Shown here: in pieces, positions 1 to 64,000 of the stretch | Numbering within the stretch: position 1 is the stretch's first letter | Layout: each line of letters opens with the position of its first letter | Virus record (IMG/VR): IMGVR_UViG_3300028422_000873 | Origin: a virus | Lineage: Duplodnaviria; Heunggongvirae; Uroviricota; Caudoviricetes | DNA length: 64,000 bases | Strand: one strand, 5' to 3' | The notes under the pieces: model-generated | Seen by the model: the letters and a program-made list of their open reading frames with translations, nothing else | Told to the model about the DNA's origin: nothing | Database searches by the model: none | Position numbers and translations under genes: made by a program

Positions 1-1
1 T

Positions 2-145
2 CCCTTGTGCTGCGGCAGCTGCTAAGCCAGCTGATAAAGTAGCATATGCTGCTCCTGGTGCAATACCTGTTCCTACATAAGCAACACCAGCATCATAAGC
101 TGCTGTTAACGCGGTAGATAGTGCATAATCGGTTTTTAAGCTCAT
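2..145 (-). CDS. Ala/Gly-rich hypothetical protein, partial (runs off window start)
   Basis: Manual translation MSLKTDYALSTALTAAYDAGVAYVG...; SD GAGGAG and TGGTATAAT (181-189) upstream. Confidence 0.7.
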   Translation of the reverse strand, partial: MSLKTDYALSTALTAAYDAGVAYVGTGIAPGAAYATLSAGLAAAAAQG

Positions 146-206
146 ATTTTCTCCTCAAGTTAGTGATATAATTTACTTCTATTATACCACTAACCGATAT
201 TAAATC

Positions 207-500
207 TTATTCGACTAAACCTGAAGTCGGATTAACCTCATTTGCACGAATTTTTTCAATTTGCTCTAGGAGGAACTGGATCTTTGCTTTCTCGTAATTT
301 ACAGCTGAATTATAACCAGCATTAAGATCTTTAGCAATCTGCTTAGCAGCATTAAGTTTATCATCATTCTTTTTCTCTTCTAAAAGATCTCTAATGGTTA
401 ATTCACATTGTGTTAATTTTTCCATTGCCTCATCTTCTGTAATATCTTGGTGATTTTCTACAAAAGAACTACTTAATACCTGATTTGTTTTCTTTGCCAT
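207..500 (-). CDS. hypothetical coiled-coil protein
   Basis: 97 aa ORF with GGAG SD, co-oriented with neighbours. Confidence 0.7.
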   Translation of the reverse strand: MAKKTNQVLSSSFVENHQDITEDEAMEKLTQCELTIRDLLEEKKNDDKLNAAKQIAKDLNAGYNSAVNYEKAKIQFLLEQIEKIRANEVNPTSGLVE

Positions 501-509
501 AATATTCTC

Positions 510-1145
510 CTATTTATATTCGTACGTACCTTTTGGTGTTTTCTTAAATTCAATATCCTCTATTAAAGGCACATCATATGATATATCTTTTACCTTGTGA
601 TAAATTGAGACATAGAAAATAGCCATTGCTACGGCATCTACAATATCATATCTAAACTTTATTGGTTTACCAGTGTTTTGTGAAATAGAGTGATTAGGAA
701 ATCTAATATTCCATGTGTTCCATAATGCTTCTTGAGTCATTAATTTTTTGGCAGGCTCTTTACCCCATTTTAATTTTTGTTGTTTAGTTGGTTTAGTGCT
801 TCCTGTTATAAATTTTTTCCATAATGAAATATTTAATATTTCATATGGTAATTTTCTTTTTCTAGATACAAACTGTATCATTGCGCGGTAAGCACAATTT
901 TTATTTGCTCCTTGAGATGCAAACTTAGAGAAAAAATAATCTTCATGTGCTATATAATCAGGTTCATATGTATCTATTAGATTTTCTATAGCTGATGTAA
1001 ATGAAATATATTCATCTCCAGTATAGTCTGCTGGTTCTACATCAATAAAACCCCATTGTTTAATATGGGCTACGTCTTTTATAATCTCTACGAAACACCA
1101 ACCAGAATGATCAGCTGGATCAATTACTAAAATCTTCTTATTCAT
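510..1145 (-). CDS. ruvC: RuvC-like Holliday junction resolvase
   Basis: N-terminal ILVIDP beta strand with catalytic Asp, IAHED Glu, C-terminal DIVDAVAMA Asp pair. Confidence 0.8.
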   Translation of the reverse strand: MNKKILVIDPADHSGWCFVEIIKDVAHIKQWGFIDVEPADYTGDEYISFTSAIENLIDTYEPDYIAHEDYFFSKFASQGANKNCAYRAMIQFVSRKRKLPYEILNISLWKKFITGSTKPTKQQKLKWGKEPAKKLMTQEALWNTWNIRFPNHSISQNTGKPIKFRYDIVDAVAMAIFYVSIYHKVKDISYDVPLIEDIEFKKTPKGTYEYK

Positions 1146-1164
1146 GTGAGAATTATACTATTGA

Positions 1165-1986
1165 TTAAGAATCTTTCTTGACTTTTTTAGGTAATTTCTT
1201 ATTTTTAGGAGTATGTTTTGCCCATTCATGAGGCATGCTTTTAGGTACTTCACCTCTATCAGCTGCTGCCCACATCCAACGTCTTTGAGCTTCTGATTTA
1301 AATGGTTTACCTAGATCTTCCTCTTCTTCTAAAAACCATTGACCATTTTCTCTCTTGTTTATGGTTTCTTTGGCTCGTCTTATTGTTTTGGGTTTTTTAG
1401 ATTCTTGTGGTTTTTCAGCATTTTTTGCCTTCTCATGCGCCACACTCATAGGAGTTTTATAGCTAGATTCTTCAGTTGGTTTACGATCATGGAGGTTAAC
1501 TGTACTCTTATGATTCCATTTTTTATCTTTTGCATCCCACACATGTGTTATACGTATTTTATTTGGTACCTTACGATGACCAAAAGTTCCATCTTCTTTA
1601 GGATATGCTACGTGTCTGGTTCCACGAGTTGTATCAAGAACATAAGCTTCACCATGATATGAACCTTTACGTTCTGGAGCACTTTCTGCTTTATTTATTT
1701 CCCATTGTCCAGTAGATTTATTTACATTTAAAGCTTCTCTAGCTTCACGCATTTTCATATCTTTAATATCATTATTTTTAACTTGTTCAGCTTGTTTAAC
1801 TGGATTTTTCTTAGAAGCAGATGGCATACCAGGCATTTTAGGTGAAGTAGACATTCCTTTAATTCGTGGTTTAGTATCTGTTTTTAATGGTTTAATAGAG
1901 GGGAGAACATTACTCGAAGAAATCTTTTTCTTTAAGCTCTTTATAAGTTCTTCTAATTCTTCAATTTTATCATTTAAATCTTTCAT
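1165..1986 (-). CDS. Lys-rich modular protein, probable internal virion protein
   Basis: Very basic; repeated (N/T)GQW motifs; C-terminal PFKSEAQRRWMWA...PKS module resembling the N-terminus of the 49932 protein. Confidence 0.5.
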   Translation of the reverse strand: MKDLNDKIEELEELIKSLKKKISSSNVLPSIKPLKTDTKPRIKGMSTSPKMPGMPSASKKNPVKQAEQVKNNDIKDMKMREAREALNVNKSTGQWEINKAESAPERKGSYHGEAYVLDTTRGTRHVAYPKEDGTFGHRKVPNKIRITHVWDAKDKKWNHKSTVNLHDRKPTEESSYKTPMSVAHEKAKNAEKPQESKKPKTIRRAKETINKRENGQWFLEEEEDLGKPFKSEAQRRWMWAAADRGEVPKSMPHEWAKHTPKNKKLPKKVKKDS

Positions 1987-1998
1987 ATGATAATTATA

Positions 1999-3795
1999 TC
2001 ATACTTCTATCTCAACAATTGATGATATACCGCTCTTTTTCTCTACTCTAACAATATCAGTAAATAATGTCTTGGCTTCACTAGTATGATCTACTACAAT
2101 AATTTGACGTTTTTTAGCAATAACTTGAAGTAAATCAATAACAATTTCACGCCCGATTGAATCTAAGCCATCAAATGGTTCATCTAATATGACTGGATTT
2201 AAAGCGATACCATATTGAGCTGCAAGAACATCTAGAATTGCAAAATCTAATGCTAAGGATAGAGATCTTAGTTCTCCTCCAGATAGGGATCCAATTGATC
2301 TACTTTTTCCGTTAATTACTAATTCTTCTGAGAATTTTGCAACAACAGTCTTATCGCTATTCATTTTATGTGTTTGAAGAGAATAGGTTGCACTAGGCCA
2401 TATCAATTGAACATATTCAGAAACAGCGTCATTAAAAGAGGTGACAATAGAGTCCATGATATATGCAGGTGCACCGGTTGGAGCAAAAATAGTTGAACAT
2501 AGTTTTACAGTATTTAATTCATCTTCTAAACATGTTTTCTCTGTTTTTATTTTAACTGCATCTTTTAAAACATCTTTAATCTTTAATTGCACATGTGAGT
2601 TATTAACTAACTGTGTTTGTAAGTTTTGCATATTTATGTTTCTAGTGATTAAACATCTATTATAGTCATTTATTTTTACTTGAGCATCATCATAGTCCTT
2701 AAAGTCTTTCTTCTTTTGCTCAATTAATTTAATTTCTAGATTCTTAACTTGTTGACGTTTTGTTAACTCTTGATCATATTTATTAATAAGCTTTAATGAT
2801 TCACTCATGCGAATTTCAGCTTCCTCTATTAATTTATCATATTCTTCTTTTGCTTGTAGTTCTTGTGCACTAGTATCTTCTAAATGAAATAATTGTTTAC
2901 CTCTTACAACTAGTGGTGTATTGCAATCTGGACAATTTGTATCGGCTTTTGGTTTATTGAATATAAAAGGGGTTTCAATTATCTTCTTATCTCTGCTATA
3001 ATTATTCATAGCATTATTTCTATTTATTTCAGTTACAGAAAAATGATTATTAGCGTCTGATATTTTTACCTCTAAATCATGATACTTACTTAAATCAGGT
3101 TTAGGAATAGCTTGTAATTGAATTATGGCTTCTTTATAGTTATTAATTTCTTTTTGATGTTCTACAATAATAGATGATATATTATTCTCATCAACTAAAG
3201 ACTCTTTATATATATCAACTTTCGACTGAAGATTTTTTAATTCATTTTCTTTTACTAAAATATCTTTTTCTAACTCTGAAATAATGTTTTTTGTCTGCTT
3301 ATAGAAATCATTGAAAGTTGTCAGTTTCATAAGAGCTAATATAAAATCTTTCTTACCAGAATCATTTAAGAATATAAACTTTTGCTGAGTATTTTGAGCT
3401 GTATACATCGTAATAAGGAATTGCTCATATGAAAAACCTATTTTTTCTTCAAATTCCTCTTGTGTTATGCTTACTATATTGCCATCTATATAATATTCAA
3501 CTGATGTTGGTCTACATCTTTTTACAGAGTATATATGGTTATTTGCTCTAATATTTACTTTACAATAACCTTCTTTTGCTCCTTTACGGAGTATTTCTGA
3601 TTTAGTTATTTTACGCGGTATTTTTTCGTAGATAGCAAAAGAAATAGCATTAAAAATAGCACTTTTACCAGCGCCATTAGCTCTATTATCATCTAAGTTC
3701 CAACCTTCATATAATATAAGACCATCTGATCCAAATTCTTGCGATATATCTCCAATACTTAAAATATTATGTATATCAACGCTTAATATTTCCAT
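1999..3795 (-). CDS. SMC/SbcC/gp46-like recombination ATPase
   Basis: Walker A NGAGKS, Q-loop YTAQ, long coiled coil with CPDC zinc hook, signature LSGGE, Walker B ILDEPFDGLD, H-loop VVDH. Confidence 0.92.
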   Translation of the reverse strand: MEILSVDIHNILSIGDISQEFGSDGLILYEGWNLDDNRANGAGKSAIFNAISFAIYEKIPRKITKSEILRKGAKEGYCKVNIRANNHIYSVKRCRPTSVEYYIDGNIVSITQEEFEEKIGFSYEQFLITMYTAQNTQQKFIFLNDSGKKDFILALMKLTTFNDFYKQTKNIISELEKDILVKENELKNLQSKVDIYKESLVDENNISSIIVEHQKEINNYKEAIIQLQAIPKPDLSKYHDLEVKISDANNHFSVTEINRNNAMNNYSRDKKIIETPFIFNKPKADTNCPDCNTPLVVRGKQLFHLEDTSAQELQAKEEYDKLIEEAEIRMSESLKLINKYDQELTKRQQVKNLEIKLIEQKKKDFKDYDDAQVKINDYNRCLITRNINMQNLQTQLVNNSHVQLKIKDVLKDAVKIKTEKTCLEDELNTVKLCSTIFAPTGAPAYIMDSIVTSFNDAVSEYVQLIWPSATYSLQTHKMNSDKTVVAKFSEELVINGKSRSIGSLSGGELRSLSLALDFAILDVLAAQYGIALNPVILDEPFDGLDSIGREIVIDLLQVIAKKRQIIVVDHTSEAKTLFTDIVRVEKKSGISSIVEIEV

Positions 3796-3802
3796 AAATA
3801 AA

Positions 3803-3831
3803 AACCCCTCTAAGAGAATCCTAGAGGGGTT
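3803..3831 (-). terminator. intrinsic terminator-like hairpin overlapping the RBS of the SMC gene
   Basis: Perfect 10-bp stem AACCCCTCTA/TAGAGGGGTT, 9-nt loop, followed by TTTATTT on the minus strand. Confidence 0.7.
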
Positions 3832-3856
3832 ATACCTATTATTTTTAAAGAGTTAG

Positions 3857-4723
3857 TTAGTATTGCATTCCGTTACTACGACGCATCATATACGAGGGAT
3901 TCATTTTTTCAAGAATTTTCGCTCTAATATCCTTATCTACATTATCAAGAGTCCACTCGGTTTCTTTTTTACCATCAGTCTTAATTTTAATCTTAATATC
4001 GTATTCTGACATTAATGGACAGTGAGGAGTTTTGTAAGATAGTTCGATAGTTAGTCCGAAAAATTCAATGTTTTCTTTTTCTTGAGTAAAGCCAGCTAAA
4101 GTTTTACCACAGGTTAAATTAACCACCTCATCAGCAAACCCTTTATCTACACAATCTTGACCTTCACACCAGTATTCATTTTCAAATAAATCCCTATATT
4201 GTTCAAAAGTTAATTTACCATTTGTTCTAGCTGTAGCTTGTCTATCCATTCTTTCAATACGTCTTAACCAATAATTATAACGTGAATCTAACTGCGATAC
4301 CTTATCCCCAAATTCACCCATAAAACCACCACTGGCTTTATGAGCCATTAATGTACCAGAAGGTGTAATCAGTCTTTCACCTAATGCTTGAACGGTTTGA
4401 AATCCCATAGATGCAGAAAGTAATGTAACAGTCTTAACTTCTCTATTTTGTGATAACATGAAGTCAATCATTTCTAATCCTGCCCAAATACTTCCACCAG
4501 GAGTATCAAGAACAAAATATATAGGATCTTTTCTTTCGGTTACCATATATGGAATTAACGGTGTATTCACTACATTTAATAAATCTTGTTTAACCTGTGA
4601 AGTAGTTGCATATGTTACCGCAGATTTCAACGATATCATATTATGTTTCTCTAGTACCACTGTCTTACCAAAGGTAGTAAAAGATAACATTAACATTGTT
4701 AATACTAATAATAATTTTCTCAT
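3857..4723 (-). CDS. clpP: ClpP/crotonase-fold serine protease with N-terminal signal peptide
   Basis: LDTPGGS, SASMG (catalytic Ser), LMAH (catalytic His); MRK followed by a hydrophobic stretch. Confidence 0.8.
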   Translation of the reverse strand: MRKLLLVLTMLMLSFTTFGKTVVLEKHNMISLKSAVTYATTSQVKQDLLNVVNTPLIPYMVTERKDPIYFVLDTPGGSIWAGLEMIDFMLSQNREVKTVTLLSASMGFQTVQALGERLITPSGTLMAHKASGGFMGEFGDKVSQLDSRYNYWLRRIERMDRQATARTNGKLTFEQYRDLFENEYWCEGQDCVDKGFADEVVNLTCGKTLAGFTQEKENIEFFGLTIELSYKTPHCPLMSEYDIKIKIKTDGKKETEWTLDNVDKDIRAKILEKMNPSYMMRRSNGMQY

Positions 4724-4734
4724 GCTCTCTCCTC

Positions 4735-5085
4735 TTATTGGGCTTCAGGTGGTGTAGTTCTAGTACACAATTCACCTTGCTCGTTATAATATACCCATCT
4801 CATTTCTAACATTGTTTCTAAACTATATATACCAGAGGCAACCATTTTAGGAACTTCAACACTCCAATAATATTCTAGTTTACGATCATTGATGATTTTC
4901 TTTTGATCTTGTTTATGCTTTACATTTCTATATTTATCAACGGTTTCATTAACTTGTGCATGTCCCGATAATCTAGGCATTTGACGTTTAAAATCACCAC
5001 CACATTCACATGAATACGATTCTTTGGAACTATATTTAGTTTCTTCTTTATTACATTTATCACATTTATAGCGATATTTAGCCAT
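4735..5085 (-). CDS. FmdB-like zinc-ribbon protein
   Basis: YRYKCDKC...CECGG..KRQM pattern. Confidence 0.7.
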   Translation of the reverse strand: MAKYRYKCDKCNKEETKYSSKESYSCECGGDFKRQMPRLSGHAQVNETVDKYRNVKHKQDQKKIINDRKLEYYWSVEVPKMVASGIYSLETMLEMRWVYYNEQGELCTRTTPPEAQ

Positions 5086-5786
5086 TAAAACCTCAATCCT
5101 ATTCCACCGCCAACAGCAAAATTATTAGCAAAGTTTGATTCTGTTTTCACATCAATAAAAACTGGTCCAAATACATCACGCGATATAGATGTGTAGTAAT
5201 TATTGTTGGTTAGATATCCAACAGCTATACCAAAGCTACGTTTATTAATTTCTACGCTCTTCTTGCGTTTAAATTCTGATATAACTTGTTCTTTCTCTTT
5301 AATCTGTTTATCAAATTCTTGCTTTATTTTACTAACTCGTTGTTTATGAATAGTCATCCATTTGTTCTCAATGGATTTAACTTTACGATTAAACTCTTCT
5401 GTGATCTCTGTAGTTATCTGAGATATCTGTTCTGTTTCTGTTTTTTTATATGTTTTTTCAATAATAGTTCCATCTGGTTTTACAATTTTTAATGTTCCCT
5501 CATCAGTCTTTTTACGAAGTTCATGATTTTCTTGAGTTAAAGAGTGAACTTTACGATTAGATTCTTCTATCTTAGTTTTCATAGAAGTTTGAGTGGCATC
5601 AAATTTATCTACCATATCTTTAACTTGTTTAACATGCTCTTGTTGTTTTTTTTCAAGTTGTCGCTGATACTTCTGTTGCTCATCTATCCTAATACTTTTA
5701 CTAGGGTAGCAGATTGCGCCTATACTAATGCCAATAATTAATATAAGTATCCACTGAATATACTTATTTTGCAATACTTTTTTCAT
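5085..5786 (-). CDS. membrane-anchored coiled-coil protein with C-terminal beta strands (possible spanin-like lysis protein)
   Basis: N-terminal TM WILILIIGISIGAIC, long coiled coil, ends AVGGGIGLRF. Confidence 0.5.
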   Translation of the reverse strand: MKKVLQNKYIQWILILIIGISIGAICYPSKSIRIDEQQKYQRQLEKKQQEHVKQVKDMVDKFDATQTSMKTKIEESNRKVHSLTQENHELRKKTDEGTLKIVKPDGTIIEKTYKKTETEQISQITTEITEEFNRKVKSIENKWMTIHKQRVSKIKQEFDKQIKEKEQVISEFKRKKSVEINKRSFGIAVGYLTNNNYYTSISRDVFGPVFIDVKTESNFANNFAVGGGIGLRF

Positions 5787-5787
5787 A

Positions 5788-7470
5788 TTACTGTCCTAAA
5801 CCAGAATCTCCCATCATATCCTTAAATGCTTGTTTAGATAAAGCGAGTTGATTTTCTAATCCAGAATCTCTTGGGACAACTACAATACCACCTAATGTTG
5901 TTAATAACCCTGCAACTGATAAAGCATTAGCTATTGATACTCTAGCAACTTTAGCAGGTTCAATAATTCCAGCGATATATGGATCAACAATTTCGTGAGT
6001 ATCTGCATTAAATATCTTATCATCTTGATCTTCTAGTAATTTTCTAATATCCTCTACATCTTCCCCACAGTTACTTAATAACAATCTATAAGGAGCGTGT
6101 AGTGCTTCCGCCATAATATCCCACGATTGTTTTTTATTCTCATGTTTACTTATAAGATCGATTAACTTACGATGAACAAAACATCCACCAGGAACAATAC
6201 CCTCGGCGATGGCTGATCTAACTGCTTCTACAGCATCTTCAACACGTCCTTTTTTCTCTCTAACTTCTAAATCAGAAGCACCACCTACCCAAATAGTTGA
6301 AATACCACCAGTTAATTTACCAATAGCAGCTTTAACAAACATACGATCAAAATCTGAATGACAGGTTTTAGCTAATCCTTTTAATTCCTCAATTCTTGAA
6401 TCAACAGCATCACTATCAGGATCTGATAGGATGAATGTCTCATACATTGTACTTCTTGCACTTTCAAAAGTACCAAAATCTTCTTCAGTAATATCTGCAA
6501 TATCACCTGGATCAAAAACTCTCGCTCCAGTATAAGCCGCCATATCGCGGAGGAGCATCGATCTGGAATTAGGCATACCAGAGCGAGGTGTTTTGACCGG
6601 ACAGATAGTCATACCGCCCTTTACATTACTAGCGATTTTATCCATCACAATATCAGAAAATTCATGTGCCATAATAATAAGTGGTGAACCATATAATTCA
6701 GTTCCTTCAATGGCTTCTTGCACAAAACCAAGTGGTTTTAAATCAGTAATACTGCCATCGTAAAGAAATACATAACCCATATCCATCTTACATTGTTGAT
6801 TAGCATTGTCATTTATAAATAGAGGTCCAAGACGCCCAATCTCTCTAAGTCCACTTGTCACAATATAACCATCGATGGTTTCAACCCTCATCTGATTACC
6901 TTGAGCTTCCTCTAATAAAACTGTTCCATCTTCTCCTGCAGCTAATACAGCCTCAACAACAGCACCTGCAATTGTTTTATCACCATTGGCAGAAATAGTT
7001 GCCACATGTGTTAATTTATCTTTTGTATCAGCTTCTATAGCTATATCTTCAAGATATGGAACTATGACTTCTTTATATAAATCTAAAAGTTCTCTAATAA
7101 CTCTTTGAGGATTGTATTTTGGATTCTTTGCAATAAAATCTTGACCAGCTTTAGCAATAGCTTCAGCTAACACAATAGCAGTTGTAGTACCATCTCCTGC
7201 ATCTTTTGCCGTATTAATACAAATTTCTTTGGCTGCTTCAACAATAACATTTGCTTCAGCTTTATCAACACCGATAGATTTAGCAACAGTAACACCGTCT
7301 TTTGTTACTAATGGAGCCATACCATCTCTCTCTATAAGAACAGGTCGTCCACCTGGACCGAGAGTAGCACCAACAATTGCCGCCATTTTAGAAATAGTAT
7401 CAGACACGATTTCATTAATCTTATCTTTATCAGCTATAATATTTTTAGCTTTTGTTTTTTCATAAATCAT
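5788..7470 (-). CDS. groEL: GroEL-like chaperonin (Cpn60)
   Basis: TLGPGG, VTKDGVTVAK, DAGDGTTTAIVLA, ISANGD, RVEDA, GIVPGGC, GIIEPAKV. Confidence 0.97.
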   Translation of the reverse strand: MIYEKTKAKNIIADKDKINEIVSDTISKMAAIVGATLGPGGRPVLIERDGMAPLVTKDGVTVAKSIGVDKAEANVIVEAAKEICINTAKDAGDGTTTAIVLAEAIAKAGQDFIAKNPKYNPQRVIRELLDLYKEVIVPYLEDIAIEADTKDKLTHVATISANGDKTIAGAVVEAVLAAGEDGTVLLEEAQGNQMRVETIDGYIVTSGLREIGRLGPLFINDNANQQCKMDMGYVFLYDGSITDLKPLGFVQEAIEGTELYGSPLIIMAHEFSDIVMDKIASNVKGGMTICPVKTPRSGMPNSRSMLLRDMAAYTGARVFDPGDIADITEEDFGTFESARSTMYETFILSDPDSDAVDSRIEELKGLAKTCHSDFDRMFVKAAIGKLTGGISTIWVGGASDLEVREKKGRVEDAVEAVRSAIAEGIVPGGCFVHRKLIDLISKHENKKQSWDIMAEALHAPYRLLLSNCGEDVEDIRKLLEDQDDKIFNADTHEIVDPYIAGIIEPAKVARVSIANALSVAGLLTTLGGIVVVPRDSGLENQLALSKQAFKDMMGDSGLGQ

Positions 7471-8176
7471 GTAACTCTCCGTTTATATATTGATCAACTA
7501 GTTTACCATAGCGTTTTAATTTTTTCATATTATGTTCAAAACCATAAAAACTATGCCCTAATTTTAAAGCTGCTCTAAGACCAGATTGAGTCCCCATCCA
7601 TGGATCAAAAACTATAGATCCAGGAAGTGCATCTGTCATGCGAATTAATAATTCAGCTAAATCTAATGGGTAAGCTTCTTCTAAAGAACCAGTCTCTACT
7701 TTCCACGTATTACCTGGGCAAGAGATATCATCATCTATTTTAAGATACTCTTTAATCGGTAATCTGTCTAAATTCCATACATCTCCGTTGCAAAAATGTA
7801 ATACATATTCATGAGAGTTAACTAAATTAACCTCTGATCTCTTACCTGGTAACCAAGATTTTTCTATTATGATATTATCAATATGATTAAAACCAGCATC
7901 TGTCATTATTTTAGCAACTTCAAAAGGACGTGATTTGCATTCAATTGGTGCATAACATATTAAAAAAACAATGCCATTCTGAACAACATTGTTTTTAAGT
8001 TTTTCTGCAATTTTTTTAAGGTTTTCTGATGAGTAACCATCTCTTTTACGAATAGGTACGCGACCAATACATATTTCTATAGCATTTGGCCATACAGCAT
8101 ATGAGTCTAATGGATCTCCAACTCCATTGGGATTTATTTTAACATTTGTGTTGAATATACTAGATAGATTGTCCAT
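7460..8176 (-). CDS. N6A/N4C DNA methyltransferase-like protein (beta class), degenerate
   Basis: YPLDLAELLI, IVFDPWMGT (motif I), ALKLGHSFYGFE; no DPPY/SPPY motif IV visible. Confidence 0.7.
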   Translation of the reverse strand: MDNLSSIFNTNVKINPNGVGDPLDSYAVWPNAIEICIGRVPIRKRDGYSSENLKKIAEKLKNNVVQNGIVFLICYAPIECKSRPFEVAKIMTDAGFNHIDNIIIEKSWLPGKRSEVNLVNSHEYVLHFCNGDVWNLDRLPIKEYLKIDDDISCPGNTWKVETGSLEEAYPLDLAELLIRMTDALPGSIVFDPWMGTQSGLRAALKLGHSFYGFEHNMKKLKRYGKLVDQYINGELHDL

Positions 8177-8262
8177 TTAGCTCCTCATGACAAATCTCGA
8201 CTGCAATACAATTCTATCTAGTTATACCCATGTTTCTTTAAAATAAAAAAGTTATTATATTG

Positions 8263-8655
8263 TTATGTTTCTTGTAAGACTTCTTCTACTACATCAAAGT
8301 ATGCTTTTTCAATAGCTTTATCAATATTAAGTTTTAAATCAGCTAAATTCATGTTAAAAAATACTTTAATATTGTATTTATCATACTCATCATCGCATGA
8401 ATATAAATCTATTTGAGCAACAAACATCCATATATCTTTTGGAAAGAAACTAGGAATTGCATTTAGTCTACCCTCTGGAGATAGTTTTAAATCTTTCATG
8501 TTTATAGTTAGATCAACCATGATTGAACAATAGTTATACAAGAAATTTACAGGCGATCCATCGAGTGGCATCATGATACCACTCGTTGAAACTTTATTAA
8601 CTTTATCACAGTTTTTAATAATATCTTTAAAGCTGTTTTTTATGTAATTAATCAT
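8263..8655 (-). CDS. hypothetical protein
   Basis: 130 aa ORF in operon with GGAG SD. Confidence 0.65.
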   Translation of the reverse strand: MINYIKNSFKDIIKNCDKVNKVSTSGIMMPLDGSPVNFLYNYCSIMVDLTINMKDLKLSPEGRLNAIPSFFPKDIWMFVAQIDLYSCDDEYDKYNIKVFFNMNLADLKLNIDKAIEKAYFDVVEEVLQET

Positions 8656-8657
8656 AA

Positions 8658-9404
8658 CTACTCTCCTGAAGAACCAAATCCTCCGGTGCCGCGATCTGTA
8701 TCCTCAGATACCTCTTCAACTTCTGCCATATAATAATTAGATGAATAAGGATACATGATTAGTTGTGCTAGTTTTTGGCCTTTTTTAATATGAATTTTGG
8801 CAGGTGTTTTTGCAGTACATGGTAAACCAGTCACTTTATCTCTAATACTATGAAAATGACTATCTATTAAACAGGTACATATGACATGTGGAATACCACG
8901 ATATGATTCATCAATAATACCAGCATACACTAGAAGTCCTTTACTACCTAATCCAGATTTAGATGTTATTTGTGCATACGTGCCTTCTGGTAGTTTCATT
9001 TTTATATTTAACGGATGTTTTGTCACATAACCAGCATGAATAGTAACATCTTCTGTAGCATACAAATCAAAACCGGCATCGGTTTTATGAGCTTTCATGG
9101 GTAATTTACCACCCTCTAAAATCTCAACTTCAATCCTATATTTATCATCAAATTTTTTCTGTTGTTCATCTTTAATTTTTTCTTGTTTATAAACCACATA
9201 TTCTGTAGGTGCTTCCTCTAAAGAAGCTAATTGCATAATCTGATTTCTAATAAAATCCGGGTTGTCTTTAAGATCAGCAGAAGATACTAGATCTTTATAT
9301 TCTTCTGCTAATTTATCTAATTCTTGTCGCGCGGTATCTGCATCATCTGCGTATTTATTAAAAATCTCATACTTCTTTTTTTCAAACTCATTAAATCTAT
9401 CCAT
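8658..9404 (-). CDS. dut: trimeric dUTPase with N-terminal helical extension
   Basis: AGFDL, KSGLG, GIIDESYRG, RGTGGFGSSG motifs. Confidence 0.95.
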   Translation of the reverse strand: MDRFNEFEKKKYEIFNKYADDADTARQELDKLAEEYKDLVSSADLKDNPDFIRNQIMQLASLEEAPTEYVVYKQEKIKDEQQKKFDDKYRIEVEILEGGKLPMKAHKTDAGFDLYATEDVTIHAGYVTKHPLNIKMKLPEGTYAQITSKSGLGSKGLLVYAGIIDESYRGIPHVICTCLIDSHFHSIRDKVTGLPCTAKTPAKIHIKKGQKLAQLIMYPYSSNYYMAEVEEVSEDTDRGTGGFGSSGE

Positions 9405-9533
9405 AATTTTCTCCCTGTTATTACATCAATTATACAAACAGAATACCAACTGTGTTTAAAAATACGTATAGTTATGTTCTACTTCTTTTTTAGTTGTCAC
9501 GGGTAAAATAGCATTGCAAATCCCCGTCTTACC

Positions 9534-9635
9534 CTACCTAACCTATACTATATCTACCCTACCTATACCTAAGCACCGATGCACTTCGTGCATCGAAATT
9601 CGTTTTGTAAACAAAACGAAGGTAGGGTTAGGTAG
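9534..9635. other. structured intergenic element (two hairpins flanked by CTACC/GGTAG repeats)
   Basis: CGATGCAC-TTC-GTGCATCG (9577-9595); TTCGTTTTG-TAAA-CAAAACGAA (9599-9620); GGTAGGGTTAGGTAG (9621-9635) complementary to the upstream TACCCTACCT repeats. Confidence 0.65.
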
Positions 9636-9650
9636 TTTTTAGGAAGAAAG

Positions 9651-9899
9651 TTAGTGAGTTAACTTAGTTTCAAAGTTGATTAGAATTTTGAATATTCTAT
9701 ATAAAGATAATTCGAAAAAGGTATCTGCCTCAAAGAACGAAATAGTATTATGATTACAAGGTATGTTGGAGTCATCTATAAATTCTATAGTTGTATCATT
9801 TATTTTACGAATTACTTTATATTTTTTATAAGGTGTTATATTGAATTCAATTTTATATGGAGAGACTATAAAGTCTCCCACGTCAATTGAGAATCTCAT
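9651..9899 (-). CDS. hypothetical protein
   Basis: 82 aa ORF overlapping the peptidase stop. Confidence 0.6.
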   Translation of the reverse strand: MRFSIDVGDFIVSPYKIEFNITPYKKYKVIRKINDTTIEFIDDSNIPCNHNTISFFEADTFFELSLYRIFKILINFETKLTH

Positions 9900-10353
9900 C
9901 TTCTAATTCATCTAAGCAAACGTTAATATCGTCATCGCTTGGACCAGTCGGTAGATATTCATGCTTTGCTCTATTATCCCAGCGAACTCTATGATTTGAA
10001 TCTGTTCTAGAATCAACATGCGTAAATGTATCATATCTTCCAAGACCATTAAAGGATTCGCATGCATCTGCAACTTCACTCTGTGTCATTCCTGATACTG
10101 TAATGTCCGTAGCTGTTCCTTCGCTGTGATATGTATCTGAATCTTCTTTAAATTCTTTACACTTTTCACAAATGTAAGCAGATTCTATTATTATTGGACA
10201 ATCTAAATCATCTCGTAATTTTTGTAGTTTTCTTACATGATCCATGTCGATCTTTACTTCTTTACAGTGAGGACAGGAGCACTCAAATTCTGATTGCCAG
10301 AAGTTTTTAGTTAGTTGTCTTTTTTCACCCTTTTTAAATACTTGTAAATCCAT
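9883..10353 (-). CDS. peptidase M15A family (D-Ala-D-Ala carboxypeptidase-like Zn peptidase; possible endolysin)
   Basis: NFWQSEFECSC, YHSEGTATDI (His/Asp ligands), FTHVDSR (His ligand). Confidence 0.85.
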   Translation of the reverse strand: MDLQVFKKGEKRQLTKNFWQSEFECSCPHCKEVKIDMDHVRKLQKLRDDLDCPIIIESAYICEKCKEFKEDSDTYHSEGTATDITVSGMTQSEVADACESFNGLGRYDTFTHVDSRTDSNHRVRWDNRAKHEYLPTGPSDDDINVCLDELEDEILN

Positions 10354-10436
10354 GATTACTCCATGTAGAGTACAATACGCATGTACTTAAATATATTATA
10401 TCATAGTAAAAGTTTAATAGTAAGTAGAATATAGAT

Positions 10437-11123
10437 ATGGACGGTCACAAATCATATTTACAAAGTATAGGAAACATCCCTCTTTTAACTTTAGAAGAGG
10501 AAATTAAATTGACTAAAAAGATAGCAAAGGGCGATCAAGATGCTAAAAATCGTCTAATAGAGGCAAATCTTAGACTTGTTGTTTCTATAGCAAAACGTTA
10601 TAAAAACAAGGGTTTAGATCTTTTAGATTTAATTCAAGAAGGTAATCTTGGTCTGATTAAGGCTGCAGATAAATTCGAGTATCAGCGTGGATATAAGTTC
10701 TCCACATACGCTACATGGTGGATTCGTCAGGGAATTACACGGGCTATCACCGATAAAGGGAAAACAATAAGACTTCCAGCACATATGGTAGAGTCAATAT
10801 ATAAAGTTATTCAAACAGTTAAACAACTTACTAAAACATTAAATCATGAACCAAGTGATGCTGAAATAGCAAAAGAAATGAAATTATCAATTGATAAGAT
10901 AAAGGAAATTAAGCAGGTATCACAACAAGTGATATCTTTAGAGACTAAAGTTAATGATGAAAATGATGATATGTTATTGAATTTAATAAAAGATGATAAA
11001 ACATTAGCACCAGAAGATGCTGTAATTCGTAAATCAATAAATAACAATATAAGCGACATTGTTTCCTCTCTGTCACCTAGAGAAGAAAAGGTGTTAAGAA
11101 TGGGATTTGGATTACTTCCGTAG
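10437..11123 (+). CDS. RpoD/SigA-like sigma-70 factor, C-terminally truncated (no region 4.2 HTH)
   Basis: Region 1.2 [11 protein letters not shown], 2.1 [16 protein letters not shown], 2.2 [10 protein letters not shown], 2.3-2.4 [11 protein letters not shown], 3.0 IRLPAHMVE; stops at [17 protein letters not shown]. Confidence 0.95.
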
Positions 11124-11456
11124 CATAAGCCAAAAACAATAAGCCCAGCAAGAAATACTTAATACAATATCTATAATTGATATAACAGTCCCCATATCTT
11201 GTTTCTGTGGTTTTTTTGCTTCTTTTTCAATGATTTGAATCAATAGATCTTTTAATTCAGAGTTTTTTGTTTCTAGTTCTTTTTCTTTCTTCTTAGTTTC
11301 TTTTAATTCTTTTTTTACTTCTTTGGTTTCTTCTACAACCTTTTCTTTCTCAATCTCTACTTCTTTTTTAATTTTAGCGATTTCTTCTTCAATAGAAGAG
11401 ATTATTTTTTCTTCATCTTCTATTAGAGGTTGTTCAGTGTTATCTGTATTTTCCAT
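11112..11456 (-). CDS. acidic coiled-coil protein with C-terminal TM helix
   Basis: E/K-rich coiled coil then [22 protein letters not shown]. Confidence 0.7.
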
Positions 11457-11476
11457 TTTTACTCCGTGATGATTAT

Positions 11477-12859
11477 TTATGATACAATTACTTCATCTAC
11501 TATTTCTTTGAAATACTCTATTCGTTGAAGTGCATGTCTTTTAAGCATACTACTCCCATTTGGTACATAATCAATTATAATACATTCAGTCTTATCTCCA
11601 TAAATTCTTAATCCACGGCCTATCGCTTGTATTACAGGGCCTTTAGAGGCCATAAAATTAGCCATAATAAGTACATCTACTCTTCTAGTATCAGTTCCTT
11701 CGCCTACCTTACCACCAGTTCCTATAAGACAGTTAATTCGTCCCTCATTTAAATCTTTTACATATGATTGTGATTTGCTATCTTTACCTTGAGCAAACGG
11801 ACAACCGATTTTTTTTGCAAGAGCTTCACCATGAGCAACCTCTGCAACGAGACATAATACATTTAATCCCTGATCTCTATAATTAGTTATATCTTCAATT
11901 ATCTGTTTATTCATATATGGATCATTAAGTACGTTTGCTTTATAATTTTTTAACTTATTATCTTTAAAGTCTCCGCCTCTTGTATCTATATTTTTAGATA
12001 TAAAAACCGGCTTAGCTAGATACTTATGTTCTACACCCCATTTAATATCTCTTTTGATTTTAACATCTCCACATCCAGCTGTGATCATTATGTCTTTTCC
12101 ATCTGATCTATAGTCTGTCGCTGTAAGACCAAATATCTTACCTGTGTCACCTAGTGCACTAGCAATATCATAAAATGTATTAGCTGCTATATGATGAACT
12201 TCATCAAATATAATAAGTCCTAAGTTTTCTTCTTTAAATTCATCTAGATTGCGTACAATACTTGCTGCTATTCCTACTGTAATATCTGCTATTTTCTTTT
12301 TGCCACTTCCATATAATGCAACTTTATGTTCACCAAAAGCTTCTTGTAGTGATTCTATAAACTGTTTAGCAATGGATTCACCGGGAACAACAATCAATGT
12401 TTTCTTTTTAATTTCTTTAATGGCATATAGAGCAATAAGGCTTTTTCCCATACCAGTAGCTAAGTTTACAACCCCTCTGTAATGATTTTTCATTATATCT
12501 ATAGCTTCTCTTTGATAATCTCTTGGATCAAAGGCTTTATTTTTCCATGGCAATGAAATAGTATCACCTGTATCTGTTCTTCTATCTTCAAAAGGTATAC
12601 CAGAACGTTCTATATAATGAAAGAGACCAGAGGAAAATACCATATGCCCACCAGGCACTTCTTTCCACATCTTACCATTTGCCTCTTTTTCAAGATCTTT
12701 ATATTGCTGTGTTTTTTTTAAGAAAGGATTTTTAGCCATTCTATTGAGTTGATATAGTTTTGACTTATCTTTAAAAGATAGTAGTTGCTCTAATGAACGA
12801 CGTACAACTAATGATGGATTTTGCAGTAATATTAATTTATTAGTGATTATTGCTTTCAT
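11477..12859 (-). CDS. superfamily 2 DNA helicase (UvsW-like)
   Basis: ATGMGKS, DEVHH, GLTAT, QAIGRGLR; start moved to ATG 12859 because TATAAT lies 6 nt upstream. Confidence 0.92.
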   Translation of the reverse strand: MKAIITNKLILLQNPSLVVRRSLEQLLSFKDKSKLYQLNRMAKNPFLKKTQQYKDLEKEANGKMWKEVPGGHMVFSSGLFHYIERSGIPFEDRRTDTGDTISLPWKNKAFDPRDYQREAIDIMKNHYRGVVNLATGMGKSLIALYAIKEIKKKTLIVVPGESIAKQFIESLQEAFGEHKVALYGSGKKKIADITVGIAASIVRNLDEFKEENLGLIIFDEVHHIAANTFYDIASALGDTGKIFGLTATDYRSDGKDIMITAGCGDVKIKRDIKWGVEHKYLAKPVFISKNIDTRGGDFKDNKLKNYKANVLNDPYMNKQIIEDITNYRDQGLNVLCLVAEVAHGEALAKKIGCPFAQGKDSKSQSYVKDLNEGRINCLIGTGGKVGEGTDTRRVDVLIMANFMASKGPVIQAIGRGLRIYGDKTECIIIDYVPNGSSMLKRHALQRIEYFKEIVDEVIVS

Positions 12860-12905
12860 GTAGCTATTATACTTAATACGAGATAACATTAGGTATCATA
12901 TAAGC

Positions 12906-13490
12906 ATGGATAAAAAATGTATTGAGTGTGGCGAATTATTTAATGCCTATCGAAAGAATCATAATTTTTGTAGTAAGAAGTGTTCTAATAATAATTGGAA
13001 AAGAAGCAATTTAGAGCATGTACGTGAGAAAGAGAAGAAATATCGAGAAATACATAAAGAAAAACAAGCAGTAAATACAGCTAGATGGCGTGAAAATAAT
13101 AAAGAACGCATCAAAATAAATAAACATCAGTATTATCTAAAGAATAAGAAGCGCTTCTTAGAACGTCGTAAAAATAATTTACAAGAGCGATTGAAACATT
13201 CATTGAGAAGTAGATTACATAGTGCAATTAAATATAATACTCATAAAGCTGGTTCTGCAGTTAAAGACTTAGGATGTACATTAGAGGAACTTAGAATACA
13301 TCTAGAATCTAAATGGCAAGAGGGTATGAACTGGGATAATTATGGTTTACGCGGTTGGCATATAGATCATATTAAACCATTAGATGATTTTGATTTAGAA
13401 AAACGAGAAGAACTATTAAAAGCTTGTCATTATACTAATTTACAACCATTATGGGCGAAGGATAACCTAGCTAAAAACAATAAAGTATAA
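12906..13490 (+). CDS. free-standing HNH homing endonuclease
   Basis: N-terminal CIEC...FCSKKC zinc motif; WHIDHIKP...HYTNLQPLWAKDN HNH core. Confidence 0.9.
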   Translation: MDKKCIECGELFNAYRKNHNFCSKKCSNNNWKRSNLEHVREKEKKYREIHKEKQAVNTARWRENNKERIKINKHQYYLKNKKRFLERRKNNLQERLKHSLRSRLHSAIKYNTHKAGSAVKDLGCTLEELRIHLESKWQEGMNWDNYGLRGWHIDHIKPLDDFDLEKREELLKACHYTNLQPLWAKDNLAKNNKV

Positions 13491-13522
13491 AATAATTATT
13501 GATAAACGTTTTAGGAGTTTTA

Positions 13523-13708
13523 ATGAAAATCACTGATGAATTTACATGGTGGTTAGGGAAGAAGAAGGAATTCAACCTTAATGGCGAATACAGTATCGAA
13601 CTAATCTGGATTGATAAGAAGAATAATTCAGCTAAAATCAAAATCACTAATTTAAAAACAAAAGAAATTGTCGAGACTACTACAGAATTGGAGTCTATCG
13701 ATGATTAA
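13523..13708 (+). CDS. hypothetical protein
   Basis: MKITDEF start with GGAG SD at about 13516. Confidence 0.6.
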   Translation: MKITDEFTWWLGKKKEFNLNGEYSIELIWIDKKNNSAKIKITNLKTKEIVETTTELESIDD

Positions 13709-14240
13709 TAAGAAAACAGCAAAATTAATAATGGAGCGTTGGATAGCAGAATTACACACTAAAGATCGCACAGCTGGTAATATAGCTAATAACTTTGATG
13801 AACTATTTAGTGAATGGTATCACGCAGGTATTTCCTTTGAAGATGCTTATAATTTAGTTGAAGAGGCTTTAAAAGCACATTACCCATCTGCCTCTATCGC
13901 CAGAAGAACTTTCAAACTAAAGAAGCAAGAGTGGCATTTAGATAAAAGTGAAAAAGAATTTATAGATGATTGGAATAAAGGTATTAGAGATACTGGACTT
14001 CAAGTATTCTATAATTACTTTCAAATAGATGGTGAAACACCATCTCAACCCCAAGAAAAGAAAACATATGGCAGTATGTCTACAGGTGAATACCTAAAAC
14101 AAAGAAAATACATGGATTCAATTCCAACACTGGATGTTGATTCATTGCCAGAGTTTAAACCAATATCAGAAGATATCTTTGATGATTTCCCAGAAATGAA
14201 TGAAGACAATGACTGTGACGTTGATCTAGGGGAAATATAA
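13668..14240 (+). CDS. hypothetical protein upstream of the helicase (possible loader or replication factor)
   Basis: 190 aa ORF in operon with DnaB-like helicase; true start may be MINKK. Confidence 0.6.
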   Translation: MSRLLQNWSLSMINKKTAKLIMERWIAELHTKDRTAGNIANNFDELFSEWYHAGISFEDAYNLVEEALKAHYPSASIARRTFKLKKQEWHLDKSEKEFIDDWNKGIRDTGLQVFYNYFQIDGETPSQPQEKKTYGSMSTGEYLKQRKYMDSIPTLDVDSLPEFKPISEDIFDDFPEMNEDNDCDVDLGEI

Positions 14241-14241
14241 T

Positions 14242-15372
14242 ATGACTGAATTAAATAAAGAATTACAAGAAGCTATCTTAAAGAATGCTGGAAAATTAAC
14301 AAACTCGGACGCCGATATAGATGTTTCATTAGAAGAGATTGATAGTTTTGGTGATACAGACTCTATTAAAGAAATGTTTACTAGTATTAAACAATATAAT
14401 AGAATGCTACAAGAAAAAATCACTTTTATTAATCCACATCTTACTAAAGCAATCCCCTTTACTAGAGAGAACTTATATTTATTATGCGCATATACGGGAA
14501 ACGGTAAATCCACAATTGCCGCGAATATATCTTATCCATTATGGCAACAAGGTAAAAAAGTATTAGTTATCGCTAATGAAGAATCAAAATCTGATGTACT
14601 ATTCAGAATAGCTTGTTTACATCTGGGATACAACTTTAATCAATATAAGAAAGGAAGCATGCCGGCACCTCAACAAAAAGAATGTGTCAGGCTTTTTCCT
14701 GAAATTTCAAAATATGTTAAGGTTCTAGATGTTGTATATAAAGATGGTCTTACGACAAAATTAGAAGGCATCATAAATGCACTAGAAGCTGTTCAGAATG
14801 CAGATTTTTCATGTTGCCTAATAGATTACTACCAGTTGATTGTAAACAGCGTAGAGGATCCATCTCGTGGTCGATACGATGTATTAAATAAGTTGAGAAT
14901 TTACTTACAGAGATATATTAAGAAATCTAATATTCCGATAGTTTTATTTGCGCAATTGCACTCTATGGGTAAACGTTCAAATGTTGAACTCGATTCTCGT
15001 GTTAAAGAGTGTCCAGCTATTTTGGAAGCTGCTACAGTCGTTATTGAATGTGTACCTAATTTTGACCTTAAGAAAACTGATTTTGCTATTAAAAAAGATC
15101 GCTTTGGATTACAAGGAACAAAAATTGAATGCGGTTTTGAAAATGGTAAATTCGTTAACTATGATGAGGGTTTTAAAAATAAAGTAAAACAAGAGCAGGT
15201 AGATAAATTAGCAAAATCTGTTAGTGCAACGGAAAGGGATAATCCTTATGATGCTGTTATAGCCGCGCAACATACTAAATTAGATGAACTTACACAGGGA
15301 ATAGATGATGATAGATGTAGAGAAATGGAAAAAGGAACAGAAGAGATTGCGAGAACTAGTGAAAACACTTGA
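14242..15372 (+). CDS. dnaB: DnaB-like (SF4) replicative helicase
   Basis: Walker A AYTGNGKST, IANEE, Walker B LIDYYQL, LFAQL, KKDRFG Arg finger. Confidence 0.85.
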   Translation: MTELNKELQEAILKNAGKLTNSDADIDVSLEEIDSFGDTDSIKEMFTSIKQYNRMLQEKITFINPHLTKAIPFTRENLYLLCAYTGNGKSTIAANISYPLWQQGKKVLVIANEESKSDVLFRIACLHLGYNFNQYKKGSMPAPQQKECVRLFPEISKYVKVLDVVYKDGLTTKLEGIINALEAVQNADFSCCLIDYYQLIVNSVEDPSRGRYDVLNKLRIYLQRYIKKSNIPIVLFAQLHSMGKRSNVELDSRVKECPAILEAATVVIECVPNFDLKKTDFAIKKDRFGLQGTKIECGFENGKFVNYDEGFKNKVKQEQVDKLAKSVSATERDNPYDAVIAAQHTKLDELTQGIDDDRCREMEKGTEEIARTSENT

Positions 15373-15667
15373 TAAAAAAACACCTATATCTGAATTACAT
15401 AAATTTAATCTAGAACACCCAGGGACATTAACTACTTTTTGGAGATATTATTATATTTCGCAACCAAATTTTTGTGAATGGTTAGATTTTATGCGAAAAA
15501 AAGATCCAAAGTGGAATGAATATTATAAAAAATGGAGTAGCGAGCAACAAGTTAAACATAACAAATCAGACATAGTTGTTAATAAAGAAGAGGATAATTC
15601 AGAAAAAGAATTAACGATTAAAGAAAGAATAGCGCAGATAAGAGAGAAATATGGCAATATCAACTAA
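15305..15667 (+). CDS. hypothetical protein
   Basis: 120 aa ORF between helicase and primase. Confidence 0.6.
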   Translation: MMIDVEKWKKEQKRLRELVKTLDKKTPISELHKFNLEHPGTLTTFWRYYYISQPNFCEWLDFMRKKDPKWNEYYKKWSSEQQVKHNKSDIVVNKEEDNSEKELTIKERIAQIREKYGNIN

Positions 15668-16517
15668 GCATTGTTTAATATGTAAAAGACCTAATGAGAC
15701 ACTACATTGGCATATTGATAAAGACACTGGGGAAATATGGGTGTGGTGTAATGGAACATGTCAGCGCGGCTATGGTATACATGATTACTGTAATAAAGCT
15801 GGTGTATCCTTAAAAGATTTCCTAAAGGGCAACTTTGATTTTAAAGAATCACAACCAAATACTGTTACAAAAATGGAATGGCCAACTAGTTTTATTCCTC
15901 TATCTGATCCACGTGCTAAAAAGGGTGTAGAGTATTTACAGAAACGTGGACTTAATACATCACATGATTTTTATTACGATATGAATTACGAGGGCATTGT
16001 CTTTCCTATGTATTTTTCAAGTGTTTTTGTAGGGTCACAAACCAGATTATTAACACCATGGATAAATCAAGACGGTGAAGAAACTAAAATAACAACATTA
16101 CCTGGAACCCGCACAGGTCTGTTATTTTGGGGTTATAACGGTGAAACAATTATGACTCATATAAAGGGATTAATTGTTACAGAAGGCGCTCTCAATGCGG
16201 CAAGTATTCAACAGGCATTAAATACTCTATATGGTGGTTTTATTAGAAACCCTTGGAAAGTAATAGCAGCTTCTGGATCTGGTGCATCTCAACATCAACG
16301 CGAAGAACTTAAGAAGTTGAAAGACAAGGGTTACAAAATTATATGTGCATCTGATAATGATCAAGCTGGTTTAAAATGTTTTAAAAAATATGTTGAATTT
16401 GGAAGTTTAACCCACTATGCATTCTGTGATACTAAGGCTGACTGGAACGATGAATTGCAACGCCTAGGTGATATTGAATTTGCAAAATATTTTCTTAGTC
16501 GTGTAAAACCTGTTTAA
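15651..16517 (+). CDS. DNA primase (zinc-binding domain plus TOPRIM)
   Basis: CLIC...H...WCNGTC zinc domain; VTEGALNA and ASDNDQAG TOPRIM motifs. Confidence 0.88.
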   Translation: MAISTKHCLICKRPNETLHWHIDKDTGEIWVWCNGTCQRGYGIHDYCNKAGVSLKDFLKGNFDFKESQPNTVTKMEWPTSFIPLSDPRAKKGVEYLQKRGLNTSHDFYYDMNYEGIVFPMYFSSVFVGSQTRLLTPWINQDGEETKITTLPGTRTGLLFWGYNGETIMTHIKGLIVTEGALNAASIQQALNTLYGGFIRNPWKVIAASGSGASQHQREELKKLKDKGYKIICASDNDQAGLKCFKKYVEFGSLTHYAFCDTKADWNDELQRLGDIEFAKYFLSRVKPV

Positions 16518-16530
16518 GTATAATCCCTAT

Positions 16531-16929
16531 ATGGGTACAAAAGACGATATCTTAGATATGATAAATAAGAAGACAAAGCGAATTCAAGAAATTCGTGAAC
16601 GAACTTCTAGATCAGCTAATTACAAAGATATTGTAATGTCTTTTTTTAAAAATATGGATAAGCATTATCATGATGCAGAATCAGCTAATGATTTAAAATG
16701 TAGATTTAAAAAAGAACTTCAGTTAATGTATTCTAGGATTAGAAGCATTCATCCTCATATTGGTATAAGTGCACAATGGAATACAGATGACGAAAATGTA
16801 GATTGGATACAATTACGAATAGCACGTGTTGTTATTAATACTCCACCGGATGTATCAAAAAAGTTAAATATTCCCGAGCAGATCATAATTGATGAATCAG
16901 ATATATTATTAGAAATTTTAGGGATTTAG
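16531..16929 (+). CDS. hypothetical protein (leaderless)
   Basis: 132 aa; TATAAT 6 nt before ATG. Confidence 0.7.
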   Translation: MGTKDDILDMINKKTKRIQEIRERTSRSANYKDIVMSFFKNMDKHYHDAESANDLKCRFKKELQLMYSRIRSIHPHIGISAQWNTDDENVDWIQLRIARVVINTPPDVSKKLNIPEQIIIDESDILLEILGI

Positions 16930-17681
16930 AACTCTATGTCTTTCGCTAGTATTCTTATGGGATTATCTTCGCATTGCCAATAATAAATATCAACTATTTT
17001 AGATAACCATTTATTAGTGTTGTATTTCTTTATTAAAATCTTATTACAAATCCAGAAATTAAAACGTAGAAGCCAGTTCTTTTGTTTGAATAGTCTTACA
17101 AACATCAGTTGCTTACCAGAAGTCTCTCTTTCCGGAGACATACAGCTAATAATATTCGCAAAAAAGAATATAGGAAAGAATAACCAACTAAGAGATTTCG
17201 TAAACCAATCTCCATTATATAACCAGAAAAACCAGTCTCTTGGGTGGAACTGCATATTTTTCCATTTAGGTGAATCTGGATTTTGATTGTCAAAGCGAAA
17301 CTGATTATCTAATCCAAATTCTGCAATGTCCTTAGAAAAAGGTAAACCTACTAATTTACTAAATCTAGAAATTGCTGTAATATTATCGTGTGAAATCTTT
17401 CTCCTATCTTTTTCATAGAAGATATGAAAAGGATAGGATTCAAAAGCTCCACGATCATATAAACCTGGTAATTGTTTATTTCTTTCTTCTGACCATGTTT
17501 GTAGAAATAAGATTATTCTTTCAAATATATGAATATCCTCTTCTGTTAAAAGATCTTTTTCATATTTAAGTAAATAATAGACAACAAGGAACAGAATTCC
17601 ATTTTCATTTCCTCTTTTTTGCCAAAAAGAAGGGATGGGTTCTAGTTCCATCCCATGTGATTTATTAATGAAGTTTAACAT
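16926..17681 (-). CDS. hypothetical protein at the end of the tail module
   Basis: 251 aa aromatic-rich ORF. Confidence 0.7.
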   Translation of the reverse strand: MLNFINKSHGMELEPIPSFWQKRGNENGILFLVVYYLLKYEKDLLTEEDIHIFERIILFLQTWSEERNKQLPGLYDRGAFESYPFHIFYEKDRRKISHDNITAISRFSKLVGLPFSKDIAEFGLDNQFRFDNQNPDSPKWKNMQFHPRDWFFWLYNGDWFTKSLSWLFFPIFFFANIISCMSPERETSGKQLMFVRLFKQKNWLLRFNFWICNKILIKKYNTNKWLSKIVDIYYWQCEDNPIRILAKDIEF

Positions 17682-18085
17682 TATTCTTCTTTTATAGGTT
17701 TAGGATATTTATCTTTAATAGATTGGATTCTTTGTTTCCAAGCATCAAAATCGTGAAACTGCTCATCCATTTGGTCTTGGATAGAGCCATACTCTTTTTG
17801 TCTATTTTGATAGCATTCTTGTAATAGGAAATCATAATCTTGAGAAAGATCAATTATTTCTATTTCGTATTCAGTAGGATGAAGATATAGGATTTGAGTT
17901 TCATTTTCTCCAATTACTTCTTCTTTTGTTTCAACTCCTTCTAGATGCTCTGGAAGCCAGCGCTCGGATTTACCCCAAGCCCCACTATTAATATTTTGAT
18001 CTAGCCATGTTTGATCTACTTCATTCACTATTCTATTATCAATAATAGAAGAGTCACTAACTTTTGTTACTAATATTCTTTTCAT
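17681..18085 (-). CDS. tail-fibre assembly-like protein
   Basis: C-terminal RQKEYGSIQDQMDEQFHDFDAWKQRIQSIKDKYPKP, a motif typical of small genes after phage fibre genes; directly follows the fibre gene. Confidence 0.6.
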   Translation of the reverse strand: MKRILVTKVSDSSIIDNRIVNEVDQTWLDQNINSGAWGKSERWLPEHLEGVETKEEVIGENETQILYLHPTEYEIEIIDLSQDYDFLLQECYQNRQKEYGSIQDQMDEQFHDFDAWKQRIQSIKDKYPKPIKEE

Positions 18086-18088
18086 CTA

Positions 18089-21000
18089 TTACTCCACTGT
18101 CATTGAGATTGAGTTTGATGCTGAGGAACTGTTAAGCGTGAATGATACACTAGAGAAGAACTGCACTTGGATTTCATCCCCTGCTACCACTGGGATATTC
18201 TCCAGAACCCCCTGAAAAGAAGATTGTACATTGAATGTAGCAGCATTACGAACTATAAAGAAAGCTTCATATTGAACTGAATTTATGTAAAGTCTTGCTA
18301 ATATAAGTTCGGTACTAGTAAGTGTAACAGCAGCGTTGGGAGATATTTTAACATGTGTTCTTAATACCCCATTTTTCTTGACTGTCATAGTTGAAGTTGA
18401 ACTATCCCAAGCATTGTGTGTATCAATTACTTGCCCAGTGAATGTTGTAAGTGCTGCCTCTGTTGTGAATGTCCCACTTGTTGCAGTGTACTTGAGTCTT
18501 TGTACTGCTTCCTTAACAAAGTTAGGAGATGATGAGTTTGATTTTTTAACGGATAAGAAGGTATACAGTTCTGAACCCCCTATTATAGAGTAGGTCCCAT
18601 CAACATTGTTCCTAGTGTACAATTCTATGTAATCCCCTCTATTTAGAGGGTAGTTATCTACAGACACATTAGGAGTAACTTGAAGTCCTGTAGCCTCTGC
18701 TACTGAACTTACTAACTTAGGGGAGCCATTGACATACACTAGACATTGAGATGTACCTCCTGCTGCATTTGCCAAATTAACTTGTCCCTTGAGGTCATAT
18801 AGTCCTGACTCTAATATATCTATTCTATTGCTTGCCGAATTAAAAGCTCCGGCCCCATTATATATTTCAGAGTCTATTAGCACTTTAACCTGAGAAGTAT
18901 CCCCAGTCACTGCTTGGGTTGATGACAGCTTTACAGTTGCTCCAATATTACGCCCACTATACATAGTTGCAAGTTGCTGCTGAGATTGCCAGCCTGCAAT
19001 TGGGATTGAGGCTTCAATAGACAGTCTAACGTTGCTTACACTAAAGTTGTATGTAGATGTGCTTTGCAAAATTGAAGTGGCAGATGTTGAGTCATGTAGC
19101 CCTATTGCCAACTTATTTGTAGATGTCCCATGTCTTACGGTTACAGGGATTGCAGTTCCAGTCCCAAGGGATATAAGACCTGTGCCATATACTTGTGGTG
19201 TCCCACTTATAGTTATATCAGTATTGACATTTAGACCATCTGGTAGCGTTAAGTAATACGCACCTGAACCAGCCGTTCCAGATACAGTCTGCGAAAATGT
19301 GTACGCTATTTCTAAGTTTGATCCTACCCTTCTTTTAAATGCTTGTGATGTAACGGTTCCTTGTGTTGGGTTAGTAGTTGAGCCTGTCCACTCAGGAGTA
19401 AACTCTTCCCACTCAGAAATAAAAGCACCTTGTGCAGCAGGCTCTTGGTTGAAGACTCGTACCTCGTCAAGATCAAAAGTATATCCATTTGTGTTAGAAT
19501 TATTGACTTCAAACTGAAGGTAAAACTCACCCTCACTTCCACCGCCTCCATTTACAGGAATTTGTAGTCTATATCTATTCCCCTCATACCAATTAGTAAC
19601 CCCATCAATGGTAGCAATTGCTGGGTAATAAGTTGTACTGTACTCACTAGAGTAAAGTCCAATTTTTATATCTTCATCAATATATCCTGATGATGTCTTC
19701 AATGCAAATGTTGTTTCAATAATTTGCCCACCATCACCATTTACTGTAAATGGACCCGCTCTAACATAATCTCCTGATTCATCTGAAGCAGCCTTAGTAA
19801 TTCGTAAGGATCCTGCACCTCTATATTGTCCAGATGTAATTCTAGTTATAGCAAGATTAGTATTATCTGTACTTGTCCAATCTGAAAGATCTGCTTCAAA
19901 AGTGCCATTTGTTATGTAGTTAAATAATCCATCTCCACTTCCGGTTCCACCTCCCCCTTCATATTGATAAATATCTGTATTCTCAACATTTTGAACATCA
20001 GCACCAACAGTTGAGATAATATATTCACCAAGTGCTGTTCCATTCTTCATTGGAACAGTCTCTGCTAACGCTAGAGCCTTTGTTGTCTGATCTGTACCTA
20101 AACTTAATAATAAATCACCGTTATTATCTATAAATACAATCATTTTCTTAAATCTATCATTAGCTATTGTCAAAAGTTCAGGACTACCAGAACTTACCGT
20201 AATATTACTTCCAGATGCAGCAGGTAATGTTACTGTTCCACTAGTAAATGTAGGAATTGCACCATTGATTGGTTGAATAGTTTTATTTGTACCATCAGCT
20301 AATGTTTTTCTTATATTCTCAATAGCAATTACTCTATCTAAAGATTCTGTAACACCATCTTGATACACCCTTATTTCAAAACCTGTATCACCATCAGCGC
20401 CATCAGTTTTTGCACCAATAGTAGAACTTTGAACAGTAAAACGACCATCTCCATTGTCATTTCCAGCTTCAAATTTACTATCTGCGATAATAGCAGTATA
20501 AGTCGCAGTACCAACTTGTGCACGTGTCATTCCAGTGGTAATTGTAGTAATTTCTATTGCTCTACTTGCAGCACTTGCTCCAGCGGGTATAGTTGATCCG
20601 CTATTATCGACATCATACCAGAATGCCACAGAACCAACATCATCTTGCAGTATAAAGTATTTTTGATCTAATGAAGCATCATTATCAGCTATAGCAATAA
20701 TCTCTGTTATCTCTTTGACACCGGATGTACCATTTTGTTTTAATTTTAAAGGCGGTGCTGTATCGCTTTGTATATCAATTATATTTGCTGCATTCTTATC
20801 TGTTTCAGATTGTAGTCTTAAATCTTCTGTAGCTTGATCTCTTAAACCATTATCTAAATTAGAAATACTAGTAGTTAAAGAATCACCACTTGTTACAAAG
20901 TTCTCATCACATGTTGAATAATTTGGTGCCGAATCTGCCGTACCAGTTGATCCTATAAAAGATAGAGTTTGGTCCGAAGAAGTTTGATCGATAGTCATAG

Positions 21001-23830
21001 ATTGACCATTCACCAACTTATCGCAGTTATGTCCTACAATAACATCACTACCAATTCTTCTTGCAATTACTACAATATTATTATTGTAGTCTGTAGCAGA
21101 TATTGAATCATATTGAGCTTTATTAACAGTTAAATTAGATACACCGACGCCAGTTCTATTTACGTTTACATAAAGTACATCACCATCTGCTATAGAACCT
21201 TGACTACCCGCTTGAATAGTATTTCTTGTATTAGCTAGATTAGGAATCTGTATATATGCATCAGCACTCCATGTCAATGTAGTAGTGCTTAAATTCCAAG
21301 ACCAAGTTCCACCTTGAATCAATTTCATGTTATTGTTTTGTTTTACAATTGTTTCAAGGTAATTTAAACCAGAGGTTGTTCCCACTGATGCACGATGACT
21401 ATTCCATAACCATACATCTGTAGTAGACAATCTTAATGCAAAAATGAAGATATTCTCACTTACAGGTACAGAATCTATATTTGCTATAGTTAATCCACTT
21501 AGATCATTAATACTCATTGAGTTATTACGATCTATCTCGAAATAAGCTGCTTGATTTACCGCTAACACTAATGGAGAACCTGTTATTAAATCTATAGTTT
21601 CAAGATAATTTTCAGATCCAGGGACTACAACATTTAGAGAAGCAGTGCCGCTTGCATATGTAAAGCTTATTTCTTGATTAGCTCCATTTGTAGTATTTGT
21701 TACCGAATCATATAATTCCTCTAATTGTATAGTCTTATCTTGAGCTTTATCAGCCATCATAGCCGTTAAACGAGATATTCTATCTGTTAGATTATCGGTA
21801 ATAGAAGAATTATAGTTTACCATACCATTTAATGTATTATTGTATGAAGTTGGCATACTATATAATGGATATGTTTGATTCAGGTTATCCATACCAATAA
21901 ATAACTGAATATTTTGAGTCTCTACCTCTCCTACATATTTGATTTCACCTTGGGTTAATTTAGCTTGTCCAATCTCTGTTCTAACATTAATTTTAGGTAA
22001 AGTTGCTGTACCCACAGTTTCATTACCTAATGCTGAACTAACTGGAATTGTAAAGGTTGTATTACCATCTACAAAAATAGTATGTGTACCATCATAGTTT
22101 ACAGTACCAGTTACAATAATTTTTTGGTCTGTTTCAAAACCATGATTTGCTGATTCTAATACAATAGAACCAGGAGAACTAACTCGCTGTGCTGTAGTTA
22201 TTGTTGCATAATAGCCATTAACACTTGCTTCATCAATTGTACTAGTGGCTCTTATATAGAATACATCTGCTGATTCAACCTCTACTGTATAAGTACCATT
22301 ATAATTAGTAGAACCAGAAATTGTTATCTGCTGTTTATCTGTTAAACCGTGTGCGACTAAATCGCATTTAGCAGTTTCCCCATCTCCCTCACTGACATTA
22401 AAAGTCAGCGTGGTTGTTGTAATATCTGAGATAGTCTGTATAGTATCAGATCTCATGGCTAGCCAGTAATAGTTACCACCAGAAGCAACTATGGCTGCGT
22501 CATTTCTATTTCCAACCTTAATGTCACTTCCTGAATATATACCCTTGCAATATATGCCTCTTCTGGTTTCAGTAACACCTGCATAATTACCACTTAATGT
22601 AATAGATTGAGCGAGTGCAGCAGTTGTTGGAACACCTCCACCACCTGTTGATGACCAAAATTGTTCTACACGAAGATAAAGCGGATCAATATCTGATTTC
22701 TTCTTAATCCAATCACCGACTGTTAAATTCTCAAATGCACTTAATTGACCATTTATGTAATTAACACCATTAATCCAATCCACATCAAGATCATTAGTGT
22801 TTAAAGGTTCGTTTCTTTCAAGTTCAATATATGCTATCTGCTCATTTAATAAGTCTTCACTGTCAGGACCTCTGATGATGTAGTCACGTGTATCGTGAGC
22901 ACTTTTATATACAATATCTTCTGACCATAAAACACGTCCTGCTACCGAATCACTATGTGTCCATGTTCCTTTAGAATATATCGTTGAACAAAGAGAATCT
23001 ACAAACATAGATACTAAATTATAAGTACTAACATCTTCATACCAGAATGTCGTACCACCTAATTCAGCAATCTTAGTCATGATAGCATCCATCCACTCTT
23101 TCAATGTATAGATATTTTTATCACCACCTTGAAATGGATTTGGTGCCAATCCATTCGTCATTGTTGTCGCTGGTTCACTTCTAGAGTACGTTGAAGATGG
23201 TAATTCACGAAAATTATAACGACTGTATGGGTCTTCTGTAATACCACCGGTACCAAGTCTAAACATTAAATCTCTAGCGTCCGTAATAGATGATATAAAA
23301 TTAACCCCCACTACTACTTTTGCAATTGGAATAGTATTTGCTGGAAAAGCTGAATTAGAAACACCAATTTCTGCTATAAGCGTTGACTCAGTATTAACAT
23401 CTTGTGTGAATTCTCCACCAAGTCCACCTTCCTTATCTGGATCCCAAAAAGATCTTGTATCGCTTGATGTATCTGTTGTACTTAATGTTAAATAAACATA
23501 ATTTGTAGAATTTTTTCTAAGTTCAGGAATTAATGGTTGAGCTAATGTGTTACCCTCTTCTAATCCATGAAAGAAAGGACCTGCCGAAGAACCTGGATAT
23601 AAAACAACTGAATCTGCAACTTTCACAGAAATACCAGTTGTTCCTATACTTTGATCTGGATCAATTACTTCAAATCCGCGTAAAATATACGGTCTTTCAT
23701 CATCAATTAGAGATTTAATGAAAAACTTAAAATCACCCGCTGTATATGAATCTATCGATAGTAGATCAGGAAGGTCTAGCCTTTCAGCACTTGATACTAA
23801 TAATCGCCCTAATACTGCCATATTTATCAC
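18089..23830 (-). CDS. large baseplate-attached tail fibre / receptor-binding protein
   Basis: 1913 aa beta-rich; (A/N)HG(L/F) repeats, CBM-like NYITNGTFEADLSDW, C-terminal C1q-like segments; follows baseplate genes. Confidence 0.75.
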   Translation of the reverse strand: MINMAVLGRLLVSSAERLDLPDLLSIDSYTAGDFKFFIKSLIDDERPYILRGFEVIDPDQSIGTTGISVKVADSVVLYPGSSAGPFFHGLEEGNTLAQPLIPELRKNSTNYVYLTLSTTDTSSDTRSFWDPDKEGGLGGEFTQDVNTESTLIAEIGVSNSAFPANTIPIAKVVVGVNFISSITDARDLMFRLGTGGITEDPYSRYNFRELPSSTYSRSEPATTMTNGLAPNPFQGGDKNIYTLKEWMDAIMTKIAELGGTTFWYEDVSTYNLVSMFVDSLCSTIYSKGTWTHSDSVAGRVLWSEDIVYKSAHDTRDYIIRGPDSEDLLNEQIAYIELERNEPLNTNDLDVDWINGVNYINGQLSAFENLTVGDWIKKKSDIDPLYLRVEQFWSSTGGGGVPTTAALAQSITLSGNYAGVTETRRGIYCKGIYSGSDIKVGNRNDAAIVASGGNYYWLAMRSDTIQTISDITTTTLTFNVSEGDGETAKCDLVAHGLTDKQQITISGSTNYNGTYTVEVESADVFYIRATSTIDEASVNGYYATITTAQRVSSPGSIVLESANHGFETDQKIIVTGTVNYDGTHTIFVDGNTTFTIPVSSALGNETVGTATLPKINVRTEIGQAKLTQGEIKYVGEVETQNIQLFIGMDNLNQTYPLYSMPTSYNNTLNGMVNYNSSITDNLTDRISRLTAMMADKAQDKTIQLEELYDSVTNTTNGANQEISFTYASGTASLNVVVPGSENYLETIDLITGSPLVLAVNQAAYFEIDRNNSMSINDLSGLTIANIDSVPVSENIFIFALRLSTTDVWLWNSHRASVGTTSGLNYLETIVKQNNNMKLIQGGTWSWNLSTTTLTWSADAYIQIPNLANTRNTIQAGSQGSIADGDVLYVNVNRTGVGVSNLTVNKAQYDSISATDYNNNIVVIARRIGSDVIVGHNCDKLVNGQSMTIDQTSSDQTLSFIGSTGTADSAPNYSTCDENFVTSGDSLTTSISNLDNGLRDQATEDLRLQSETDKNAANIIDIQSDTAPPLKLKQNGTSGVKEITEIIAIADNDASLDQKYFILQDDVGSVAFWYDVDNSGSTIPAGASAASRAIEITTITTGMTRAQVGTATYTAIIADSKFEAGNDNGDGRFTVQSSTIGAKTDGADGDTGFEIRVYQDGVTESLDRVIAIENIRKTLADGTNKTIQPINGAIPTFTSGTVTLPAASGSNITVSSGSPELLTIANDRFKKMIVFIDNNGDLLLSLGTDQTTKALALAETVPMKNGTALGEYIISTVGADVQNVENTDIYQYEGGGGTGSGDGLFNYITNGTFEADLSDWTSTDNTNLAITRITSGQYRGAGSLRITKAASDESGDYVRAGPFTVNGDGGQIIETTFALKTSSGYIDEDIKIGLYSSEYSTTYYPAIATIDGVTNWYEGNRYRLQIPVNGGGGSEGEFYLQFEVNNSNTNGYTFDLDEVRVFNQEPAAQGAFISEWEEFTPEWTGSTTNPTQGTVTSQAFKRRVGSNLEIAYTFSQTVSGTAGSGAYYLTLPDGLNVNTDITISGTPQVYGTGLISLGTGTAIPVTVRHGTSTNKLAIGLHDSTSATSILQSTSTYNFSVSNVRLSIEASIPIAGWQSQQQLATMYSGRNIGATVKLSSTQAVTGDTSQVKVLIDSEIYNGAGAFNSASNRIDILESGLYDLKGQVNLANAAGGTSQCLVYVNGSPKLVSSVAEATGLQVTPNVSVDNYPLNRGDYIELYTRNNVDGTYSIIGGSELYTFLSVKKSNSSSPNFVKEAVQRLKYTATSGTFTTEAALTTFTGQVIDTHNAWDSSTSTMTVKKNGVLRTHVKISPNAAVTLTSTELILARLYINSVQYEAFFIVRNAATFNVQSSFQGVLENIPVVAGDEIQVQFFSSVSFTLNSSSASNSISMTVE

Positions 23831-23880
23831 CCTTATAAAATAAGTTTACCTTTATAATTATACCTTAAATATACTTGATA

Positions 23881-26007
23881 TTAGCTATTTCTATTAGAAG
23901 CTTCCCAATAAGTATCTTCTGGATCGACACCGCTTCGGTATACATCGACAGTAGCATAATATTGAGTTGGATATCTAACTAAAAAGTTAAGAAAAATGCC
24001 TACAGATTTAATTTCTTCCATTAATTCTTGAAGTACTTCTCTAGCTGCTGCTGGATCTGTAATATATGGAGCACGCTCAGTACCTAAACCACCGAATTGA
24101 ATACCGCCGCGTCTTCGTATCATTGTAACTGAATCATTAATAGGGTGATTATAGTTAAATATATAAGCTGGATCTATACTTATTACTGTATCTGATGGTT
24201 TAAAAAAGTATCTCACTGGTCCTTCTTCGCGTTCAGTACCAAAACCAAATATCAATCGTCCTTCTTCATCCGGTATATCATTCGCATCTACTTGTATGTT
24301 TCTGACAGTGACCCCTGCTTGAATTGCAGTTGTTAAGTTGGTTGTGTATGACGATAAAACATATGCTGCATTTGTATCCCATAAATACGGACCTTCAGTA
24401 TCTGGCTTTAATGTTGATGTTCGTGATATTATTTTAGTACCAGCAACCTTTAATCCTATTCTTTCTATCCTACTTGTTCCACCGGTTACAGAACCATCAT
24501 CCCCTGGAGACCTGCATACAAAAGACGTAGGACTTATTATTTCAGTTACCTTCCATGTTCCATTAGCAGATACAATTAAAGCACCAATAGTGCCTTCAAT
24601 AATAGCATATTCATCTACACTTAAACCGTGAGCAGTACTTGATACTACTGTTAAATCATGAGATAAGCGTGTTGCACTAACTAAATTTACTTTATTTAAA
24701 TCTGCTAATTCTGGCAAATTTGGAGTAATTCCAAGAAGTGTGTTTCCTGATTTACTAGTATAACTATATTTTTGTTGATTACCGATTAATCTACTAAAGA
24801 AATCATGATTAGAAATACTTGTATCTGCTAATTCCATTATTACTCTTTGTTCCATCTCCATCATGAATTGACCAGAATCTGGAAAATTACTTGCATCATC
24901 AATGGTTAATGATGTATCACTATCTCTAACTGTCATTAAAGATATCTCACCATTTATATGGGCAGCTCCTTTTCTATTTCTTTTAACAATCGGTGGAGAA
25001 GGTGGTAATTCTACAATGATTTCTCCAGGGGATACTTCCCACGTTAATGCTCTTCTACTTTGACGCCATATATTAGCAGTATATGCTTGCATAAATCTTA
25101 AATCTGTATTACTGGTCTGTGTTTCAACACCAACAGTTGCAAATACATTATTAAATGAGAAAGCATTATTGCTAAGATCTACATTAGTTATTTCAAATGT
25201 ACCTAAATTACTAGGTAAATTAATTAATACAATGTCACCAACCTGAATATGTGATAAATTTGGATCTATTCCGCTAGAGTAAGTAAAAGTAGTTGTTTCA
25301 CCTACTTTAGTAACATTCCATACTGTATTTGAACCAGTACCAGCTAACTCATTAAACCCATCAAAACGCAATCCTATATTTGCTAATCCACCGGTTTGTG
25401 TTATGGATCCCTTTGACCCTATAGTATTAGTGAAAATTCTTATATGTGTACGTTTTGTCAGAGAGTCGTCATATGCGACAGCATAACTATATCTAGTTTG
25501 TCTATTTATAGCAGCAACTACTTCATCAGCAGTTGCATTACCTATATCAACAAACTCATTTGTTGAAAATTCTATACGTTCATTATTGTATTTATCGACT
25601 TCATACTCTAACGACCACTCGTCTTCTAGAATAAATGGTTCATACGCAGTTGTTTGAATAAAAGATGTAGTAGCATCCTTTAAGAAAAATAAATCTAATA
25701 ATTTATCAAATATTAATTTAACCTGTTTTGGTTGATAACTCATAATAGGAATAAATTTTCTGAAATCAGGGTCATCCATACCTATAAAACGCGGTCTTTG
25801 AACATTATCGCGCGTACCAAGTCTATCAATATAAGGACGTGTCGCAGTCTTTATAAAGAATTGCTTACGCACATTTTCAATCAATTCAGCTATATCCTGA
25901 TCGCTATTACCGATAGCACTTATTAATGCAGACCATATGGGGTTATTTTCACTATCATATGCCCTAGGAAGCTGTTTATGAAGACTATCTACTTTATTAT
26001 GAGCCAT
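23881..26007 (-). CDS. baseplate wedge protein (gp7/P2-I-like)
   Basis: Follows the baseplate J-like gene; N-terminal YIDRLG...MDDPDFR and C-terminal IKSVGIFLNF patterns. Confidence 0.65.
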   Translation of the reverse strand: MAHNKVDSLHKQLPRAYDSENNPIWSALISAIGNSDQDIAELIENVRKQFFIKTATRPYIDRLGTRDNVQRPRFIGMDDPDFRKFIPIMSYQPKQVKLIFDKLLDLFFLKDATTSFIQTTAYEPFILEDEWSLEYEVDKYNNERIEFSTNEFVDIGNATADEVVAAINRQTRYSYAVAYDDSLTKRTHIRIFTNTIGSKGSITQTGGLANIGLRFDGFNELAGTGSNTVWNVTKVGETTTFTYSSGIDPNLSHIQVGDIVLINLPSNLGTFEITNVDLSNNAFSFNNVFATVGVETQTSNTDLRFMQAYTANIWRQSRRALTWEVSPGEIIVELPPSPPIVKRNRKGAAHINGEISLMTVRDSDTSLTIDDASNFPDSGQFMMEMEQRVIMELADTSISNHDFFSRLIGNQQKYSYTSKSGNTLLGITPNLPELADLNKVNLVSATRLSHDLTVVSSTAHGLSVDEYAIIEGTIGALIVSANGTWKVTEIISPTSFVCRSPGDDGSVTGGTSRIERIGLKVAGTKIISRTSTLKPDTEGPYLWDTNAAYVLSSYTTNLTTAIQAGVTVRNIQVDANDIPDEEGRLIFGFGTEREEGPVRYFFKPSDTVISIDPAYIFNYNHPINDSVTMIRRRGGIQFGGLGTERAPYITDPAAAREVLQELMEEIKSVGIFLNFLVRYPTQYYATVDVYRSGVDPEDTYWEASNRNS

Positions 26008-26018
26008 GATTATCCTTA

Positions 26019-29000
26019 TTAAGCAATACTTACATCTGATGATTGAATAAATGCTTTTTCATTACTTGCGATTGATATACGTTCTGTATCAGCAGTTGGT
26101 GTTACAAAAGTTACTGCTGCTACACCATCTATTGCCATCACTCTAACTATAATATCTGACATAATAACATCATCTCCAACACCGAGAGTATTAATATGAT
26201 TAATTACTGCTGATTTAATTTCATTAGTGATTTCACTTAAGTTAACACCATTTTTAGTAGTTACATCTAAGATAATAGTTGTTCTTCTAATGAGTGGAGG
26301 TAGTGTCTCAATTATGCTTCCAACGGCTTTTCTACCAGGATAACTTGCCTCATCAGGTTCATAACCATCAACAGTTCTTTGTATTGTTCTTAATAAACCT
26401 GTATAATATAGGTATCCATCAACACCAGTTACAACTTCGGTATCAAAACCTATTTTATTGTAGGTGGTAATAGAGGTACCATTTGTCTCACTCCACTTGT
26501 AAGATCTATTACCTGGAGTTAAATAAACAATTCGTTTATTAGAATCATATGAATCAAGAGCGATATGTGCAACCTGTTTTACAGATATAAATTTATTATC
26601 ATCTCCTTCATTAATATATAAGAACGCATTTGCAACACTCATGAGTCTATTAGATTCAGCGGTACCAGAAGCATTAGTTACTCTAACAAAAGGTTTATAA
26701 GTGCTACTATCTGTACCAATCTGCTCTATATCAAAAGTTCCAGTATTGTTAGAAGAGAACCAATTAGGATCTGAATTATTAGATACATAGAGCGTATCAT
26801 TTACTCTAACTGTATCACCTTCAAAAATTCTAATATCTGTAATTCTATCTAAAATCTTACCATTATTAACATCATTTAATTGATCAAATGCCACACCAAC
26901 AGATGTAGAACTAGTTCCTTGATATAATCCACCTAATGTTATAGAAGTTGCTGTACTAAAATTACCAGTATCACTTCCAATAACTTGTAAGTAATATGTA
27001 TCATTGTCATCACGTTTTTTAACCCAATCACCAATAGATAAATTGCGAAAATTACCAGCAGAACCAGTTATAGTGTTTGCATTTGCTGTCCATATTACAG
27101 CAGTATCTTCATCATTAAAACTAACTATTGTATCAATTTCTTCCAATGTATTTCCATCTTGAAAAATAATAGCATCATTCTCAACTGCAAATATACGAAA
27201 TTCACCGTTATTATAACTCTGGAAAGTATCACCACTCAAGACAATTATATCTTCCACTGCAACACCACAGTCAGCAAAATTAGGAGAATCTCCTGCTGCA
27301 ACCTTTAATCTCAGCATGCTATTATATCCAAGATCTTCTAAAACATATTGTGTTCGTGTTGTTCCGGCTTTTAGTAGATAACCACCTGTGTATGTTGCAT
27401 CGCCAACTGCTGTTGCATAACGAATAATAAATGGTGAATCTACTTGAGTAACCAATCCTGTACTAGGGGTGGCTGTATTATTTGTTAAACTAAACGAATC
27501 TCCTACATTTAAGTTATGTTGATCGGAGAATGTAGCAACTGCAGTACCGCCTGTAACAACAATTTGTTGTACCCATGTAGGAGCTGTGTGCGGTAATTTC
27601 CATTCAATCATTGGTGTAGGATACACCTTAACGTTTCCTGTTCCAATTGCTGTTGCTGTCATAGCAACACCGTATGGATTCACAACATCAAAATAATTTG
27701 AAGTATTATTAACAGCGATAATAGGTAATCCGCTAATACTATCATCACCAGCAGTACCTACAGTATTAGTACTACTCCAACCACTAAAAGTTCCATATGC
27801 AGTGACCACATCTCCTACATTAACATTAATTAATGATTCTATAGGGACACCAGCTATTGAATGTGTCCATCTCCAAATAGTTCCTGCAGTAACACCATAA
27901 GTAGCTGATACATCACTAATTGTAATAGTTGTAGCAGAAGTAAAATTAGTTGTCTTTGGGTTATATCTATATTCAAAAGTTGTACTTGATATCTCAACCA
28001 CGTCTACTGAATCAGTACTACTTAATCTATTATAGCGTCTAGCATTACCATCGTTTTGTAATATAACATGGCTACCTGTACTAATAGTGTCTGGAAAAGA
28101 TGGAATTTTGACAGATAAGTAGTCTGTACCACTTACAGTGCTCACATCCGAATCAGCGAATATATGAAATTCTGCATTATTAGCACGTCCACCAACGATT
28201 TCAATACCGCCAGAAGATCCAAGTTCTTCTGACTTAATTTGTATTTTTTTACCAGCATCACTATAATTAATATCGGCAACAATATCCAACTGTGATAATG
28301 CCTTATGAGACATATGATGATTTAAATTATCTAAGGTGATAGGAATTAATTTAAATAATTCACCAGCATCTGTTTCATTATATACTAATGTTGTATCCAT
28401 ACGATAAACACTTGCGTCTGGTGAGGCAGTTGGTAACACCAATGGCACCTTAAGATCAAAATTATATGCAGGCGCTACATCATTTCTAAAGGTTTCAATC
28501 CAATTATGACTATCATAAAATTGTATATACTCATCTACGCCGACATTTAATCCATATGCAACACTACCACCAGAACTTGTTTCTTCTATTGTTGCAGAAT
28601 AGATATCACCACTTACAATTTCTATAGCGGTTAATACATTACTTGTAACTATAGTATCAGCTATATCAGATGTTGATGTTCCAGTTATAGGAAAAATGTT
28701 GATTGATGCAGGAATATTAATCGTTTCATAAGCTACTGTAACACCTTGAGTTTGAGTTGCAATATTCCATGCATTACCTAAGTTTCCATTAGCAGCATCA
28801 GTAACTGCACCAGTATTCACATCTGTACAATCTATTATTCCAGTACCGGTTGTTGGACAATTAAAATCAGCTAAAGTATTTAATGTTGTTGCTAATGTAT
28901 CACCAACTTGTGCAGCAGTAACTACACCTGAAATATCAACTCTTTGGAGTGTTCTTCCTCCAGCTGCCGGTATCGTAGCATTAGCACCAGTTGTATCCAT

Positions 29001-32000
29001 ATAAACCCTATATAGGGAACCCGATTGAGCAGTTATATCAAAATATTCTCCATCATTAGTATTAGCTAAAGAATCAGCTGTTATGCGTGTTATCTCTGCA
29101 ACACCAACTACTGTAGCAGCACCACTTGGATTATAAACATCAACTGTATAACTTGCTGGAACAAAAGCTTTAATTTTAAATGATCCGCTGTTAGCGGCAG
29201 AAAATCCACAATCAGAGCCTATTGCTAATACATCATTTGTAACTACATCACCAAGTGTTACTGAACTTGGAAAAGTATATCTAAAATTATTACCACCGAG
29301 ATTAGTGATTACAACGTTATCACCTGCTTGAAAATTAGATGTACGTGAAGCACCTGATCCAAAAGTATATGTTACCAATGTATATTCAGGGGTATTTGTA
29401 TGTAGTATAGCTGCACTTCTATTAGGTACTAATGGATGAACAATTTGAAATCTGAAATTATCACCTACTGGACCGTACTGTGTATTTCGTATCATCAGCG
29501 TAGGTTCATTACCTACACCTGTATAACCACCGCTAATATACCAATTTCGTGCTTTAAACCATACAGCGTAATCATTAAAGTTAGTTCCTCTAACATCAGG
29601 ATCTGTACTCCATACGCTTAATGTACTAAAATCAACATTAGCGTCATTTTCATAGTCATCCGCAGAAAAAGATGTTGCTGTTGGAATCGCGCCTGAACCA
29701 GTACCAAGACCGTCAGAGCCAGAATTAACTCTACCGGTTCTAGAGAATCTCATATCAACTGTTTTAGCAATTGAATCATTATCCATGATAATAACCATAT
29801 TATCTTCTGACGATATTTCAAAACCTTTTACTATTTGATATTCATCACCGGTGTTGTAATCCATTAATGTTTTTGGAAGTATATCTTGACTTGTTCTCAC
29901 ACTTTCAGCACCAGGAGTAGAGTCAATCGATCTTATTCCACGAAACAGATGTTTATTATTACCTGTAGAAATTGATATAAAATCATTAAATGTTGCTTTA
30001 TTATCAATACCTACACCACTACTATCTTCTAAAATTTCACCGTATGTTGGATTAGAATAAGGTGTATGTGGATTAGTTAGAGCACCTTTTAAATCGGTAT
30101 ATGTAAAGCGATCTAAATATGTACTAACAGGTGTGGTTCTAACAAAAATTGATAAAGCATCTTTAACAGGCTGTTTATTCGCTATATGTGATTGATTACC
30201 TGTTTGTTCATCACCTCCAGTTGGAAAAACTGCTGTAGCAGCAGCAATTGATACTGGTATAGCTATACTTCCATTTTCTTCTGTAGATGAAGTTATTCTT
30301 ATAGAATTAGTTCTATAAACAGAGGCTACAATGTTATGTATGTTATCATTTAGTGTGTCTACTATATTAGTTAATTCAGCAGCCGCTGGAGTTGTTGTCA
30401 TACTACTTCTCCATATCTGTGGATAAGTATCTGAGTAAAAACATTGAATATCTAATGAGTCTAATACAGTATAACTTCCAACCACCATACCAGTTGCTGT
30501 ATAATTAATAACCTCTACATAAGTATCTACACCAGCAGATGTATGATTACCTTTACGGATAATTTGAAATAAGCCACAACTATACTCATCAATCCAATCT
30601 TCAACTCCAGTATGAGCAACATGTCCTCTATTAGTTATATAAATATAATCATGTGGTTGTACGTGTTGAAAAGCAGATGCAACGCTAGACATGATTCTCA
30701 TAACATTACCACCCTGATCAGACAATGTAATACTACTTGATACTGTCACACTCATTGGACGAGCATATACTCTATCTGCATCCACACAAATAATTAATGT
30801 AGCTTCACGATCGTTGCCATCATCAGCAATATTAAAAGTACCAGAGGTACTAACATTAGAAATTACAGCACCTTTAGTATCTTCTGAGCCAGCAGTTATA
30901 TTATCACCAGCTTCGATATCTGTTAGTATTTGAATTGCACCGTTTTGCCTATTTATTTTAAAATCTGAATCTTGACCAGTAGACTCCAAATCTGTTCCTA
31001 AAAAAATCTTATTGACCCACGAACCGCCAAGTATTTCTAAGGACGAAGATGATCCTTCGCGATTCGATGTTAATACTAATTTATTAGCTGTAGTATAGGT
31101 AGCAGTTATGCCAGCAAACTTATTATTAAATGCATCCACATAATCACTTAATTGCAATGACGCAAAGGTTTTACCACCAAAATCGGTAGTAGTAAAGGTT
31201 TGATCTTGTGCTGGTGTTCCATCAACTGATATAATAAGATTACCAGCAGATGTAATACTCCATGAGGAAAATGGTATAGATGTTAATGAAGCTGCTTTTT
31301 CTTTTTCAGTTAATAAAACATTATTATGGTATAGTTTAATATAAGAGAATTCATTAACTGGAAATCTTAAAATTTCATTTGCAGTGCATCCTTCTACAAC
31401 TTGTATAGTTTCTACATCGTGTTGTACAGGATATATTAACAATCTTGTACTGTCATCTGTTAATCTACATTTAAAGGTTTCTGCCGAATCATTAATTACA
31501 GTAACAACTTCTGATAAAGTAGCAGAATTTATACTAACAAAATCATCAGAATTAAATTGTATGCTTTCTTCAGCACCATCAATTAATACTTGTAATTCTG
31601 CTCCGTCATATAATTCATATGGTGCTTCTTCTACGTTAACAACTTGTGGTCTAGGTAAAGGAAAATTTGCTAATTGAAGAAACTCTTCATTACCGGATGC
31701 ACTATTTAATAGTACGTCAACAGATTGTCCTTCATACGATGGCTCAAACCCTGAACCATCGTCTACATAAAGAATAGATGGTTCTCCAATGCTTACTGGC
31801 TCAGTAATAACAGCCGACGCAACACGCTTACCATCTTCAGAATCAGATAATGCATCAATAGCAGTAAGAATAGAGTCTTTTGTACCTCTAGCTAAAGAAC
31901 TTGCATATGATTTAATTCTATCTCTTAATTCTATATCAGTTTCTACATCTCGCCCAGATGTAAAAGCGTTTGTATTAGTTACTTCTGCTGTTGTAAAAGG

Positions 32001-32771
32001 TAATGATTCAAACTTGGTAATAGTTCCGATACCAGCATTAGATGCACTACCAGCTTTAACAGCAGTTACTGGTATATCAGATACAGAATCTTCACCAGCT
32101 GGAATAACAGCATCACGAATGATAACAAAGTTGATTTCTGGAGATAAGTTATTTGCTGGAATTTTAACTATTGTTCCGGAGTTTACACGTCTGTCCGTTG
32201 TTCCTTGCGCCCACACAACATCTTCTGAAATAAGATGATCATTATTGAGTGCCGAATCAAGATAGATAGCATAGAAAGATCCGTAATCAATAATTCCTCT
32301 ATCCACACCCACAACACCTGTATTTCCATACTCAATAGGTCCTTCAAAGTTTTGTGTATCTCTACCTATATAAATCTTACCAACTTGATCCCAATCGCCA
32401 ACATCATTAACATATAAAACTCGTGTACCCTTTATAGGTGCTGATTTAATAGGATATAAGGTGGAACTCTTTTTAGTTATAGCAGAGTCTGAGATTGTTA
32501 TGAAACCAGTTGATTTTTGCGCTGGCAGCCTTGAAAGTCCATAATTAGACGCAAATGCATCTAAATCATTGTTTGCTGTTGAATCAATATTGAGCAATTC
32601 TAAAACATTAAGAATAGCAGTATTATTCTCAAAGTCATTAGATGCTGCAGCCTCTAATAAAGTTAAAAGTACAGAACCAACATGTATATCGTTGACAGGC
32701 GTATCAGCGATCATCTTGCGTATCATGTCACCTAATATTTCATTGTAACTCTTGATGTTAATTTCAGCCAT
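26019..32771 (-). CDS. giant baseplate wedge protein (baseplate J/gp6-like) with large insertions
   Basis: GSVLLTLLEA, YGLSRLPAQKSTG, GRDVETDIELRDRI, C-terminal LGVGDDVIMSDI...IDGV; 2250 aa. Confidence 0.85.
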   Translation of the reverse strand: MAEINIKSYNEILGDMIRKMIADTPVNDIHVGSVLLTLLEAAASNDFENNTAILNVLELLNIDSTANNDLDAFASNYGLSRLPAQKSTGFITISDSAITKKSSTLYPIKSAPIKGTRVLYVNDVGDWDQVGKIYIGRDTQNFEGPIEYGNTGVVGVDRGIIDYGSFYAIYLDSALNNDHLISEDVVWAQGTTDRRVNSGTIVKIPANNLSPEINFVIIRDAVIPAGEDSVSDIPVTAVKAGSASNAGIGTITKFESLPFTTAEVTNTNAFTSGRDVETDIELRDRIKSYASSLARGTKDSILTAIDALSDSEDGKRVASAVITEPVSIGEPSILYVDDGSGFEPSYEGQSVDVLLNSASGNEEFLQLANFPLPRPQVVNVEEAPYELYDGAELQVLIDGAEESIQFNSDDFVSINSATLSEVVTVINDSAETFKCRLTDDSTRLLIYPVQHDVETIQVVEGCTANEILRFPVNEFSYIKLYHNNVLLTEKEKAASLTSIPFSSWSITSAGNLIISVDGTPAQDQTFTTTDFGGKTFASLQLSDYVDAFNNKFAGITATYTTANKLVLTSNREGSSSSLEILGGSWVNKIFLGTDLESTGQDSDFKINRQNGAIQILTDIEAGDNITAGSEDTKGAVISNVSTSGTFNIADDGNDREATLIICVDADRVYARPMSVTVSSSITLSDQGGNVMRIMSSVASAFQHVQPHDYIYITNRGHVAHTGVEDWIDEYSCGLFQIIRKGNHTSAGVDTYVEVINYTATGMVVGSYTVLDSLDIQCFYSDTYPQIWRSSMTTTPAAAELTNIVDTLNDNIHNIVASVYRTNSIRITSSTEENGSIAIPVSIAAATAVFPTGGDEQTGNQSHIANKQPVKDALSIFVRTTPVSTYLDRFTYTDLKGALTNPHTPYSNPTYGEILEDSSGVGIDNKATFNDFISISTGNNKHLFRGIRSIDSTPGAESVRTSQDILPKTLMDYNTGDEYQIVKGFEISSEDNMVIIMDNDSIAKTVDMRFSRTGRVNSGSDGLGTGSGAIPTATSFSADDYENDANVDFSTLSVWSTDPDVRGTNFNDYAVWFKARNWYISGGYTGVGNEPTLMIRNTQYGPVGDNFRFQIVHPLVPNRSAAILHTNTPEYTLVTYTFGSGASRTSNFQAGDNVVITNLGGNNFRYTFPSSVTLGDVVTNDVLAIGSDCGFSAANSGSFKIKAFVPASYTVDVYNPSGAATVVGVAEITRITADSLANTNDGEYFDITAQSGSLYRVYMDTTGANATIPAAGGRTLQRVDISGVVTAAQVGDTLATTLNTLADFNCPTTGTGIIDCTDVNTGAVTDAANGNLGNAWNIATQTQGVTVAYETINIPASINIFPITGTSTSDIADTIVTSNVLTAIEIVSGDIYSATIEETSSGGSVAYGLNVGVDEYIQFYDSHNWIETFRNDVAPAYNFDLKVPLVLPTASPDASVYRMDTTLVYNETDAGELFKLIPITLDNLNHHMSHKALSQLDIVADINYSDAGKKIQIKSEELGSSGGIEIVGGRANNAEFHIFADSDVSTVSGTDYLSVKIPSFPDTISTGSHVILQNDGNARRYNRLSSTDSVDVVEISSTTFEYRYNPKTTNFTSATTITISDVSATYGVTAGTIWRWTHSIAGVPIESLINVNVGDVVTAYGTFSGWSSTNTVGTAGDDSISGLPIIAVNNTSNYFDVVNPYGVAMTATAIGTGNVKVYPTPMIEWKLPHTAPTWVQQIVVTGGTAVATFSDQHNLNVGDSFSLTNNTATPSTGLVTQVDSPFIIRYATAVGDATYTGGYLLKAGTTRTQYVLEDLGYNSMLRLKVAAGDSPNFADCGVAVEDIIVLSGDTFQSYNNGEFRIFAVENDAIIFQDGNTLEEIDTIVSFNDEDTAVIWTANANTITGSAGNFRNLSIGDWVKKRDDNDTYYLQVIGSDTGNFSTATSITLGGLYQGTSSTSVGVAFDQLNDVNNGKILDRITDIRIFEGDTVRVNDTLYVSNNSDPNWFSSNNTGTFDIEQIGTDSSTYKPFVRVTNASGTAESNRLMSVANAFLYINEGDDNKFISVKQVAHIALDSYDSNKRIVYLTPGNRSYKWSETNGTSITTYNKIGFDTEVVTGVDGYLYYTGLLRTIQRTVDGYEPDEASYPGRKAVGSIIETLPPLIRRTTIILDVTTKNGVNLSEITNEIKSAVINHINTLGVGDDVIMSDIIVRVMAIDGVAAVTFVTPTADTERISIASNEKAFIQSSDVSIA

Positions 32772-32782
32772 AATTGTTCACC

Positions 32783-34411
32783 TTATATATTAACCTTAAA
32801 TGATATAGGAATAACCGTATTGGATCCCGCTAAACGAACGCTTAATGTTATATACAAACCATTAGCCTCTGTACTAACACTTGTACCACCTAAAGCGGCT
32901 CGCATATCATATACATCCAATCTTTCTATTCTATCAAATCTATTGTCATCTTGTATGTTTTTAGTTATTGAATCAATAACTAAATTTTTAATAATATCTA
33001 TATCTTGATTACTACTACCTTCTACTTCTATTAGACCATAATCACTATGTCGTTGAAGTTCACCTAATCGTATAGCTATTTTCATTTTCATTGCTTGTAC
33101 TGCATTATCTATACCATAACGCAGTGATAGATCACTAGTAGAGTTTAACTGAAGATCACCTGTTTTATCATCTAGAGATAGATCGATTTTTTGTCTTTTT
33201 TCGGTTTCACTACTGGTTTGTAAAAACCACGGTGTATCACTTTTTATTTCATCAGTTAATGGTTGTTCTGAAGGTATAAGTATATAAAATGAACTATTTA
33301 TAGTATTAGCTTTAAATATACGAATATACGCATTATCACCTAGCGTATAACGATCTAAATTATCATCACCGTTTAACTCTATGATTAATTCACCACTTAC
33401 CGGTACTTCTTTAATATTTACAATAACACGCTGCTCAGGAAAAGGCTGTGTATCAGATTGTAATAATACTATTTGATTAATATAGAGTTTATCGACATTT
33501 AGATCACCACTGGTGCTTGTTGATCCAATATTTATTTGATTACCTTCTGCTGTAGCTAATAAATAAAGACTCTCACCCTCTTCATCGATGTATGGTGGTT
33601 TAAGACCATTAGCAATTGCTATATCGATCCACTTGTTTGGATCTCCTAAAGTTCGTTTTGCCAATGCTTGTAATGTTTCACCGTAATGTAGAGTAGTTAA
33701 TTGACCAGATACATATTGCCCTATTTCTACCTCTTGATTATTTGCATTTTGTCGAGCTAATTCAAAAGGATTAATTGTAGCTGTTTCTAACGAAAATATA
33801 TTAGCTAATATAAAATCAATACTTTTAATAGATTGTTGAAGTTGATATATGTTATTAATAGCTTTAGTATTTATTTCTACCTGACTATCAGCAGGACTTC
33901 TATTATAAACTTCATTATAAGTTTCATCTGTTGCACTATTATAATCAATATAGTCATCTCGTTGCTGCTGCAATATACTTCGTAAATATATGAAATCATT
34001 ACGAGAGTAGTTTTTAACAACTTTGATTTTATTATCAAATAGTGTTTGCTCTTCATATGTTAAAACTAAATCATCTATATTTGTATTATCGAAAATAGCC
34101 CAAAATTTTTCTTGAGTCAATGAGTCAGCTAATGGATTTTTTGTAGATGGAACTGTAATTTGATTAATAATAAACTCATTGAAACTATTAATATGCTTTA
34201 TTAGTAAATCCGCATTTACAGCTGTTGGTATTTTTTTTTCATATTTTTCTTTTATGAAGTTCCAATTATTGCGAAAATAAGACCATCTAAATCTTATTAA
34301 TTCAGGTATGTCTGATAATACAAGTTGCTCATTATTTCTTAGTTTAAACCATAAATTAACTAAGTTAATAGCATTGTAACTTCTATCTAAATCAAGGGCT
34401 TTAATTTTCAT
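32783..34411 (-). CDS. baseplate protein with LysM/gp53-like and C-terminal gp25-like domains
   Basis: GETLQALAKRTLGDPNKWIDIAIANGL (LysM-like); GIDNAVQAMKMKI...GELQRHSDYG (gp25-like). Confidence 0.75.
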   Translation of the reverse strand: MKIKALDLDRSYNAINLVNLWFKLRNNEQLVLSDIPELIRFRWSYFRNNWNFIKEKYEKKIPTAVNADLLIKHINSFNEFIINQITVPSTKNPLADSLTQEKFWAIFDNTNIDDLVLTYEEQTLFDNKIKVVKNYSRNDFIYLRSILQQQRDDYIDYNSATDETYNEVYNRSPADSQVEINTKAINNIYQLQQSIKSIDFILANIFSLETATINPFELARQNANNQEVEIGQYVSGQLTTLHYGETLQALAKRTLGDPNKWIDIAIANGLKPPYIDEEGESLYLLATAEGNQINIGSTSTSGDLNVDKLYINQIVLLQSDTQPFPEQRVIVNIKEVPVSGELIIELNGDDNLDRYTLGDNAYIRIFKANTINSSFYILIPSEQPLTDEIKSDTPWFLQTSSETEKRQKIDLSLDDKTGDLQLNSTSDLSLRYGIDNAVQAMKMKIAIRLGELQRHSDYGLIEVEGSSNQDIDIIKNLVIDSITKNIQDDNRFDRIERLDVYDMRAALGGTSVSTEANGLYITLSVRLAGSNTVIPISFKVNI

Positions 34412-34412
34412 A

Positions 34413-35393
34413 CTATGATCCTACTCCCTTTAGAGCGGCTGCCGTACTATAAACTACATTTTTAGCCTTACGTGTTAAATTACTCATTTTAGCAAAATAC
34501 GATGAGCTATCAACTCCAGTTAATCCCAATGATTCAGCATCTATTTGTCCTACTGTCTCACCATCCCTATCTGATTGAGTGATATTATAACCACGCATTA
34601 TAATAGTGTAGTTGTATAACATAGGATCTTCTGCAGACTTTGTTAAATTAAAGGTTTGTATAGCAACATTATACTGATTACTATCTTTATAATTAATAAA
34701 CTTTAAAGGATGACTATTTCCACTTTTTTTTCTAATGTTTGTACCGCTAATTACGTCTTTTTTATATAATAATAAAAATCTATATAGATTATGAAATGCA
34801 GCATAACCAGATCGCTGCTCGTTAATACCTGATACAGCATCTGGTGTATCTATCAAACCGAAACTTTGTCCTAGTGAAATACCTTGACTAATTGCATTTT
34901 TAACCGTTTCTTGTGTTCTAGTGGCAAAACCGCCTAAAGCAAGATTGCCAGCACTAATATCAAAACTTTGACGACCTATTGCTGGATTGTCTTCTGTTGA
35001 ATTATAGCCACCATTTTCTAATCTACTTTTATTTGTCCCTCGTTCTTTAGGAATATAGAATTTAGGTGCCATTCCTGTTGTTCCACTGATAACAATATCG
35101 AAATATCGCTGTTCTGAGTGTTCTTCTACAGTTCCATATAAAGTACTTATAATATTTGTAGCAAAATGTGTAGTTATTTGTAAATTACTGGGATTTATAG
35201 GTAAATAAAAATCTGTTTCTTTACCATTTTTATCACGAAAACGGAAGCAATATGGCATGGATTTATACCAATTTGTCCACGTGATGCTATAAATTGATTC
35301 AAAATCTTCCCACCAACTTGATTGACCTCTATTATCCCATCCGTTGACTGCCTTATTTAAATCTTTAATACCTGGAATATCAAATAAACCCAT
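34413..35393 (-). CDS. tail tube initiator / baseplate protein (gp48/gp54-like)
   Basis: FYLPINPSNLQI...STLYG..EE..DIVISGTTG; YNYTIIM; position between spike and wedge genes. Confidence 0.6.
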   Translation of the reverse strand: MGLFDIPGIKDLNKAVNGWDNRGQSSWWEDFESIYSITWTNWYKSMPYCFRFRDKNGKETDFYLPINPSNLQITTHFATNIISTLYGTVEEHSEQRYFDIVISGTTGMAPKFYIPKERGTNKSRLENGGYNSTEDNPAIGRQSFDISAGNLALGGFATRTQETVKNAISQGISLGQSFGLIDTPDAVSGINEQRSGYAAFHNLYRFLLLYKKDVISGTNIRKKSGNSHPLKFINYKDSNQYNVAIQTFNLTKSAEDPMLYNYTIIMRGYNITQSDRDGETVGQIDAESLGLTGVDSSSYFAKMSNLTRKAKNVVYSTAAALKGVGS

Positions 35394-35445
35394 ACAAACT
35401 CCTTGCTCTAATTATATAGTATTTTAGATTAAGTGGTTTATATGA

Positions 35446-36486
35446 TTAAAGTAGTGATATTAACTTCAGAATATCAGCTATAGCTTGTTCATTATCTGCT
35501 ATAATCTCAGCATTATTTATCACTTGATCCGATATAGCTTTTAATTTTGAAAAAGATCCATTTACTTGATGTAATCGTAATTTAATCACACCAAAGAATG
35601 CTGTTTCTTGCTCAGTTGTAGTAGTCTGTAAGTGACCTGATCTAGCAGTTACTAAAGCAGGGACATGAGTATCTGCATACGCTATTAGATTAGTTATAGC
35701 CGTCAATAAACCACCTGATGCTGCAGGGGTTTGTGATGGAGGTGTAGGATCTCCAGGTAATAAACCTATACACGCATCTATCTCATCTATAATATCTTGC
35801 CAATATTGAGCAACAGTTCTATCTGAACCAATTATTGGATTATTATAGACTTGTGTATGAGTTGAATCAATATCAGTAATTATTGCTTGTATATCTGATT
35901 TCCAAGCATTAAGAGCAGTTGATAACTTAGTTGGAGCAGAATCACCTGGAAAGTATCCCCATGTTTCACCATTAAGTTCACACGATGTTTGATCTGTGTA
36001 AAACGGATCAGAACAGGATTCAGCAGTTGGTTCTTCTGATGTATCAGGATAAGCTGCTAATGCTGTACTAGCGGCGCCACGAGGTACATCCTCTTTAGGT
36101 GTATGATCTCTATCTCTAACATTTGAACCACCTGTTGTCCTTGTTGGTAATGATTCTGCTGGAGCAATTCCTTTCTCAGTTCCGGCTTTTATCAATGATA
36201 TTGGAAAATATGCATTACAAAGATCATCAGTTTCCCCAAAAAAGGGGTACTTTGATATGATGGTTTCATCATACACTATTGGCCATTTTCCGGTGTAATG
36301 TCTATCCTCTAGATAAGCTGCTTCTAGTTTTACTCTAGAATCTGATAATTGTGTTTTATAGGCTGCTTCTAATTCTTCAAATTGAGCTATTGCTGCTTCA
36401 GTATCTTCTGCAGCTTTTTCTAAGGCCGTATTAGTATTTTGACGGCGTGCTATCTCTGTTTCATAATTTTCTCTAATAGTTGCCAT
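35446..36486 (-). CDS. structural protein downstream of spike
   Basis: 346 aa; terminal coiled coils; CSDPFYTDQTSCELNGETW motif. Confidence 0.55.
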   Translation of the reverse strand: MATIRENYETEIARRQNTNTALEKAAEDTEAAIAQFEELEAAYKTQLSDSRVKLEAAYLEDRHYTGKWPIVYDETIISKYPFFGETDDLCNAYFPISLIKAGTEKGIAPAESLPTRTTGGSNVRDRDHTPKEDVPRGAASTALAAYPDTSEEPTAESCSDPFYTDQTSCELNGETWGYFPGDSAPTKLSTALNAWKSDIQAIITDIDSTHTQVYNNPIIGSDRTVAQYWQDIIDEIDACIGLLPGDPTPPSQTPAASGGLLTAITNLIAYADTHVPALVTARSGHLQTTTTEQETAFFGVIKLRLHQVNGSFSKLKAISDQVINNAEIIADNEQAIADILKLISLL

Positions 36487-37598
36487 TATGTTGCCTTAGT
36501 TAATGCTGTTTTTAAAACAGTAGCTGTACTAATAACCGGAGCACCAAGATTTCCAGTACCCATTATAAGAATAATATCATATATTAATGGATTACCTCCA
36601 CCACCTAATTTACATTCTCCAGCAGCAGTAAGACCACCACCAACAGTAACGTTTCCAGTAACTTGAGTATTTCCAGTTTGCTGAATATCACCTTGAATTT
36701 TCATATTACCTTTTTGATCCCACTTACCATCTGTCTTTATATCTTTAGCCTTTAAATCAAAAAGATCTTGTGATTCTATACTTGTTTTCTTAGTCTGAAT
36801 ACCAAATTCTTCCTCAGAAGAAAAAGTTGTCTTTTTATTAGTTATACTATAAGATTCTTCTTGTTTATCTATAGTTAGTACTGTTTTACCAGAAGTTATT
36901 ATTATTTTTCCATTAGGTTTATCAATTTTTATTGATTGTGGGTTTTCATTTGAGTTATCGCTTAACTCCCAGGAACCAGTTTTATCCCATTTATAGTAAG
37001 ATGAACCAACTTCTTGATTATATTCAGCTTCTGGAAGAGGTGAACCAGATGCCTCCTCATTTAAAACATCAATGTTTGTTGGGATTCCTTTAAAAGTCTG
37101 TACATATTCGCCATCCTTATTAATTAAGGTTTCTATCCCATTAAATTCTGATTTATAAGCTATACCATCCTCTTCTGATATACTTTGTTTTCGAGCAGGA
37201 TGAATAAAGGATCCCAAAATAACACCCTCTCTACTATCCCCATTTAAACATGCAACAAGTACGACATCACCAGGACGATACATGTATGAGCCAGCAGACG
37301 CTGCACCATCTAATACAGGATTAGATTGTCGTGTGAATTCTTCATAATTATATACCCCACCAAACTTATACATTCTAGAGCAATTAATAGGTGATTGTCC
37401 ACGTTCATCTACTACTTCAACAGTATATGTAGTTTCTCTTCTCGCTTCTGAATAATGAGATTTCTGTATCATACCCATGCGTATAGTATAATCTTTATCG
37501 TATATACTATTGCTACTCTCCATTGAAGGAGAACTTCTTTCATGCTTTTTAAACAAAGAGCTATCTCTAACTATATAATCATTTGGTCTCATTACCAC
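36486..37598 (-). CDS. baseplate central spike (gp5/GpV/VgrG-C-like)
   Basis: OB-fold region PGDVVLVACLNGDSREGVILG followed by beta-helix repeats (GNMKIQGDIQQTGNTQVTGNVTVGG). Confidence 0.8.
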   Translation of the reverse strand: MVMRPNDYIVRDSSLFKKHERSSPSMESSNSIYDKDYTIRMGMIQKSHYSEARRETTYTVEVVDERGQSPINCSRMYKFGGVYNYEEFTRQSNPVLDGAASAGSYMYRPGDVVLVACLNGDSREGVILGSFIHPARKQSISEEDGIAYKSEFNGIETLINKDGEYVQTFKGIPTNIDVLNEEASGSPLPEAEYNQEVGSSYYKWDKTGSWELSDNSNENPQSIKIDKPNGKIIITSGKTVLTIDKQEESYSITNKKTTFSSEEEFGIQTKKTSIESQDLFDLKAKDIKTDGKWDQKGNMKIQGDIQQTGNTQVTGNVTVGGGLTAAGECKLGGGGNPLIYDIILIMGTGNLGAPVISTATVLKTALTKAT

Positions 37599-39388
37599 CC
37601 CGTTACTTTAGTATCTGGATCTTTATCCGTAGAAGTACCAAACGTGGAAGCATTATTCTTTTCTTCAGACGGTGGTAATGTTTTAGTATCTTGTTCTAAT
37701 GCTCCACCATCTTCACTATACGAAGAAAAAGGCTTACCGTTAATATCGGTTATAATACCGCGTGAAAAAGCTACGTTAGTAAAAAATTCTCTAACACCAT
37801 TATCATTAACTGTAAAAGTGTGAGACACACTTTCAACATGTGCTGTCAAATATGCTTTCCCTTTATTATTGATTTGTGCTAAAGAATGATTTTCAGATGG
37901 TCCCATGACTTTAGCATCGACCATGATATTATCACCAACTTGTATATATCTATCCTGTCCGATAATACTTATCACGCCATTTAACATCTTATGAGTATTA
38001 AAGTACCACTCTTTTAATAGGTATTTCCAATCAGTGAATTTAAGTAAATCATATGAACTAGCATCTGATGTAGATGCCGGCGCAGGAAACATTGTCCCCT
38101 GTGCAAATATCGGACGGAATCCTTCACGTGTAAAAGCTTCTTTATCAGAGTATTGCATTCTTTGACGCACTTGTAAATCTATAGCATCGTTATTATTTCT
38201 TTTTATAACCTCAGGACTAACTCTCATTTCTATAAAATTTACTTTATCTCTCCAATTAGTGCCTGCATTGAAAGCAACAACATCTACTAAAGGAATATCT
38301 ATTCTTCTAAGATCACTAAAGCGTGATATTATGCTAGTGATATATTTAGAATCAGGGGTATTAGTATCGTTTGTATCATCTCTTGTAGATAGAATATCAG
38401 AATTTGAATTAACAGCAAAAGGACGAATTCTGTGATATAATGCTAAATCTACATTATTGCCTTCAAAATCCCAACGTAAATCACACAATGTCTCATTTAA
38501 TACATCATTTGATGCACCCTGTATTAATTGCCAAAAATTATTCTGATTGAAATAACTAGATATCGGTAACAATCCAACGGCTTCATTGGTTGGTTCATAA
38601 TCGTCTTGATCTACTGGATTACTACTAAAAAAAGAGCGTTCTTTTAGTTTACCATATGTAAAACCATCATTTATAATATCTGATAGTTTAGTACTAGAAA
38701 AGCCAAAATATGCTTTTACTTCTTTCGGTATAGTGAAATTATTTTCTGGTTTAACCTCACGTGCTATAAGTTGTTCTACTGATTCTGTTAGTGAATCTGT
38801 TGATCCCCATAGTTTTAATAAAGCCATTATATTTTGACTAGCTGTAGGTAAATTACCAGCTGTGATCTCAGATATCATTTTTTGATACAATAATCTCTGA
38901 TACGCAATCGGATCGTTCTTTTCCTCTGGTTTTCTTATTGAGGGATCAATATAAAGTATACTATCAAAGATAGAACCCCAATCTCTACCACTAACGATAT
39001 ATTCAGTCATTCGCGCACCAGTAGCCTGATTAACGCCAACATTTACACGAACACTATCTACACGTCCAAAAAATTTTACTTGTTTAGAGTCTTTCTTACC
39101 AGACTTTAAGTTCTCCTTGTTTATTTCTTGACGTGACATTAGAATGGCCAACCAACTACCTGGAGTTATTGCGGTGACCCAATTTTTTGTAGGAGCTAGA
39201 CGGATTTCAAATTGACCAGCGGGAGAAGCTTTGCTTTTAGATGTATTAATGCTTTTTAAGGATAGAGTGTTTACAATAACTTGATCTACTTCATCAGAGG
39301 GCACACCAATACTGCTGGAACCTTTACGATCTCTGTAATTCCATATTATTACTGCAGCATGTGGGGTTACAATTGAATAATCACTCAT
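37592..39388 (-). CDS. baseplate hub protein (gp27-like)
   Basis: INTSKSK..PAGQFEIRL, FFGRVDSV, YIVSGRDW, HVESVSHTF; between tape measure and spike. Confidence 0.75.
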   Translation of the reverse strand: MSDYSIVTPHAAVIIWNYRDRKGSSSIGVPSDEVDQVIVNTLSLKSINTSKSKASPAGQFEIRLAPTKNWVTAITPGSWLAILMSRQEINKENLKSGKKDSKQVKFFGRVDSVRVNVGVNQATGARMTEYIVSGRDWGSIFDSILYIDPSIRKPEEKNDPIAYQRLLYQKMISEITAGNLPTASQNIMALLKLWGSTDSLTESVEQLIAREVKPENNFTIPKEVKAYFGFSSTKLSDIINDGFTYGKLKERSFFSSNPVDQDDYEPTNEAVGLLPISSYFNQNNFWQLIQGASNDVLNETLCDLRWDFEGNNVDLALYHRIRPFAVNSNSDILSTRDDTNDTNTPDSKYITSIISRFSDLRRIDIPLVDVVAFNAGTNWRDKVNFIEMRVSPEVIKRNNNDAIDLQVRQRMQYSDKEAFTREGFRPIFAQGTMFPAPASTSDASSYDLLKFTDWKYLLKEWYFNTHKMLNGVISIIGQDRYIQVGDNIMVDAKVMGPSENHSLAQINNKGKAYLTAHVESVSHTFTVNDNGVREFFTNVAFSRGIITDINGKPFSSYSEDGGALEQDTKTLPPSEEKNNASTFGTSTDKDPDTKVTGW

Positions 39389-39398
39389 ACATTAACCT

Positions 39399-42300
39399 TT
39401 AAAATAATAATCCATCACCTTTATAATATGATTCATTAACACTAAGATTTTCTTTAGAGCTATCAGTTATCTTATTTCTACTATCAAATTTCTTCATTAT
39501 ATTATTAAACTTCTCTATTCCTTTAACTAAATCGCTCATACCATTATTAAAAGCTTTAGCGTCTTTTTCAAAAATACTGCCAGCTGGTAAAGTACCTTGA
39601 ACACCCTCTTGTTGACGCTTTTGCATTTCACCACTCGTAGGAAAGTGTTCTGTTATCAGTCTAGTAAAACTTTGTAATGCCTCATTAGTTGCTTGACCTT
39701 GTGGTATTCCTTCAATAGCCTCTTTTACTCTCTGTAATTCTATTTTCTTTTGTTCAAGATCAGATGGATCATATAAGGCCGAACCCATGTTTCTCAATGT
39801 TGATCCTTGTTCAATTTGTTGCTGAAGTATGTTTCTTCTTTGCTCTAAACTACCTTTTGTTCTTGCAGTACCAGAATAAAACATATTAAAATTTTCTAAA
39901 CCTTCATTTATCTGACGCTTGCGAAATTCAGCATCTGAATAAGGTATAGACATCTCGTATACACCAGGAAGACCATCGGCTTTATTCATTGTATGTCCTC
40001 TAGCAGGCCCTGGTCCTAAAATTTGTTCCAGTTCTACGCCTGGTACATTACGTAAAAAAGCAGCCTGTCTAGCATATCCCTGTAGTTGTTGTGTTGTGTA
40101 TCCACCGCTAGCTTGACCAGTTGTTAAAAATTTTTGAATAGCCTGACGTTGTCCACCACCAAAGTAATCAAATCCTACAGTTTCCATAGCAGCCATACTA
40201 CGTTTGGTTTGTAGTAATTCATTGGCTCTACTTTGAACAACACCACCTTGTGCATTCATTATAGATGTAAGACCTAATCTTGTAGCAAGTTGTGCTGCTT
40301 CAGCACCACCACCTGCTAATGTTTGTGCTTGAGTTAGATCTAGTTTTTTATACGCTAATAATTCAGCATAGTTATTAGAATCAACCCATTTTAATCTTGA
40401 TGCTAGTTGTGAGTATTGCACTTGAGAATATATATCGCTATTTAATCCACCAACCATACTGTTTACACCAGCTAATGTACTTGCAGCTACACCTGCTCTC
40501 ATATTTGCTGGTAGTATAGAATCTTGAACAGCTTTCTGCATTAATGTATGTACACCCATAGATGTTTGCAACCCCATCTTAGCATCTGCACTAGCTAACT
40601 GTACCGTTGCTGCCACCATCTGACCAACATTTTTAGAATTATCCATTCCGGCTTCTACAGCTCTACGAAGTATGGTTTCTAAATCAGCGTTTGTTCCACC
40701 TACTCCTGCTAAAGCACCCATATTAGTCATATATTCTGCGCCCTGTAATACTCCGCCACGTTGCCACGCTTCTGCACTCTGTAACATATTCATGGTAAAC
40801 TGTGCTCCACCTACTCTTGTTCTAGCCATTCCAGTTAATTCAACGGCTTGTTGCGGGCTTAAGGTTTTCAATGTATCAAGAAAGGCAGCATCCATCAATC
40901 CTGTCATTACGCCACCACGTGCTCCACCAAATCCACGCGTGTTAGCTCCTGTATTACGAAGATGATCTATATATTTCTGCTGTGTTGTTAAATTTATATT
41001 ATTCATAGCCATGGTAAAATTTTTCTCTATACCATAAGCATCTAACATGGTTTTACCAGCAGTAATTTGTTGATTAATATCTAAGGACTTCATTTGATAA
41101 TCAGTGAAAGTTTTCATTCCACCATATCCCATACCAGCTATACCACCGGTTAGCATACCCATACCAGCGACAGTACCAACCGTAGAAGCTCCTGCACTAA
41201 ATGGAGCCAATGCAAGACCACCGGCAGCTAATAATCCACCAGCTGCTACTTTTCCAATATTTCCAACAGTTCCCCAACCTCTTTCACGACTTAATTGTCT
41301 TTGCTGATACTGAAACATATCACTAGCAAAATCTCTTGCTCGTTCGTCGGCAGTCAACAACTCGAACATAGATGATACATCACCACCTGCCGCAGCACCC
41401 ATCATTCCATATTGACGATTATATAAGTTTGCGATACCAGTTTGTACCACACGTTTTTGCATTGGTGCCTGAATATCTCTGAACCCGGTCCATCTAGCAT
41501 ACTCTAATCCCATGGCGCCTGCAGTTGTTAAAGCGGTAGTAGCAGCTTGTCCGATAGCTAATCCTCTCTGTAGTCTCCCCCCTCCAGAACCACCTTCTGA
41601 AGTAATAGCCTTTATTACTTCACCCAAGTCTTCTAATCTCTGTGCATGCTTTTCATAAAGAGCATTAATTTTACCTAGATTCTTAGATTGCTGTTCCTCA
41701 GCACGTTCTCTTAATCTATTAGCTTGTTCAAACTTATTTCTAGTGGACTCATATGCTTGAACATTTTCTTCTAAAGTTCCTAATCCACCTGATGCAGCCA
41801 TTGCAGCTAATTCTCGTTTACGTAGATAGCTGCCACTACTGGTTAATAATGACTCAGCGCGACGAGATCGTCCTTGCGGATCTTGTCGTAGTCGCCTTTG
41901 TTCTTTCATAACCGCTCTATCTTCAGCTATTGAGTATTCTAAAGAACTCATTTGACCAGTTAAACCACCAATTCTTTCCATTGTTTCTTCATCAGCAATT
42001 CCACCAGGAAGATCTCCTAACATAGTGCTTATCTGTTCTCTGATGTCACCAATCTGACGCTGTCTTTCACCTATTCTAGATTGTAATATATGTGTTGGTA
42101 TATGTGTTTGAGATCTGGCAGACACAAATATATTACTTTGACCTGTCATATGAGAAATACGCTCTTTTGATCTATATGAACCCGCTAGTGTCTCTATATA
42201 TCCACCGTATCGCTTCGTGGATCTTTTCATCCTATCAGCTTGAATAGCATCAATAGCTTCTTCTAATAGTAATTTATCCCCAGGATCAGAGATCGTCTCT

Positions 42301-42449
42301 AGTTTTTCATATAAGTTAATTTCAGGAATGGATAATTGACCTTGATCAACACTCCATTGACGAAGACGTTCCTCGAATTCAGTAACACTATTACCGTTTA
42401 CTCCAGGAGTACCCTTTGGTGGTTTGTTCTGTCCGCTGTTTTTTGCCAT
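39399..42449 (-). CDS. tail tape measure protein
   Basis: 1016 aa helical, Ala/Gly/Gln/Met-rich, Gly-rich hydrophobic segment; follows the G/GT chaperone pair. Confidence 0.85.
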   Translation of the reverse strand: MAKNSGQNKPPKGTPGVNGNSVTEFEERLRQWSVDQGQLSIPEINLYEKLETISDPGDKLLLEEAIDAIQADRMKRSTKRYGGYIETLAGSYRSKERISHMTGQSNIFVSARSQTHIPTHILQSRIGERQRQIGDIREQISTMLGDLPGGIADEETMERIGGLTGQMSSLEYSIAEDRAVMKEQRRLRQDPQGRSRRAESLLTSSGSYLRKRELAAMAASGGLGTLEENVQAYESTRNKFEQANRLRERAEEQQSKNLGKINALYEKHAQRLEDLGEVIKAITSEGGSGGGRLQRGLAIGQAATTALTTAGAMGLEYARWTGFRDIQAPMQKRVVQTGIANLYNRQYGMMGAAAGGDVSSMFELLTADERARDFASDMFQYQQRQLSRERGWGTVGNIGKVAAGGLLAAGGLALAPFSAGASTVGTVAGMGMLTGGIAGMGYGGMKTFTDYQMKSLDINQQITAGKTMLDAYGIEKNFTMAMNNINLTTQQKYIDHLRNTGANTRGFGGARGGVMTGLMDAAFLDTLKTLSPQQAVELTGMARTRVGGAQFTMNMLQSAEAWQRGGVLQGAEYMTNMGALAGVGGTNADLETILRRAVEAGMDNSKNVGQMVAATVQLASADAKMGLQTSMGVHTLMQKAVQDSILPANMRAGVAASTLAGVNSMVGGLNSDIYSQVQYSQLASRLKWVDSNNYAELLAYKKLDLTQAQTLAGGGAEAAQLATRLGLTSIMNAQGGVVQSRANELLQTKRSMAAMETVGFDYFGGGQRQAIQKFLTTGQASGGYTTQQLQGYARQAAFLRNVPGVELEQILGPGPARGHTMNKADGLPGVYEMSIPYSDAEFRKRQINEGLENFNMFYSGTARTKGSLEQRRNILQQQIEQGSTLRNMGSALYDPSDLEQKKIELQRVKEAIEGIPQGQATNEALQSFTRLITEHFPTSGEMQKRQQEGVQGTLPAGSIFEKDAKAFNNGMSDLVKGIEKFNNIMKKFDSRNKITDSSKENLSVNESYYKGDGLLF

Positions 42450-42457
42450 ACTCCGCC

Positions 42458-42796
42458 CTATTCAGAAAAATCAATGCTTAAGTCTTCACCGTAATCTTCA
42501 CCGTGTTCTTCTTTGCCTTCTTGTTTAGTAGTTTCAGCTTCTAACCTAAGACGTTCTAATTCTTCAAGTTCTCTAGCTTCTTCTTCAGCGGCCCAGTCAA
42601 GATTTGCTTGCATTTGCTCTTCTTCTATTCTATCAGACTCTAGATCAAGCGACTCTTCAGCTGCTTTTCTGCGCTCTGCACGATCGTAATATTCGTACAC
42701 TAATTCTTCTAGGGTATAGGCATCTAATAAAGGATCTTTTAAAGGTCGTCCATATTCTTTGGACCACCAAGATTTTAGATATAGCATTAAGTTCAT
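42458..42796 (-). CDS. tail assembly chaperone T segment (made as a G-T fusion by -1 frameshift)
   Basis: The -1 frame from the slippery site at 42886-42892 is open into this ORF. Confidence 0.8.
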   Translation of the reverse strand: MNLMLYLKSWWSKEYGRPLKDPLLDAYTLEELVYEYYDRAERRKAAEESLDLESDRIEEEQMQANLDWAAEEEARELEELERLRLEAETTKQEGKEEHGEDYGEDLSIDFSE

Positions 42797-42855
42797 ATTA
42801 GAGTTTAATTCAGCTCTAGCACGAACTTTAACTATATTATGGATTAGTTCAAATA

Positions 42856-42892
42856 CGGAGAGTTGATCTAACTCTCCGCTTGCGGGTTTCCC
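42856..42892 (-). other. programmed -1 ribosomal frameshift signal
   Basis: In-frame G GGA AAC heptamer (42892-42886), 7-nt spacer, 9-bp stem CGGAGAGTT/AACTCTCCG with 5-nt loop. Confidence 0.88.
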
Positions 42893-43254
42893 GAAAGTTC
42901 TCCAGTTTGCGCTTTAAGTTCTTCTTTCCACAATCTCTCTTGTTCCATAACTTTATCATATAAAGCTAAAACCACATCTTCATCAAGAATATCAAAGCCA
43001 CCTAAGCTTTGTTCCCACCAAGAAGGGGCATTAATAATGCGAACTTGTAGAGTTGCAAGAATGTGAGATATAGAGGATAGTAGGTTTGTTGGATTTTGTG
43101 AATCTGCTTTTAATTGAGTCTTTTTTAACTCCAATTCACGCTTATCAAACATACTTAAGATACACTTAACTTTAAATTCACCGTCATATTTTTTACCTGT
43201 GATTTCTCCAATATGATCGAATATAAAGCTTTTTTCATTTTTAGGTAAATCCAT
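42868..43254 (-). CDS. tail assembly chaperone G
   Basis: MDLPK start with GGAG SD; two genes upstream of tape measure; slippery site at its 3' end. Confidence 0.8.
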   Translation of the reverse strand: MDLPKNEKSFIFDHIGEITGKKYDGEFKVKCILSMFDKRELELKKTQLKADSQNPTNLLSSISHILATLQVRIINAPSWWEQSLGGFDILDEDVVLALYDKVMEQERLWKEELKAQTGELSGNPQAES

Positions 43255-43316
43255 AAATACTCCTGTTAGCATATACCGTATATGCTCTTATTATACCCAT
43301 ATTATTTAAAATTATT

Positions 43317-43943
43317 TTAGAAACCTAAATTTCTACGTTTAGCTGCGTATTTCTCTTCTATAGATTTTAATTTCTCTTGTAAGGCCTGTTGAGCATCTTT
43401 AGAACTAGCTCCCCAATCTTTAGGTGCCACAGGTTCCTTTTCATCTTTCCAACCAACAGCTTGCCATGTTAGAGTTATATCGCCTAATTGTTCCGCTCGT
43501 AAATTCTCTACTCTAGATGTAACCATAGCCTTATTAGTGAAGAAAAGTAAGTTATCGGTTTGCTGATCTCTTACTTCTATAGTTATATATTTTTGTTGAA
43601 GAAAATTTAATACATTTGATTGATGTAAAGAAGCTGATGGTCCTTCACCTGGTATATGCAATAAACTTAATGTGCCAGAAACTTTAACATGTTTTGGCGC
43701 TAATTCCCAAGCATTATACTCATCGATTGTTCTTACTTCTGTTACAGAGGTTTCTACATGCCATGATACACCAAAAGCAAAACCTACTAATTTACCATTT
43801 ACTTTAATTTTACATCTAGCTCCACTTGCATATTTAGCAACAGGTAGGGCAGAGAATACTCCCTTAAATTTTTCTAATACGTTAGCACCAACATTCGCTA
43901 TTGCATCACTAAAACCTGTATCTTTTAATTTATTATTAGACAT
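43317..43943 (-). CDS. tail tube protein paralog 3
   Basis: SGARCKIKVNGKLVGFAFGVSW...VSGTL aligns by eye with the other two tube genes. Confidence 0.75.
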   Translation of the reverse strand: MSNNKLKDTGFSDAIANVGANVLEKFKGVFSALPVAKYASGARCKIKVNGKLVGFAFGVSWHVETSVTEVRTIDEYNAWELAPKHVKVSGTLSLLHIPGEGPSASLHQSNVLNFLQQKYITIEVRDQQTDNLLFFTNKAMVTSRVENLRAEQLGDITLTWQAVGWKDEKEPVAPKDWGASSKDAQQALQEKLKSIEEKYAAKRRNLGF

Positions 43944-43946
43944 GTA

Positions 43947-44540
43947 TTACGCCCACTGTTGTCCTACACCAGAGAAATCTGCTCTAAATGTATCTTCATC
44001 TACGTATAATGCAGTAAACTGATAAGTCTCAGTTGCTACATTCTTTTTGCTTAATTGAAAATCTGCTCTTGTTATTCTGCAGTTGCGAATTTTAGCTACT
44101 GGAAGTATTCCACTCTGTGAGATTTTTTGGTGTACTTCTATTTCAAACCCACTAGCACCTTGAAGTTGTTTAGGATTTAAATTGTCGTAGGCTCTACCAT
44201 CTAATCCATCTTTAAAATTGAATCCACCAAGCATATCCTGTAATATGCTGCCGTGCCTCTTCCATGCCCCTATACCGTTTCCGTATTCTGATACACCATT
44301 CGGTGATCTACCGGCAATATCAGCAGTAGCATCTGCTGTATATTTTATAATAGTAAAAGAACCTGTCACCCTATAAGATAACGGTTCGACACTGCTTCCC
44401 TCATACATCCCAAGAACTTGAGGAGTTGCATGATTTACGGCAATTGAATAACTTAAATTGGTGCAAAAGGCCAATGTAACACCATTGACCCTTATTTTTG
44501 CATTTGCACCAGTTAAGAAAAAAGGCGTTTGTCCAGCCAT
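43947..44540 (-). CDS. tail tube protein paralog 2
   Basis: MAGQTPFFLTGANAKIRVNGVTLAFC...EPLSYRVTGSF. Confidence 0.8.
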   Translation of the reverse strand: MAGQTPFFLTGANAKIRVNGVTLAFCTNLSYSIAVNHATPQVLGMYEGSSVEPLSYRVTGSFTIIKYTADATADIAGRSPNGVSEYGNGIGAWKRHGSILQDMLGGFNFKDGLDGRAYDNLNPKQLQGASGFEIEVHQKISQSGILPVAKIRNCRITRADFQLSKKNVATETYQFTALYVDEDTFRADFSGVGQQWA

Positions 44541-44559
44541 CTAGTCTCCTGACTTTAGA

Positions 44560-45093
44560 TTATACTAAGTCGATATCACCAGAGCGAGAAACATCAAAGC
44601 TATCATCGTCGGCAACAATAGCATTAAATGCATATTGTTCAACGAGAACACCACGCTTATTAAGTCCGCCACCTTTTCTAGTAAAGCGACAATCAAATAA
44701 GCGAATTACTGCAGGTACATCACCTTCGTCAGTTTTTTGGAAAATTTCAAGATCCCAAGTTGCTGATGATAGTAATTTACCAGGATTTACATGATTTGCA
44801 CCTTCTCCAGCTTCACCGTGTAGGTTCCACTTTCCAATTCCGTTACCTTCTCCCGTTGGATTTACTTTATCCATATTTCTAGCAGCAGAAGTATAGCGTA
44901 TAACGCTCAATGTTCCGTCTACGAAATATGCTACAGGTTCGTTAGAGACAACCTCATAACGTCCCATGGTTTCGATAGGAATTGTAGTAACAGTTACATT
45001 GTAACTACAGTCTTGACAATAAGCTAAGGTAACATTACCAGCTTTAATTTTTGCATTCGCGCCCGTTATGAACGCAGGTTTAATTCCAGCCAT
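44560..45093 (-). CDS. tail tube protein (probable major tube)
   Basis: MAGIKPAFITGANAKIKAG...EPVAYFVDGTL; first after the sheath region, own SD. Confidence 0.8.
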   Translation of the reverse strand: MAGIKPAFITGANAKIKAGNVTLAYCQDCSYNVTVTTIPIETMGRYEVVSNEPVAYFVDGTLSVIRYTSAARNMDKVNPTGEGNGIGKWNLHGEAGEGANHVNPGKLLSSATWDLEIFQKTDEGDVPAVIRLFDCRFTRKGGGLNKRGVLVEQYAFNAIVADDDSFDVSRSGDIDLV

Positions 45094-45187
45094 TTTTTAC
45101 TCCTTGTGGTTCGGTTCCACGTACCATGAATTTTGTGCGACTATTCACACCTACATATATAATAACATACTTTCACTTAAAAATAAA

Positions 45188-45207
45188 AACCCCACTTTCG
45201 TGGGGTT
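45188..45207 (-). terminator. intrinsic terminator
   Basis: AACCCCAC-TTTC-GTGGGGTT with TTTATTTTT on the minus strand. Confidence 0.8.
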
Positions 45208-45231
45208 ATAAAGAATAAATGTCTATAAAAA

Positions 45232-46029
45232 TTATTTTTTAGCTTTTGAGTGTTTCTTAATATAAGAATCAATCTCGCGTTTAAGACGGGCGAATTCTTT
45301 TTCCATAGCTGCCTTTGCTTCTGGTGCCTCTTCTTCAATAATCCACCTACAATCCTTAAGCTCCTTAAGTTCTTTTAAAGCATACTTAATATCACGCTGG
45401 ATGTCTTCTTTAGTTCTTTCTATGGAGGGTGGTGGTATAGTTTCACTTTTCTCTTTGGGAAATAAAGACTTCTTTAGTTTGCTTTTTTCTTTGAGTTTCT
45501 TGTCTTTAGCTGCAGCAGTTTCCATTTTCTTTTCGCCATACTTTTGTCTACCGATATGTGCTGCTAGACCTGCAGGATCATAAACTCCCTTTTTATGAGC
45601 TAATTTACCTTTTAATTTTTTAAAACCAATATGTTTCTTTTCAAGTTCTTCTTCCATAGCTTTTGCTATATTATCTTTTTCTCCCCAGTTTTTTAATAAC
45701 AAGGCAGATTCTCTATAGCCGGCTTCTTCAAGTGCTTTTACAAGTTTTAGATGTGGTTTTTTCTTTTTAGTTTCAGTCTCGAAATTACCTTCTTCAGGCA
45801 CACCTTCTCTCATTGCAGTATCAATCTGTCGTTGAATATTGCTTCCCATATCGCGAATTTCTTGATTGAATTTTTGTTCTTTAGCTTTTGCTTTTTTTGC
45901 TTTATAGTCTCTTAATGAAACTACCGCTTTATTTAAAGTTTCAATTTGCTCTTCTGTAAGAGTTTCACTCTTTTGTAATTCAGCGATTGTATTTTTAAGG
46001 ATTTTTATCTTTTCTATGAATTTATCCAT
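45232..46029 (-). CDS. Lys-rich modular protein inserted between sheath and tube
   Basis: Basic; HIGFKKLKGKLAHKKGVYDPAGLAAHIGRQKYG module; repeated LxK(S/A). Confidence 0.65.
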   Translation of the reverse strand: MDKFIEKIKILKNTIAELQKSETLTEEQIETLNKAVVSLRDYKAKKAKAKEQKFNQEIRDMGSNIQRQIDTAMREGVPEEGNFETETKKKKPHLKLVKALEEAGYRESALLLKNWGEKDNIAKAMEEELEKKHIGFKKLKGKLAHKKGVYDPAGLAAHIGRQKYGEKKMETAAAKDKKLKEKSKLKKSLFPKEKSETIPPPSIERTKEDIQRDIKYALKELKELKDCRWIIEEEAPEAKAAMEKEFARLKREIDSYIKKHSKAKK

Positions 46030-46045
46030 AACTACTCCTAAGTTA

Positions 46046-46070
46046 AAAGGGTCAGATTAACTGACCCTTT
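46046..46070 (-). terminator. terminator-like hairpin after the sheath gene
   Basis: AAAGGGTCAG-ATTAA-CTGACCCTTT, perfect 10-bp stem. Confidence 0.75.
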
Positions 46071-46080
46071 ATAAAGTTTA

Positions 46081-48300
46081 TTACGCTTCGCTTATTTTTC
46101 TTGAAAGAGTGATATCTGCAAGAACAAAATCGATACCTTCGACTAACTTAGCAATAACAGAGATATTGATTGTATTACCCTCAATTTTAACAACCAGCGA
46201 TTTAAATCCATTAGGGGCATCATCAGATTGAACTGTAATACCTTGAGATAGGTATGTTGCTAAGATTGATTCACAAGTTGATTTAACCTCTGCGGCATTA
46301 ACTGTATTTTTAACACCAACATAGATTTTCTCTAATTGATCTCTAAAGTCAAATGCGAGAATATCTGCAGCATAAATAACGTTTCCACGATTCCATACCC
46401 AGTTTCCGTCTTTACCGTATGTAGTGTTATCTACAGTTACTTTAAATCCACCAGATTGTGGAGCTTCTAGGAAAGTGATTCCGTTTTTAATTGCTTGCTC
46501 ATATTGAGTTCTTGGATCAAAATCTGTTTCAATATCTACTTCAGCAGTTCTCATAGGTTGAGCTGTATGACGGATACCAGCCACATTCATATACTTGTTA
46601 GTTAATGGAGTTCCGATTGGAGATCCTGCTCTTGCTCCAGCTATATTACAAGCTAATGCCCATGGTTGGAACCACTTGATATTCCCTTGAGAATCAATAT
46701 TTCTAACATCTTGAATACATAGTTGAACACGTCCGTATGCCAAGTTATTAGCGATATCTAAGCAAGTATCACCACTTGTGTATCCAGAACTAGTAGTAGA
46801 GAAGTAACCTTTCCATGAAAGATAACCCTGTCTTTCAGATCTATTTTTAGTAGTAGCCATTTTACTTAGATGCGTCTTAACACCTTGATGTACGGCATCG
46901 ATAGTATATGTTGAACTTGAATCAGTGAGACCGTCAGCAATATCAGCCGTAGCATCTCTTGAGAACAGAGGAACAACAGCATTTAATCTGATGCCTTCAA
47001 AAGCTAATAAAGCATTTGTAACACTAGCACCTGTTGTAGCTCCAAGAGCACCAACTACAGTATTTAAGAACGTTTCTGCTTTAACTTCAGGTAAACCTGT
47101 GATAGTTTGTGACGCATCTAATTCTTGATGATAGATGACTGCTGATTCACTACAGAATTCTACAAACTCATAATAATCTTTCTTAATTCTTACAGGTTTA
47201 TTTCCAGTAACAAAATTAAGCGCTGATACAGCTGAAACAGCATCAAGAACTGAAGGAGAAAGTTGATTATACAAGGTAGAAGAAAGTGCAAACACCCAAT
47301 CTGCTTCTAGATTCAAATCATTCACTAACTCAATAAGGGTATCATAAGAGCTAATCTTATAGTCTGTATTAGCAGCATCTACTGTTAATCTTACATAATC
47401 GCTATCATGATCTACTGTCACAGAAGCCGCAGTTCCTGCGCCAATGTATTCGGCAGTAAGAACAATATTTCCACCAATTGTATCAGTTTCTGTAATAAGT
47501 TCTTTTCTCTGCTCTATAGTGATAGTTGCAGCAGATTCAATACTTGAGAATGTAATACCCGCAGCATGACCGATAGCAGCAAGGTCAACACTGGTTTCAA
47601 TCTCAAAAGATTTACCTAAACCATTTTGATGTGCTGTAGCATCTGCATCAACAGTGAATACAAGATAATCACTAGCATCAAAACTTGCTGTAACACCTGT
47701 TAAATCATTATTTAACTCAGTTAATAATGTTGCTTGATCAGTTACAGAAGCAGATAATACAGTAATTGCTTGAGTGGCACCACCATTTAATTTAACATTA
47801 AAAGCTGTATCAGGTAATGCTGCACAGGCCGCATCATTAAGAGCTACAGTACCAGTTACTACAGGAGCAACTTCCGCAGTATGAGAGACACTATAAACAA
47901 TTCTGTTTCCTTCTTCACCTGCAATTATCGATTTGATATACCCCATATTGTTAGCAAGGGTTAATGAAGCTTTAACAGAAGCATTAGTTTTATAGATATA
48001 AACCGCTTGAGCTCCATTAGGAATCGCACCATCTACTGCCGGTGAAAATAAAAAATTACAAGCATCCACAATTGGACCCGAACCATATTTAGCAATAATT
48101 TCAGGTACTTGCGCTGCTGTGTAAACATTATTCCCGATATCTTGTTCTTCACTACCAGGAATACCACGAGTTGATTCTCCAATAATACCTACCAATCCAG
48201 CAGGCCCTAATGGAAAAGCCCCACCTAAGTCAATTGTAGTCTTAGAGTAAGCACCTGGTTTGTAGATTGTGGCACCATTGAAACTTACGTTGATAGCCAT
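46081..48300 (-). CDS. tail sheath protein
   Basis: N-terminal IYKPGAYSKT, GIIGES..G, YGSGPIVDA; C-terminal QAIKNGITFL, KVTVDNTTY, FDFRDQLEKIYVG. Confidence 0.92.
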   Translation of the reverse strand: MAINVSFNGATIYKPGAYSKTTIDLGGAFPLGPAGLVGIIGESTRGIPGSEEQDIGNNVYTAAQVPEIIAKYGSGPIVDACNFLFSPAVDGAIPNGAQAVYIYKTNASVKASLTLANNMGYIKSIIAGEEGNRIVYSVSHTAEVAPVVTGTVALNDAACAALPDTAFNVKLNGGATQAITVLSASVTDQATLLTELNNDLTGVTASFDASDYLVFTVDADATAHQNGLGKSFEIETSVDLAAIGHAAGITFSSIESAATITIEQRKELITETDTIGGNIVLTAEYIGAGTAASVTVDHDSDYVRLTVDAANTDYKISSYDTLIELVNDLNLEADWVFALSSTLYNQLSPSVLDAVSAVSALNFVTGNKPVRIKKDYYEFVEFCSESAVIYHQELDASQTITGLPEVKAETFLNTVVGALGATTGASVTNALLAFEGIRLNAVVPLFSRDATADIADGLTDSSSTYTIDAVHQGVKTHLSKMATTKNRSERQGYLSWKGYFSTTSSGYTSGDTCLDIANNLAYGRVQLCIQDVRNIDSQGNIKWFQPWALACNIAGARAGSPIGTPLTNKYMNVAGIRHTAQPMRTAEVDIETDFDPRTQYEQAIKNGITFLEAPQSGGFKVTVDNTTYGKDGNWVWNRGNVIYAADILAFDFRDQLEKIYVGVKNTVNAAEVKSTCESILATYLSQGITVQSDDAPNGFKSLVVKIEGNTINISVIAKLVEGIDFVLADITLSRKISEA

Positions 48301-48391
48301 AATATTCTCCTTTACATGTTACTATGTCTTACATTCAGTATATAATTATATCAGATATTAATACCTAGTGTCTGTAAGTCATTTTTTTTTA

Positions 48392-48652
48392 TTATAGTTT
48401 AACACCATATTTTACTAATTCTGCATCGTATTTTTCAATAGATTCTTTCTTAGAAAGTCCTTTAGACTTAAAATAAGACCAAACAATCTCTTTCATGTGA
48501 TGTTTAGGTATCTTATTCTTTCTAAGATGAAACCATGAATCAAAAGAAATCTCAGCCTCAATAGGAGTAGTTTCTTTAACTTGTTCCTCGCGCTTCTTTT
48601 GCTCCATAGCTTTGATTTGTTTCTTTAAATCATTACTTTTTTTCTTTGTCAT
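48392..48652 (-). CDS. small hypothetical protein upstream of sheath
   Basis: 86 aa, GGAG SD. Confidence 0.65.
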   Translation of the reverse strand: MTKKKSNDLKKQIKAMEQKKREEQVKETTPIEAEISFDSWFHLRKNKIPKHHMKEIVWSYFKSKGLSKKESIEKYDAELVKYGVKL

Positions 48653-48663
48653 AAAATCTCCTA

Positions 48664-49335
48664 TTAGTTAGATAACACAGGTGGAACTAACTCTAAATCT
48701 TCTGTATCATTCTCTCTATCATACTGTATTTGTATATCTACATCATTTATTTCTGTGTAATCATCATCATCAAGATAATTTTGAACTGTACACTTAAATC
48801 TAATCCATCTGCTCCATATATTTTCTGCCATATATTGACTATCTTTATTATATTCTGAAGCACTAAATGTAGTCAACTGTAAACCTAAGTTTCTCATTGA
48901 TGATTTTTCTTTATATAATAAATAGTTAACTATATAATACATCCACAATACATGATCTTTTGATTTAGAAGCATGAATACCAATATCAAGCATTACACTC
49001 ATTGGATTAACTAATTCATCTGCTTCTTCTCCCATACCGAAATAATCACCAATAGACGCTTTACCCTCATCATCGGTTTCACTTGCTAAATGAATACTAA
49101 AACAAGGTACTTTCTGCGGATCGAAGGAGAAAGATTGTACAGCTGGTAAGCGCGCACCAGTAAACCAGTTCCAAATAGAATCTACGTACTCTGTACCGTA
49201 ATGATTCATTAACTCATCGGTTTCATATTGAGCAAATATACCTCTAAATATGGTTTCATTGTTTTTTAATTTAGCAATGCCATTTGCTATTGTTTTTTGA
49301 AGAACAACTTCTGGTAAAACAAAACTCATACCCAA
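48664..49335 (-). CDS. neck / tail terminator-like protein
   Basis: Position before sheath; PCFSIHLASE, LDIGIHA pattern. Confidence 0.6.
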   Translation of the reverse strand: MGMSFVLPEVVLQKTIANGIAKLKNNETIFRGIFAQYETDELMNHYGTEYVDSIWNWFTGARLPAVQSFSFDPQKVPCFSIHLASETDDEGKASIGDYFGMGEEADELVNPMSVMLDIGIHASKSKDHVLWMYYIVNYLLYKEKSSMRNLGLQLTTFSASEYNKDSQYMAENIWSRWIRFKCTVQNYLDDDDYTEINDVDIQIQYDRENDTEDLELVPPVLSN

Positions 49336-49931
49336 TCACTCCTATGCTTATCCATTATTTCTTGAATAGCATCGTCTATAGCAAGACCCATTCTAGCATT
49401 AATATCCATTAATGTTAAAGTCATATCTAATTTTTTACCAGGATGTACCCATTTTGTACTAGCATCTTGTTTACTAGAGGCTGTTCTAAAATCGACATTC
49501 CCAACATCATCCTTTCCAGTTTTTCTAGTAGCATTAATCTGTCTCATTGCTTCAACAGTCGTTAGTGCTTTCTTTTTTTGTTTAAGAGGTATTACTTTAT
49601 ATAAGGATCCATCTTTTGCTACTTTAGCATTTTTTAATAACTTTGGTAGCATAGGAAATGGTGGTGTAGAAAAGTCAGTTTTCCCTGAATCTGTGGTTAT
49701 CTCATAACTAGATCCAAATTTTGTCATTCTTAATTGTTCAACAAAATCTTCTATACCTTCCGCAACACCTTCTTTTTTAGCCTCTTGCATATACTGCTCA
49801 ATTATATTATCGACTCTTTGTAATATCTCCCTATGAGCTTCCTTACAAATAATAGATATAATGTTCTCAGGTCTACCTCGCAACCTCAGATCTTGTCTGA
49901 ATTTATCAATTTCCATGGTTGCATCTAACAT
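49326..49931 (-). CDS. neck / head-completion protein
   Basis: FRTASSKQDASTKWVHPG motif typical of neck genes; position. Confidence 0.55.
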   Translation of the reverse strand: MLDATMEIDKFRQDLRLRGRPENIISIICKEAHREILQRVDNIIEQYMQEAKKEGVAEGIEDFVEQLRMTKFGSSYEITTDSGKTDFSTPPFPMLPKLLKNAKVAKDGSLYKVIPLKQKKKALTTVEAMRQINATRKTGKDDVGNVDFRTASSKQDASTKWVHPGKKLDMTLTLMDINARMGLAIDDAIQEIMDKHRSDWV

Positions 49932-51425
49932 TTATTTCTTCTTTTTAACCACTTTTGCTTTTAAGTCATTTAAGAAGTTTTGTTTATCGTAATTATTCCA
50001 TTCTTGTCCAAAAACAATACGTATTCTTCCGTTTGGCTCTATAATGACCTGTGGTTTTGACATATACATATATTCATTATTGTAGACTGTTTCTGGATTA
50101 GCTGGATTAGCTGAATAAGCCTCTACTACTTCTGGTTCACGGCTCATCGATTCAACTTTATTTTGCAGTTCCAGTAATTTAGCTTCCAACATCTCTAATT
50201 CATTACCTGTATCATGACACAACTTATTATGTTGTGCAGCTATCTCATGACTAAATTGCTCTAACTTATCAAATAACTTAATTATTCGACCTTCGACTTC
50301 ACTGATATCTATGGCATTACCATGACGAATTTCAGTTCTCATGTTTTCCATCTCAGTATAAATATTAGCTAGGTTATGACGCTTATAATTATCTACTAGT
50401 TGATGTAATCCACCCTCTATAGTATTATCTGATAAATGTTCTTCACTTAATACTTGTAGTTCAGGTTCATCTTCTGGCATATACCATTCAAAGACACTCA
50501 TAATATCAGCGGTTAACATAGGAAGTGATTTATGAGAGAATTGATGAATTACTTTTTGACCATCTGATACTCGACCTGAGTACATATCGTTGACATGTTT
50601 TCTAATACTTAATATGTAACCATCAAGCTTAATATCTCTAAACTCTTCATCTTCCATATCAGATACAGCATCCCTAAGCATTCTGAAAGCACCATTGCCA
50701 ATCAAACGCAACGCATCACCATGACTTATATCAAATACGGCATCACGTCCATCAGGGCCTCTTAGTATATTTTTCTCTAATTTCTCTTTTGCTACTAAAT
50801 ATTTTAATGAACTTTTTTTGACCATACAGTGATGTGAGTTGAGATAAGCTTCAATACCCTTTAACGAGCAGTGACGTAGACGAGTGTCATCAATTAATAT
50901 ATGAGGTTCAATAAACTTCCAGTTCTTCATCTCTTTTGTGTTCTTAATCTTCCCCTTATAATCACGACATACGAATGTTTTGGAGTCATTCATCTGCGAT
51001 CTAAAAGAGCCAACTTCAAACATCTCACCACACACGATTCCTGCTTCTTCTCTAGTTTCTCTATGTGCTGCCTCTTCAAAAGTTTCTCCCGGATCAACGT
51101 GTCCACCTGGTGTACCTAATCTTCCACTTTCTGTACACTCTCCAACTAAGATTCTTCCTTTATTATCTACGACTATAACTCCAGCGCCCTGTCCACGATA
51201 AAATTGTTCAAAACTTTTTTTTACATCTTTTTTCTTCTTTTTCTTATCTTTTTTCCATGAACCTCCACGATCGTTGTTTTTGGATTCTGGTGCACCACTA
51301 TCTGGTGCAGAATATTTAGCAGCAACACTCTTTGGTGGTCTACCACGAGCATGATCTTTTGACTCTTTACCATGAAGGATAGCCATCATCATTCTGTATT
51401 GACGTTTAGATGCAGCTTTTGGCAT
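49932..51425 (-). CDS. multidomain protein with Nudix hydrolase domain in the head-neck module
   Basis: Nudix box GGHVDPGETFEEAAHRETREEAGI; start MPKAAS at 51425 with GGAG SD. Confidence 0.85.
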   Translation of the reverse strand: MPKAASKRQYRMMMAILHGKESKDHARGRPPKSVAAKYSAPDSGAPESKNNDRGGSWKKDKKKKKKDVKKSFEQFYRGQGAGVIVVDNKGRILVGECTESGRLGTPGGHVDPGETFEEAAHRETREEAGIVCGEMFEVGSFRSQMNDSKTFVCRDYKGKIKNTKEMKNWKFIEPHILIDDTRLRHCSLKGIEAYLNSHHCMVKKSSLKYLVAKEKLEKNILRGPDGRDAVFDISHGDALRLIGNGAFRMLRDAVSDMEDEEFRDIKLDGYILSIRKHVNDMYSGRVSDGQKVIHQFSHKSLPMLTADIMSVFEWYMPEDEPELQVLSEEHLSDNTIEGGLHQLVDNYKRHNLANIYTEMENMRTEIRHGNAIDISEVEGRIIKLFDKLEQFSHEIAAQHNKLCHDTGNELEMLEAKLLELQNKVESMSREPEVVEAYSANPANPETVYNNEYMYMSKPQVIIEPNGRIRIVFGQEWNNYDKQNFLNDLKAKVVKKKK

Positions 51426-51478
51426 ATAAATCTCCATTATTTTAAGTTGTACTCTTATATTGTATCAGTTATAACTAG

Positions 51479-52288
51479 TTAACTCTGTTCTTCTGCTTGC
51501 ATAAGAAAATCTCTCTTAACCAATACTTGCTGTGGAAGTCTTCTAGCTATTTTCTCACCTGTTGCAATATTATATTCTTGAGTAACCCTCATTTCATGCA
51601 TTACATTTTGCACAGTATATACTGGATTCGTAGTATAAGTTATTGATATTACTTCACCAATATCATTTAATTCATCATATTGAGGTTCAATAAGCCAATG
51701 AATATCACCATCTGAAGTGATCTCATAATCAGTATCTTCTATATATTCATATAACGACCCATTTACAACTGCAGTCATGTAATCTATACAAACAATCGGG
51801 TATCTTAATCTAGTGATTTTATTAGTGCTTGATTTATATTCTATTAGGTCATTCAATCTAACTTCAAAATCAGGACAATAGAGTTGATCGAATGTGCTAA
51901 AGTCAGCCTGTTGACCATTATTATATTCTGCTGGGAAAGTTATCACTGCTGTACCGATTTCCCACACTCCTTGAACTTCAAACATTTTCTCAAGTGAATT
52001 AGAAGTAAATGCACCCCAAATTTCTCTTTGATCTGACGTTCCGGGGAATGTATCGTGGTATATCATTTGAGAGTTATCACAAAAAGGACAGTCAGGTGTA
52101 TGATTATTTTCATGTAAACCCTTCATATTTGGACATGGAGCAGCCACTCTATGTATGAAGCGAATTCCTCTGTTATTTAATAGTTGATCCCAGGCAGCAC
52201 CACGTATACTTGGATCAGCAATCTCATACGGCATAGGTGAAGGTGTCGATCTGCTGGATTTATTATATTGTTGACTAGGTTTCTTCAT
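51479..52288 (-). CDS. neck / head-tail adaptor protein
   Basis: APCP...CPFCD Cys motif, ISITYTTNPVYTV..VMHEMR; first gene of the late transcript. Confidence 0.6.
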   Translation of the reverse strand: MKKPSQQYNKSSRSTPSPMPYEIADPSIRGAAWDQLLNNRGIRFIHRVAAPCPNMKGLHENNHTPDCPFCDNSQMIYHDTFPGTSDQREIWGAFTSNSLEKMFEVQGVWEIGTAVITFPAEYNNGQQADFSTFDQLYCPDFEVRLNDLIEYKSSTNKITRLRYPIVCIDYMTAVVNGSLYEYIEDTDYEITSDGDIHWLIEPQYDELNDIGEVISITYTTNPVYTVQNVMHEMRVTQEYNIATGEKIARRLPQQVLVKRDFLMQAEEQS

Positions 52289-52309
52289 AGTAACTCCTTA
52301 ATACTATTA

Positions 52310-52368
52310 ATTATACCAAATTTCAACTTATCATTTATTTAACTATGATCTTTATTTATCGGTATAAT
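52310..52368. promoter_or_regulatory. divergent -10 promoter pair at the late/early boundary
   Basis: TGGTATAAT on minus (52310-52318) and CGGTATAAT on plus (52360-52368). Confidence 0.7.
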
Positions 52369-52374
52369 TAGAAT

Positions 52375-52746
52375 ATGAATCAGAAAAATGATATAATACA
52401 TAAAGAAGATGAATCAACTCAAGGCGATGAAATCATGACCTGTTCTTTATCAAAAAAAGCAATACTACAGAAAATCATTAAAGAGGAAGGAAGTTGCGAG
52501 TGGATAATTGATGAATATTCTAATCAAGATATCTGCCACCTATGTCCTTTTAATACCTTAAAGAAAAAAGATAAATTTAATTTCTTCTGCTGTTATGAAG
52601 CCGTTAATGGTACAGCTCAACCAACAGAGGAAGAAGCAAATCGGAAATATAAAGAGACTGCTATACAACTATTAATAGATATGATAGTTGAAGAAGAAGT
52701 TTTAGGTAAAGATTCCGAAGACTTTGAGAGCGTATCGTATGAGTGA
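52375..52746 (+). CDS. Cys-rich family protein
   Basis: GSC...CHLCPF...CC; tail EEEVLG; leaderless. Confidence 0.75.
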   Translation: MNQKNDIIHKEDESTQGDEIMTCSLSKKAILQKIIKEEGSCEWIIDEYSNQDICHLCPFNTLKKKDKFNFFCCYEAVNGTAQPTEEEANRKYKETAIQLLIDMIVEEEVLGKDSEDFESVSYE

Positions 52747-52972
52747 AAAAGACATAGAGTTACTTGAAGAGATCGTTAATAAAAAAGGCGATTGTCTGAA
52801 TAGACGCCTATGTGAGAGATGTCCCTTTAGGCGTAAATGCTTACCAACTTTTCTAGATAGAACAACTAGAGTAACAAAAGCAGAACGCATGATTTTAGCA
52901 TTAGAAACTATTACGAACGCTATGTTGTTTGACGAGGATAGCGATGGTGAATATTTCGACAACAGAAGTTGA
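52724..52972 (+). CDS. Cys-rich family protein
   Basis: DIELLEEIVNKKGDC...CERCPF..C; tail NAMLFDE. Confidence 0.75.
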   Translation: MRAYRMSEKDIELLEEIVNKKGDCLNRRLCERCPFRRKCLPTFLDRTTRVTKAERMILALETITNAMLFDEDSDGEYFDNRS

Positions 52973-55900
52973 TCCTTGGGCGCCTCATGTTCAAGATATG
53001 TGGTTCACAATACAACTGCTATGTGTTCTTCATAAACTATGCCACATAGAAATGAAAAAACATGGGCCTATTAGTAAGTATTGATTCTGTATCAGCACAT
53101 CATATGTATAATATAATGCGTATACTGATTGTAATAGGTATATCCAACTACAGTAAAAACGATTCTTATTTTTTATCAGAAACATTTAAAATTCGACTCA
53201 TAGACTTTATAACTACACCAAGAGATGAATACTCCAAAGAATTCAGTTGGTATATTAAGTTTAGTAAAATAAATACATGACGTATTTAATCAATAAAGAA
53301 GATATACATATGTTCTTCAATGATCCGCGATATAGTTGCATTTGTAGATTAATGGATTTCTTATTATATCCACTCGATATCGTCGATGAGTCTTATATAG
53401 AGAATACTAGCATAAGAGATTTCATAATGCGAGTAGATAACAATGATCTATAATCCAAATTACTATCTTATAGATGATTTCATAGACATATTATGGCGCT
53501 TAAATATAGTTCATTGTAAATATACATATCACAATGAAGATCAAGAATTGATATGGATTGATGATAATATTTTTTATTTAAAAATTTTGGAATATTATGA
53601 AAGAATGGCAATACAGCAGAGAAAGAAAAAGAGTATCTTTTCAAGATTCGTTAAGAACGTGCAGGGAATTATGGCGCGTATTAGCTAAATTAGAAGTCGG
53701 CTACGACTGGACACCATCTAGTTGGAATAATATACCTATACCCGTTGTTCCATTTGATGTGTGGATATATTTAAGCAGGTACACTCGTAGACATTGGTGG
53801 AGAGGTAATCAGTATAATATCCCAGATCGTATAATAGAAAAATTTTATAACGGAGAACTTTAATAAAATGAAGTTTGAAGATCTAAGAGTAGTTAATATG
53901 GAAGGATTATTTGCTCTTGATAGTACTATTCAGTTATTTAGAACCCTATCAAGATTAAACTTATTTCCTATTGGGGCAACTCGCTTTACAAAACATTTTT
54001 TAAATTATGTGGTAAAACATGGACACGATAGATTATTTAGAGACTAACAGTGATCTCACAGATAGCTTACTTAATTTAAGAATTAAAAGCACAATGAGAA
54101 AATTAGGTATATTACCTCATAGGTTAACACTGGTAGAGATGCTTGAGGAAATGGATGTCGCGTGGCAGGGATGCGTATCACGGGGATTCACATTTAATAG
54201 AACAATAAAAATCGAGAGCAATAATGAATAGAAGATCACTTCTTTCACCACGATGGTGTCACACCAAAGACATGACATCGGCATGGAATTCCTGCATAAT
54301 GTTATTAGATACTTTTAGACTTCTAGATGTAGATACTGCACTTATTAATCCCAGCAAGATATACATATATAAATTTTGGGATGCCAATGCTGAGTGAGTT
54401 TCAGATACAGATTATAAGAGAACAAATTAAATCTTGCGACGGTTTATATATCGGCGATAGACCACTTTGTTGTTTTTCACACTTATTAGGTGTATTACGT
54501 ATTCTAGAAGTTGCCGCTCTTATCTTGTACTTTACCGATGTGATGGCCTTTGTTGATAGATATGCCGATAAGCCTCTTATCCCCGAAAAAAGCCCCCGGG
54601 GTAAAAAGAAGTAAAAAAAGAAGTAACCATGAGATCAGTAGCCAGCAAAAACTATAACATAGCAATAAGATTATTCTTAACGTGTGATCTGTTAGATCTA
54701 ATGCCCGAGTCATGGACTAACCTAGACGTTGGTGACTACTGTGCCATAGCTTTCAAAGATCATCCATATCAGACTCAATACGTTAAATCGTACAACAGCG
54801 TATTTGATCTGATATATAGCATGAATAAATTAGATATAAGTCTATCAAGTTGCTCATTATTTTACCTATGGAAATTTACGAAGAACCACTGGAGCTATCA
54901 TGAGTAACACCACTCCTCACGCTAATAAAGTCGATACCTCAAACGTCTATCTAACCTTATTTCTCATGAACATGTTCGACACTATGGCCAAACTAGGTTT
55001 GTGCGACGAATGGATGGATATCATACTATTCATGCGAATGATAGGTCGATACAGAAAACTTGGACTAGTCTATGACCAACCCAGTAAACAGATAGCTTTT
55101 GTAGAATAATAACACGGAGGTTATCATGATCACGATCAGAGGCAGCTCGGTAAGATGGTACGACTCATGGTGTATATTAAGAAATCTGCACAGTATGTTG
55201 TGTAGACTCGACGTATATATCTACGTACAACCCGGTTATGTATACCGCTGGGATCCCGAGCTGGATACTGATCTGGACGACAGGGAGCACAATGAGAACT
55301 GATGATCTAATGTTACACATGTTGAAGTTACTATATAGATTAGAGATTTTGAGTATCAATAACTTAAAGAATATGTGTTGCTGGAGTGAAGAGTGGCTCT
55401 AGTAGATCTATTGAATCAACTAACCGAAGAGAAAATACAAGCACTCTGTATAAGATACAAGATGTTTCAGATGCTGGAACGACTGAGGGTAAACGTATGG
55501 AGATAAACTACCATAGATATCTAGAAAACACATACGTGCTGATGAGAATGCTGTGGAAGTTCGGCATAAACAGCGATGCTATATACTCGTGGGACAACAT
55601 ACCAATGGCCTCAGTCAGACTGTACGAGTACGTGGACGAGTGGGGAGAATACTATGATCGATAATCAGTACAAGTCTCTTGAAACAGCAGAGATCATGAA
55701 AGTCTACGCGATACTCATGACTCTGCGTAAGTTGGAGATATACAGCTGGACGTTCAGTTTAGTAGACGCTCTCAAAGAGAGAAATAAGATCTACGACTTC
55801 ATTAAAGTGTGGGGGTGGGATGGAATCGCATATTGATAGAAGAGTAAAGACGATCAAGTCCTTCAGGTGGCTTACCATGACATTAGAGAAACTCGGCGTG

Positions 55901-57606
55901 ATGAACTACATGGGATTATTGGCCTGCAAGGGATACATGGATAGGCACTATGACATATGATTACATGGTAAACTGCATATGCGATATTTTTAAACTGCTG
56001 CGACTGATGGGCGTGCCGACGGATTACTGGATATGGAATGATGGCGTGGAAACCGTGATAGAGGTATATATCACCGACGTCTACGATTTTATAGATGCGT
56101 GGGGTGGTGATGGCGACTAACCCTGTTGTTAATAGAATGTTGAACATAATAAACATAATGTTCATGATGGAAAGGCTATGCAACTGCGACTATCCTGGAT
56201 TTCGTAGCTGCAGAGATTATGCAATGAGGTGGTACGATGAACTCAAATAGAGATAATCAATGATTCTTGCAGCTACGATGTTCGACAGTGACGACTATAA
56301 GGCAATAGATAGATTGATAACGATGTTGATCAAATTAGATGTGGTTAAGTGGGATTGGGATTACGGTCTACTTGAACCGTGGGAATACGTGCTCAGATGG
56401 GGAACAGTGGAGAAGCAAGAGATTATTTTAGAGCAATTATGAGAGCAGTATATGTAAACGGACGTGGAACAACGATGTACGAGGATGACGTGATCGAGCA
56501 CATGATGTGGACAGTGATGAAACTGGGATTAGCAGGGACCGAGTGGTGGCTAATGTACCCGATGGCGTACGACGATGAATAGCATAGAGAAAGTCATTGA
56601 TAGCGGGAGTTACAGGAGTTTGATTGCATTTGTTATGGCGCTGCTGCATCTGGGTATTATCGATATGCATTATGCGGTTAGTATGGCAGACATGGATTTT
56701 GTGGTGAACTACGGGTTGGGAGACACGAGTGAGTAGGAAGAATCTGGTGATGATGTATTTCGATATATGGGTGATGATGGATAAGTTGGACATAGCATCT
56801 GGGTATTTTAGGAAAAGTAAGTTGTACATGTATGATTATTACGTGCGAGAGTGGGCGGCTGACGATGATTGATGAAAACTCGATTTTTAAAAGTCGTAGT
56901 TATAGGGTGCTCGACGCAATGATGTTGATGATGTACAGGTTGTACATAGTTGATACTAGATGGTATCTTGATACGTATTCTATGTATTTTGTTAGGCGGT
57001 GGGGAAATGAGTGAGGATGGTTCATATGTGGTGCTCAAGTTGGTGTGGATGTTAAGCTATTTAGAAATAATTAAGAAGCGCAAGATACAGAAGAGAGCAG
57101 GATATTATTATGCGCCGGGTATTAGTCCGATAGCTGTTATGAGATTTGTGAGAAAGCATGGAAAATAAGGGCAGAGATACAGTGTTTGATTTGGTGTGGA
57201 CGTTGCATAGGTTGAATATAGGGACTGTAAGATGGGTAGAAGCAGGATATTGTTTGCCGAGTATTACGGTTGATATATTGAGAGCATTTGTGAGCAGACA
57301 TGGGTAGTGAGAAAGTTGATTCTATTTGGGTGATGATCAAGATGTTGAGTAAGTTGGACTTGGATATGAGTGAGTGGTTCAGTTATCATTGGAATCTCGG
57401 TGAATTTGCATCTAGTAAGTTTTGGAGTTTTGTGAGGAAGATAGATGTGTGCGATTAGAAGCGAAGATATAGCATATGAATTGGTGAGAATTCTATGGAT
57501 GTTAGATATCGATGATAGATATTGGGTGAGTCAAAGTGGATATTATGTAGGACATATTCCTACTAGTGTTATAGTAGAGTTCGCTAATAAATATAAAATC
57601 AAATAG
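52944..57606 (+). repeat. tandem array of 28 paralogous mini-ORFs (36-92 aa)
   Basis: Manually translated, mostly overlapping ORFs: 52944-53084, 53062-53280, 53277-53453, 53443-53688, 53597-53863, 53868-54047, 54019-54231, 54224-54397, 54381-54614, 54629-54907, 54900-55109, 55126-55302, 55292-55402, 55393-55506, 55497-55664, 55654-55836, 55820-55960, 55950-56120, 56110-56250, 56260-56442, 56439-56582, 56575-56736, 56729-56872, 56865-57014, 57007-57168, 57158-57307, 57300-57458, 57445-57606; shared (T/M/I/V)L-x-(K/R)-L-(G/D/E/N)-(I/V/L) core. Confidence 0.8.
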
Positions 57607-57746
57607 TTAGATCAACTAAAAAACAATGAAAATTCTAGGTATATAAAAAATAGGGTACATGTACATTGTGTTTTCAACTATATAGGTACAAAGGCACTGG
57701 GCCCCTTTATATGGTAGGGCCATAGTTTTTGTGGTACCTGTACCGA

Positions 57747-57805
57747 CCGACTCGAAGTAAGGTTCATACTTACCGAGGCTAGCGGGTGCCTTTGACCGAC
57801 TCGAT
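57747..57805 (+). promoter_or_regulatory. two CCGACTCGA motifs (putative early promoter element)
   Basis: CCGACTCGAA 57747-57756 and CCGACTCGAT 57796-57805, upstream of a GGAGGT-led ORF. Confidence 0.55.
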
Positions 57806-57835
57806 AAGAACTCAACAACTTAATCGGAGGTCGAT

Positions 57836-57931
57836 ATGATCGCTGTCATCATTACTGTACTGTACCGACTCAGACAAAGACGACAGACTCGATTCCCTCC
57901 CTTAACTGGGAAGGATAAACAAGGGGGTTAA
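57836..57931 (+). CDS. 31-aa hydrophobic/basic peptide
   Basis: MIAVIITVLYRLRQRRQTRF...; GGAGGT SD. Confidence 0.55.
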   Translation: MIAVIITVLYRLRQRRQTRFPPLTGKDKQGG

Positions 57932-57932
57932 C

Positions 57933-58121
57933 ATGAACGGTAAGACTTTTACCCGGACTCAGTTGATCAACCACGAACAGGGGACGATGGATCTCAACGG
58001 TGAAGACGTGGCTCTCGCCATTCAGGTAATGGATAGGGACGGGGACAACGTCGCCCACTTCGGCGTCAACGGTCATTTCCTGTACAGCGAGTTCAATCCC
58101 GCGTACGAGGTGATGCAATGA
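57933..58121 (+). CDS. hypothetical early protein
   Basis: 62 aa; AGGGGG SD; C-rich third codon positions. Confidence 0.7.
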   Translation: MNGKTFTRTQLINHEQGTMDLNGEDVALAIQVMDRDGDNVAHFGVNGHFLYSEFNPAYEVMQ

Positions 58122-58309
58122 GACGCGAGTGGTTCAGGGAGTATTACTGGGGTCCGATGTTCGTTACATGGATCGCTGTTCCTAGTAACATGCAGAGCAG
58201 GGGAGACAGACCCGACAGGCGAAGGATGAGGACTATGAGTAAGAGAGGGAGACAGGTGTGTCGCAGCATCCGTCAACCCAAGAGAGGAAGGGGGAACAGA
58301 ATAGATTAA
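58118..58309 (+). CDS. Arg-rich hypothetical protein
   Basis: ATGA overlap with the previous ORF. Confidence 0.45.
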   Translation: MRREWFREYYWGPMFVTWIAVPSNMQSRGDRPDRRRMRTMSKRGRQVCRSIRQPKRGRGNRID

Positions 58310-58313
58310 GAAC

Positions 58314-58492
58314 AGTGGTCTCTAATGGCAGAGCTAAGTTTACCTCACTGAGGGGTAAAACCACTCTATCACTGGCCGTCGCGAGCCATGTGCGATAGTA
58401 AGAGCGACCACGTAATATTGCCGGTTAGATAGGGGAGTGATGCCACTTTAGTCGTAAGTCCTTCGGGCAAACGGTCTCGCTGCTCTCCTATT
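58314..58492 (+). ncRNA. candidate structured non-coding RNA
   Basis: AGTGGT/ACCACT stem enclosing CTCT/AGAG and TTTACCTC/GGGGTAAA hairpins; ATAGGGGAG/CTCTCCTAT stem; cTTCGg loop; no ORF. Confidence 0.4.
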
Positions 58493-58494
58493 TT

Positions 58495-58536
58495 AACTGA
58501 CACTGCTACGCCTAACAGAGCTACAACCGATTCGAT
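58495..58536 (+). promoter_or_regulatory. bipartite repeat element, copy 1
   Basis: AACTGACACTGCTACGCC + 14 nt + CCGATTCGAT. Confidence 0.7.
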
Positions 58537-58693
58537 ACTATACTATCAACATAACAAATATAAGTTATGTTACTTTAGTCTGTTAAGACAAGAGCGGGCA
58601 TCTATGACTATGCGTCCGGTGGATATCTGTGATCACCTAAAATGCCACAGTAGTCGGGTGGTGGGACGAGAAGTCCCACTGCGTGCACCTTTT

Positions 58694-58745
58694 AACTGAC
58701 ACTGCTACGCCCGCGACCGACTCTGTGTAACTGAACCGATTCGAT
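58694..58745 (+). promoter_or_regulatory. bipartite repeat element, copy 2
   Basis: AACTGACACTGCTACGCC + 24 nt + CCGATTCGAT; further CCGACTCGAT at 58789 and 58835. Confidence 0.7.
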
Positions 58746-58880
58746 ATAAAGTCAACAACAAAATAAGTTAAATAAAATAACTTATTAACCGACTCGATGA
58801 GTCAACAACATTAAAAAACATTGGTAGTTAATAACCGACTCGATTATGTACTACCAACCAAGCAAACGAAGGGGGTTTGT

Positions 58881-59327
58881 ATGATGAATCAAAAGACAGC
58901 AGTGTATGAGGCAATTAAGTCAGTAAGAAGTTTTGAAGATGGTGACAAAGTCGAACTCACCAAAGACGAGAAGGCGACGGTCAGAGGTATCTTAGTGACG
59001 GGCTTTGAAGAGAACAAGATCGAGCTCAAGTCTGCTCAAGACGACATCGGTAAGTATGTCAATGGACTACTCAACAACTGGTTGCGCAAGGACACTCGTC
59101 TGAATGGTAACGTGGTGTACGAGATCAAGAACAAGGGGAGTCGTACAGGTCAACAAGACCCATTGATCAAGAACTTGAGACTACTCAAGAAGAAAGACGG
59201 GTTAAGTGAGACCGACATCGCAGACATCGACGCAGCAATCGCGAAGAGAATCGCAGAGATCAGACCTGAGAAGGCAGTCGAGATCGATGCCTCAGTTCTG
59301 CCAGAAGAATTCCAGCACTTAGTGTAA
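58881..59327 (+). CDS. hypothetical early protein, probably highly expressed
   Basis: MMNQKTAVYEAIK start with AAGGGGG SD; codon usage differs from late genes; followed by a GAGA-loop hairpin. Confidence 0.8.
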   Translation: MMNQKTAVYEAIKSVRSFEDGDKVELTKDEKATVRGILVTGFEENKIELKSAQDDIGKYVNGLLNNWLRKDTRLNGNVVYEIKNKGSRTGQQDPLIKNLRLLKKKDGLSETDIADIDAAIAKRIAEIRPEKAVEIDASVLPEEFQHLV

Positions 59328-59334
59328 AACTGGT

Positions 59335-59352
59335 GGGGACCGAGAGGTCCCC
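59335..59352 (+). terminator. GC hairpin after the early gene
   Basis: GGGGACC-GAGA-GGTCCCC; weak U tract. Confidence 0.5.
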
Positions 59353-59481
59353 GCTTATACTACGATGAATATCTGATGGAACCGTAGATATGAAGTAGGT
59401 CAGAGAGACTAGGTGATCAGGACGACACGACCAGATGCGAGGTGAGATTCCGCGCTAAGTCTCTCTCCCTAACCAGGAGGT

Positions 59482-59613
59482 ATGATGTCAGATGTAGCAG
59501 TACTAGCGTTGTGTATTGTAGGTGTATTAGTCGGAGCTGTGTTGAAGATAAAGTTGAAGTTGATGCTGTTCGACAAGAAAACATGTAACGCTGAAGAGAG
59601 TATGGAGGAGTAA
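59482..59613 (+). CDS. 43-aa single-TM peptide
   Basis: MMSDVAVLALCIVGVLVGAVLKIKLK...; GGAGG SD. Confidence 0.65.
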   Translation: MMSDVAVLALCIVGVLVGAVLKIKLKLMLFDKKTCNAEESMEE

Positions 59614-59831
59614 TGAGGGGACAACAAGCAGTAGGTACATTTGTTGTGGGTAGACTATACTTCTCCACTTTAAGAGACTACTTATCGCGACAGATCTTCC
59701 TCGGTAAGAAGTTCATGGTGCAGGAGTCTTCGGGGTTTATTCAGAAGACTTTCACCATCAAGGGCGACGTTAATGATGTTAATGAGGTGTATAAAGCTGT
59801 TACCGAGTGGATCAAAAAATTAGAAGAGTGA
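59613..59831 (+). CDS. hypothetical protein
   Basis: TAATG coupling; GGAGG SD. Confidence 0.7.
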   Translation: MRGQQAVGTFVVGRLYFSTLRDYLSRQIFLGKKFMVQESSGFIQKTFTIKGDVNDVNEVYKAVTEWIKKLEE

Positions 59832-59874
59832 TGGGGCTTCGGCCCTGCCACTTTCCATCAGTAAAGGAAGAACT

Positions 59875-60021
59875 ATGACTGAATCATTTTTAATCGTGTT
59901 CTGTCCCGGCATTCTACTTCTTTTTACGATGATGTTCGTGGGAAGAAGATCAGCCGTCAAGGCAAGAACTATCAGGTACTTAGAGAAGGCACGTGCCTTC
60001 AACGAGTCTTTAAAGAGATAA
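59875..60021 (+). CDS. 48-aa single-TM peptide
   Basis: MTESFLIVFCPGILLLFTMMFVGRR...; AAGGA SD. Confidence 0.6.
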   Translation: MTESFLIVFCPGILLLFTMMFVGRRSAVKARTIRYLEKARAFNESLKR

Positions 60022-60084
60022 AGGAAGGTGATCACATATCTACCCTTAGCCCGGACCTACGGTCTGGGCTTCGCGGTATATAAC

Positions 60085-60139
60085 AACTGACACTGCTACG
60101 CCACTGTCCCACTCGACCGATTCGATTAGTTATTATAAT
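60085..60139 (+). promoter_or_regulatory. bipartite repeat element, copy 3, plus TATAAT
   Basis: AACTGACACTGCTACGCC + 14 nt + CCGATTCGAT, TATAAT at 60134, SD GGGGGAG. Confidence 0.7.
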
Positions 60140-60150
60140 AAGGGGGAGTT

Positions 60151-60423
60151 ATGAGTAAGCGAGTATTACCAGAAGCTTTTGATGGTCTAGATATAGCATC
60201 TATTGTAGATGAAGCTAAAAGAGAGTTCGATGATGGCGCATCGACTAATCTAGTGTGTTACACGCTCAATCCCTCTCAAGCCGGCATGTCTGGCTGTGAT
60301 CAGTGTTTAGTCACAGCTCTCTTACCGGCTAAAATATGCTATAAATACAACCACTATAGAATTATAGGCATGCTTCAAGAGATCATAGCAGAAGAGATCC
60401 TACTAGGAGACAGAAATGAGTGA
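60151..60423 (+). CDS. Cys-rich family protein
   Basis: C...CDQC...C; tail EEILLGD. Confidence 0.75.
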   Translation: MSKRVLPEAFDGLDIASIVDEAKREFDDGASTNLVCYTLNPSQAGMSGCDQCLVTALLPAKICYKYNHYRIIGMLQEIIAEEILLGDRNE

Positions 60424-60507
60424 GCGAATACTGCAATACCTATACAAACAATACTGGTTTAAGAGATACCTAGTAAGAACATGGAAGTATCTTAGAAGGA
60501 CGGATAC

Positions 60508-60813
60508 ATGAGTCAATACCGTCCCACCCAAGAAGAAATAGATAAGCTGATGCACGTGTACAACGAGTACTACGACCCGGACAAGAACGAGTGGTCTGGA
60601 GATCAGTGCGAGTTATGCATCGTGCTAGATCCCGCAGAAGAGAGTGATGATCTCGACGACTACGACTTCTTCTGTGAACAATGTATTATCACCAAGTTAA
60701 AACTAGATAACTTCTGCAATAACAGCGATACCTATTCAGCCACTCTAAAGGCCATCGAGGTCGTAGTCCAGCAGGCACTAGAGAAAGAAGTATTCGAGGA
60801 GGAAAATGAGTAA
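60508..60813 (+). CDS. Cys-rich family protein
   Basis: CELC...CEQC...C; tail KEVFEEE. Confidence 0.75.
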   Translation: MSQYRPTQEEIDKLMHVYNEYYDPDKNEWSGDQCELCIVLDPAEESDDLDDYDFFCEQCIITKLKLDNFCNNSDTYSATLKAIEVVVQQALEKEVFEEENE

Positions 60814-61078
60814 ACCAATCATAAAAGAGTTCAACTCGCTCACTGACTCTGAAGTTAAATTCCTGCAGCGTCTGGTCAACAATAAGGGTCATGCTTCAGG
60901 TCGCTGTACTTACTCTAGTTACTTCACCTGCGAAGGATGTGCGGTGTACGAACTCAACGCTGACCCCGATAAATCACCTCCAAGAGATTATGACTGCCTT
61001 AGTAAAGAAGCTCTAGCCATAGCGAAGGAGATACTCGACATCAACATCACAAACAATATACTACTGGGGGAAGAATGA
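60806..61078 (+). CDS. Cys-rich family protein
   Basis: EVKFLQRLVNNKG...C...CEGC...C; tail NNILLGEE. Confidence 0.75.
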   Translation: MSKPIIKEFNSLTDSEVKFLQRLVNNKGHASGRCTYSSYFTCEGCAVYELNADPDKSPPRDYDCLSKEALAIAKEILDINITNNILLGEE

Positions 61079-61320
61079 TCGACCTATCTTCCCACGACGT
61101 AAATTTCCTAAAGGAACTAATCCAGAACAACGGCGAATGCCGAGGATATAGATGGGACGGCGATATACACATGTGCTCAAAATTCTGCCCCATCATGAGG
61201 AGATACAATAGATGTTATAGTTTCCAGGACACCAAGGGGGTAGCTATCTATATCTTATGGGAATACGACGCCCATATAGACTCCATCCTGTTGGACTCTG
61301 TCGAGTCCGGTCAGCAGTAG
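61075..61320 (+). CDS. Cys-rich family protein
   Basis: DVNFLKELIQNNGEC...CSKFCP...C; tail DSILLDS. Confidence 0.75.
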   Translation: MIDLSSHDVNFLKELIQNNGECRGYRWDGDIHMCSKFCPIMRRYNRCYSFQDTKGVAIYILWEYDAHIDSILLDSVESGQQ

Positions 61321-61360
61321 TTATATCGACTGACTCCATGCTGGAGGTCGCGGTTTCGCG

Positions 61361-61377
61361 ACTGACACTGCTACGCC
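61361..61377 (+). promoter_or_regulatory. repeat element, copy 4 (first half only)
   Basis: ACTGACACTGCTACGCC identical; second half CCGATACGAT is at 61649. Confidence 0.65.
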
Positions 61378-61390
61378 ACAGCCGGTTGCT

Positions 61391-61608
61391 TGTGGGGCTA
61401 GCCCCACAGGTATGCAAATAGGCCCTAGAGGAACTCTCGGTCGGACCTGTGGGGCTAATAGTGGGGTCTGTTCAACCGCCTGTGGGGCTAGCCCCACGCC
61501 ACTGTTAGCCCCACTGTGGGTCCTGTGGGGTCTCCGACACAGGTAAGTCGAAACTGGAGTGGACTATAGTTGTGGGACTATGGGCGTCGCCCCACCCCAT
61601 GCCCCACA
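61391..61608. repeat. GC-rich GTGGGG/CCCCAC palindrome cluster
   Basis: Perfect palindrome TGTGGGGCTAGCCCCACA at 61391-61408, near-copy at 61481-61497, further half-sites at 61448, 61461, 61506, 61515, 61524, 61571, 61589, 61601. Confidence 0.8.
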
Positions 61609-61677
61609 GTTTTCGTACACTAAAAATCAATAACTTAATCCACCCAAACCGATACGATAGCTATCCTGGAGGGGTGT

Positions 61678-62025
61678 GTGATGAGTGGAAATGAACCAGA
61701 TACTGTGGGTCCTCAGTGGGTCCACAGCGTAGATATCAGGTATGAGAGAGGTCTGCCGATAATAAGCCTGTGCATGGACGATATGAGTACTGTTAGGCAT
61801 GAGTTTTCCCCTAACGATAGACTCGTGATTAGATCCGCATACAAGTCCTTAACTCATATGATAGATGTATTGTTTGAATTAGAAGTGATAGACTATATGT
61901 CTGTATCAGATGAGTGGATGTTCTTGTTGAAGAGTTTATTTAGGAAATATGAGTGGAAAGAAAATATATTGAAGAAGATTGATGGTTTAAGTACATTTAT
62001 GATTTGGGTGGAAGGATTAATATGA
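61678..62025 (+). CDS. QWVH-family protein 1
   Basis: QWVHSVDI...VLFELEVI...LKSLFRKYEW. Confidence 0.75.
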   Translation: MMSGNEPDTVGPQWVHSVDIRYERGLPIISLCMDDMSTVRHEFSPNDRLVIRSAYKSLTHMIDVLFELEVIDYMSVSDEWMFLLKSLFRKYEWKENILKKIDGLSTFMIWVEGLI

Positions 62026-62159
62026 GTGAGAGATCAATTAGAGAAAAAAGATGTGGAATATAGTATACGATCTTCGTATGATGCTCAGTAAGATGGGAGT
62101 AATGGAAGCAACCTTTATATGGATGAACATATACGACTACATAGACAGGGTAATGAAAG

Positions 62160-62501
62160 ATGAGTGAGCAGTGGGTCCACAATGTTGGCATAAGGTACAA
62201 GCGCAGAGCACTTATGATATATTTGTATGTAGGTGACGAATGTGCCTCTGTATTGGACTGCGATGTTGTTAAGCATCAGATATCCTCTGGAGATAGCTCT
62301 GATATTGAGCTTATATGCGCGTGTATAGGAAGGATTAGGAAGATATTGTATAGACTTGAGATAGATCAGAATGATTATTCGTCTAATGCACTTATTAAAC
62401 CAGTGTTGAAGAGATTATTTAATAATTATGAGTGGGATAAAACTGGTCTTAATATAGATACAGGAAGTTATTACTTATTATGGGAATGGTTGGATATATG
62501 A
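62160..62501 (+). CDS. QWVH-family protein 2
   Basis: QWVHNVGI...ILYRLEID...LKRLFNNYEW. Confidence 0.75.
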   Translation: MSEQWVHNVGIRYKRRALMIYLYVGDECASVLDCDVVKHQISSGDSSDIELICACIGRIRKILYRLEIDQNDYSSNALIKPVLKRLFNNYEWDKTGLNIDTGSYYLLWEWLDI

Positions 62502-62985
62502 TCAGTGAGGAGAAGAAATTCGATATGTGGTCGACCACGAGGAGGTTATTGAAAACTCTCATTCGTTTAGGAGTAAATGCCTCTCATCTTTACATGTATT
62601 CCTATGTAGAGAGGGTAATAAAGAATAGCGATAGCATAGATTAGATTGAAATAGGGATATACGATATGTGGTTTATAATGTTTAATCTGAGAAAAACCTT
62701 CATGAAGATGAAAGTGAGTTTTTCCGACATGAGCATACATGACTATATCAAGAGAGTAACTTATGATGAGTGAAGAAAAGAGAAGAGCGTATATGATATG
62801 GTATACATGGTGTTTATTGAAGATGCTTTCAAAAATGAACGTAGATGTTTTCGGTTTTCAATTAGAAAATTATGTAAATAGGATAAATAGATTATGATTG
62901 TATTAAGATTATTAATAGCACTTAGAAAATTAGAGATAATTACTTCTTTTTCTGGTGTATGTGAGTATCTATCAAGGATAGGTGA

Positions 62986-63354
62986 ATGAGTAAACAATGG
63001 ATTCACAAGGTGATAATTGAACCTGATAATAACTTATTATTAATAAAGTTATTTATAGGTAATAAAGATGCTTTTATGGAAGATTGGAATATCACAAGAT
63101 ACGGTCTTTGTGTTGAAGATAGATCGCTTCTAAAATATAGAAGTATGTATTTACTTAAGGTTAGAGACATATTAAATAAATTTGAGCTGATACCCCTATT
63201 AGGTATTGGAGATTATATCCACGAAATGAGAGCATCTGTGTTAAAGAGTTTATTTGATAACTATAGGTGGGACGAAGAAAGAATATTTGATATAGTAAGT
63301 CACAGAGACCTACTTATCTTTATAAAATGGGTATACGGTGAAGAACGATTATAG
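62986..63354 (+). CDS. QWVH-family protein 3
   Basis: QWIHKVII...ILNKFELI...LKSLFDNYRW. Confidence 0.75.
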   Translation: MSKQWIHKVIIEPDNNLLLIKLFIGNKDAFMEDWNITRYGLCVEDRSLLKYRSMYLLKVRDILNKFELIPLLGIGDYIHEMRASVLKSLFDNYRWDEERIFDIVSHRDLLIFIKWVYGEERL

Positions 63355-63467
63355 TGACATTACGACACCCAAGTGGCTTATATTCCTAGATTTAATAGGA
63401 ATACTAGGGAAACTAAAAGTCGATCTTGATATTGCAAGTGCTGGCGTGGTATTGGGGAGATTGAGAG

Positions 63468-63689
63468 ATGAAGAAAAGAAATAAACTAACTGACAAAGAT
63501 ATAGAGATACTTGAAGAGCTCAAGAAAGCTAAAGGAGGTTGTTATTGTACTAAACTGAGAGATCTGTCTTGCGACTGTTGTCCTTTAGGAAATTTGACGA
63601 TGGCAAGAGGATGTAACGAAGAGATAGCATTTAAACATGCCGTACGTTTGTTGGATGAACATATTAACTCTATATTATTGGGGGAATAA
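63468..63689 (+). CDS. Cys-rich family protein
   Basis: DIEILEELKKAKGGC...CDCCPL...C; tail NSILLGE. Confidence 0.75.
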   Translation: MKKRNKLTDKDIEILEELKKAKGGCYCTKLRDLSCDCCPLGNLTMARGCNEEIAFKHAVRLLDEHINSILLGE

Positions 63690-63964
63690 TGAATATATCA
63701 CTTGAGAGTAGTTATTGTTTTGAAGAGTATGAGTTTAAGCGTATACCGACCAAGTATTCTTTTCAATGGGTCGTATTTTTAAAGGATAATAAAGTCGGAA
63801 CTTTATATATCTATAAGGATGAAGTTCACGGATATGTACAGCATCCACGATTTAATGGCGGAGATTCTTATTATCGAGAGATACGTGAGTGGAATCGCAT
63901 ACGAAGACTGATGAACGAGCACGTATATAATCTTATGTTGAACGAAATACTGTTGGATGTGTAA
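63689..63964 (+). CDS. hypothetical protein with EILLD tail
   Basis: TAATG coupling; ends NEILLDV. Confidence 0.7.
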   Translation: MNISLESSYCFEEYEFKRIPTKYSFQWVVFLKDNKVGTLYIYKDEVHGYVQHPRFNGGDSYYREIREWNRIRRLMNEHVYNLMLNEILLDV

Positions 63965-64000
63965 TGGGAAAAACAACAGCGATAATTATTTGTGGTGCTT

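Follow-up and report, generated by a model that had tools for sequence, protein, structure and literature searches.

A phage-encoded RpoD-like sigma factor that ends before region 4.2, a putative accessory factor for -10 and extended -10 promoters

The window analysed here (a stretch of 64,000 nucleotides) corresponds to positions 64001-128000 of a virus record that is complete at 166,618 bp (166.6 kb; an uncultured phage) and has direct terminal repeats. Coordinates prefixed by G000, which denotes the whole genome of this phage, lie outside the window. The locus under study comprises a truncated sigma gene, its domains and the immediately adjacent features:

10437-11123 (+): truncated RpoD/SigA-like sigma gene, 228 aa, with regions 1.2, 2, 3 and helix 4.1, ending in a TAG stop
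10449-10538 (+): region 1.2, aa 5-34 (Pfam PF00140, Sigma70_r1_2; 42.6 bits)
10554-10763 (+): region 2, aa 40-109 (Pfam PF04542, Sigma70_r2; 81.7 bits against a cut-off of 24)
10791-11021 (+): region 3, aa 119-195 (Pfam PF04539, Sigma70_r3; 65.8 bits)
11064-11114 (+): first helix of region 4 (4.1), the only part of that region kept; LP and the stop come next
10425-10430 (+): -10-like hexamer TAGAAT, preceded by AAG and separated by 6 nt from the ATG at 10437; candidate leaderless promoter
10395-10403 (-): divergent extended -10 site TGATATAAT serving the M15 peptidase gene (9883-10353); it shares an 83-nt intergenic region with the sigma promoter
11112-11456 (-): lineage-specific ORF in convergent orientation, 114 aa, rich in Lys/Glu and with a membrane helix at its C-terminus; 12-nt overlap with the 3' end of the sigma gene

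The first-pass annotation had described regions 1.2, 2 and 3 as intact, including the His and Glu of region 3.0, and the Pfam matches and the alignment both agree. Region 2 retains in the alignment the core-binding DLIQEGN motif and the -10-reading, DNA-melting segment, and region 3.0 reads RLPAHMVE, with both residues that read the TG of extended -10 elements (His and Glu) present; the region 3.2 linker is divergent. Region 1.1 (PF03979) was not found in the protein, and the SigA alignment begins at region 1.2. The closest proteins in a search of 5.8 billion are full-length SigA/RpoD factors of Clostridia and other Firmicutes (57% identity), and the PHROG matches (phrog_351, phrog_21612 and phrog_36098) are each annotated as 'RNA polymerase sigma factor'. 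The best structural (PDB) matches of an AlphaFold model (pLDDT 72) are SigA and SigS chains of RNAP complexes. With its regions 1.2 and 3 and with primary sigmas as its nearest relatives, the phage protein is, judged from its sequence, a primary-like (group 1/2) sigma; the presence of sigma3 sets it apart from the region-2-only architecture of the T4 gp55 type. Its GC3 (22%) is in keeping with the phage genome (mean 31%, SD 9.5).

Region 4 is considered a standard part of primary-type sigmas, in which it reads the -35 element, anchors the factor at the beta-flap, serves as the target of activators and anti-sigmas and aids initial RNA synthesis. Compared with full-length Firmicutes SigA, the phage protein ends two residues past the RFGL motif (...RMGFGL followed by LP) and lacks ~45 C-terminal residues together with the helix-turn-helix (HTH) of region 4.2. 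The Pfam Sigma70_r4 model (PF04545) gives 12.1 bits, below its cut-off of 24.1, with only positions 3-17 of its 50 aligned. No region 4.2 was detected elsewhere in the 166,618-bp genome, either with PF04545 in any frame (the top match, E 0.057, belongs to an unrelated protein) or with an HMM derived from 119 SigA C-termini; the weak matches in these searches were confined to two unrelated adjacent ORFs. None was found in the complete relatives G001 and G013. Read-through or frameshifting at the sigma stop was considered and rejected, as 15 unrelated codons and a TAA follow the TAG and none of the three downstream frames contains sigma-like sequence. The earlier observation that the ORF ends just after 4.1 with no HTH downstream can thus be extended to the entire genome.

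The ORF map is in agreement with the previously noted antiparallel arrangement of the sigma gene, which runs opposite to both flanking genes, and with its overlap with the convergent gene; the latter has no homolog in G001, G013, G007 or G010. Inside one phage clade the sigma gene is found in two alternative slots. The first (G001 and 14 fragments) is directly upstream of two same-strand genes, which encode a virion protein (phrog_1004) and a protein with a Nudix domain, and the second (the present genome and G013) is between a D10-like helicase and a dUTPase, with the gene inverted in the present genome. In the nearest relative by helicase (57% identity) the helicase-dUTPase gap is 126 nt and holds no sigma gene. 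Among the eight complete clade genomes compared (i.e. those sharing a cysteine-rich HTH protein, see below), three carry the gene (G001, G013 and the present one) and five do not (G006, G007, G009, G010 and G014). This patchy presence, together with the two slots, indicates that the sigma gene is accessory and has moved. Related HNH endonuclease genes are located near it in both slots (12906-13490 (+) in the window; G013:37164-37709; L011:4107-4670; L013:4898-5452), and these endonucleases might have helped the gene to change slots. A link between sigma presence and low GC proved inconsistent, since the sigma-minus G009 and G014 are AT-rich too. The dUTPase of the window (8658-9404, -) is a 248-aa protein with an N-terminal extension of ~100 residues lacking in the 142-aa L003 ortholog.

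The truncation is shared by a family of phage proteins. Of 80 sigma loci returned by a scan of IMG/VR, 15 specify proteins 229-232 aa in length that run from region 1.2 to a terminal ...KFG(L/I)xD, with no region 4.2 found within 3 kb. Among the 120 protein clusters listed in a second search, seeded with a family representative, at least 117 (uncultured phages, 213-246 aa) start at region 1.2, end in [KR]x[KR]FG[LI]xD and contain Pfam r1.2, r2 and r3; neither a Pfam r4 match nor a RERIRQ-type motif was seen in these. The complete relatives G001 and G013 share the same start and end residue with the present sigma. Homologs in related phages, which the first-pass annotation had proposed to inspect for a common truncation point, therefore do have it, and no full-length copies were found in relatives. 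In fact, no full-length intermediate was seen in a library of 1.84 billion representatives, and the candidates for full-length close relatives that score above bacterial RpoD came down to the family representative itself and to chimeric assemblies with a duplicated sigma2. Such assembly chimeras (P0241, P0242, P0244, P0245, P0247, P0250 and P0254) have duplicated sigma2 or sigma4 and inflated profile scores. No family member was detected among the cultured/GenBank phages searched, the best matches there (at most 55% identity) being full-length bacterial-type rpoD. In the tree, the query, G013 and other truncated proteins are on one side of a branch with SH-aLRT of 93-96, and forcing the query onto Firmicutes SigA costs 29.8 lnL and is rejected (p-AU 0.004). 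This phylogeny supports a single origin of the truncated sigmas, with the caveat that the query (~1.0 substitutions per site) and G013 are on long branches. No phage sigma without region 4 was found described in the searched literature; judged from the searchable literature, the truncated family is large and undescribed.

In 8 out of the 15 family loci a ~70-aa protein with a C-x5-9-C-x2-C-P-F-x3-C motif is encoded convergently and immediately downstream of the truncated sigma (e.g. L010:3785-4006 (-), L005:3795-4067 (-), L016, L024, L025 and others). It has no Pfam or PHROG match, and its cysteine spacing recalls the loop of an Fe-S cluster.

Family pairs with unsaturated dS yield dN/dS values of 0.06-0.13, the purifying selection (dN/dS below 1) that had been put forward as a check. 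The query itself has a saturated dS against every relative, with dN near 0.47-0.57. Regional conservation, measured as the top-residue frequency across the family, is distributed as follows:

regions 2.3-2.4: 0.95
regions 2.1-2.2: 0.85
region 3.0: 0.83
helix 4.1: 0.83
region 1.2: 0.79
region 3.1: 0.67
region 3.2: 0.58

Within RLPAHMVE, six positions (R, L, P, H, V and E) do not vary across the family. The query agrees with the consensus of the family at 73 of the 96 columns that are near-invariant, as compared with 11 of 61 variable columns, and has therefore diverged under the family's own constraints. Given the saturation of dS and the long branch, recent relaxed selection in the query lineage is conceivable. 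These observations bear directly on the view that the gene of the present phage is a host rpoD that was captured and is now decaying, or an artefact of the assembly. Its variable slot, its strand opposite to that of the neighbours, its 3' end overlapping another ORF, its long branch and its C-terminal end GFGLLP, whose last two residues deviate from the family's KFGL.D, would all suit a remnant. On the other hand, a frame of 228 codons is open in DNA of 32% GC, its start and stop match those of at least 117 relatives, the divergence is concentrated in family-variable columns, the leaderless promoter (see below) is conserved and in G013 the gene is found in this helicase-dUTPase slot as well. 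We regard this view as largely refuted and its residual probability as very small. The recent pseudogene that the first-pass annotation had kept as an alternative, or an assembly break, is excluded by the shared truncation point and end residue, the dN/dS of 0.06-0.13 and the lack of full-length relatives or intermediates, along with the near-invariance of the -10/TG-reading residues and of helix 4.1. From the shared stop and the strong selection we predict that the sigma is a working, naturally shortened factor, not a broken gene.

The same conservation profile helps to assess whether the protein could act as a decoy or competitor, which would occupy the host core RNAP and block -35-dependent host transcription and need not drive phage promoters at all. 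The core-binding region 2.1-2.2 is intact, -35 elements would be unreadable by the truncated sigma, the mini-sigmas described below can serve the phage promoters, and a patchy occurrence is what an optional host-shutoff accessory would display. However, the -10/TG-reading and melting residues, useless to a decoy, are the most conserved part of the family, and their near-invariance argues against a pure core-binding decoy. Moreover, a holoenzyme of this kind would still be active at -10 / extended -10 promoters (PMC3173786). Overall, we consider a decoy decidedly unlikely.

The sigma gene has no Shine-Dalgarno sequence upstream of its ATG, and neither a canonical -35/-10 promoter nor a terminator was found for it. 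The leaderless promoter originally ascribed to it (TAGAAT, 6 nt and ATG) has the layout described, and the arrangement G-TA(T/G)AA(T/C)-N6-ATG is kept in 13 of the 14 family genes checked (with a spacer of 7 nt in one). Genome-wide, a 6-nt spacer is over-represented (found at 9 of 74 upstream hexamers, P 2e-6), and the hexamer-N6-start layout is significantly enriched in G000, G001, G007 and G010. As a matter of sequence anatomy, the predicted leaderless promoter of the sigma gene is well supported. The TATAAT form of this layout (TATAAT, 6 nt and start codon) is present at nine genes of the phage, with examples in the window at 1154, 1995, 16522 and 52366.

On the basis of a rough ORF map with 291 genes, which leaves 6.7% of the genome as intergenic DNA, we counted 60 out of 350 TATAAT sites and 15 out of 32 TGnTATAAT sites as intergenic. 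The 45 TATAAT sites located at most 200 nt upstream of same-strand starts are enriched in G/A at -1 and -2, none of the positions from -45 to -4 is informative, and no -35-like signal was detected upstream of them; an intergenic promoter class T(G/A)(G/A)TATAAT without a -35 signal exists in the genome. The word GGTATAAT occurs in 13 upstream regions versus 0.5 expected, and the second dominant upstream word, AACCGATTCGA, in 10; the AACCGATTCGA words may be promoters of the FliA-like mini-sigma introduced below. The promoters named at first pass (at 52310, 48345 and 43290) could be verified as TGG/TGA/GGG-TATAAT sites upstream of minus-strand genes. One of them marks the slot that the sigma gene occupies in most relatives:

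52310-52318 (-): TGGTATAAT site, 22 nt upstream of virion-protein gene c1

The virion-module slot of the present genome contains this site instead of the sigma gene. In the sigma-minus G007 and G010, TGnTATAAT is intergenic in 9 of 13 and 7 of 7 sites, respectively, and leaderless starts are present too. It follows that this promoter class either is older than the truncated sigma or does not depend on it, and that host SigA or the clade-wide mini-sigmas can serve it. The original notion of a -10-only sigma matched to the TATAAT promoters of this genome is therefore sustained with respect to the existence of a TATAAT class without a -35 element but not with respect to specificity, considering G007 and G010, the presence of the sigma in 3 of 8 genomes and the mini-sigmas.

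No multisubunit RNAP genes were detected in the phage genome, which points to the use of the host core enzyme. The other transcription genes encode two further sigma-like proteins and the cysteine-rich HTH protein (Cys-HTH):

G000:158175-158546 (-): FliA-like region-2-only mini-sigma, ~125 aa, with a TAG-TATAAT site 19 nt upstream
G000:20272-20652 (+): second region-2-only mini-sigma, ~125 aa
G000:46066-46488 (-): Cys-HTH, ~115 aa (other example, L087:1504-1854)

Both mini-sigmas could be readers of -10-only promoters. The second mini-sigma and Cys-HTH are present in 5 out of 5 genomes compared, and the FliA-like mini-sigma in 4 out of 5. Cys-HTH combines a sigma-type HTH (PPSDKEIAHMNNVSVETVK) with invariant Cys15, Cys27, Cys55, Cys67, His61 and His89. 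Its family (226 clusters, 60-90% identity, many with a precomputed PF04545 match) is more conserved than the truncated sigma, and the protein may be a zinc-binding transcription factor that perhaps partners the mini-sigmas.

The existence of Cys-HTH raises the question of a two-piece sigma, in which the truncated protein would work only together with a separately encoded protein, docked on helix 4.1 and the beta-flap in place of sigma4. As a possible flap-side partner, Cys-HTH is the candidate for this role and may serve all three region-4-less sigmas. Helix 4.1 is conserved as highly (0.83) as the core-binding region, which suggests a retained binding partner; Cys-HTH, with its four invariant Cys and the PF04545 matches of many members, is found in all three sigma-plus complete genomes; efficient initial transcription needs sigma4 (PMC7948647); and natural split sigmas are known, such as T4 gp55/gp33, SPO1 gp33/34, SigO-RsoA and Tn916 Sig7-8 (10.64898/2026.10.01.756105). 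On the other hand, Cys-HTH is a core gene of the clade, also present in five complete genomes without the truncated sigma, and therefore not specific to sigma carriers. Its gene is unlinked to the sigma gene, neither slot has a conserved HTH neighbour, and no -35-like signal precedes the TATAAT sites. A profile comparison (hhalign, probability 64%) aligns its HTH to SigA region 3.1, not to region 4; its AlphaFold model is poor (pLDDT 62), a fold search with VIA gave no meaningful match (Z at most 4.3), and a PDB profile search with the protein returned nothing relevant. On balance, we find a two-piece sigma unlikely, if worth keeping in view. A broader version, in which the clade-wide zinc-binding HTH protein would be a shared and detachable sigma4-like subunit that docks on helix 4.1 and serves both mini-sigmas too, appears quite unlikely; if true, three -10 readers would share one flap-/DNA-binding module on the host RNA polymerase.

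The explanation that we favour, with a confidence slightly above even, is that of a functional accessory phage sigma, descended from a SigA/RpoD-type factor through the loss of region 1.1 and the region 4.2 HTH, which would act on -10 / extended -10 promoters with the host core RNAP. Sigma2 and sigma3 would bind the host core RNA polymerase, proposed as the target because no phage-encoded polymerase was detected. Regions 2.3-2.4 would recognise and melt TATAAT and region 3.0 would read the upstream G/TG, directing the enzyme to the phage T(G/A)(G/A)TATAAT promoters without a -35 element. Lacking region 4.2, such an enzyme would be unable to use -35-dependent host promoters and would be out of reach of activators and anti-sigmas that target this region, and helix 4.1 would probably still lie at the beta-flap / RNA-exit channel. 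The sigma gene itself would be driven from its leaderless promoter, which is conserved and likewise of the -10-only type. We infer core binding and promoter specificity, and with them the timing and benefit of the truncated sigma. Precedents include the T. aquaticus sigmaA 1-390, which lacks region 4.2 and is active on -10 promoters (PMC3173786), and the independence of extended -10 promoters from sigma4, which is exploited by Thermus phage P23-45 (PMC3950348). A holoenzyme without sigma4 is poor in de novo initiation and pauses at RNAs of 3-7 nt (PMC7948647), and a sigma4-less factor may therefore need help, which draws attention to the conserved helix 4.1 or to a partner protein.

A selected natural family ending exactly before the region 4.2 HTH would show that phages run the host polymerase in vivo with a truncated sigma of a kind so far studied only as laboratory constructs. 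It would offer a defined system for the action of helix 4.1 alone and for initiation without sigma4, and raises the further question of why some clade members add a truncated sigma to a programme that has several sigmas already. Within the collection searched, no cultured phage has this sigma, which is therefore currently absent from experimental work.

Among known systems, the phage sigma is most readily compared with the primary sigmas of Firmicutes (SigA of B. subtilis, S. aureus and C. difficile) and with group 2 factors (RpoS), with which it shares 50-57% identity over regions 1.2-4.1 and all -10-reading, TG-reading and core-binding motifs. Unlike these, it is phage-encoded, has no region 1.1 or region 4.2 HTH and has a diverged region 3.2. 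Deletions of E. coli sigma70 without region 4.2, reportedly described by Kumar et al. in 1993, are said to form holoenzymes active at -10 / extended -10 promoters. The T. aquaticus sigmaA 1-390 has almost the same end point as the phage sigma, and its holoenzyme is active at the same type of promoters (PMC3173786). These engineered sigma70/sigmaA truncations are, however, laboratory constructs that retain region 1.1, whereas the phage sigma represents a natural selected gene family; enzymes with sigma4 deleted have initiation defects (PMC7948647).

The T4 system (gp55, gp33 and the gp45 clamp) provides another parallel, i.e. a phage sigma without a -35-reading domain that uses -10-only promoters and the host core RNAP (an activity that we infer for the present sigma). 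In contrast to the near-complete primary sigma described here, gp55 is region-2-like but highly diverged and lacks sigma3, and the link to the clamp and gp33 belongs, as far as shown, to the T4 system only. In architecture, the phage's own region-2-only mini-sigmas are of the gp55 type. The two-subunit sigmas B. subtilis SigO-RsoA, Tn916 Sig7-Sig8 and SPO1 gp33/gp34 (10.64898/2026.10.01.756105) are similar in that one polypeptide lacks a region. Their genes, however, are adjacent and both are required, whereas the present sigma has no conserved linked partner and its candidate partner, Cys-HTH, also occurs without it. Finally, Thermus phage P23-45 also favours its extended -10 promoters by removing sigma4 from play (PMC3950348); in that case gp39 displaces the sigma4 of the host, whereas here the phage would supply a sigma without sigma4.

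Follow-up and report, generated by a model that had tools for sequence, protein, structure and literature searches.

The plus strand between positions 52944 and 57606 of the analysed window, a 64,000-nt stretch of the 166.6 kb genome of an uncultured phage from a hydrothermal-vent sample, carries a tandem array of very small genes that constitutes a real, highly diverged paralogous family, in which the sole constant part is a 16-residue amphipathic helix (h-x-x-h-L-x-K-L-x-I/V) behaving as a portable module. With a probability of roughly 55%, we read the array as an operon that is expressed early from a host-type promoter and whose small, host-directed proteins have a docking or assembly helix in common.

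A gap-free array of very small genes on the plus strand

Open reading frames (ORFs) of at least 45 codons (n=27) covered 99% of the plus strand of this region, compared with a mean of 16% and a maximum of 43% in 500 Markov simulations; on the minus strand, ORF coverage reached up to 45% in the same test. With revised starts, the array ORFs encode 36–92 aa (median 56) and 19 of 27 are shorter than 60 aa, which bears out a preliminary description of this DNA as tiled without gaps by small ORFs, over half of them below 60 aa. At least ten paralogous small genes follow one another head to tail on one strand, all in the plus orientation from 52944 to 57606. Start/stop overlaps occur at 20 of the 28 junctions, and these are usually 4, 8 or 11 nt long (most within 4–17 nt). 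A single long repeat protein broken by sequencing frameshifts was considered and rejected, as each unit has its own ATG or GTG start and its own stop with regular 4/8/11-nt overlaps, and the same unit structure recurs in independent assemblies of relatives.

The earlier count of about 28 paralogs, nearly all with the core, held as regards one real family, but profile support extends to 17 ORFs, about five are supported by motif only (those starting at 54019, 54224, 54900, 55292 and 55820), and three to four are doubtful (those at 52944, 53062 and 56110, and the nested ORF 55393–55506). The last of these had supplied the proposed core “MLERLRVN”; codon scores at this place prefer the other frame.

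The array opens with two doubtful ORFs lacking an HMM match, namely 52944–53084 (46 aa), which has the variant core LLCVLHKLCHI and weakly resembles its positional counterpart in the relative L001, and 53062–53280 (72 aa), a doubtful or degenerate member with E=0.002 to a member in the relative L003. They are followed by HMM-supported members at 53277–53453 (58 aa) and 53443–53688 (81 aa), and by two with an HMM score of 10.0 and the strict motif, 53597–53863 (88 aa, with an uncertain start and a 92-nt overlap with the preceding ORF) and 53868–54047 (59 aa). Next come the probable, motif-only members 54019–54231 (70 aa, TMRKLGI) and 54224–54397 (57 aa, TFRLLDV), a weak member at 54387–54614 (75 aa, iterated HMM E=0.023), and an HMM-supported 92-aa member at 54629–54907, which has the unit in its C-terminal half and possibly a second, degenerate one in its N-terminal half. 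The central part comprises 54900–55109 (69 aa, probable, TMAKLGL, motif only), 55126–55302 (58 aa, HMM E=0.0099, and 7e-9 in the iterated search), the probable short member 55292–55402 (36 aa, or 54 aa with a start at 55238; helix PSSM score 17.0), 55497–55664 (55 aa, or 92 aa with a GTG start at 55386; HMM and codon score), 55654–55836 (60 aa, HMM), 55820–55960 (46 aa, probable, TLEKLGV, helix PSSM score 14.0), 55950–56120 (56 aa, HMM), and the doubtful 56110–56250 (46 aa), which is placed by tiling and has neither an HMM nor a motif match. All of the remaining genes are HMM-supported: 56260–56442 (60 aa), 56439–56582 (47 aa, with an ATGA overlap), 56575–56736 (53 aa), 56729–56872 (47 aa, GTG start), 56865–57014 (49 aa), 57007–57168 (53 aa), 57158–57307 (49 aa), 57300–57458 (52 aa) and the final member 57445–57606 (53 aa).

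The array copies belong to one diverged paralogous family

The strict motif L-x-[KR]-L-x-[IVL] was found in 11 of 28 array ORFs, while 1000 composition-matched shuffles gave 0.46 on average and at most 3; a looser 7-residue motif was present in 22 of 28 (shuffle mean 2.8, maximum 9), so the core proposed from inspection stood up against shuffled peptides. The two conserved Leu positions use five to six different codons, and conservation therefore acts on the protein. An HMM built from nine ORFs recovered 13 further ORFs at E<0.01 from the six-frame ORF set of the genome and none from the shuffled set. With the HMM of alignment A1, 22 genome matches exceeded the best of 10 shuffled databases, and 34 lay above the score giving one false match per genome, all 34 of them on the plus strand.

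In total, the genome holds about 36 family copies, all but one on the plus strand. The bounds first given, 52944–57606, are correct for the tiled run but not for the family, which reaches a second cluster at 61678–63484 on the plus strand and about 15 further genome sites. Profile searches placed in this cluster six minis (62051–62167, 62480–62644, 62666–62773, 62763–62897, 62894–62989 and 63338–63484) and three proteins of about 115 aa with the helix in mid-protein (61678–62025, 62160–62501 and 62986–63354), between which the minis lie, all on the plus strand.

Outside the helix the copies vary strongly, as had been noted of their flanks: the isoelectric points of members range from 4.1 to 10.1, 15 of 27 are net negative (down to −9.5), and, relative to the phage proteome, members are enriched 3.25-fold in Trp, 2.7-fold in Met and 1.7-fold in Tyr. 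The best paralog identity among array copies is 37–47%, and there are no DNA-level repeats in the array, in agreement with the preliminary description.

The first helix is a portable module in three protein architectures

The conserved helix is carried by three different protein architectures: it opens the minis, lies in the middle of the ~115-aa proteins, and ends membrane-anchored and beta-rich small proteins; it starts 8–25 residues from the N-terminus or lies at the C-terminus. A helix-only PSSM detected 10 further ORFs against 1.0 expected, nine of the ten on the plus strand, and membrane-anchored proteins are among them. Four membrane-anchored proteins of the phage (KD19 >2.2) have it at the very C-terminus, with the stop directly after the motif. 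The complete relative G001 encodes 14 small, beta-rich proteins that terminate in ...L-x-K-L-G-V-[IV]-stop, and about 15 helix-first minis come after these.

These placements bear on the original proposal of a fixed two-helix scaffold, by which each mini would be self-contained, with the core helix packed on an aromatic C-terminal helix, and the array would be a library whose binders act independently on various host or defence proteins. Most helix-first minis indeed have a second helix of the pattern [FY]-[VI]-x-x-[WHY]-G, and the predicted structures asked of the monomers proved helical: AlphaFold2 models of members, of moderate confidence (pLDDT 71–77), form a helical hairpin or small bundle, the 60-aa member at 56260–56442 being all-helical (pLDDT 77) and the 49-aa member at 57158–57307 having helices at residues 4–18, 24–28 and 35–48 (pLDDT 71). 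The hypervariable charge and the richness in Trp and Tyr would likewise suit a binder library. The second helix is not universal, however, the two helices are joined by a linker of anywhere between about 5 and 30 residues, and part of the C-terminal conservation (WG or HG, then D-D/E-stop) falls on the following gene's start codon and G-rich ribosome site. The core helix also occurs without a second one at the extreme C-terminus of the membrane-anchored and beta-rich proteins (4 here and 14 in G001), which indicates that the constant element is a portable single helix and not a scaffold. We regard the binder library in this self-contained form as rather unlikely, and favour the shared docking or assembly helix; the suggestions of a library of binders, of anti-defence and of a hetero-oligomer are plausible in themselves.

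Database and fold searches return no recognisable known relative

The family was previously unnamed and has no recognisable known relative in the databases searched, which upholds the initial impression that no known family is involved. DNA similarity searches against 50,697 phage records gave no match in near or distant mode; at E≤0.01 there was no match for 10 members in PHROGs, for 20 members in Pfam, or for the neighbouring families in either; and a profile search of PDB sequences was also negative. Among 1.8 billion representative proteins, a profile search gave six matches, five being the window's own proteins and the sole foreign one a 60-aa protein (E=7e-4) on an 807-bp contig. A word-indexed search of 5.8 billion clusters with alignment A3 returned only a member from G001, named “hypothetical protein”. 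In fold searches (PDB Foldseek, AFDB clusters, BFVD, VIA wide and Atlas) none exceeded background (Z≤4.5, TM≤0.48), and an Atlas feature search gave scores of at most 0.89, with ankyrin-like proteins among the leads. Sequencing runs containing the stretch were only the probable source samples, with no RNA run listed.

Some faint signals in these searches pointed to helix-turn-helix (HTH) proteins, and the minis might be degenerate HTH DNA-binding regulators or region-4-like partners of the phage's truncated sigma factor. Like HTH_3, HTH_IclR and Sigma70_r4 domains, they are small and helical, and a Gly/Asp/Asn turn and then a hydrophobic residue come after a helix; as read from the alignment, the pattern L8-[GDN]9-[IV]10 ... 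aromatic15 agrees with where a classic HTH has its hydrophobic residues. One of 20 members gave HTH_IclR at E=0.026, below any curated cut-off, and Atlas gave weak shape matches to Sigma70_r4/LuxR (TM 0.48), HTH_3 (TM 0.43) and GntR (TM 0.42). None of these hints is significant, however, the other 19 members match no Pfam HTH model, the spacing after the turn varies, and over half of the members are acidic and as such unsuited to DNA binding. We consider an HTH function quite improbable and do not file the family under HTH.

Arrays at the same site in relatives turn over rapidly

Similar arrays of about 11 to 30 or more copies occupy the same site in related uncultured phages, in every relative examined. 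In L001–L005, 21 of 22 HMM matches fell in the predefined syntenic strand and region (p=1e-15). G001 was found through an alignment-based search with a 148-aa early protein, while a single-sequence search with the same protein found nothing. The copy number is about 11 in L001, about 25 here and 30 or more in G001, and members have no 1:1 orthologs in relatives, even in L001; the comparison of array content that had been suggested across strains, made here among relatives, shows variable copy number. The adjacent virion protein is 54–74% identical in relatives (74% in L001), and the array changes faster than the core genome among them in both copy number and sequence. The family is clade-specific and arose from old tandem duplications that have since diverged very fast.

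Such divergence could also mean that the array is mostly evolutionary debris, that is, duplicates of one or a few functional genes drifting under relaxed constraint, most of them without a function of their own. Apart from the low paralog identity and the three to four ORFs without the motif, features of expression would fit this reading. An SD-like word is absent at 15 of 30 starts and ribosome-binding sites are weaker than in the phage's long genes; codon usage in the distal half (55–57.3 kb) is atypical, with scores near zero. Because of the weak ribosome sites and the atypical codon usage, some copies could be poorly expressed or decaying. Against debris as the general explanation, however, frames are open over 99% of 4.7 kb, far above the chance maximum of 43%, and the array frame is the best of six by codon score in 19 of 30 genes. 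The overlaps of starts with stops have been preserved, the helix retains its hydrophobic pattern although the codons differ, and the arrays persist with 10 to 30 or more copies in all these relatives. We judge wholesale decay to be very unlikely, and prefer an operon of working, host-directed genes.

The array most likely belongs to an early transcription unit

The best sigma-70-like promoter match in the region, TTAACT-18-TATAAT at 52339–52368 on the plus strand, is a match to consensus only, and sigma-70-like matches in the region are no more numerous than in shuffles. The ATG at 52375 comes 6 nt after the end of the −10 box of this match, and the first gene may therefore lack a leader. The transcription unit opens with two small Cys-rich genes of another paralog family (52375–52746 and 52739–52972, plus strand), which have homologs at the same place in L001, L003–L005 and G001. 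No terminator-like sites were found on the plus strand inside the array, tRNA and Rfam scans of 52–64 kb gave no matches, and the phage-specific CCGAYTCGAT motif begins only downstream of the array, at 57747. Judging from this promoter match, the array is most likely transcribed from the host-type sigma-70 promoter at 52339–52368 and would thus be early.

In T4, the internal proteins IPI–III and Alt have a short segment in common, the capsid-targeting sequence, which occupies the extreme N-terminus and precedes a prohead-protease site, and they are expressed late. That the helix here is such a signal, and that the minis are packed in the head and injected with the DNA, is hardly credible, for although the array adjoins the head-neck gene block and the helix, like the T4 sequence, is short and common to otherwise diverse small proteins, the array lies on the strand and arm opposite the structural genes and behind the host-type promoter match, the helix is not at the extreme N-terminus, and no conserved protease-site motif is visible in the alignments.

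Discussion

In the reading that we favour, the array would be an operon in which about two dozen genes for very small (~45–90 aa), soluble and mostly helical proteins are translationally coupled. It is the largest block within the clade-specific multigene family of about 36 copies, and it would be the first transcription unit of the plus-strand small-gene arm, expressed early from a host-type promoter. On the basis of domain architecture, we suggest that the helix may dock all carrier proteins to one common partner or to each other, and that the variable remainder would bring differing activities or targets, which most likely serve to take over the host or counter its defences at an early stage of infection. 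A bolder and rather doubtful extension is that the helix is a portable address tag in a clade of ~167-kb phages, directing more than 40 different small early proteins, which would comprise soluble minis, membrane-anchored forms and beta-domain forms, to one hub protein or into a mixed assembly.

Phages are known to carry tandem early multigene families. Arrays of more than 30 similar genes in tandem occur in the jumbo phages G and 121Q, the copies being described as “very similar” (Hua et al., 2017, mBio, PMC5646251). Like these, the array here belongs to a large phage, strings many small paralogs together head to tail and is explained by tandem duplication, but its copies are at most 37–47% identical with no DNA-level repeat, the genome of 167 kb is not jumbo, and the helix also occurs in other architectures; no sequence relation was seen, in that no PHROG matched, which covers 121Q-type arrays only if they are represented in PHROGs. 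The gp37–gp60 module of SPO1 and the small early genes of T4 are host-takeover or early accessory clusters of mostly unrelated genes with strong ribosome sites. In both, very small genes are densely packed where an early arm begins, the host polymerase apparently transcribes them, and their presumed role is in host shut-off or protection, a setting that the array would share. The array, however, is a single expanded family that is translationally coupled and has weak ribosome sites, and its early timing is suggested by the promoter match only. The MGF110/360/505 families of ASFV and the ankyrin families of poxviruses are terminal multigene families for which host-range and immune-evasion roles are the usual model. 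They, too, are lineage-specific, copy-number-variable paralogs evolving faster than the core genome, but they belong to eukaryotic viruses, encode much larger proteins and show no sequence or fold relation to the family here.

About 4–5% of the genome of this phage, and of its relatives, is devoted to one mini-protein family that is largely missed by standard gene callers and databases, and such fast-turning early families are prime candidates for the kinds of host-takeover and anti-defence function that phages are being mined for. The single conserved helix in three architectures offers a simple experimental handle. Should the address-tag reading be true, the phages would possess a tag-based effector system, one that gains new effectors when the tag is duplicated and the remainder changes. 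If the carrier proteins all dock or assemble through the helix, identifying its partner would account for dozens of genes in one step; otherwise, the array still clearly shows micro-genes undergoing birth-and-death evolution in a phage lineage that is uncultured.

Tandem array of diverged paralogous mini-proteins

ORFs tile the plus strand of window 52944-57606. If each is given its likeliest start, 20 of the 28 junctions are start/stop overlaps, usually 4, 8 or 11 nt long. Counting only ORFs with 45 codons or more, coverage of this strand is 99%, compared with a mean of 16% and a maximum of 43% in 500 Markov simulations. The annotated frame had the best codon score among the six frames in 19 of 30 genes; scores were weak in 55-57.3 kb, a segment of unusual G+C content and amino-acid composition. 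Of the 28 ORFs, 11 contain the strict core L-x-[KR]-L-x-[IVL] and 22 a looser form, compared with 0.46 and 2.8, respectively, in composition-matched shuffles; five or six codons are used at the conserved Leu positions. When all six-frame ORFs of the genome were searched with an HMM built from nine ORFs, 13 further ORFs matched at E<0.01, whereas shuffled versions of the set gave no match. The profile of a 20-sequence family alignment gave 22 matches that outscored every match in ten shuffled databases, and 34, all on the plus strand, above the threshold at which one false match per genome is expected. Within the array, 17 ORFs are supported by the profile and about five by the motif only, while three or four are doubtful, including a nested 37-aa ORF (55393-55506). 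Tested against simulations and shuffles, the tiling, motif and profile thus confirm the tandem array of diverged mini-proteins with a shared core that was proposed in the preliminary description, and, as also stated there, no DNA-level repeats were found in the array.

The longest ORF in this stretch is a 130-aa antisense ORF (56437-56829, minus strand) on the other strand to six genes of the family. It matched no family and no database entry, and is probably spurious; a gene caller could choose it, thereby masking the mini-proteins.

Pfam, PHROG and PDB sequence searches of members gave no match. A search of 1.8 billion representative proteins yielded one foreign match, and the sole match in a 5.8-billion-cluster library was an unnamed member from G001, a complete relative genome of 167,515 bp. 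AlphaFold2, run with paralog alignments, produced helical models of a 60-aa member (pLDDT 77) and a 49-aa member (pLDDT 71; helices 4-18, 24-28 and 35-48). Fold searches returned background-level matches only.

One portable helix in a larger family

About 36 members were counted genome-wide, including members at window 61678-63484 and at about 15 sites elsewhere in the genome. Three or four members are scattered among tRNA genes in the tRNA/RtcB region (genome 12130-18965), outside the window and far from the main array, with profile matches at genome 12130, 14843, 18762 and, weakly, 16859. A scoring matrix of the 16-residue core helix alone recovered 10 additional ORFs versus 1.0 expected, nine being plus-strand. 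Among these 10 are small proteins in which an N-terminal transmembrane helix (hydropathy above 2.2) and a basic stretch precede the motif, which lies directly before the stop. In three to six proteins of about 115 aa the helix lies mid-protein, with a beta-rich part N-terminal to it. The equivalent region of G001 encodes 14 beta-rich proteins of 52-71 aa ending in L-x-K-L-G-V-[IV]-stop, followed by about 15 helix-first mini-proteins like those of the window. Since the helix occurs alone and in membrane-anchored, ~115-aa and beta-rich proteins, the constant element is one helix and not the fixed two-helix scaffold first described, and the family is of greater size and modularity than stated there. 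The C-terminal endings H-G, W-G-x-E and D-D/E contain the ATG of the next gene and a G-rich stretch; the second "motif" is therefore partly under DNA-level constraint.

Rapid turnover among relatives

Five IMG/VR contigs of related uncultured phages carry a gene for the neighbouring virion protein (54-74% identity). When matches at E<=1 were counted, with the array-equivalent region fixed before the scan, 21 of their 22 profile matches fell on the strand and side matching the array (Fisher p = 1e-15), and the closest relative holds about 11 members within 2.2 kb. G001 has four additional mini-proteins on the opposite strand, adjoining a Cys-rich gene and a virion-protein gene. No clear orthologs of members were found in any relative examined, the nearest sequence is a paralog in the same genome for 22 of 33 members, and best identities are 37-47%. 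Turnover of the array is thus much more rapid than that of the structural genes.

Genome setting and expression signals

The window corresponds to bases 64001-128000 of a single contig, which is 166,618 bp long and has a 144-bp exact direct repeat at its termini (bases 1-144 and 166475-166618). The assembly is therefore probably complete or circular. The repeat probably arose as an overlap when a circular or circularly permuted genome was assembled; G001 has been assigned to the direct-terminal-repeat class. PHROGs matches for sheath, virion and portal-like proteins identify a tailed phage, found in metagenome runs only, one of them labelled hydrothermal vent. Minus-strand genes for replication and structure stop at window 52288, and plus-strand genes run from 52375 across the contig end and up to roughly contig position 27 kb, nearly all being small over about 37 kb. 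The array sits at the very beginning of this arm.

The region's best sigma-70-like match, TTAACT-18-TATAAT, has its −10 box ending 6 nt ahead of ATG 52375 of the first plus-strand gene (window 52363-52377), leaving no space for a ribosome site, and the mRNA of this gene may be leaderless. No terminator-like sites were found on the plus strand within the array. The phage's long genes are preceded by strong AGGAG sites, which half of the array genes lack, so translation of the array genes probably depends on coupling. Directly 3′ of the array, window 57607-58880 is nearly devoid of ORFs (G+C 0.40-0.47), has no Rfam family match and holds nine plus-strand words like the phage-specific CCGAYTCGAT (10 in the window versus 2.5 expected), which is absent from the array and begins at 57747, immediately after it.

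A second, even larger paralog family comprises Cys-rich proteins of 57-128 aa (window 52375-52972, 60151-61320 and 63468-63689; many copies at 977-9201 of L006, the contig's continuation beyond the window). They share an N-terminal L-T-x-x-D-I-x-x-L helix, a C-x-x-C-P-[FVI] motif and, at the C-terminus, the conserved tail I-L-L-[GE]-x-[DE]. The C-x-x-C-P-F-x-x-x-C-L of the operon-opening pair resembles the WhiB cluster-binding motif (E 0.013 to Pfam WhiB, short of the cut-off), and one copy weakly matches phrog_14146 (E 0.044). At L006 128-9201 (genome 128128-137201), the small-gene arm is made up of repeating cassettes of a Cys-rich gene, a mini-protein, a membrane-anchored protein with the motif at its end and a beta-plus-helix protein of ~115 aa, a recurrence which suggests that these families are functionally linked. 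Collagen-like G-x-y repeat proteins with a lipoprotein-type N-terminus and G-[TIV]-[ND/DG] runs occur in the early arm of this phage (L006 3016-3651) and of a relative (L005 4014-4604, reverse-complement coordinates).

Interpretation

Collectively, these mini-proteins constitute a real, maintained, clade-specific micro-protein multigene family that is built on a portable helix and undergoes rapid birth-and-death evolution. The array would be transcribed early from a host-type promoter. The helix may serve these proteins as a shared element for docking or assembly, since soluble, membrane-anchored and beta-domain proteins have no other part in common and since the helix has one wide hydrophobic face and a conserved exposed Lys/Arg. 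The variable remainder, Trp/Tyr/Met-rich and charge-diverse, would act on host or defence targets. Alternatively, each mini-protein could be a self-contained binder scaffold, as initially proposed. They could also be degenerate HTH proteins, as weak HTH-like hints recur and are consistent with the hydrophobic pattern round the turn, but these hints are not significant and most members are acidic, which speaks against DNA binding. Decaying duplicates and packaged internal proteins were the other alternatives considered.

Phages G and 121Q have been described as carrying tandem arrays that exceed 30 paralogs (PMC5646251). The portable-helix proteins are therefore a new family within an already known kind of phage tandem paralog array, set apart by extreme divergence, micro-gene size and the modular helix.
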